Shown here: positions 1 to 64,000 of the stretch, one piece after another | How the letters are laid out: each line of letters opens with the position of its first letter | Position numbering within the stretch: position 1 is the stretch's first letter | DNA from: Lytechinus pictus | Taxonomy: Eukaryota | Length of the DNA stretch: 64,000 bases | Assembly: GCF_037042905.1 (NCBI RefSeq) | Contig: NC_087257.1 | Coordinates: forward strand, 9,920,001 to 9,984,000 | Reading direction: 5' to 3' | Made by a program: the position numbers and the translations under genes | Notes under the pieces: model-generated | Told to the model about the DNA's origin: nothing | Seen by the model: the letters and a program-made list of their open reading frames with translations, nothing else | Databases searched by the model: none

Positions 1-176
1 TGAGATGAATGGGTACCCGGTAGGAAGAAATTCCTTCAATGCTTTGAGCGCCTAGGTAGCCCAGCTAAAGCCGGGGTAATAATAATAGCAGGGCCCGCTG
101 GGAGAACAGTTTTCGGAACTGAAGCGGCTTCCCTGGGTAAATATACCTGTATTATTATTATTATTATTATTATTAT
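1..176 (+). mobile_element. 3' half of tRNA-derived SINE, family A
   Basis: gaatgggtacccggtagga...agctaaagccggggtaataat + (TTA)n tail, shared with copies at 39535, 42730 and 57407. Confidence 0.75.
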
Positions 177-2417
177 GTGAAAGAGGAAGGGATGTGATGC
201 AGTGCTCTTGGAACGATTATTTAATTGGGGATGCTGTTCAGAAAAAAAAAGAATGACGACAAAATAATTATAATAACAAAATATTAAATAGAAAGCCCCC
301 CCCCCCCCCGCTTCCCAGGGCCATGGTGTGCTACCCCTATTTTGATATATATAAATTTGTTTATTTGTAAAAGATGAATTTTCAGAATTTCGTCATATTT
401 TGCTTGGGAGGTATTTGCTTCATTTGTGCTTTTGACTGTAAATGAAAGAGGTTGTCTATTTCCTGTATTATATACAACGCACTATTTCACGCGTATATTT
501 AATTTATGTTTATTTTATATATATATATATATAATGTGATGACAAGTTTACTTGTACCAAACGCTCTTGATGTGTGAGTATGAAACATATTGTGATGAAG
601 CTAAAATGGTGTCCTGCGTCCTGCGTCATTTTTTGAGTTGGCCTCATCACAATATATATATACATGTATATATATATATATATATATATGAAGGATATAA
701 TTGTTATCTTTTTCATATTTTCATATTTGGCTTGATGAGTTTTGATCTAAAGACTTTAAGCAAGTTTGACAAATGCAAAACATCCTCAGTAGATTGTAAG
801 TAATATGCCTAGCAAGTTACATGAAATGTATCTGCAAATTGTTAGATAAAAATGGTAAATTGTGAATGAATAACGGAACTCCCGTTTGTGATAAAGAAAA
901 TGCGTGATTGACATTGACTTTAAATTATCATGCATTAAATAGCTTGTTGCCAATTCTTCTTCCTGGAGGAGAATATTTGAATCTTTGCATTGTTGCATTT
1001 GAATTTGTATTTGGTTTCGCATTTACTGTGCCGAGTGCACAAAAAAGAACAACGACAAAAGAAAAAAAATCGTATATCCTAGAATTCATTTATTTTGTAA
1101 TACTCAAAATAAGTATGCATATTAAAAATAATCTATATTATTCTTTGTAAATGACAACATTTGTCAGCCGGATTGGATGTTACATATACCTGATGTTCGC
1201 GCTAGTGTAACCTGTATTCTTGATATAAAAGCGAGTTCTAACTTAAAGACATAAGTGAACATTGTGATTTGACTTTCATATATCTGATCCGCAAAGTCTC
1301 ATTTCATTTCATATGCATGGAATGGATACGAATTTTCCCAGGTCTGTGGTTGAATTGAAGAAGCATTTGTGTTCAGTTTAGAAAATAGCAGTAAGGCCCC
1401 ACCGTTGCGATGCGAACCAAATAATACAAAAAAAGCTCATACATGCGAGGAAGTAAAACACAAACGAGCAAATGTCAAATTTTGATGCATCAGGCCACAG
1501 AACTATACCCCTTAGCTATGGTTAGGCCGTAGACGCCATTTCCATCATTTGAGGATTGCAATTGCGACATCACCGAGTCAAAAGAAAATCAATGGAAGGC
1601 GATGGACTATTGGGTCAAGAATTTCATATAACGACGGAAGGGTTGGTTATTACACCCATCAATGTGTCTCTGTTCCTGGGTCATCTCACGTTTGTTTCTC
1701 ATTGCTTGTATAATTAAATAAAACCTGATGATGTATTCAAAGATCATTAGGGTCATTAACGCCAGGCTCGCTTCCAGGTCAATCTTTCTACTCCCCTATT
1801 TCGCAGTGCTTGCAATTCCGCGTAGATGAAGGAAATTGTGTTTGATATTAAAGGATTGCTTAACTTCACTTAGTATCTATATTTTTCTCTGCATGCAGCA
1901 CTGCTGTAATCAGAATTGCATTTTCTTTTAGATCAGACATGAATCACATGGAAGTTCTTAACTTATCTGTGGTTTAATTACTGTGATGATCATAATAATG
2001 ATCACTACAGTCGTAAGAGTCCGTATGGCATGTATGGACGCTTTAGTTAACAATGTAGGATTTGGAGGGACACAATCCATGTTTTCTTATTGCGAAGCAT
2101 GTAATGACGCTTATGAAATATTTCTTTTTCACGGTTTCCTCATATAACTACATGCACTGACATCGTGTAGGGTTCCTAGATTTTTCCAAGGCTCCAAAAG
2201 GTTGCTCAATCCCTTGAACACATATGACTCACATGAATACTAGTGAAAAAGGACATTTATGTAAGGTGTTTTTAGATAATTTAGTCATAAATGTTTGAAA
2301 GTTCCCTTTGCTTACAGTGTTCAAAGGAAAGGGTAACACAATAGTTTTTACTAGACGCACCACCACTTAAACACGCTCTTAGCCTAACCATTGTCGTTAA
2401 TAAGTTGCAAACGAATA

Positions 2418-2882
2418 GAGGCCGTTCTCATTACGCTTTCTAAAACTAGTTTACTGGAAACCTATTCAGGAAACCACTTTGGAAGATCGCTTTGCTAGCG
2501 TTCCCACTTGATCACACGAAAGTGGTTTTCGTAAATCACTTCACGTAAAGTGCTCTTGTTGCTATGGAAACGCTCTCAGTGGGGTGACACGTTTCGCGCG
2601 AAATTCGAAACCGCAGCATGGGCATTCTACACCTGTCGTGTGGAGTAGCGCGCTCAAAATGTGTGAAGATCGCTTCCCGAAGAACGGTTGTGTCCTCACT
2701 TACGCTAAAACCAGTTTAACGAGGCAAAGCGATCTTGAAAACTACATCGCGAGGTGGTTTTCCAAACTGGTTTGGAAGATCGCTTCCAAGACCGCTTCGA
2801 CCGTTCTCACTACGCGTTAAACTAGTTTCCACTAAACTAGTTTCCAGTAAACTAGTTTTATGAACGTAGTGAGAACAGCCTC
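2418..2882. mobile_element. MITE with long TIRs and internal aaactagttt subrepeats
   Basis: gaggccgttctcattacg...aaaactagtttactggaaa and tttccagtaaactagtttta...cgtagtgagaacagcctc are inverted repeats. Confidence 0.75.
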
Positions 2883-5800
2883 TTAGTCTAGTTTGTACCT
2901 CATAATCTTTCCCTTAATTGTCTATATACTCCCTCTCAAATCATGTGCTTCCACAGCTACTGTGTGTGATGCCATGTATAGTATTAGACACAAAATAGCA
3001 TACATACATTAGGCAGATTACTTAGAAGGATGTCAAGTTCAAGTATGAAGTTGGACGAACCGTTACTGGAAGGGCATCAGGATAAGTGGATAGCTGTTAG
3101 AGGATCAGTGACGACAGGTGAACAAGGTGTGAAGAAACGGCGTGTCAATGGCAATGTTCAGTGTAGCAATCTAGTCAATAGTGAGTTTTTGCTCAGCTAC
3201 ATACGAACGATTCACAAACAGAAGTAATGAATTGATTGCCATATGCTAGACACGACAAAGAACAGCGATGAAGTCTTTGTCGAAAATTGGTTAATCAAAT
3301 AGCAGTTAAGTCCATGATTCTGGACAAACGACACCTTTGCAATAATTTCGTCAGCTCTAAAACCTAGGCCGAAACTGCTGTTCCGGTTCACCAATTTTTG
3401 ACAAAGGCATCAAAGCTGTTCTTTGTGATCTAACGGGCATTTTCAATACATTTACTATGTTCTTGAATAAAATTACACCACTGAGCGCAAAATTCATATT
3501 ATGGAGGAAAGAAGAATTCATGGAACATCAAGAGATTTTAATAAATTAACGAACACTGATAGAATGACCAATTTGATACATATCTATCTTTTATTGTTAT
3601 CTAAATTGTTTCTTTTTCATTGTTTTCTTTATTGCTTATTTTTGTTCTAGGGCTATCAAAATTTTTGAATATCTCAAAAACAACGTACAGTAGGCAATCA
3701 AAATGTCGTCCTTATTTGCAGCTTACGTAGTCGATCATATCACGCTACTTTCGTAACCAGTAATTATTGCATGAACATCAGATGAAAAAAATCGTTTAAA
3801 AAGTGATGATTAAGATTAAGTTTTGAACATGAACCCAATTCTTTCAAATTTATTGCACCTTTCCGGGATGTATCATTTAACTGGAGGCCATAAAAATGTT
3901 ATCATGTTCGAACTTCCAGCGTCAAGCACATAATGGTCAAGGGGAAATTAAGGGCAGAGAACGTTGAGAGAAGGAAAATTAAGAACAGGAGTGAGACCTA
4001 AATATACATGTATATGACATTTTATTTGGGCCGTTTGTTACTTCCAGTTTGTGACATTCTTTGTAGCTTGTGATTATTAGTTATATTATAAGTTAGTTTA
4101 GATAGTAATCTGCAATTTCACCTGGTCATTCTCATTTTTTATTTTAAGAATTACCATTTTGTGAAAAAGGATCTTAAAAGAAAAAAAAACACGAATGCCC
4201 AAAGAAATTTTCTCGGAAATTGGTGTTACCTTTTTTATCGACCTGAGCTACAACGTTATTTGAAATACCATCTTTACATTAAGTGTTTGAGAAGCAATGA
4301 ATGAAAACATGGGTAAATAAATGAATAAGAATTCAAAAATTGAATACGTCGATGGATTAGAAAATCAGTAAAGAAGAATATGCCAAAATGAGAAAAATGC
4401 GTAAGATGAAATTAAAGAAAGTAACAGATCAACAGATAGGAGAGCGGGCATTAAGGCCAATGTCGCAGATGTTGGCTAATACAGTATGATGACAAATACA
4501 TAAATGTAAAAAAATATCACAGACTTTGTGGGTTTTTTGTATTCTATCAGGAAATAATTGTGATGCGTTATTTTCTGTGTATTCTGCATCTGTCCATGTT
4601 CACGCCGTGCAGTATGAGCATCATAGGCGATGATTTTATAGTAAAATAATGAATAAATAAATTTGCAGATACCGTCGGACTGCCCTAATAATTTTTGGGC
4701 AGCCCCTGTGTATTATGGGGATGATCTGAAATTAATTCGCTGTATTAATAAAAATAGAGGTGAATTATTAATTTACACATCCAAGTAATCTCTCTTCCGC
4801 AGACCTCAATCTTACCTCTCCCTTTTTTGCCTTTTCATCTTCATTCCTCCTAGTCTTCAATTTCTCCTTAACTAAAAAAAATGAACTGGAATGGGAACCT
4901 CCTTAACAGTCTTTTATTTTCACCAAAGTTGATGCTATGTGCAAGGGAACAACTATTGAATGGAATTTAATAAAATACCAACAGTATGCTCAAAAGTGGG
5001 ATAGCATGCATGTATAGAAATTACATGTTTATACTTATCGATGATATTTGGGTTTCAGTTAAAGCATTAAATGATAATGATCAGAAAGATCGTAGCAGAC
5101 GAATGAATTCGCTACGCATACTAAAATAAGATCTTTCTTAGATATGAAAGTATTAATGTAACGAGAGAAATTTCATTTGCTTTAACTTTCCTTCTACATG
5201 AGTATGGTGAATACGGATGGATGTAAGCGATGAATCCAAACCAAAACAAGACATTTATTTTTATTATTTCTCAAAATTTATAGAGTAGCTCTCTACCCCC
5301 TCTCCGTGCTTCAAATATTTAAAAACAAGGACAAAATAGAGAAATGTATCATTATTTTGATTGAATGGAACAGTCTCTGAGAGTCGATATTTCCTTGCAC
5401 AGGTAAACTTCCATGATAAGGAAATAATGTTTGTATCGATGAATCGACGGAACGGATGGGAATTCAGAACGGAAGTTTTATAAATCAAATATCATTCAAT
5501 GAAAATCTGATTGTGAGATGGTAAGATCTTTAGGAAGAGTTACTCGCGTTCCAGGATTTCTGACAGTCGGATCCATTCTCATATTCCACGCATCATATTT
5601 CCAACAACCGTTACAGAGATTTGTGTTTTTCTTTGTGGAAAAATTGGGATTGGATTTCAATTTTTGCTGTATTACATTAAGGTCATTCGTTTATGGGAGT
5701 CCATAACCGAGGTCAGTCGGCTTTTATGGAGTGATATTACAAATCTCCATTTTAGCGCAATCAGTGAGAAATTTGGCAACCACTTTATGTCGTAACGTCG

Positions 5801-6659
5801 TAATGGTATAAGCGGCCTCCATTCTCCAACCGATCACATGGAGCCAAAATGAATAAGGCAGCCTATTCGGACTTAAACTGTGATCTATAAAGCAAGCGGT
5901 ATTGAAGGATTGAAGTACCGTCTAACGAATTTTCTGCGAACATTTTGCAATAGAGTTAGTTTGTTTTATATCTATGATTTATTTTGGAATGAGATGAATT
6001 GTTTTATGATATTAAACTTCGTAAAGCCGTTCCTTTTTATTGTTGAAATTCATGTCGTTTGGAGAGTGATATGTGTGTTGTGATGATGAAGATCGACCCT
6101 GAAATGGCAGAAAGCTGTATCAGTTTAACCTGGTAAAACTAGAATAAAAAATCTTGTGCGACTTGGTAAATGTAAGACATGAAAATGAATCAATCAATGA
6201 GTCAATCAAATTTACATCTGCGTCTGGTGGATTTTTCATCAAAATATATTTGGTTTTACATATTCCATTATTACTCTAGCTTTCACCAAAAATCCTTATA
6301 ACAATATTGCCAAAACTTTTTTTTCAACATGGGCCTTATCGGACGAATCAACGGAATCTATATGCAGTACGAGTAACTGGAAATTGTTCCAATTTAGGCA
6401 CCAGAAAAATATCATGTGCTTGAATTTTGATGAAAATTTCTACACTTGTTTTTCTTTAAATGACAAGTGTGATTTGCTCACTGGGGAAAGATGAGAAACA
6501 CTTATTTCCGGAAAAATGCTAATTTCAGATTCAGGCGTAATGCAATAATAATGAGTATGAAGAGGGAAATGGAAATAAATCAAAACAATAAAAACAAAAG
6601 AAGCATGTTGTTAAAGATCATGAAAAATATTTGGATATCAAATAAAAGTGAACTTTCTT

Positions 6660-7300
6660 CATCATTAAAAATTGATATTGCAAGTAGGCCTGTTTATGGT
6701 ATTGCTTACGAAGAAGTAATGGGTTTATTGATCGGGCATGTCTTTATTCAGGAGATCTATAATATATTGTATTGGGATATTGCGGAATCGATTTGTATTG
6801 CTGATATCTAGGAGTATGACGGAGATTGATGGTTAAGTTTTTTGGAGGAGGTAACCACATACAAAATGTTGGATGTTTAGTTAGAGACGTTGCGAAATCC
6901 AGGGCCCCGTCTTACAAAGAGTTACGAATGATCCAATCAATCGTAACTATGGAAATCCATCAGTGTCATATTTTTTTTCTGCAAGAAATTTGCATAATGT
7001 CAATTGTAAACACAGGTGAACACACCATATTGTCAATAAATCAATGAATTTATGGATATATACATACATTCATATCTAGATATTTTTTTGAACAAGCATG
7101 CATTGTATATGTTGACTTTGCTGGCTTTCCATAGTTGCGATTGATCGGATCAGTCGCAACTCTTTGTAAGACGGGCCCCAGGCTAAGTTTCTCACTTCTG
7201 GTTTCAAGAGTTGGTTGTTCATTGTCACGAAGGGCATTCGACAATGCATTCTCTATGTTCTTGAATGGTTCTGCGTAGCGTTGTAAAAACTCCGTAATGT
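6660..7300 (-). mobile_element. 3' fragment of a CR1/Crack-like LINE ORF2, interrupted by a MITE
   Basis: Clearly homologous to 10640-10882; minus-strand peptides resemble a LINE ORF2 C-terminus. Confidence 0.65.
6903..7178. mobile_element. PIF/Harbinger-type MITE
   Basis: TIRs ggccccgtcttacaaagagtt.../...aactctttgtaagacgggccc; CAG TSD on both sides. Confidence 0.85.
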
Positions 7301-7342
7301 TGGTTATGATGATGATAATGATGACGATGATGGCTATGGTGG

Positions 7343-7728
7343 TACGGTTTATTTCCAATTCGTCTAATGCCGATTCGTCCAATTGCCAACTCGTCTAATA
7401 TCATTTGGTCTACCATCAGTTCGTCCACTCACCACATGATCTACTTTCATTTAGTCTAATGCCACTCCGTCTATTAACCAGTTGGTCCAATATCCATTTA
7501 GTCCATATACCATTTGGTCTAATGAAACTAAAGTGTTAATTATGCAAAACGAATGAAAAGAAAATGGGTATTAGACCAACTGGTTATTAGACGAAATAGT
7601 AACAGATGAACTGGTAATTAGACAAAGTGATGATTGGACCAAATGGTTATTGGACCATATGGTTGTTAGACGAATTGTTGATGTGGTGAGTGGACAAGTT
7701 GGCAGTGGACGAATTGGCAATTTAACGG
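7343..7728. mobile_element. Foldback-like element of short gtctaa/ttagac subrepeats in inverted arms
   Basis: Left arm repeats (c)gtcta/gtcca, right arm repeats tagac/tggac; ends are inverted. Confidence 0.6.
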
Positions 7729-10639
7729 TGTTACATAGAGATTCTACTGGCACTCACTTTCAGCGTTGGTTATGTATTGTTAGAGGTAAGTGATCAATGT
7801 GAAAGAAGAATGACGATATCGATTCAAGTCGAATGATCAGTTGAGCGCCAAACATCGAAGGCGCGAACGCATCTGCCCAAGCCGAAACGAAGTAATAGTT
7901 CTCATTACTTCATGTGATACGAAATTATGTCAGCCGTGTGCCGTGTCCTCCAAAGTTCAGAAGGTTGTCGTATAAGGTACTTAATAGAATGTAACAGTAA
8001 CATATCTAAGAGAAGGAAATAAAAACACGTACCAGCTAAGAATTCCGTCTGTTTTTCTGGTAAAATTGCTGAAACAAGACATGCAAAAATAATACTTCAC
8101 CGAGAACCATGGGTAGAACAAACGCTCTGTCGGTTGTATAATGTCATGAAGAACATTCAGACATGAAGCGTCAGCATCCCGCATTCGCAGATTTCGATTT
8201 GGTTGGTTTATTTCTGTTATTTTTCGTATCCTTTGTCATAAATGTTATCGTGTAATTTTGTAATCTAATAAAGGGGGGGGGGACGAACTTGTGCTTTTTT
8301 TTTTATTGTTATTTATCCCAATTTGTTGTCTAATTGTCGTAATTTGTACAACGGCATAATGAAATACCAATGACTTGACTAGTTTCAAACTAAATTCTTC
8401 ATGTTAAGTGTAAAGGAACATCTAGCCACTGCCAATTATTTGTTTCCCCATTTGCACAAGTATATTGGAATAAAAAAAAACAGTTATAAGTCTGTGTTGA
8501 ATCAAGAGTATGTTTTCTTAATTTTGTCAGTAGCGATTGCTCATGGGAAATTAGTTAGCACGGTAATACAATTCGAACGGTTTTCCGCGACCTTTAGTAA
8601 GGTAGTAGATGTACGTGTGGCCGTTTTGATCACGTGATATCTTTTATGCAAGCATTTGGAAGTGGATAGGCCCCCTGTTTAAGGGCAACCACACTGAACA
8701 TTTTAGCCGAGCATTATGTAGTACATAGGCTATGAAAACCCGTTTTCTTAATCCGAGTCTTGTTATGATAAACGGTCGTTTTACCAGAAACATTAATGAT
8801 TATTCATTCAAAGAATTTGTATTATTGGTATATTGTGCTGTTAAAAATTCATTTTTTATATCTAGAGTAAAATGATTGATATCAATGGATGGGATTCATG
8901 GATAAAACGGCTGGTCACACGCCAATTACGCCAGAAGGATAAAAAGAAGAAAAAATAAAAGGAAAGAGAAGAAAAAAGATAAGAAAAGAAAAGAGCCTAA
9001 ATAGGAGAAGAAGAGGATAAAAACAGTTGATTTAAAAAAGGAAAAGAGCTAAAGAATAAAAATAAAGGAAAAAAAGGAAGAGAAAAGGAAAATATATAAA
9101 GGAGAAAACAAATCTGTTCATTAAGCTATGGCAAAAAGAGCCAGTTCTCACCGGTTTCCTTTCTAAAGCCAAGGAAAGACAGAAAAGAAAACATGCTTAA
9201 AAGGCAAGGTGTGAACGCGCCTTTAGCAAGTCACCGGAGGTACATTCAACCAGCGGGGCAAGAGAGGGATTTGTTATGGAGAGTGTACCCCGAATCAAGT
9301 TGCTGTTACGATAAACCGAAAATGCTAAAGCCCGCACAATTCCCCTGCCCTGTGGAGTATATCTATTCTGATAATACGTATTGAGGGGAAAAAACCCACA
9401 CGTGCCCTGGCTGCCCTTTACCCCTTGCAAAACCATATCCCATCTTTTCTCGTAGTCGTCTCCGTACATTATTTTACACCGTAAGGAGCGTTTGTATCAA
9501 ACTTCTGGTATAGCCGTTTGCTAGTTCTAAAAACAATAGTCAATGTCCTTATTGTATTCTCGATACAGATATTTCGTCCTCTTCCATTTCATTTTACTCA
9601 TCTTCTTCGCTTTCTAAGTACGTGCTTACCAATGCGATGGACTTAGGCAATATAGGTAATTCGATGGTCAAGGCCGAAAACAGCATGACGGATAAGTTCT
9701 TTAGTAAATGTACAATGGAGCCATCTACATTTAGTTTGTCCATTAGCTTGCTTATAAGGTTTGGATACAGTATCGGGTTATCTGGCGGCCAATCCAGGCA
9801 TTTGTCCTCTTAGAATAAATAAATATTTGCAGAAATACAAAGAAGCTGAACTGAACATGCTAAAGGACTTCATTCAAATGTCTTACAGAAATCGACATGT
9901 CGGGCATTGGCTTAGTTTTCCAAAGAACGTTTACGCCAGAAATAATATCATGAATTTTATCAATGATTCTATGCAGTGGTTTTTCATCTACAACGAAATT
10001 AGAAATTGGAACCACGGGAGGGAGAATACTGACGTTTGAAATAGGTTGTATAATAATAATAATGATAACAATATTAATGTTAAAAATAATAAATACACAA
10101 CTTATATAGTACTTTATCAGTGTTTGTTAGCGCTGCATACTATTACCCTGGCTTTAGCACGAATACCCTGATCATGTGCTTTGAGTATTCAAGGAATTCC
10201 TTCATGGAGGGTCTCCATATACTACACCTGGGTGGAGAGTGGTAAATGGAGATAAGCGCCTTGCAAAAGAACGCGAGTGCCTTGATTTAATTCGAACCCG
10301 GACCTTATGGTTCGAAGTCCAGAGACTCGTATTCAATTCAAGGTTTATTAAAAACATGAGTCGCAGCCAAATGGCTGAATTGGTCATGTATACAAAGTAA
10401 AAACAATTAAAAGACTCATTACATATTTCAAACATTAAAAAGCAGTACACCTTTGTAAAAACTGACATGAGAAATATGTGTATAGGCAAGAATACTTAGG
10501 CAATGAAAATGTTTATACATGTACATAAGATAATGAGGAAAAGGTAAATTAAGAATAATAAAAACAAAATAAGTAAGCTGTAAAAGATCAATGAAAATAT
10601 ATGGATATTAAATAAAAGAGTTGATTTCCTCATTCATGA

Positions 10640-10882
10640 AAAAACTTGATATTGCAAGTAGGCTGGTATTGCTTTCAAATGAGCAATGGGTTTATTGATT
10701 GGGCATGTCTTTATTCAGGAGATCTATGAAATATGGTATGGGGCTATTGCGAAATTGATTTGTCTTACATTTGTATTGCTGATATCTAGGAGTATGTCGG
10801 AGATTGATGGTTAAGTTTTTTGGAGGAGGTAACCAGGTACTGAATGTTGGATGTTTGGTTAAAGACATTGCGAAATCCAGGC
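10640..10882 (-). mobile_element. Second copy of the same LINE 3' fragment
   Basis: ORF 10692..10889(-) LDFAMSLTKHP...FRNSPIPYFIDLLN is typical of an ORF2 end; aligns with 6660-6902. Confidence 0.7.
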
Positions 10883-13004
10883 AATCCATTCACTTTCAGT
10901 AATAACTCGCTGGACCAGACCAGGCCTGAGCTAAGTCGTAAAATTTTGGGTTTATGGATGGCGCCGGCTAAAATAGCCCGCGCAATGCCCGAGCTATTTT
11001 GGTGCTGCTTTTATCAGTACCAGACCAGAGCCATCGTAAAATTAGCGCAATAAGTAGCGCGGATCTGCTACAGTTACTGAACACTTGTGGTGCGAACCAT
11101 TTTACCGCGGGCCTGGTGGGGACCGAAAATCTCGAGTTACTGGAAACTGAGCCACATTTTATTTACCGGTATCAAGTAAATATGTCATTATTTTTTTTGT
11201 TTTTGTTTTAATTGATAATGAAAATTAGGTGAATGATGTCATTCGTATCGAGACAGATCACCATGATTAAGAAACACCATATAACATTTCCAAATCTTAC
11301 CATTATCATGAATACTCGGGAACGCGTGCTACTTTGAACTTCCCATTCATAGGATGTTTAATGCTCATGGTGTCCTGTTGCCACTTACCAATGACATTTG
11401 AGAAGAGTTCACAGCTATCAAGGTACGAGCATTAAAGCTCCTTGCAGATATCTTATCTTTCCCCCGATGACGGGTAACTTGCCCCACTCTGTCTCAAATG
11501 TTTAGCCCCAATTCGAGTGCCATAGGGCTTGTGTTAATCACAAAGCATTAAGACAGCAAGATTTTTTTTTTATATATTAACATTTTCATCTCTCATACGG
11601 AAAGACCCATTCGCAAATATATTTCTCCCAAGATTAAGAAAGGAGCAGAATGGGCAAGGGTCTCTACGACCTTATTTCGTAGAATTTTACCGGAAAGAAG
11701 TCAATTTTTCTAGAATTATTTAATTCTTCTGATCCATGGATATAACATAAATCGCAGTTCCAGAATTTTATCAGAGGAAGAAAGCAAACACTAAATTTTC
11801 AATATCTTGGGTAGTAAAATAGTAAAACGATCGCTTTCGAAAAAAGATGCGTGTCCGCAAGGAAATAAAACGAACAAAAAAGAAACAAAAAATACCGTTA
11901 TCTTTCCAGTTCGAAGGTGGTTAAGTGTCCACATCCCAAATGAATAAAAAAAATCCAAACAACGTAGAAACAAAATTAAAGGGAGGGGATGGGGGGGGGG
12001 GGGGGTGATGGATCCTTCTTTTCCTTGAAACTATACATCAAAGGATCCGAGGAGAGGATGATGCCATTCAGGTCTCCCTCTACTCGGATCCACCACTGAA
12101 CTTTTTGCGTTAAATTACCCGAAAACATTTTTTTTAAAGGCAAGGGGTAATCGAAAGAGTAATGGGTTGTTAAGATTGAATATAAACGAGAAAATGTTCC
12201 GCCAGCTCTCGAACCAGCAACCTCCTCCTTGTGGATACCGAATACTATCTCTCTATAGGACATGAGAATAAGGAAATCCTTTGCAATGGGAGAAAAGGAG
12301 AAAAGAGTAGGATGAAGTTGATACGGCTAGGATTAGGGTTTGATAGAGATATACATCAGTGAGACGACCAATCGATCTCACTCAATCGCAACTAGAGAGT
12401 TCAAATCCCGAAGGTGGTGATAAAATGGAGGATCTGTGTTCTCCAGATTGTGGAGTGGATGCGTCAAAAAGGGGGAGGGGTTGAGGTTGATGGCATTGAT
12501 GGAAGAAGTCTGATATTGTTACGTGTTTGACTTGTATTCTTGATAGAAATTTACATCTCGAGGTGTTACGATTTCTGATGTCTGACCTACATGAAAGAGC
12601 AAGAATTTGCCAGTAGTTTTATTTCATTCCCCCTTCATTTGATTTATTTCCATTTCAAGTGATTACAGTTAATATAATATTTTGTTTGCTGCAATGACTG
12701 ATGTATGACCTACGTGCAATATGATTATAATCAAGATTACATACAACATGTACAAACAGGTTGGGTATGGAGGAGGCTGTTAAAAAGCGGAGTTTGTATA
12801 GTGCAGCCTCCTAAAAATGTCCTTAGAAATACATGAGGTGAATGTTCATTAAATAGAAACGAACATTCAATAATGAAGTGTGCGCGTGTGTGCGTACGTG
12901 TGTATAGTTGAGGGTGTGAGAGGATGAGCGAGGGTGTGTGTGTGTGAGTGAGTGAGTGACAGAGAAATGACGGAGGGGAGAAAGCTCGATTAATCGAGGA
13001 CAGT

Positions 13005-40704: not shown

Positions 40705-42729
40705 TTAAATATGAGTTAGCACATTTTGCACGAGTGTGTTGAGTGTGAGGATGTGTTGCAGAACTGCTCGCGTGTGTGAGTGTAAACATTGTAATTCAGA
40801 GAGGGGAAATACGGGGCAGGCGAAAAAGGGAGAGATAGATACGGAGAGGAAGGGGAGAGTGGGAGGGAGGTAACGGGACAGAATGAAAGGACGATCGATG
40901 CGAAGAAACCAGAAGTTAAGGAAAATCACTTAAGAATTCCACTTTAACTTTCAATTGAAAGCTCTACGCCCCTCTCATGATGATTCCAACGATGTGATTT
41001 CTCATTGATTCCATCTTACTACTTTCTATGATGATTGGACTGTCAACATAGTGGTTTTAAATTGCTTCATTTCCCTGCATCCCCAAGGCAATGTGCATTA
41101 TTTAGTATTCAATCTTAAATGTTCATTATCATTTTACCACCGCATCCAGCGAGTTCTTATACATAACCTAGGAGTAGATACAATCATTAATCTTCATTCT
41201 TTTCCTTACGTTTTAATCTCTTCTCTCCAATGGGGGAACATCGTGAGAATTATCTTCAAAAAGTCATTGCTTTTGGTCCATCGTTCGTCTTGCCAAATTC
41301 ACGGCACGCCGCTGCAGTAGTTAGGAATCCCCAGTCACCAAAGGGGAAAGGGATCCTCGTTTCACATTGAGCAATAAAGGCCTTTTGACACTCAATGTAA
41401 AGAGCTCCAAACACCTATTCCCTGTTCAATGTGAAATACTTTTTTCCATTAATAATCATGCTTCATGAAGAAAATAGTAGAATAAAGCCGTGTTGACTGG
41501 AAAGCAGAGGAATTCAATTCCAAAACGAAAAACAGGAATGGCAAATCGCTTGTAAATCCTGACTGACGTGGTATTGCCCGCGGATGGGTTTATTGGCAGC
41601 ATCGAATAGCTTCCATTTTGATTTTGCAAGAAAGCCCATTGAAATTTTTCGTTTCGAAGGCTCTATTTTCTTGTAGGATTCGTACCGCAGACTTTGTTTG
41701 AAAGTGGATTTTCTCCAAATTGATCTGTATAATACTGGACAGTTGTGCCCATTAGAAGCGAAATCTTTAATAGTATTATTGAGTATTGTCGTGGAGAAAA
41801 ACGAAAGTCACTTGTCTTTAAACCATCAATGTTTAACACTATCTCACATCCCTCGTTTATCATGTTACTTTGTCAAAACTCAGACAGGGCCATGGAAACG
41901 ATTTTTAACTGGCGGTGCTGGCTTGAATTTAAAGAGCATACACTCACAAAAAAATGTTTTCACTACAAAATAAAGGTCATTTTTTCTTACGAGAAATTTG
42001 ACCAAAAAAACACCAGGTTTTCACTAAACATAAAGGTCACCCATCGCTTCACAGGGCAATGAACTCAGAGGTAAAATAGGAAATCAGTGGTCTTTTGAAA
42101 AATATTGAATCATGCCAATTTTTAGGCGATATATTACATTTTTTTTAAAACAGTAATGAAGATGATCATGATGATAATAATACTGACAAGAATGGTAATA
42201 ATCGCAACAATAACAATAATATTGATGGTAACAATACTGAGCTATATATATAGAACAATTACATGCAACAAAACACATAATAGAAATGTTTCTAGGCGAA
42301 ACATATCAATTCTGATTACTTCACCTACGTGAAAACACATGAGATATTGCGCACAAATTTTCAGGCTTTCAAAGTCCCAAGCTTTTTTCTGTTACTAGCC
42401 AATAAACAGCGATTGTCAATCGTGTGAGTTAGACCCCGTCAGTCACATAGTGGCGTTGCTATGCTGGAACCAAAAATCCAACGTTTATATTATCGCATTC
42501 ATCATCATTATCATTCTGAGGAGAAAGCGAATGAGTGATTTAGTAGCAGTCGGCAAGGCAACGAATGTTTCAACTACTTGAAAATTGAATGTCATAAAAT
42601 AATATCGATAAACATGGTAAAAAGCAGCACTTGACATTCGTTAGTGTTCTGGGAAAAAATAATGTCTATTGCAAAGGTTCACCGGTTTTAAACCCTTGCT
42701 TTCTGTGCGATATTGCCTCTCATTTGTGT

Positions 42730-43003
42730 GGACTCGTCTTGGTATAGTGGTTCTGACTCTCGCCTTTCAAACAGAGGGCCGTGGGTTCGAATCCTAGCCA
42801 TGGTGTTTTTCCTTCAGCAATAACTTTATCCACTCTGTGCTGCACTCGACCCAGGTGAGGTGAATGGGTACCCGGTAGGATTAATTCCTTGCATGCTCTG
42901 AACGCATCTGATGGTAGCTCGAGCTAAAGCCGGGGTAATAATAGCAAAACGCTTTGTATCCTCGGACAAAAAGCGCTATATAAATTTAGCTATTATATTA
43001 TTA
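42730..43003 (+). mobile_element. tRNA-derived SINE, family A
   Basis: Same head, body and tail as the 39535 copy. Confidence 0.85.
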
Positions 43004-43632
43004 CTCTTGTTTTTAGCATTCTCCCCTTTCTTTCACTTCCTAATTCTGATAATTCATTAATACATAATTACCATTCATGATAAGTACAACGATGATATTA
43101 ATGATAAATGAGTTTCATCAGACCAAGTAAAATATAAAAAAGTAATATATGTAAATTAAAAAAGAGTTTTATCAAACCAAGTTAAAAAAGGAAAACAAAT
43201 GATAAATGTGTTTTCCATTTATGTCATTTTTAGTATCTCTGTAAAACTATAATGTGATATGAATTCATTGAACGTTTAAAAAAATAGCCAAATGTATCAT
43301 GATAACCATATGTTATTTATAACAATTCTATAGATGTTCTAAATTTATCAAACTCTTTAATAGTACTACCAGTTTTAGACACGGTAGACTTGGAAAATGT
43401 AAAACGAATTGCACTTGCTGTGTGCTGGTCTTAAAAACAACTCCCTCTAAATTTTACATCTAGTCCGCTTTTGATTCTGTATTATCTACTTTTGATTAAT
43501 TTGATTGGAACTCCTCTAATGCATTGGAATTCTAATTATCATAAAACGAGGGAACATCTGAAATTCGATTACGATTTTTCCTTTTCACCAAGGTAGTATG
43601 ATATTATGTTATTTTATTTTTCTATTTTTCAG

Positions 43633-43693
43633 GTTGCCCTGCATTCGTGGTGGTCCCTTGGGCGATAGTGCGATCGTTTAAAGAATCGTCAGG
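43633..43693 (+). CDS. Class B1 GPCR TM4 exon: GCPAFVVVPWAIVRSFKESSG
   Basis: ttttcag acceptor, GTAAGT donor; completes GWGxP...W; phases match neighbours (1 in, 2 out). Confidence 0.93.
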
Positions 43694-43876
43694 GTAAGTC
43701 TATCGTTTTTGGCGCCACTTGATGGCATAGCATGCACAGTCACATCATAGGAACCGTCCCCAGACCGATCAAAGCTATTACGTTATATCGAATGGCATAT
43801 CATCGGTCGGTTTGGTATCGGTTTCGTTGGTGAGACAAGGGCATAAAAGATGTTATGCCAAATAATTTTTCCTTAA

Positions 43877-44293
43877 GGCCACCGCACACCTTACGACTGT
43901 TCGCAATCCGATTTTTGGAACAAATCGCATTTTGCTCATTTTCTGAAAATGTGAATGGAACATATCATTTTATTTGAGGTTAAAATCAATTGAAAGAATA
44001 TTAATATAATCATTCTGAAAGATTGCAAGCCTTTATTTTGGAGTAAAGGCCAAATTAGTTTCAAATCGTAGCAAATCGTACGACTACTATGACGTCATTA
44101 CGACTAGATATTAAATTTGCTTTTATTCTATTAAGAAGGATGATAGCTTAGTCACAGATTTGAACATAGGTATTCGTACGATGATTTCGAACATTACACA
44201 GTAAGATATTCCAAGTCTCAATATTAGCATCAAATTCTACTACGTTTTATTCCAAAATTGAGTCGCAGACCAATCGTAAGGTATGCGGTCGCC
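43877..44293. mobile_element. PIF/Harbinger-like MITE
   Basis: taa-ggccaccgcacaccttacga / tcgtaaggtatgcggtcgcc TIRs. Confidence 0.7.
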
Positions 44294-44779
44294 TTTGTCA
44301 TACACATGCATGGCAAACCCTTCTTATTATTTCATTATTCATTAAAGTATTTATGGAACAGCAGGTGGGGATGGGGTGTGTAAATAAATTATGGCAGTCT
44401 CGTTATTTTGGAATTGTTCATAAGAATGATAAATATCGAACAAGTGAGGCACATTCAGTTAGGCATCCTATTGTCGTATTTGCATATTTAAAGTCTCAAT
44501 GTAGTTTCATGCAATCACATTTATTCACTTTTATCGTCAATGTGGTCCTAATACGGTACTAGGGATATCACTTAAATAATGATTTTGTTTTCCTTTGCCA
44601 TTAATTTTTTAAAGCTAAGTGTGATCGACGAGCAATATTATTTTGTTGACTCATACCCTAATATCACGTATGCATAATTTGAAGCAACTCAGCCGCAGTA
44701 CAGTCGAATTGGTTGCTACCATGTCTCATGAAGTGAATTGTATTCTTTATAGAACTGACGAGACATATACTAACGATAT

Positions 44780-44980
44780 CAAATGGGCATTTGATAAAAT
44801 AGCACAATTGCTCTATTTATGTGGACGATCCCTGGCTTGGATTGAAAACTATCTTTCTGTTTGTCAGATCTTGGTTGCTGATCAACATTAATAAATTTAT
44901 TGCTTCTTAAACATCCGATACTGTTAGTATCAACGACTCAGTCCCACAAGGGACAGTACTAGGTCCTTTACTCTTTTAGA
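44780..44980 (+). pseudogene. Highly degenerate LINE RT fragment
   Basis: AFDK...WIENYLS...SVPQGTVLGPLLF remnants. Confidence 0.6.
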
Positions 44981-46811
44981 TGCACCTGGGGATGATCTTA
45001 TTAATGAGAGTAAATGTAAAATAAACGCTATTGGGCCTAGATTTTATGTTGATGATCGAAAGGATAGAGATAATAAGGGTCAACTAATTACTTCATTAGT
45101 AATATTATTATCGTTTTATAATTACTGACCAACCGCAAACCGAAAAGGTTAGTTTACAATTCAAAACATTTTACATGACGTATGAAGGAAAGTAGCTTGA
45201 ATTCACATTCCGTGCAGCAAAACTACTATTAATAACCTTCGGTGTGGTATTATTATTTTATTTTCTCTCTCTCTCTTTCTTGTGTACTTCTCTTATTGAT
45301 GTCCTCACATCTCATACGTAGCAGTATATTTGAATTAGCAATTCTCTTAATGCCAATGGGCCAAATGATAAAATTATACTCATTCAAATCGGATTTCATG
45401 AGGAACATAATCCTCTTAACTCAGCAATGTAATGACATTCGCTGTCATATTTCATTCCAATGTATTATGATTTGCCGGGTCGAAAGGCAGCCACTCACAT
45501 AGTATAGTGGTCTCGGATATATCTCGAATATTACTGCATGCATAAGTACGAACATTACATGACGGTCTTGTAACAAAACAATAAAAAAGTTATGTGCCAT
45601 TGAAGTTTTCATGTTCTATAAATGTTATTTTGCCATCGATAAAATGAATTCATGACACAAATCATGTCATAATGCTTGACAACAATTAAAAGGAAATTTC
45701 GAATGGAACCAACAAATCAAAACAGGTGGTAATATTTTGCGCATGACAAAAATCCATAAGGCAAGACAAACATTGACAAAAAATGCTCCCGAATTCTCAT
45801 CATTTAGTTGCAGTGCTGCATGGAGGAGTCGTATTTTGAGATGTATGATAGAAAGAGAAAAGGAAAGATACAGGACAATAAAAATGCACAATTTTGAGAA
45901 AGCAAACTTATCGTCAGCTTCTACCTCAACCTAGTTTGGAGTGTTTACACACCTTGCACTGGAGATTTGAGAATCAGCTAAGCCATCAAACAATCAGGAT
46001 TTAATGTTTTTCCTCACACGGGAAAATCGAAACTAAAACGTCTGTGCTTTAAGTACCAATGTCTGATTTTACGTATACCCGATTATCTAACCGAAGCATT
46101 CGTCCTGGTATTAAAGAAATATCACAATAACGTAACAAAACACCGTCATCAATTACGTCTTCTTCAAACGGAGACTGTCCCTGATTCTTAAGTTGAGTGT
46201 AAATCAAGGGAATTTCTATGTGCGACTAATCCTAATCACGTGGCCAAAGGCTTTTGCGAATTAAAGTTCTTTCACCAGTCCTGGTTTAGAAAAGAGGGGT
46301 TGGAAGCTTTTTCACGGTTCTTTCGATTTTATTTAAAAAAATATCTGGGGAAAAAGGTAGACATATACTATTAAAGGAGATAATTCCTTCAAAAATTGTA
46401 TCAGTTACGACGGAAATCAATAATGCCTCCTGTTTGTGAAAATGTGAAACATGCCGTTAGATCGCTAAAGTTTGATCGATTCTATTTAAAGCGAATACTT
46501 TTTTGTAATTATTGGTGGGGGTTCGAACCATTGGAACACAGTTCACAATAGTTTATTTGTATTTTTTTCACATTTTATCAATGTATTTTGCATCAGGGGG
46601 CGTGAAATTCGAGAGAGGATGGGAGGGGGGGGGGGGACTGAACATACACGATACCGCAACTTGAAAGTAATGTTCATGTTTCTGTACTGAATGAATTGTA
46701 TGTGTGTATGTTAGGGTGTGTGTGTGGAGGGGGTCGGGGGAGCACTCCCTAAAGCCCCCGGTTCTGTGCCCCCTCCTTTTTAATCTTTCTTAATCAAATT
46801 TAATCCTGCAG

Positions 46812-46884
46812 GTGCTGGTGGAATGATGTGACACGGGATTCGAGCTACTGGATCATTAAGGCCCCTGTCATGATTTCCGTTATT
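46812..46884 (+). CDS. Class B1 GPCR ECL2/TM5 exon: CWWNDVTRDSSYWIIKAPVMISVI
   Basis: ctgcag acceptor, GTAAGT donor; CW...WIIxxP motif. Confidence 0.94.
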
Positions 46885-47510
46885 GTAAGTAGACATTTAT
46901 TGCCCCAACCCAATAAAAAAGCTGTTTAAATTTTAACACAATGTTGTTCACTATATGACGTTACAGTAGTTGTTTAAAGGTATTGTAGCATAATGAGTTA
47001 TACCTTTAAGATGTATTTCATAGTTTAATCGTAGAGGGCGATATTTTAGTTGTGATATGCTTTGCGATTATTGGAGAAGTACGTCAGTTCGCTGGGAGCT
47101 GCGGTGGCGTGCGGTTGTAAGATGTAAGCTCCGAATAAATCAAGTTGAACTGTATACTGAATATCTCCCAAGTTGCTTCATTTGCATGATCTAGGGTGAG
47201 TGAGCGGGTGATTCGGTGTATTTCAGAGGAGCGAGAGAGTGTACCACGTTGCACAATATACTTTTGTGAACGAACCTGCCCAAAAAGAGATATAAAAGTG
47301 AGGAGAAGCGTGGACCGGGTTCTGGAGACTGCGAGACGGCAGAACGCTACCCCGACAGAGCTCGGTTACGCCACACTGGTGGCCGCGGTGGGATTGAACA
47401 ACGTGGTATTGGAAGCTCAGACAACTTAGGCGCCTGTATTACAGGGAGCGCCACGTATATCTCCTATGAAGATCGCCAGGAGAGAGGGGTAAAGAGAGCC
47501 GAGGAAGGGT

Positions 47511-47913
47511 GCCTGGAGAGAGGCAAGAAGAGAGCGCCTATGCACGTTGGTGAATAGCACCACGAGTGCGTGTGTTGGCGACAGCGTGGATAGCACGGAG
47601 GAAGGGAGCCTGGAGAGAGGCAAGAAGAGAGCGCCTATGCACGTTGGTGAATAGCACCACGAGTGCGTGTGTTGGCGACAGCGTGGATAGCACGGAGGAA
47701 GGGAGCCTGGAGAGAGGCAAGAAGAGAGCGCCTATGCACGTTGGTGAATAGCACCACGAGTGCGTGTGTTGGCGACAGCGTGGATAGCACGGAGGAAGGG
47801 AGCCTGGAGAGAGGCAAGAAGAGAGCGCCGATGCACATGGTGAATAGCAACCGGAGTGTGTGTGTTGGCGACAGCGTGGATAGCGCAGAAGAAGGGAGCC
47901 TGGAGAGAGGCAA
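47511..47913. repeat. 97-bp tandem repeat, about 4 copies, inside the LTR element
   Basis: gcctggagagaggcaag recurs at 47511, 47608, 47705, 47802 and 47898. Confidence 0.92.
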
Positions 47914-48313
47914 GGAGATAGTGCCTACACACGTTGGTGAATAGCGCCCTGGATGTGTGTGGCGGAGATAGTGCCTACACACGTTGGTGAATAGCGCCCT
48001 GGATGTGTGTGGAGGAGATAGTGCCTACACACGTTGGTGAATAGCGCCCTGGATGTGTGTGGCGGAGATAGTGCCTACACACGTTGGTGAATAGCGCCCT
48101 GGATGTGTGTGGAGGAGATAGTGCCTACACACGTTGGTGAATAGCGCCCTGGATGTGTGTGGCGGAGATAGTGCCTACACACGTTGGTGAATAGCGCCCT
48201 GGATGTGTGTGGAGGACATAGTGCCTACACACGTTGGTGAATAGCGCCCTGGATGTGTGTGGCGGAGATAGTGCCTACACACGTTGGTGAATAGCGCCCT
48301 GAGTGTGTGTGGC
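47914..48313. repeat. 50-bp tandem repeat, 8 copies, inside the LTR element
   Basis: ggagatagtgcctacacacgttggtgaatagcgccctggatgtgtgtggc recurs every 50 bp from 47914. Confidence 0.95.
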
Positions 48314-50928
48314 TGTAAATGCTACTGCATACATTTTAGGTTGAAAATATATAGTGCCTCGAGTTTGTGTGGCGGAGATGGCGCCTTGAGTGTGTGTGGC
48401 GGAGATAGCGCCTATTGAGTCGGTGTGTAGACGACAGCGTGGATAGCGCCTATACATGTAAATGTATAGCGCCTACGACGAGTGGCTATGAAGAATGGAT
48501 CTGGAATTCCTTGCCGGATAAGTGCAGCGTGGAGATGGGGATCTCTGAACGTCGAAGAGAAGTACTTGTTGGATATGCAGATACTAGCAACGAGGGAACT
48601 GGAGCTGTCCTATGTTGGGAAGGAGCAAGTCATATCCTATGCTAGTGGGGTACTGCATTCAGAAAGCAGAGAAAAAACTACTATGGGGCTCAAAAGGAGT
48701 CATGGGCCATGGTAGTATTTCGGAGCTGCAACAGAACTTCTATGGGCGGAGATCAGGACGGATCATCGGGCACTTGGTTGGATCTTTGCAGACGCAAGGG
48801 TGGTTGCCGTGGAACTTGACATCAGCAATGAGCAGATACCAACAGAAAGAACCTTCGATCAGGTAGATCTTGGAAGCGGAGCATCAGTCAGTCGACCGGC
48901 CCGATTGGTCAACGGTGGCTTCAAAGTCTAGTGTGGAGAAGTCCTATTGGAGGATGCACAGCTGGAGATGAAGCAAGACATACTCTACAGGAAGTAGGAG
49001 TGTGACCAAGGTCGGAATGTAACATGGCATGTGATGTTGGTCTTCAGATAGATAGTTCGAAGGAATTGCGTTGGATGCACATCCGCTGATTGTTACGACA
49101 GGGTAACGCCTTGGCCTCCAAAGAAGTCTTTATAGAGAGAGATCGAGATGATGAAAAGTAGTTCTAGACATGCGCCTTGAAGAAACCCCCAAGAAGAAAT
49201 CCTCTAGCACTTCAATCCGCAGAATAGATATTGGACATAACTTTCGCTATAACTTTGTGCCAGAAACAGTAAAAGACTCTGATGCATTTGATTTTGTATT
49301 CAAAATGTTGTTTTATGCCTTGATGTATGCTTTATTTTTTGTTGCTTCCATGTTTTCCTTTTCCTATTTTCTAACCTTTCTTATGTAATTCTCATCTTGA
49401 CATTTTCCTGATCTCAATGCTACTCTCTTTACTCTATCTATCTATTTCTGTATATAGATTATTTTGGTTGTTATTGTAAGAAAGGTTCTTCCTTTATGTA
49501 CAATGCCAATGTATATACCTGTATACTTTTAACGATGTTTTAATGTTTTATTTTCTTCTTTGGAAGAAATTCATTTTTATGTTTTGTTGTTAATACCTGG
49601 TCCGAGGACAGCCCAGACTTGGGGAGGGGCTGTGTAGCATAATGAGTTATACCTTTAAGATGTATTTCATAGTTTAATCGTAGAGGGCGATATTTTAGTT
49701 GTGATATGCTTTGCGATTATTGGAGAAGTACGTCAGTTCGCTGGGAGCTGCGGTGGCGTGCGGTTGTAAGATGTAAGCTCCGAATAAATCAAGTTGAACT
49801 GTATACTGAATATCTCCCAAGTTGCTTCATTTGCATGATCTAGGGTGAGTGAGCGGGTGATTCGGTGTATTTCAGAGGAGCGAGAGAGTGTACCACGTTG
49901 CACAATATACTTTTGTGAACGAACCTGCCCAAAAAGAGATATAAAAGTGAGGAGAAGCGTGGACCGGGTTCTGGAGACTGCGAGACGGCAGAACGCTACC
50001 CCGACAGAGCTCGGTTACGCCACAGTATTAACACTCTATTCTACTCTTAGACAAAACAATTTAATCTTTAATAATTCAAGTATGGTTGCACTCTAAGAAA
50101 AGGTTTACCCAATATAAGATACAGAATATCTTTTTAATCGTTGTAATGTTTTTATCTTTATATATATATTTATTTACTAACTTATCCATTGTTTTTTTTT
50201 TTTTTTTTTTTGGGGGGGGGGGGTGGGCACTGCTGGAAATATTGTACACTCGAGTTCCTAGAGTGAAATGACATGACATACATCAGACATTAGGCGAATT
50301 CTGAGAATACAGTTTTCTAGAATAAAAAGTAACATCATTCCAACATCAAAGAAGTGTAATGTAAACCTCATGCCTCTGGGACATTGAGAAAAGGGAATTC
50401 TAATCGATTAGATGTAATGTTTTATATCTAGTAATTGAATCAACTTTCATTTCTCGGAAGTTGACATTTGTATTACTAACTGATAGACATACTTTATTTC
50501 AACTCTTTTTTTTTATCTGGTTTGAGTAAAAGCAAGTAGTTCATGGGTGTAATTTATTCAACACAGATGTGGAATGCAAAAAAGAAGAATTATATTAAAT
50601 CACTTAAATATTTATAAAAATATCATACTAAATCAAATTCTGAAAAAATACATCTTCTTCAAAAGATTAGAAAGATTATCAGGCAACGAGCATCACATCA
50701 ATGTTAGCTATTTTATTTCCTTGGTATTTTTTTATGTGTTTTCAAAAATGATAACTAAAAGTCTCACATTAGTGTTTTTATTTGTTACGGTTTTTTAATA
50801 CCGACGACCCATTGCACAAAGAACTGTGATCAAACGCCACTTTCTTCATTTCTTTGTCATTCCGTTTGTGTTTCTCCTCTTTCAAAAAAAAGGTAAACTT
50901 GAATTATTTTCTTCGATCCATTCAACTT

Positions 50929-51119
50929 TATTCTAAAAAAAGATTGATCAAAATGACCATTCTCTTGGCTAATATGGTCCAACTGATAAAACTGGCCAAA
51001 AGCAACCAAATTCCTGGTAGATTTTAACAAATAATTTGGTTGATTTTGACAATTTTTTCTCGGTCGGACACATATTGACCAAGAGAATGGTAATTTTGAC
51101 CCAATCCTTTTTTAGAGTG
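50929..51119. mobile_element. Short palindromic MITE about 60 bp upstream of a coding exon
   Basis: tctaaaaaaagattgatcaaaatgaccattctcttgg / ccaagagaatggtaattttgacccaatccttttttaga. Confidence 0.7.
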
Positions 51120-51180
51120 TTCCATTAAAGCTTATACCTCGTCCTTTCAATATTTCTTTTCAATTTTTTCCCCCAACCAG

Positions 51181-51266
51181 GTAAATTTCGTCTTGTTTCT
51201 CCACATACTATGTGTATTGGCGACCAAGCTGAGGGCGAGCAATGCAGCTGAGGCAAGAACGTACAG
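51181..51266 (+). CDS. Class B1 GPCR TM5/ICL3 exon: VNFVLFLHILCVLATKLRASNAAEARTY
   Basis: Polypyrimidine tract + ccag acceptor, GTAGCT donor; NFxLF...VLATKLR as in PTH receptors. Confidence 0.94.
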
Positions 51267-54200
51267 GTAGCTTTCTATTGCTCGCATGGCCTGCAACACT
51301 CACTAGCATCATGTTCCTCTATATACACCTAAAGGGAAGCCCTGGTATTAAGTTGGTTTGAATGTAAAGCGGGTGGAATCGGATCAGGAAGAGTCAGTCC
51401 AAAGACCTGGACCACGTTTCAAAGAGAGTTGCGATTGATCCAACCAACCACAAATATGGAAATCCAAAACCCCAACATCTAAAATGCTCTTGTCTATTCG
51501 TAATGTTTTGTAAATATGACGTAGGCCGATCGTCATGCAAGTGACATCGCGCCCATATCGAAAACTTGTATGCAGTGTAACGGACATGTAAAAACATAGC
51601 AGACGACGTTTGCAGACCTCGCGATCATCGTATGACTGGTGGTGCGGAATGTTCCATTGCGGCTTTATGGGGGAAATAGCATTACAGCGGGATAAAATGT
51701 ATACACAGATAATGTTTCAGCGTTGATTTGCAATATTTTGAGTCAATTTTTATGAATTATCGTTGTTTGAACATTTAAACATCATTATAAAATGAAAGAA
51801 ATAAGCAAAACTTAATTTTCAGACTTAGCTATGCAGTATTAAGCTGGAATGCACCCCTCGTATAGATAATGGACCCGTCACGAGTGTAGGTTTGCTCTTC
51901 GGACATCACTATCACAAAGAAAATCTCCTCTGATTTGATGATAAAAGTGCCCTATTTCCTTATTAACCAATCTCCATGGTTCTTTCATGAGTATTTGCCT
52001 TACAATGTGCCCTTTATTGTAATCTGGGCGGAAATTCATGATACCACCACCCACCGATGTGACGACGGATATAATCCACCCGGGTACTATAAAAATGTCC
52101 CCCAAACCCATTATCCCAATACATATTCCTGACTATGGATGGTTTTTAGTGATTTTAATGTAATAAAGTGCCATATTTCCCACCAATTGAATGTTAAAAA
52201 AATTATGGTCATCTGATAGAAGAAGTTGTTACCATTCATTTCAGGGGGGCGGAAATTCTATCTGAATCAACGCTTGTCCTTGATATACATTTGTTTGTGA
52301 AAAAAGGGTATAATGCAAGGGAATTCTGCGTGTTATAAGGGTGCGCGCGTGCAGCGAGGACCTTCTGTCCGCTAGTTTTCCATATGATTCCTTGTATGGC
52401 GAATTATGACAACAGTGGATTTCCATAGTTTTTTATCTAATCAATTGATGAAATCTCTATATAAGACAGGATCCTCGTCCACGTTTCACAATGAGTTTTG
52501 ATTGATCCGATCAACCTCAACTATTCAACTTCATCGTTCTTAGTACAGGAAATTGTCAAGATGTCCCTTTGGGAAACATAGAATTATTAAAAGTACACGT
52601 TCCCGGGATTCAAGAGGGTGCTGTTTGAAATACGTATGCGTTGCGGACGGCGCGCCACCGCGGCACCAACTGCCTTTTGGCACCAACGTGATACGACGCT
52701 TACGCAGACGCCATGTTCTGAATGCCCGAACTCTGACAGTTCTCAGTTCGCGTATATGCCTCGGTTGCTGTTCGAAGATCTTGGCAGGGTGGCACTGCCT
52801 CCTTCTGCTGTGTGAAGTGACATCAGCAGAAGTTTGGGCTAGCGCCGGATGTAGCCAAATATACCAAAAGCAGTGCAGAGTGTGCATGACTGGCGTGTAT
52901 GTGCTGATGATTGACAGCTGCACGCAAATTAGGTCGATCATCTTCGTAATGAAGATGTCGGTCAGTACAGCACGTAACAAAACGGAGCCCTCTTGGTTCT
53001 CGGGAACTTTTACCTTTAAGACACTAATACTTACATGCACTGGCGAATCCAGGGGTGGGGGGGGGGGGGCGGCTGTGCCCCCCCTTTAAGAAGCAAAATT
53101 AAAATATTTCTAATGTAAAAATGCCATTAAAACAGAGGTGTGCCCCCTCTTTTGAAAGTGTAGGCCTTTATTTTTTATGCTTGTCAATTTTTTTTTGGGT
53201 ACGAACTATGCTTAATTTTCGGTTAAAAACATTTTTTTGTGGCTTGCCAAATTTTTCCTCCGAAAAATGTGCCCCCCCCTTGGAAAATCCTGGATCCGCC
53301 TCTGCTTGCAGGGGCTTGCATGAACATTTAAGTTGAAAAAAAACTTTGATAAAGTGCATAATAAATTTTGGGGACGCTGGCATTTCCATAGTTGAGAGGA
53401 ACGGATCAATTGCAACTCAGTAAGAGAGGGCCCAGGACGTTCGCTCCCTCTTCGGGGCTGACTCAACTTCGCTGACTCGTTCCTCCCGTTTCTAATTTCT
53501 TATTACACCCAACAACTTAATATCAATGATGGATTTTCCCTTTTCACTACCTCATCCTATGGGCATTTCAGGTATATATGTATATATCCAAGGCATCTTG
53601 TTCAACTCTTCTTCCTTTGTGTGCTTTTCTTTTCTATCTTTTCATAATGTAATCACTACAAATAGAAGCATGGGTGATACAGAGATGGTCTAGCTGAACT
53701 ATTTCTACCACTCTCAGAATAATTTCATTGGACAAAAGGGGCAGGCGAATGGTTTTGAAAGATATGGGGGGGGGGGGGTGGGCCGAGCCGAAAGTTGGAG
53801 GACTGACCATGCAGAAAAAGATCGCAATAAGATGGTAATTTTTAAACCTTTTTTACGGTTTTGGGGAAAAAATATGGGGGTGGCTTCAGCCCCTTAACCA
53901 CCCTCGGTTCAAAGTCCCCTGCCCCCCTCATGGGATATCCTAATATCCTTCCTTGACCATGTTAACATTGAAGTCGGGCTTACCAAAGAGTTCAGATTTG
54001 TTATAAAAAAACACCCCAAACCCCGTATTTGAAAGACACACCGCTGACTGTCGTAGGTACAGTGGCGATGGGAGATGGGGGGGGGGGGGGGTGGGGTGGT
54101 GCACAGCCTTTTTAAAAGAAAAGTGAAGTGATATCACACAAATGAAAAGTAATTTCAAAATTATATTGTCAAAGATAAACACCGAACCGATCGAGCATTG

Positions 54201-54397
54201 GTTGGATTTCAGTGAATAAATTTCCCTCAAAACTATTTTCTTACCAGCTTTCGGGAATGATTTTTTCCCCACAATGTCATGAATTCATGCTGGTTTACGG
54301 ACTGCCTGAGAATAATTATACAACCCCCCCTTCATGAAAATCAAACAATTTTGATAGCTGACACAACCATCTATAGTCTACTCTTTTCCCATCGTAT

Positions 54398-55211
54398 GGG
54401 CGCCGTAACACAAAGGTTTAGCGAGTAATCGTTAATTTGAAAGAACAATTCTGATTGGTTCCTAGTCAGTCTACGGAGCAAAATGCGCGTGCAACGATTA
54501 TCTGGATAGGCCATTCATTAAAAATTTAATTACTATTGCTTAAAAGACAAGTCCATCCCAACAAAAAGTTGATTTGAATAAAGTGAGAAAAAATCCAACA
54601 ATCATAAAATTGAAAATGTAATCAAATTCGGGTGTAAGTAAGAAGTTTATGACATTTAAAAGTTTCGCTTAATTTCACAAACAGTTATTTGCACATCCTG
54701 GTCAGTATGTAAACGAGCATACAACATTTTATTCCCCCCTGAACGTGTGAAAGTTGGTCCTTTTTGTCACATCTGTAAAAATTGAAATATTGCATAATTC
54801 AAACAATAAAAAGCAAAAAGAAATACTAGTAGTGAGTGAGTGACATCATCGGCTCATTTACATATCACTGAGTTGTGCGTTGAACTGTTTTGTGAAAAAT
54901 AAGCGAAACTTAAAAATGTCATGAATTTATTATTTTACATCCGATTTCGATGAATTTTTCAGCGTTATGCTTGTTTGATGATTCTCTATCGATTCAAATC
55001 AACAATTTTCTGGGGTGGACTTGACCTATATATCTTTGTGAGTTACGGGACCCTGCTCATGGTCTTCATCTAGAGCCCGTAACACAAAGCCTAGCAATGA
55101 TCGTAGAACAAACTTTCACGATTGATTGCATTGACTATAAAAAAACAATGTACAATCAATTGTAAAAATCAAGCGTACGATCAATCGTTACGTTTTGTGT
55201 TACGGGGCCCT
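54398..55211. mobile_element. MITE cluster: Harbinger-like copy (about 54398-55053) with a nested Kolobok-like MITE (54544-55028), then a second Harbinger-like copy (55074-55211)
   Basis: ccgtaacacaaag / ttgtgagttacggg and ttgtgttacggggcc TIRs; inner caagtccatccc...gttgatttgaat / attcaaatcaac...ggggtggacttg. Confidence 0.7.
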
Positions 55212-57406
55212 GGGCAGCATGTTCGTCGACCTTCAAAACCATGCATGAAACATGCACTCATGTAGCAGTGTCATGTTTACTGGGGAACTTGGTATTAAAA
55301 GCCTCCTTTACGAAACATACATGTTATTAGAATGAGAGAAAATACAATAGTAATTGTCTGAAGGGGTTTTCCCCAGCTGATATTACAACGCTCAGGTGGT
55401 TATTCTGTCCATGAACACTCTTAAAAAATGAAAGGGTGGAATGGGGTAAGTCATCCTTTTAAAGGGCCGAGGAGTGAGAGCATTTTTAATAAGGGTAAAA
55501 AACGTCACTTCCCGCCCTTTTCCAACCTTTTTGTCTTTCTTTTTTTAGAGTGTAGGTGTAGGACAGAAATAAGCAGCAAAATGATGGCAAAAGTAGGAAG
55601 CAAATCCCGTTAAAAGTTTATCAACCCCTAACAACCTCTCAAAAGCAGCATATCCGCATAATGCCCTTGATATTTGCTTTTTATGTCGAAATGTTGTTGA
55701 ATAATTTTTTTTGACATTCGCGTCCTTGCAAAATCGTCGCAAACGTGCGTGAGCCCAAACGAAAACGAAGTCTTACTCCGACACAGTGCACATAATATTC
55801 GAACGTAATATGTGGGGGGGGGGGGGATTTCGCGAAATGTTCACATGATTTACGACTTAAATGTCGCGAGACTTTCGAAAGCATGTTTACCTTATGTTAT
55901 GATTTGCAATTTTTAGACAGTGGCATCCTTTGCAAATTCTTTGTTCTTAGAACGCCACACCTTTCTAAATCTCAATCCAATATTAATCATTCATCAGCAT
56001 AACATAACCTGAATATAAACTGAAGGAAATTTTGACTGTGCATGGTCGGTGTATATGCATAGATGATATGAAAAATTCTCTAGCTTAATTTTTGAAAGTC
56101 AAAACTAGCTCTACTATTACACTGTTGCATGTTCTTAATTTGTTCATTGGTAGCATGCGTGGATATTATATTTAATCTCTGAAAAACAGAATATATTTGT
56201 GTTCAACCCCAGAAATCTTTCATCTATCTTACATAAATTGTTCGATAAAATGGTAACTAAGTATTTCATCAAACATGGATTATCGGTTGGAAAAACAGCC
56301 AATCCTGGAAAACTTCCTATAAAATTAGGAGTAAAGAGAAGAAAAGAAAGGGGCTAACGATTCAACTTTCAATGTAATCTACAATAGTGATTGAGCAAAA
56401 AAAAATGATATTGTGGATTTCTTTTATGACTCGATCCTGGTCATTTGTATAAACGTTTTGTTTTTGTGACACTTTCCAAACGCAGTATTTGCACTTCGAT
56501 TGTCTTGAGTAGAACACATCAAGGGACTGAAATTAGATTATAGGTCAACTCACGGTCTGAAATCATGAACGTATTTTCAGGGCCCGTTACGAATGCTGAA
56601 GGCGCTGGCGGATCCAGGGGGTGTGGCCCTGCCCTCTCATCCTGGACGAGCCACCAATGCAAATCGTGTATGTGGAAACGAAGGAATTTCCCCCTCCCGG
56701 ATTTGTGATAACCATTGGGGGGGGGGGCTGTCATTATTTTGTGAACGAGTAGTTTTGTTATTATGGGGACCCCCCCTTTTATTTTATTTTTTGGGGGGTT
56801 ACCCCAAAATTCCGAACAATATCAAAAACATCTCTGGTTCCCCCCTCACATGTGATGAAATTCTGTATCTACCTACTGGCTTAAGTCATAATTGAATTAC
56901 CTCCTACGTCGTCATTTTAATAGGGATGAATATCATTGTCAGTGTGATTGTGTGGCCTGTTGCATAAAAAACACTAAATTTTTTTTCATTTTGCCGGAGT
57001 TTTTCAATGTGTTAAGTGTCAATGGCTGGTCCGACCACTGTTTCTTTCAGCATTACCTGAAAAAAAATGTGATATTTCAGAATGAAGAAAAATACAGTCA
57101 TGGTGAGGTCTGAATAAAAAATTGAAGTCAAGCTTTGGTGTAGTACACTGCATGGTTATTATCTTCATGATATATAGGCATACTGAAGATGGAAATGCTT
57201 GAAGAATAGTTAGGAAATGCAAAATACGTTAACGTATTCTAATATTGATCAATGAATATGCATGCTCATAATAATTATCAATATTGTTAAGTCAAAATAC
57301 TCATTTTGAATATCTACACTATACCTAGGGACAACATTAATTCTTTGCACATCATTACAGACATATTTTTTTCCGGGAGTTGATTTTCTTTTTCATTCGG
57401 GCTGTA

Positions 57407-57700
57407 CGGTGTTGTGCGTCGTGAAATAGTCTTTACTACTCTTGTCTTTCAATCTGAGTGACGTGCGTTCGAATCCCAACCATGATGTGTTATTCTTGAG
57501 CAAGAAATTTGCACACATTGTGCTACACTCAACCCAGACGAGGTGAATGGGTACCCATCAGGATTAATTCCTTGAATGCACTGAGCGCTGGAAGGCAGCT
57601 CGAGCTTAAGCCGGGATATTAATAATAACATAATGATAATAATAATGCGCCTTAGAACAGATTATTTCTACATAGATGATGATAATGCATAGTATTATTA
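57407..57700 (+). mobile_element. tRNA-derived SINE, family A (diverged); other diverged or partial copies at about 10120-10325(-), 30393-30573 and 33047-33258
   Basis: gttcgaatcc B-box and gaggtgaatgggtaccc body. Confidence 0.75.
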
Positions 57701-57899
57701 CGGTAAAAACTCGTTTTATGTTGTTCAACGTCCGTGCACAGATCAACAATATTTTGTTTTACCGTCAAATTATCTTTTCATGTTTTCATTCATTCAAGGC
57801 TGTATTTTTACATATTTCTCTCTATATAATAATGCATCCATTTTTATCGATTTCCCATTTTCGACGTAATTGATTATTTTTTTCTTTCTCGCTTATCAG

Positions 57900-58038
57900 T
57901 AAACTAGCCAAATCAACGCTGATTTTGATTCCTCTATTTGGAGTGTACTACATCATCACAGTCGGTATGCACGCATCCAACGATACAACAATGGTCTACA
58001 TCAGAATGTACTTTGAACTCATCCTTTCACCATTTCAG
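57900..58038 (+). CDS. Class B1 GPCR TM6/ECL3/TM7a exon: SKLAKSTLILIPLFGVYYIITVGMHASNDTTMVYIRMYFELILSPFQ
   Basis: atcag acceptor, GTAGGA donor; LAKSTLxLIPLFGV motif. Confidence 0.95.
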
Positions 58039-59548
58039 GTAGGACTCCCCTAAATCTTCTTTTCATATCAATTTCTGTGCTGAGTTTTGGGTTCTTATTT
58101 AATATACCGCTATCTATTGTTTTAAAAAAAGTTTACGCAACGCAACGCAGAACGGATTGAAGCACATAGAAAATGTATTGTCAAATGCCCTTCATGACAA
58201 CGAGCAAACAAGAAGTCTTGGTCAATAATCGGTGAATCAAAAGAGCAAACGACATAATTGCAATTCTTTGTCAGCTCCGAAATTGAGTACAATACTGCTG
58301 TTCCGGTTCACCAATTTTCGACAAAGACCTTCCACTCCACTTGACGTTTGCAGGATAGAAAAGTAGAAAATGACAATAGAGTTAGTGGTATGACATAATG
58401 CAGATGCTTTCAAACATGACGGTCCTGCAGCGTCTCATCATTTGGAAGAAAAAAAGAGAAATAATAAGAAGACGGAAAAGGACAAGAAAAAGAAAATTTC
58501 ATACGGAATTTATACTTTTTATTTACATCTAATCAAATTTCCAAAAGCTCCTCTTTATTTGGTCGTTTTGATTGGCAAACGTTGATGGTTGTGTGCCTAT
58601 TAATTCAATCGCTACAAGGAAATGACCTGCAGATTTGCTATTTTATGGTGAACAAACTCCCTCGCCGTCCCATTTTGGAATACTTACCAAGCCGTCCGAA
58701 TTTCCAATCGGTAACTAGATCAATTCGTCACGGGCCAGCGAGGGTGTTCCAAACTGGGTGGTGCCGGAAGGTCGACCCGCTCAATTTGTCCGTTTAATCG
58801 AATCTCTTGGAGGGTAATTGTTTTAATGAGTTTCAATGAATTGACGTTGGAACGTTTGGAGGGGGTTGAATACAAATGAATGGGATGAAATGACCAGAAA
58901 AAAAGAAAACTCCTTGATACACAATGCTTAAAATGGTTTCAGGAAAAAATTGAGGTCACTGGAGATAGGTGAAAGGATTCAATGCCCATCTTCCTAGTCG
59001 GTTTTTATTTGCCTATTGTTCCAATGAGCGTGAACCTTGAAATATCAGGATATAATTAAAAAGATAACATAAAATTGGGGAAAAATCAACATGCAACTTA
59101 TCCCACAATTTTCTTTCATTTTCTTCTATTTCATTATTTAGCTTTAATAGTCCGTATTCTAAAATCGGGTTTAATTTCAGCTGTAGTCTGAAGTTGTGGC
59201 TTTGCTATGGATAGCAAATAATCTTGTGAAATCAAATAGTATCAAACGATACATGCAGGTTCAATTTATCTGCTCATTTGATATTCAAATAATGAATTAC
59301 TCTGTTGATAGTATGGTTTTGTTCATCATTAAGGCATGATGAAAAACCACAGTATACCCTTTTTAACATTTAGGTTTCCCATAATTTTCACTCAGAGTTA
59401 GACCATGGCTTATTAAAAAGTTAAACCGGATTTCAGAATTCCGTCAAACTTCTTGCGGTATCATTAGGAATAAAACGATAAAAAGTATTCTGTTTGCATG
59501 GTTTGAGCAAACGCTTGGTTGATTTTTTTTTACAATCTTTACTTGCAG

Positions 59549-60193
59549 GGTTTTCTCCTAGCGATCCTTTACTGTTTCATGAATGGAGAAGTGAAAAATG
59601 AGATAAAGCGAAAATGGCGGCTGCACTTGTTGAACAGAACTCTGAGCACCCATAGAACATTACGCAGCTGTCAGTCACGGTCGTCGTGCTCGACACCGCC
59701 CAGGAAAGATTCGATGAAGAACCATTCCGTCTTCGAAACCAGCATCGGGCGCTCGACGTTCGGCGAACGATTCATCGCGTTGAAAAAACAATTCTCGCGG
59801 GGCGATTCGTCAAACGGTCACGTGGGCAACGGTTCCCTTGGCAACAGTATCGTGATACCGGATCCATCCGAACCGAGGCCAAACCCGGACGGTGCTGCGG
59901 ACCGGAGTAACCTTTACGACCACCATCCACCTGACTTCGATGAACACGAGAACGACGTCGAAGTGAATGAGAAAACCAAGATTGACATCAAAATCGAGGA
60001 AGCTTCGGATGACACACCGAACAGTGACCACGACGAGAGGGTCGATATGGAGAATGAAACGGAAGAAAAAAGTGATGTTTTTGAGGACGACGAGGAGGAG
60101 TGTGATATGACTTGTTCCGATGGACATACTAAACATGGCGTCAGTGATGGTGAATCAAGACAAACATTCAGTAACATTGAAACTGAAGTATGA
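59549..60193 (+). CDS. Class B1 GPCR terminal exon: GFLLAILYCFMNGEVKNEIKRKW..., long S/D/E-rich tail ending SNIETEV*
   Basis: ttgcag acceptor; QG...YCFxNGEVxxExxRxW signature; stop TGA 60191-60193; lies within ORF 59519..60193. Confidence 0.96.
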   Translation, partial: GFLLAILYCFMNGEVKNEIKRKWRLHLLNRTLSTHRTLRSCQSRSSCSTPPRKDSMKNHSVFETSIGRSTFGERFIALKKQFSRGDSSNGHVGNGSLGNSIVIPDPSEPRPNPDGAADRSNLYDHHPPDFDEHENDVEVNEKTKIDIKIEEASDDTPNSDHDERVDMENETEEKSDVFEDDEEECDMTCSDGHTKHGVSDGESRQTFSNIETEV

Positions 60194-60564
60194 AATCAAT
60201 GCCTGGAATCACCTTTGTACAAATATGATTGAACTTTCGTCATCGTTTCTCGTGATAACAAAAAAGATCTTTCATTACATTTTTCAAAATATTGATACAG
60301 TTAAACGTACTTGTTTTGTAGTCAACGCTTTTACATATTTATTTTTCTTAACTGTTCATAATCAAGCGTTGTTTATTGTTTTCAGGATTCGAACAAAATC
60401 TCTATTTTCACGACCAAACAGTGGCTAGAACAAAGTGATAGTAGAACAACTTGGTTCAACCATTTGGTTAGACGATCACTCTGTGGAAAAGGAGCTCGAG
60501 GTCACTGTGGCCTGAAAATAGTTAAGACGCCCTCTGTGGACTTAACTCCATGCTCGTCACACTA

Positions 60565-60739
60565 ACTGGGCGTTGTGGCGTGCGCCTGTAATCCAAGCTG
60601 TGGGGAAGTTACAAATTGATGCAGAGGTTCGAGCCCTGGTCACGTCTTTCGGATGGTGACGTTAAAGGTCGGTCCCAGACGTAAGTAATCATATCTGATT
60701 GATGCACGTCTGACAAAACTCAAATACACACACACACAC
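60565..60739 (+). mobile_element. Candidate 7SL-RNA-derived SINE (SRP Alu-domain head, B-box, Deu-like core, (CA)n tail)
   Basis: Head ACTGGGCGTTGTGGCGTGCGCCTGTAATCCAAGCT matches the recalled human 7SL 5' end at 27/35 positions; GGTTCGAGCCC at 60626-36; CGTCTTTCGGATGGTGACGTTAAA at 60643-66; CA repeat tail. Confidence 0.72.
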
Positions 60740-63361
60740 TGCATTGCCAGTGCAGTGAACCTTATATTCAAGTAGGCCTATAGAGTCGGGGTCGCGAAAC
60801 CGGGGAGGGAGGGGAGGGGTGGCTGAAGAGGCTTAAGCCCCTCCCTACTTTTTTAGTTAACGTTTACAAAAGCATCAAATTACCATGTTACTGTGATTTC
60901 TGTATGATCAACTCCGCCCCTTTCGTCCCAGCCACCCTCATATTCATGGGCCCGTATCAGAAAGGGTTCCGTTTGAACGCGAGTCAAACTATCGAGTGCA
61001 AATTCCAATGGGCACGGTTGATTCGCTGAAAAGTTGCGAATGATTTTTAGAGTTGCGTTTGATTTCAAATCTTTTTCAAACTACCATATTGCCATGACCC
61101 CCCTTTCTGGCTCACCCCCGCCACTATAAGAAACGTTCCACGGCTCCTGCGAGAGCCTCTTTTGTAGCCTCCATTATTATCAAGTATATTATACGTGTCA
61201 ACGTTTTAATGGAAATGTACACCATCAAAGTGTCTTGAGTTTTTTAATGTTGAGCGCAAAAACATTTAGAAAATATAAGATTTTTTTTAAATGGTAATGA
61301 GAGTGTTCATGTCCAGGGGCAGCGCCAAAATGGAAAGGGGCGACCGCCTTCTTGCATTTTTTTCCAAGGTGTAGTTGGGGAGACAGGAATGAGGGAAATG
61401 TGGTGGGGGGGGGGGGTCTTTTACTACAATATAATGAACAGTGTGTCCCGAATGAATGGAAGATTACTCTATTAAGAATATAGTGGTTGTAGGCACAAAG
61501 ATGTGGACAACTAATGATTTTTTTTCATGTAGACTTCTCGAAATATAAAAAAAAAAACATGGAAAAGAGCTACCAATGACAGGAGTGCTAAATATAAGTA
61601 CCTGGACAAATTCCTTATTTTTACTTTTGTTAGAATTATCGAACAAAATTATAATGACTCTCAAGGCATAAATAAAAAGTAATGAATAACAATAAAAAAA
61701 AATACTGTGAAAGTCTCGAACTGTTGTATAATTCTTTTTTTTTAATTCGCTAGGGAAATTCAGACGAGCCATGTTCATGCACTGGTGACTATGACAAAAA
61801 AAACACGCATAGAGGCTGATGGATTTAATATAAATTTTGAAATGCTTGTATATAGAAACTGAGTGCCAGTATTTGCCGCAGGTGTCATTGCATTTACGCG
61901 TTCACGTGTGCTCGTTGGTATAATGTGATTGTCTAACTTCTTTTGATATTGCATTGTTTTATTTATTTTTCAGGAATTTGAAAAATCGGGTATTATAATA
62001 ATTTTATTGAGAATTTTAAGCCGTTTCAGAAAAAGCTTGGACATATATATCACATATAAAGATTGCATAGTTCTATATATCTTGATTACTTTCATTTGAT
62101 TGACTCGAGTGCATATTTTTTTCTGAATTAATTCGTACGTCTATAAAAGATATAATGTCGCAAGAAAATTAATTGCGGTTCCTGAAAATGAAGAAGTACA
62201 TTTGGGAAGTGCCGATTACGACATAGTTTAATCTCTGATCTAACCCTCAATTATTGTTTATTATTTTGATAAGCCCATTTATGTAACATGCCTGGTATAC
62301 ATTATATGTAATAATGGTTTTATTCCAGATTCGATAAGCATGGAAACAATAAAGCCTGACTAAAGATAAAGATGCGATAGACACCATTTCCAATATGCTC
62401 AGGATACATTATTGTATTATAGATTTGTTGATAAAATTTACAAAAATAAGACTTTTCAAACTGCAACGTTCTCATGAATGTCTCAAAATATCATCACATA
62501 TTATGGAAACATGTGAAAATCGTTACATTACATTATAAATTTCTCGAATGTTGCCAAGTAATACATTTTCTAAAGTATCTATAAGCATTCTAATAAGATT
62601 GCTGCTTTACAATGTTCATTTTTGTGCAAAGTGGCAGTGCAATTCTACTAAAAGTGTATTGATGTGGTCAGGTGGTTAGGGCTAATTATCTTACCAAATA
62701 AGTCGATGGTATATCGACCGGGGAAACCCCGCTGCTGGGGGAGGGGAAATTATTCAAAAAAAGATATAAGGACCATTAGCATATATGATGTTCAATTAAT
62801 ATTTATGATGTAAGACATGAAGATGAAGTATACGCTATTCGAAATTTGCCATGATTGTCCACAAGCACCGCTATTCATAATCCGAAAACGGAATCAGTAT
62901 ACTTAACAAGGAAGAAGGTTCCCTATTCATTATATAGATTTAGGTTCTTAAATCATAAGGACCATTTTTCATAATGCAAGGGGGCTGTCAATCACGATGG
63001 AACAAAATGGTTTTGATGGTTGCTAGTCGTAATGTCTGTTGAGGATTTTATGAATAGTAACCCTTTAATCAGATTATGAATAGCGATCCCCATTGGATTA
63101 TGAATAGCGATTTCCTATGAAAATGTAACCTTATGACTCATCATTTTCCCATCTAATGAATAAAGGGCCTGACTTACGCGTTATGACTAGCGACCCTCTT
63201 CTGGTATTATGAATAGCGATCTTTATGAATAATGATCATTTTGAATAGTGATCACATTTCCTTATACGATTAGTGGTTCATATGACTGATGTGTGAACTC
63301 AATGAACACGCTTAGATGTGATTTGTATAAATAAAAATAATTATATGACCACCATGATTAA

Positions 63362-63739
63362 AGTGATTGGTTAACATTGGTTTGACTTTAAAAAAATCTG
63401 AGCTAGAAGGTCACACTTGTCACCTGTGTCTGTGATATGTTACAAAAATGAAGCCCAGAAAAAATTGCGTTCGAAAATAACTATTTAGTGCTTCAAAAAT
63501 TGAAATATAAAGTGACCGAAAACACCATCTTAATCTCATCCCATACACTTATGTGTACTATTTAGGCGTCTATAAGACACCTATTTACAAACTCGGGGTT
63601 TGCCTTGTAGTTTTAGCTTTTCATTCTCAATAATGGTTGTTTTCAGGGTTTATTAGTTCTAATACATGCACTTGTACACATGTTTCATCTTGGTTTGAGA
63701 ATTTTTTAAATCGGCTGCTCACAAAGTTAAACAATACCT
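63362..63739. mobile_element. TTAA-flanked element with imperfect TIRs (Kolobok-like)
   Basis: TTAA-agtgattggttaacatt ... aaagttaaacaatacct-TTAA. Confidence 0.55.
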
Positions 63740-64000
63740 TTAAGCAAAAACACACATGAGCCCACCTGACATAAACCAATAGACCCATTTTACAGATTGA
63801 TTAATGGATAACAGTAAACTTTGGTAGCTTCAAAGTTCGGTTTTAGATTATACCTAAAGTAAACGGAAAAGATTCAATATTATTATTTGACGCGAGATTA
63901 GACAATTTGACTTTCTTGATTAAATCGACCATAAAGGGGGTACCAAAAGTGACAGAACGAAGAAGTTTTCTTACTAGTTGTCAATGCGTCTGCTCTTTCG

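What the first reader, a model, noticed from the sequence alone, without database searches (positions are those of the whole stretch)
60565..60739. Candidate Alu-like, 7SL-derived SINE with a Deu-domain-like core in an invertebrate
Seen: the first ~45 nt match the SRP/7SL Alu domain (27/35 identical to recalled human GCCGGGCGCGGTGGCGCGTGCCTGTAGTCCCAGCT). They keep the UGUNR U-turn motif, helix 3 (GGGCGU/GCGCCU), helix 4 (UCC/GGA) and a possible loop-loop pairing (GUGGC/GCUGU). The sequence then leaves 7SL: a Pol III B-box (GGTTCGAGCCC), the segment CGTCTTTCGGATGGTGACGTTAAAGGTCGGTCCC, and a (CA)n tail. That segment resembles the DeuSINE/AmnSINE1 core as I recall it (CGTCTTTCGGATGAGACGTTAAACCGAGGTCC). 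Established: 7SL-headed SINEs are rare and known from Euarchontoglires (Alu/B1) and hagfish; known Deu-domain SINEs have tRNA or 5S heads. Inference: this may be an independently evolved 7SL/Deu chimeric SINE that recruits SRP9/14 as Alu does. It lies in sense orientation about 370 nt after the receptor stop codon, probably in the 3' UTR.
Basis: partly seen in the sequence, partly recalled or inferred. Interest (0 to 1): 0.85.

Follow-up and report, generated by a model that had tools for sequence, protein, structure and literature searches.

The report
Sea urchin SINE with 7SL-like head
A 175-base mobile element after a sea urchin receptor gene starts with a copy of the 5' end of signal-recognition-particle (7SL) RNA, the same trick used by human Alu, and such elements have not been reported outside vertebrates in the papers I could search.

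Summary

- **Source.** The window is from the sea urchin Lytechinus pictus: the receptor's last exon is 100% identical to XP_054767728.1.
- **Mobility.** Window 60564-60739 (+) is a short retroposon.
  - It is absent from the orthologous site in L. variegatus.
  - L. variegatus carries a second copy, 94.8% identical over 172 nt, in an intron of the same gene. That site is empty in L. pictus.
- **Head.** The first 47 nt match the Rfam Metazoa_SRP model from model position 1.
  - Scores: 32.3 bits, E 1.3e-4 for the whole window; 27.3 bits for the second copy.
  - Helices 2, 3 and 4 and the UGUAAU turn are kept. No tRNA model hits the element.
- **Middle.** A tRNA-type B box follows, then 34 nt that match the first quarter of the Deu domain printed for hagfish SINEs (0 of 2000 shuffles reach the score). 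The rest of Deu is missing.
- **Tail.** A conserved stem-loop and an (AC)n tail close the element.
- **Not settled.** The following remain untested or unknown:
  - copy number;
  - the host 7SL gene;
  - the partner LINE;
  - Pol III transcription;
  - SRP9/14 binding.

The searchable literature lists 7SL-headed SINEs only from Euarchontoglires and hagfish.

The parts
60564..60739 (+). Whole retroposon copy (SINE) in L. pictus
   Evidence: Absent at the orthologous L. variegatus site: homology stops at 60563 and resumes about 50 nt after the tail. A second copy lies at L021 37078-36909 (-), 94.8% identical over 172 nt. There is no long ORF in any frame.
60565..60611 (+). Head resembling the 5' Alu domain of 7SL RNA (model positions 1-47)
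   Evidence: Metazoa_SRP scores 32.3 bits, with high posterior probability over positions 1-47. The window-wide E-value is 1.3e-4. The head aligns from nt 1 with nt 1 of the hagfish SINE1-1_EBu head; 0 of 2000 shuffles reach the score.
60570..60579 (+). Stretch equivalent to the 7SL A box (7SL positions 6-15)
   Evidence: Positions taken from PMC7245038 (A box at 6-15 of human 7SL) and mapped through the alignment. Promoter activity is inferred, not tested.
60587..60592 (+). UGUAAU motif between helices 3 and 4
   Evidence: Identical to the Rfam consensus at model positions 23-28. That this is the SRP9/14 contact is my own knowledge of Alu-domain structures.
60626..60636 (+). tRNA-type Pol III B box, GGTTCGAGCCC
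   Evidence: Read from the sequence. It is identical in both copies. It resembles the B boxes of tRNA-derived hagfish SINE heads printed in the PMC7245038 supplement.
60643..60676 (+). Segment homologous to the 5' end of the Deu domain
   Evidence: Local alignment to hagfish SINE2-7_EBu, EbuSINE1 and SINE2-7B_EBu Deu domains. Scores are 28-36 against shuffles of 14.6 +/- 2.2; 0 of 2000 shuffles reach them.
60676..60712 (+). 3' stem-loop: CAGACGT/ACGTCTG with an inner AATCA/TGATT stem
   Evidence: Predicted in the consensus fold of the two copies. The five differences inside it fall in unpaired positions or give U-A to U-G.
60726..60739 (+). (AC)7 microsatellite tail
   Evidence: The L. variegatus copy ends in (AC)5.
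60558..60563 (.). Candidate target-site duplication CACACT, 5' copy (3' copy at 60735-60740)
   Evidence: It is the only direct repeat of 6 nt or more flanking the element. The L. variegatus empty site reads CACGCT once. It overlaps the AC tail, so it is ambiguous.
59549..60193 (+). Last coding exon of the host class-B GPCR gene (stop codon ends at 60193)
   Evidence: 100% identical to residues 333-546 of XP_054767728.1, VIP receptor 1-like, L. pictus.

Best explanation
This is a copy of a young SINE family of Lytechinus sea urchins, built from four modules.

1. The first ~47 nt come from the 5' end of 7SL (SRP) RNA, that is helices 2-4 of the Alu domain.
2. A tRNA-type B box follows.
3. Then comes the first ~34 nt of the Deu conserved domain.
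4. A stem-loop and an (AC)n tail close the element.

**Likely origin (inferred).** A reverse transcriptase copying a tRNA-headed Deu SINE switched template to 7SL RNA. The 5' half of the tRNA head was thereby replaced by the 7SL 5' domain. The hagfish 7SL SINE and the 5S-headed Deu SINEs are thought to have arisen in a similar way.

**Likely working (inferred).**
- RNA polymerase III starts at or next to the first base, using the 7SL-derived A-box region and the tRNA-type B box.
- It reads through the element, which has no TTTT run, into the flank.
- The 3' stem-loop and AC repeats are recognised by a still unidentified LINE reverse transcriptase.
- The folded 5' domain may bind SRP9/14 and bring the RNA to ribosomes, as in Alu.

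**Shown:** the module structure, the mobility and the two independent insertions.
**Inferred:** transcription, the partner LINE and SRP9/14 binding.
For: **Mobility**
- Window 59400-60563 and 60790-61431 align to L021 70834-71993 and 72007-72693. The element itself aligns elsewhere, to L021 37078-36909 on the minus strand.
- Both empty sites were aligned. The L. variegatus copy's site maps to window ~23902 with no element there.

**Head**
- The SRP model hits both copies, starting at model position 1 and one base inside the insertion edge.
- Helix 2 is kept as A-U, C-G, U-A where the consensus has g-c, C-G, c-g. Two pairs are therefore changed on both sides.
- All 12 pairs are standard. The SRP-like fold is -8.3 kcal/mol against an MFE of -11.1.
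- There is no tRNA hit at E up to 10 and no ARAGORN hit.
- The head matches the hagfish SINE1 head from nt 1.

**Deu segment**
- It matches published Deu domains.

**Constraint**
- The copies differ at 2 of 111 positions in head, B box and Deu segment, but at 7 of 52 in the tail (Fisher p = 0.005).
- The tail hairpin is kept.

**Literature**
- 7SL-headed SINEs are listed only from Euarchontoglires and hagfish (PMC7245038; PMC10886601).
- Chimera formation is the origin proposed for the hagfish family (PMC7245038).
- A 5S sequence fused onto a tRNA head in some Deu SINEs (PMC4758252).
Against: - Only two copies could be reached, so copy number, consensus and subfamilies are unknown.
- Target-site duplications are not clear: 6 nt overlapping the tail in one copy, none obvious in the other.
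- The SRP scores are far below Rfam's gathering score, and only the 5' domain is present. The 3' part of the Alu domain, which Alu, B1 and the hagfish SINE keep, is not.
- Thermodynamic folding does not single out the head (z = +0.84) or the whole element (z = +0.43).
- The host 7SL gene was not available for comparison.
- No LINE with a matching 3' end was found. The young LINE in the window (13009-15981) ends in GAATT-type repeats, not AC.
- No copy was found in 127.6 kb of S. purpuratus or 57.8 kb of Diadema. The family may therefore be narrow, or these samples may simply be too small.
Confidence: 0.8

Rival explanations
1. The element is an ordinary tRNA-derived SINE (SINE2). The likeness of its 5' part to 7SL RNA would then be convergence on Pol III A-box-like sequence, or chance.
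For: The B box and the bases after it look like the T-arm and 3' end of tRNA-derived SINE heads. Known Deu SINEs have tRNA or 5S heads (PMC4758252, PMC5499810). The SRP scores are below the gathering cut-off.
Against: No tRNA model or ARAGORN hit covers the head, even at E up to 10. The two tRNA-derived SINE heads elsewhere in the window gave no SRP hit, and one of them hits the tRNA model. The SRP match covers three helices and the UGUAAU motif, in register from RNA position 1. The head matches an accepted 7SL-derived SINE head from nt 1.
Confidence: 0.1
2. The 7SL-like head was not recruited anew in sea urchins. It would be inherited from an old deuterostome 7SL-headed SINE lineage, or have arrived by horizontal transfer.
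For: The head is very like the hagfish SINE1 head over its first 30 nt. Horizontal transfer has been proposed for the Nin/Deu domain between lancelet and sea urchin SINEs (PMC5804259).
Against: 7SL RNA itself is highly conserved, so likeness of the heads is expected either way. Downstream of nt ~47 the two SINEs share nothing: the hagfish element keeps 7SL 3' sequence and RTE parts (PMC7245038). No copy was seen in the S. purpuratus, Diadema, elephant shark or amphioxus loci sampled.
Confidence: 0.07
3. It is a one-off chimeric retrocopy (7SL RNA joined to a SINE RNA by template switching) and not a propagating family.
For: Such chimeras are a known by-product of LINE reverse transcription (discussed in PMC7245038).
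Against: Two copies with the same junctions lie at different sites in two species. Each is absent from the other species' orthologous site. The chimera itself has therefore been copied at least twice since the species split.
Confidence: 0.02

Closest known systems
Alu and B1 (SINE1 of Euarchontoglires)
   Same: The head starts at 7SL nucleotide 1. It keeps the 5' Alu-domain fold (helices 2-4 and UGUAAU) and an A-box region in the same place.
   Different: Alu and B1 consist of 7SL sequence only. They keep 7SL 1-63, 76-83 and 267-299 and end in poly(A), which L1 uses (PMC7245038). This element keeps only about 1-47, has a tRNA-type B box, a Deu fragment, a stem-loop and an (AC)n tail, and lives in an echinoderm.
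SINE1-1_EBu of hagfish (PMC7245038)
   Same: Both have a 7SL-derived head joined to the body of an older tRNA-derived SINE, and a non-poly(A) microsatellite tail, which implies a non-L1 partner. The heads align from nt 1.
   Different: The hagfish element keeps both the 5' and 3' parts of the Alu domain and carries RTE-derived body and tail with (AAC)n. It has no Deu domain. It is 282 bp long with about 17-bp target-site duplications.
Deu SINEs with replaced heads (SINE3, AmnSINE1: 5S head fused onto a tRNA head)
   Same: Both have a Deu-type body segment right after the remains of a tRNA-like head, with a different Pol III RNA fused to the 5' end and taking over the promoter (PMC4758252).
   Different: Here the donor is 7SL rather than 5S rRNA. 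Only the first ~34 nt of the ~140-nt Deu domain are present.
SINE2-3_SP, the Nin/Deu SINE of Strongylocentrotus purpuratus (named in PMC5804259)
   Same: It is a sea urchin SINE carrying a Nin/Deu domain, and so a possible relative of the tRNA-headed parent.
   Different: It is filed as tRNA-headed.

Membership tests
SINE (short interspersed element) | Short, non-coding, non-autonomous | tested here: met
   171-176 nt, with stops in all six frames.
SINE (short interspersed element) | Several dispersed copies with the same ends | tested here: met
   Two copies at non-orthologous sites with the same 5' start and the same AC tail.
SINE (short interspersed element) | Insertion shown by empty orthologous sites | tested here: met
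   Each copy's site is empty in the other Lytechinus species.
SINE (short interspersed element) | Target-site duplications | tested here: inconclusive
   A 6-nt CACACT repeat overlaps the tail in the L. pictus copy. No clear repeat flanks the L. variegatus copy, which has 3-5 extra bases at its 5' junction.
SINE (short interspersed element) | Internal Pol III promoter that is actually used | not testable with these tools
   The B-box motif and the region equivalent to the 7SL A box are present, and there is no internal TTTT. Transcription needs experiments.
SINE (short interspersed element) | 3' end shared with a partner LINE | tested here: inconclusive
   No LINE 3' end in 410 kb of fetched loci and window matches the tail. 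The young LINE at 13009-15981 ends in different repeats.
SINE1 (7SL-derived head) | 5' part homologous to the 5' end of 7SL RNA, starting at RNA position 1 | tested here: met
   Metazoa_SRP hits on both copies from model position 1. The head also aligns with the SINE1-1_EBu head.
SINE1 (7SL-derived head) | Keeps the 3' part of the Alu domain (7SL ~267-299) that pairs with the 5' part | tested here: not met
   Beyond position 47 the model alignment is filled with non-standard pairs and a large deletion.
SINE1 (7SL-derived head) | Head derived from the host's own 7SL gene | not testable with these tools
   No 7SL gene lies in the window or in the fetched Lytechinus and Diadema loci. No sea urchin genome could be searched by DNA.
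SINE1 (7SL-derived head) | Binds SRP9/14 | not testable with these tools
   Only the sequence determinants are seen: UGUAAU, the GGC loop, and helices 3 and 4.
Deu-SINE superfamily | Central Deu domain of about 130-140 nt | tested here: not met
   Only 60643-60676 aligns, to the first ~37 nt of the domain. The conserved second block (GATCCCACGG...AAGAGTAGG) is absent.
Deu-SINE superfamily | Homology to the 5' end of the Deu domain (the part also called Nin/Inv) | tested here: met
   29 of 34 positions identical to SINE2-7_EBu; 0 of 2000 shuffles reach the score. The Nin/Inv naming is from PMC5804259 and was not tested against Nin or Inv sequences.
SINE2 (tRNA-derived head) | Head recognisable as tRNA-derived | tested here: not met
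   No tRNA model hit at E up to 10 and no ARAGORN hit in 60450-60850. Only the B-box stretch looks tRNA-like.

The most novel reading that the evidence does not exclude
This would be the first 7SL-headed SINE in an invertebrate and a third independent recruitment of the SRP Alu domain by a SINE. It would show that the 47-nt 5' domain alone, joined to a tRNA B box and a non-L1 LINE tail, is enough. Docking on SRP9/14 and the ribosome would then be a general route by which SINE RNAs reach LINE proteins, not a peculiarity of L1 and Alu.
Probability: 0.5. Interest if true: 0.8.

Novelty: new variant of a known kind. Interest (0 to 1): 0.68.

Why it matters
SINEs with 7SL-derived heads are reported only from one mammalian clade and from hagfish (PMC7245038, PMC10886601). 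Their rarity, next to the ubiquity of tRNA heads, is unexplained. A young and apparently still active family in a laboratory sea urchin offers an independent natural experiment.

- It keeps only the 5' Alu domain, which narrows down which part of 7SL RNA helps a SINE spread.
- It pairs that domain with a non-poly(A) tail, so the benefit cannot depend on L1.
- Embryos of L. pictus and L. variegatus can be injected and have genome assemblies. Pol III transcription, SRP9/14 binding and new insertions could therefore be tested directly.

It also adds 7SL to tRNA and 5S as a head type found next to a Deu-type segment. This supports module swapping as the way conserved SINE domains persist.

Tried and rejected
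**Searches for more copies, all without a real hit**
- blastn and nhmmer inside the window: only the AC tail repeats.
- One metagenome scan with a head + B-box + Deu pattern: a single hit, which is a bacterial ORF matching by chance.
- One scan of bacterial and archaeal genomes with a B-box + Deu pattern: 18 hits, none similar to the element.
- Four viral-collection scans: nothing relevant.
- nhmmer on loci from Diadema, S. purpuratus, elephant shark and amphioxus: nothing, or weak hits without SINE context.

**Ideas dropped**
- Translating the element to look for spurious ORFs in protein databases: the open stretches are 34 aa or shorter.
- Comparison with a SINE family I assembled from three elephant-shark copies: no similarity. 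I could not tell whether that family carries Deu, so this result says nothing.
- Full-text search for the Deu motif: no useful hit. Supplements of three SINE papers are not held.
- The LINE at 13258-15640 as partner: rejected as an obvious candidate. Its insertion ends at 15981 in GAATT-type repeats, and the CA microsatellite next to it is older flank shared with L. variegatus.
- The mir-133 hit at 50983-51061: no match within 3 mismatches to the mature sequence as I recall it, so probably spurious.

**Steps deliberately not taken**
- I did not fetch the L. pictus locus of the host protein, so as not to read the masked stretch 22056-22219 from another copy of the genome.
- I used no human sequence in any tool.

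Full report
**What is there**

Window 60564-60739 (+ strand) reads, in order:
- a 47-nt stretch beginning ACTGGGCGTTGTGGCGTGCGCC TGTAAT CC...;
- a 14-nt linker;
- GGTTCGAGCCC at 60626-60636;
- CGTCTTTCGGATGGTGACGTTAAAGGTCGGTCCC at 60643-60676;
- a hairpin with stem CAGACGT/ACGTCTG at 60676-60712;
- an A-rich linker and (AC)7 at 60726-60739.

**Source and setting**

- The ORF ending at 60193 encodes TM7 and the tail of a class-B GPCR.
- A search of 1.84 billion representative proteins gave a 546-aa protein that is 100% identical over all 214 residues.
- That protein is named XP_054767728.1, vasoactive intestinal polypeptide receptor 1-like, Lytechinus pictus. An L. variegatus orthologue sits in the same 90% cluster. 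The window is therefore sea urchin DNA.
- Further exons of the gene lie at about 34348, 46849 and 57901.
- No + strand AATAAA lies between the stop codon and the element; the first is at 61671. A 3' UTR location is thus plausible but not shown.

**It is a mobile, multi-copy element**

I fetched the L. variegatus orthologous locus (L021, 81.6 kb).
- Window 59400-60563 aligns to L021 70834-71993 at 90.5% identity.
- Window 60790-61431 aligns to L021 72007-72693.
- Window 60564-60735 does not align there. It aligns to L021 37078-36909 on the minus strand, 94.8% identical over 172 nt, inside an intron of the same gene.

At the orthologous site, homology stops exactly at ...GTCACACT in L. pictus, where L. 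variegatus reads ...GTCACGCT.

The flanks of the L. variegatus copy map to window ~23581-23971, meeting at ~23902 with no element between them. Each species thus has one insertion that the other lacks, and both carry the same head, B box, core and tail. This rules out a single-copy oddity or a one-off chimeric retrocopy. The family has been active since the two species split.

Two lineage-specific insertions in roughly 60 kb of shared sequence hint at a high copy number. That is an extrapolation from two events.

Target-site duplications are unclear.
- In L. pictus, CACACT occurs at 60558-60563 and 60735-40, overlapping the AC tail.
- Around the L. variegatus copy there is nothing obvious.
- About 50 nt after the L. 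pictus tail (60741-60793) have no counterpart in L. variegatus. I treat this as an unrelated indel in a fast-evolving stretch (72% identity).

**The head is 7SL-like, not tRNA-like**

- With Rfam's gathering cut-offs, the window gives only a tRNA at 21847.
- With E-value reporting, Metazoa_SRP matches 60565-60727 at 32.3 bits. E is 7.9e-7 for the 401 nt searched and 1.3e-4 for the whole window, where it is the only SRP hit.
- The L. variegatus copy gives 27.3 bits, E 2.2e-5.
- The score comes from model positions 1-47, which align with high posterior probability. The rest of the alignment is a large deletion and mostly non-standard pairs.
- Model position 1 falls on 60565, one base inside the insertion edge defined independently by the empty site.
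- Three helices are present:
  - helix 3, six pairs, with a GGC-containing loop;
  - helix 4, UCC/GGA;
  - helix 2, A-U, C-G, U-A where the consensus has g-c, C-G, c-g, so two pairs are changed on both sides yet still pair.
- The UGUAAU between helices 3 and 4 is identical to the consensus.
- All 12 pairs are standard. This fold costs -8.3 kcal/mol against an MFE of -11.1.
- Folding energy alone is unremarkable: z = +0.84 for the head and +0.43 for the whole element.
- No tRNA model hit appears at E up to 10, and ARAGORN finds nothing there.
- The supplement of Kojima 2020 (PMC7245038) prints the hagfish SINE1-1_EBu head. The Lytechinus head aligns with it from first base to first base over 30 nt. 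The score is 38 against shuffles of 13.1 +/- 2.1, and 0 of 2000 shuffles reach it. That text is machine-read from a PDF, so the counts are approximate.

**The B box is of tRNA type**

GGTTCGAGCCC followed by TGG resembles the B-box stretch of tRNA-derived hagfish SINE heads in the same supplement. It also resembles the tRNA-headed SINE at window 21847. The head therefore looks composite: a 7SL 5' domain followed by the 3' remnant of a tRNA-like head. Whether the host 7SL has a similar B box cannot be decided without its sequence.

**The Deu-like core**

The same supplement prints Deu domains of EbuSINE1, EbuSINE2, SINE2-6_EBu, SINE2-7_EBu and AmnSINE1.
- Window 60643-60676 aligns to the first ~37 nt of the hagfish domains.
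- Against SINE2-7_EBu, 29 of 34 positions are identical, with one 2-nt gap. The score is 36 against shuffles of 14.6 +/- 2.2, and 0 of 2000 shuffles reach it.
- EbuSINE1 scores 28 and SINE2-7B_EBu scores 33.
- By eye, the AmnSINE1 row shares CGTCTTTCGGAT with the element. I entered no human sequence into any tool.
- The remaining ~100 nt of the domain, including the conserved GATCCCACGG...AAGAGTAGG block, are absent.

The element therefore carries a Deu 5' fragment. This is the part the literature says is shared with the Nin and Inv domains (PMC5804259, PMC4758252). It does not carry a full Deu domain.

**Signs of constraint**

The two copies differ at 2 of 111 positions from 60565 to 60675, but at 7 of 52 from 60676 to 60727 (Fisher p = 0.005). 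Inside the 3' hairpin, the differences fall in unpaired positions or change U-A to U-G. With two sequences this is only a hint. It suggests that source copies are held constant in head, B box and Deu fragment, and that the tail evolves while keeping its stem-loop.

**Distribution**

A profile of the two copies finds nothing in any other fetched locus:

| Locus | Species | Size |
|---|---|---|
| L022 | Diadema antillarum | 57.8 kb |
| L023 + L024 | S. purpuratus | 127.6 kb |
| L025 | elephant shark | 27.6 kb |
| L026 | amphioxus | 49.5 kb |

Scans of metagenomes, prokaryote genomes and viral contigs gave only chance hits. The family may be confined to Lytechinus or its relatives, but the samples are small.

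**Partner LINE**

None was identified. The LINE ORFs at 13258-15640 belong to an L. pictus-specific insertion (13009-15981) that ends in GAATT-type repeats. The CA-rich microsatellite after it is older flank shared with L. variegatus.

**How it probably works**

Shown:
- the module structure;
- two independent insertions;
- the absence of an internal terminator.

Inferred from established SINE biology:
- Pol III initiates from the A-box region (7SL positions 6-15 according to PMC7245038) and the B box.
- The transcript runs into the flank.
- A LINE reverse transcriptase recognises the 3' stem-loop and AC repeats.
- The 5' domain may bind SRP9/14 and bring the RNA to translating ribosomes, as argued for Alu and for the hagfish family (PMC7245038).

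Its origin by template switching, from a tRNA-headed Deu SINE RNA to 7SL RNA, is inferred by analogy. The models are the hagfish case and the 5S-onto-tRNA fusion in some Deu SINEs (PMC4758252).

**Comparison and novelty**

- It works like a SINE1, but it fails one feature shared by all described SINE1 families, namely retention of the 3' half of the Alu domain.
- It is not a full Deu SINE.
- Kojima wrote in 2020, and again in 2024, that SINE1 is known only from primates, rodents and their relatives, and from hagfish (PMC7245038, PMC10886601).
- I found no paper describing a 7SL-headed SINE in an echinoderm.
- Repbase and Dfam could not be consulted, so an existing entry filed under SINE2 cannot be excluded.

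I rate it a new variant of a known kind.

Noticed in passing
window 13009-15981 (+): A LINE fragment with endonuclease and reverse-transcriptase ORFs (13258-15640). It is an L. pictus-specific insertion, absent at L021 ~28905, and ends in GAATT/TGAAT-type repeats. Its closest protein in the database is only 74% identical over part of its length (P0004).
   Followed up: partly
window 21845-22055 (+), running into the N stretch 22056-22219: A tRNA-Met-like head (Rfam tRNA 47.1 bits) followed by AAGACTTTTAAAAAATGGGA... This resembles the Meta domain printed in the PMC7245038 supplement, so it is probably a Meta-type SINE. The masked stretch was left alone.
   Followed up: partly
window 31970-31880 (-): Another tRNA-headed SINE-like sequence, with B box GGTTCGATCCC followed by TGTCCTTGAGCAAGGC. 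A weak orthologous match exists in L021 near 46600.
   Followed up: no
window 63357-63745 vs L021 40289-40677: A 389-nt stretch that is 96.7% identical between L. pictus and a non-orthologous place in L. variegatus. This is another young repeat family shared by the two species.
   Followed up: no
window 24296-24433: A long near-perfect hairpin that hits plant microRNA models on both strands (MIR7504, 61.8 bits). It is probably a MITE-like inverted repeat.
   Followed up: no
window 50983-51061 (-): A weak mir-133 model hit (30.8 bits, E 0.006, below the cut-off). No match within 3 mismatches to the mature miR-133 sequence as I recall it, so it is probably spurious.
   Followed up: yes
window 60741-60793: About 50 nt directly after the SINE tail have no counterpart in L. 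variegatus, which has 16 other bases there. This may be an indel, or sequence brought in with the insertion.
   Followed up: partly
window 21516-21846: A long CAT/CAC (His-codon-like) microsatellite just upstream of the tRNA-headed SINE.
   Followed up: no
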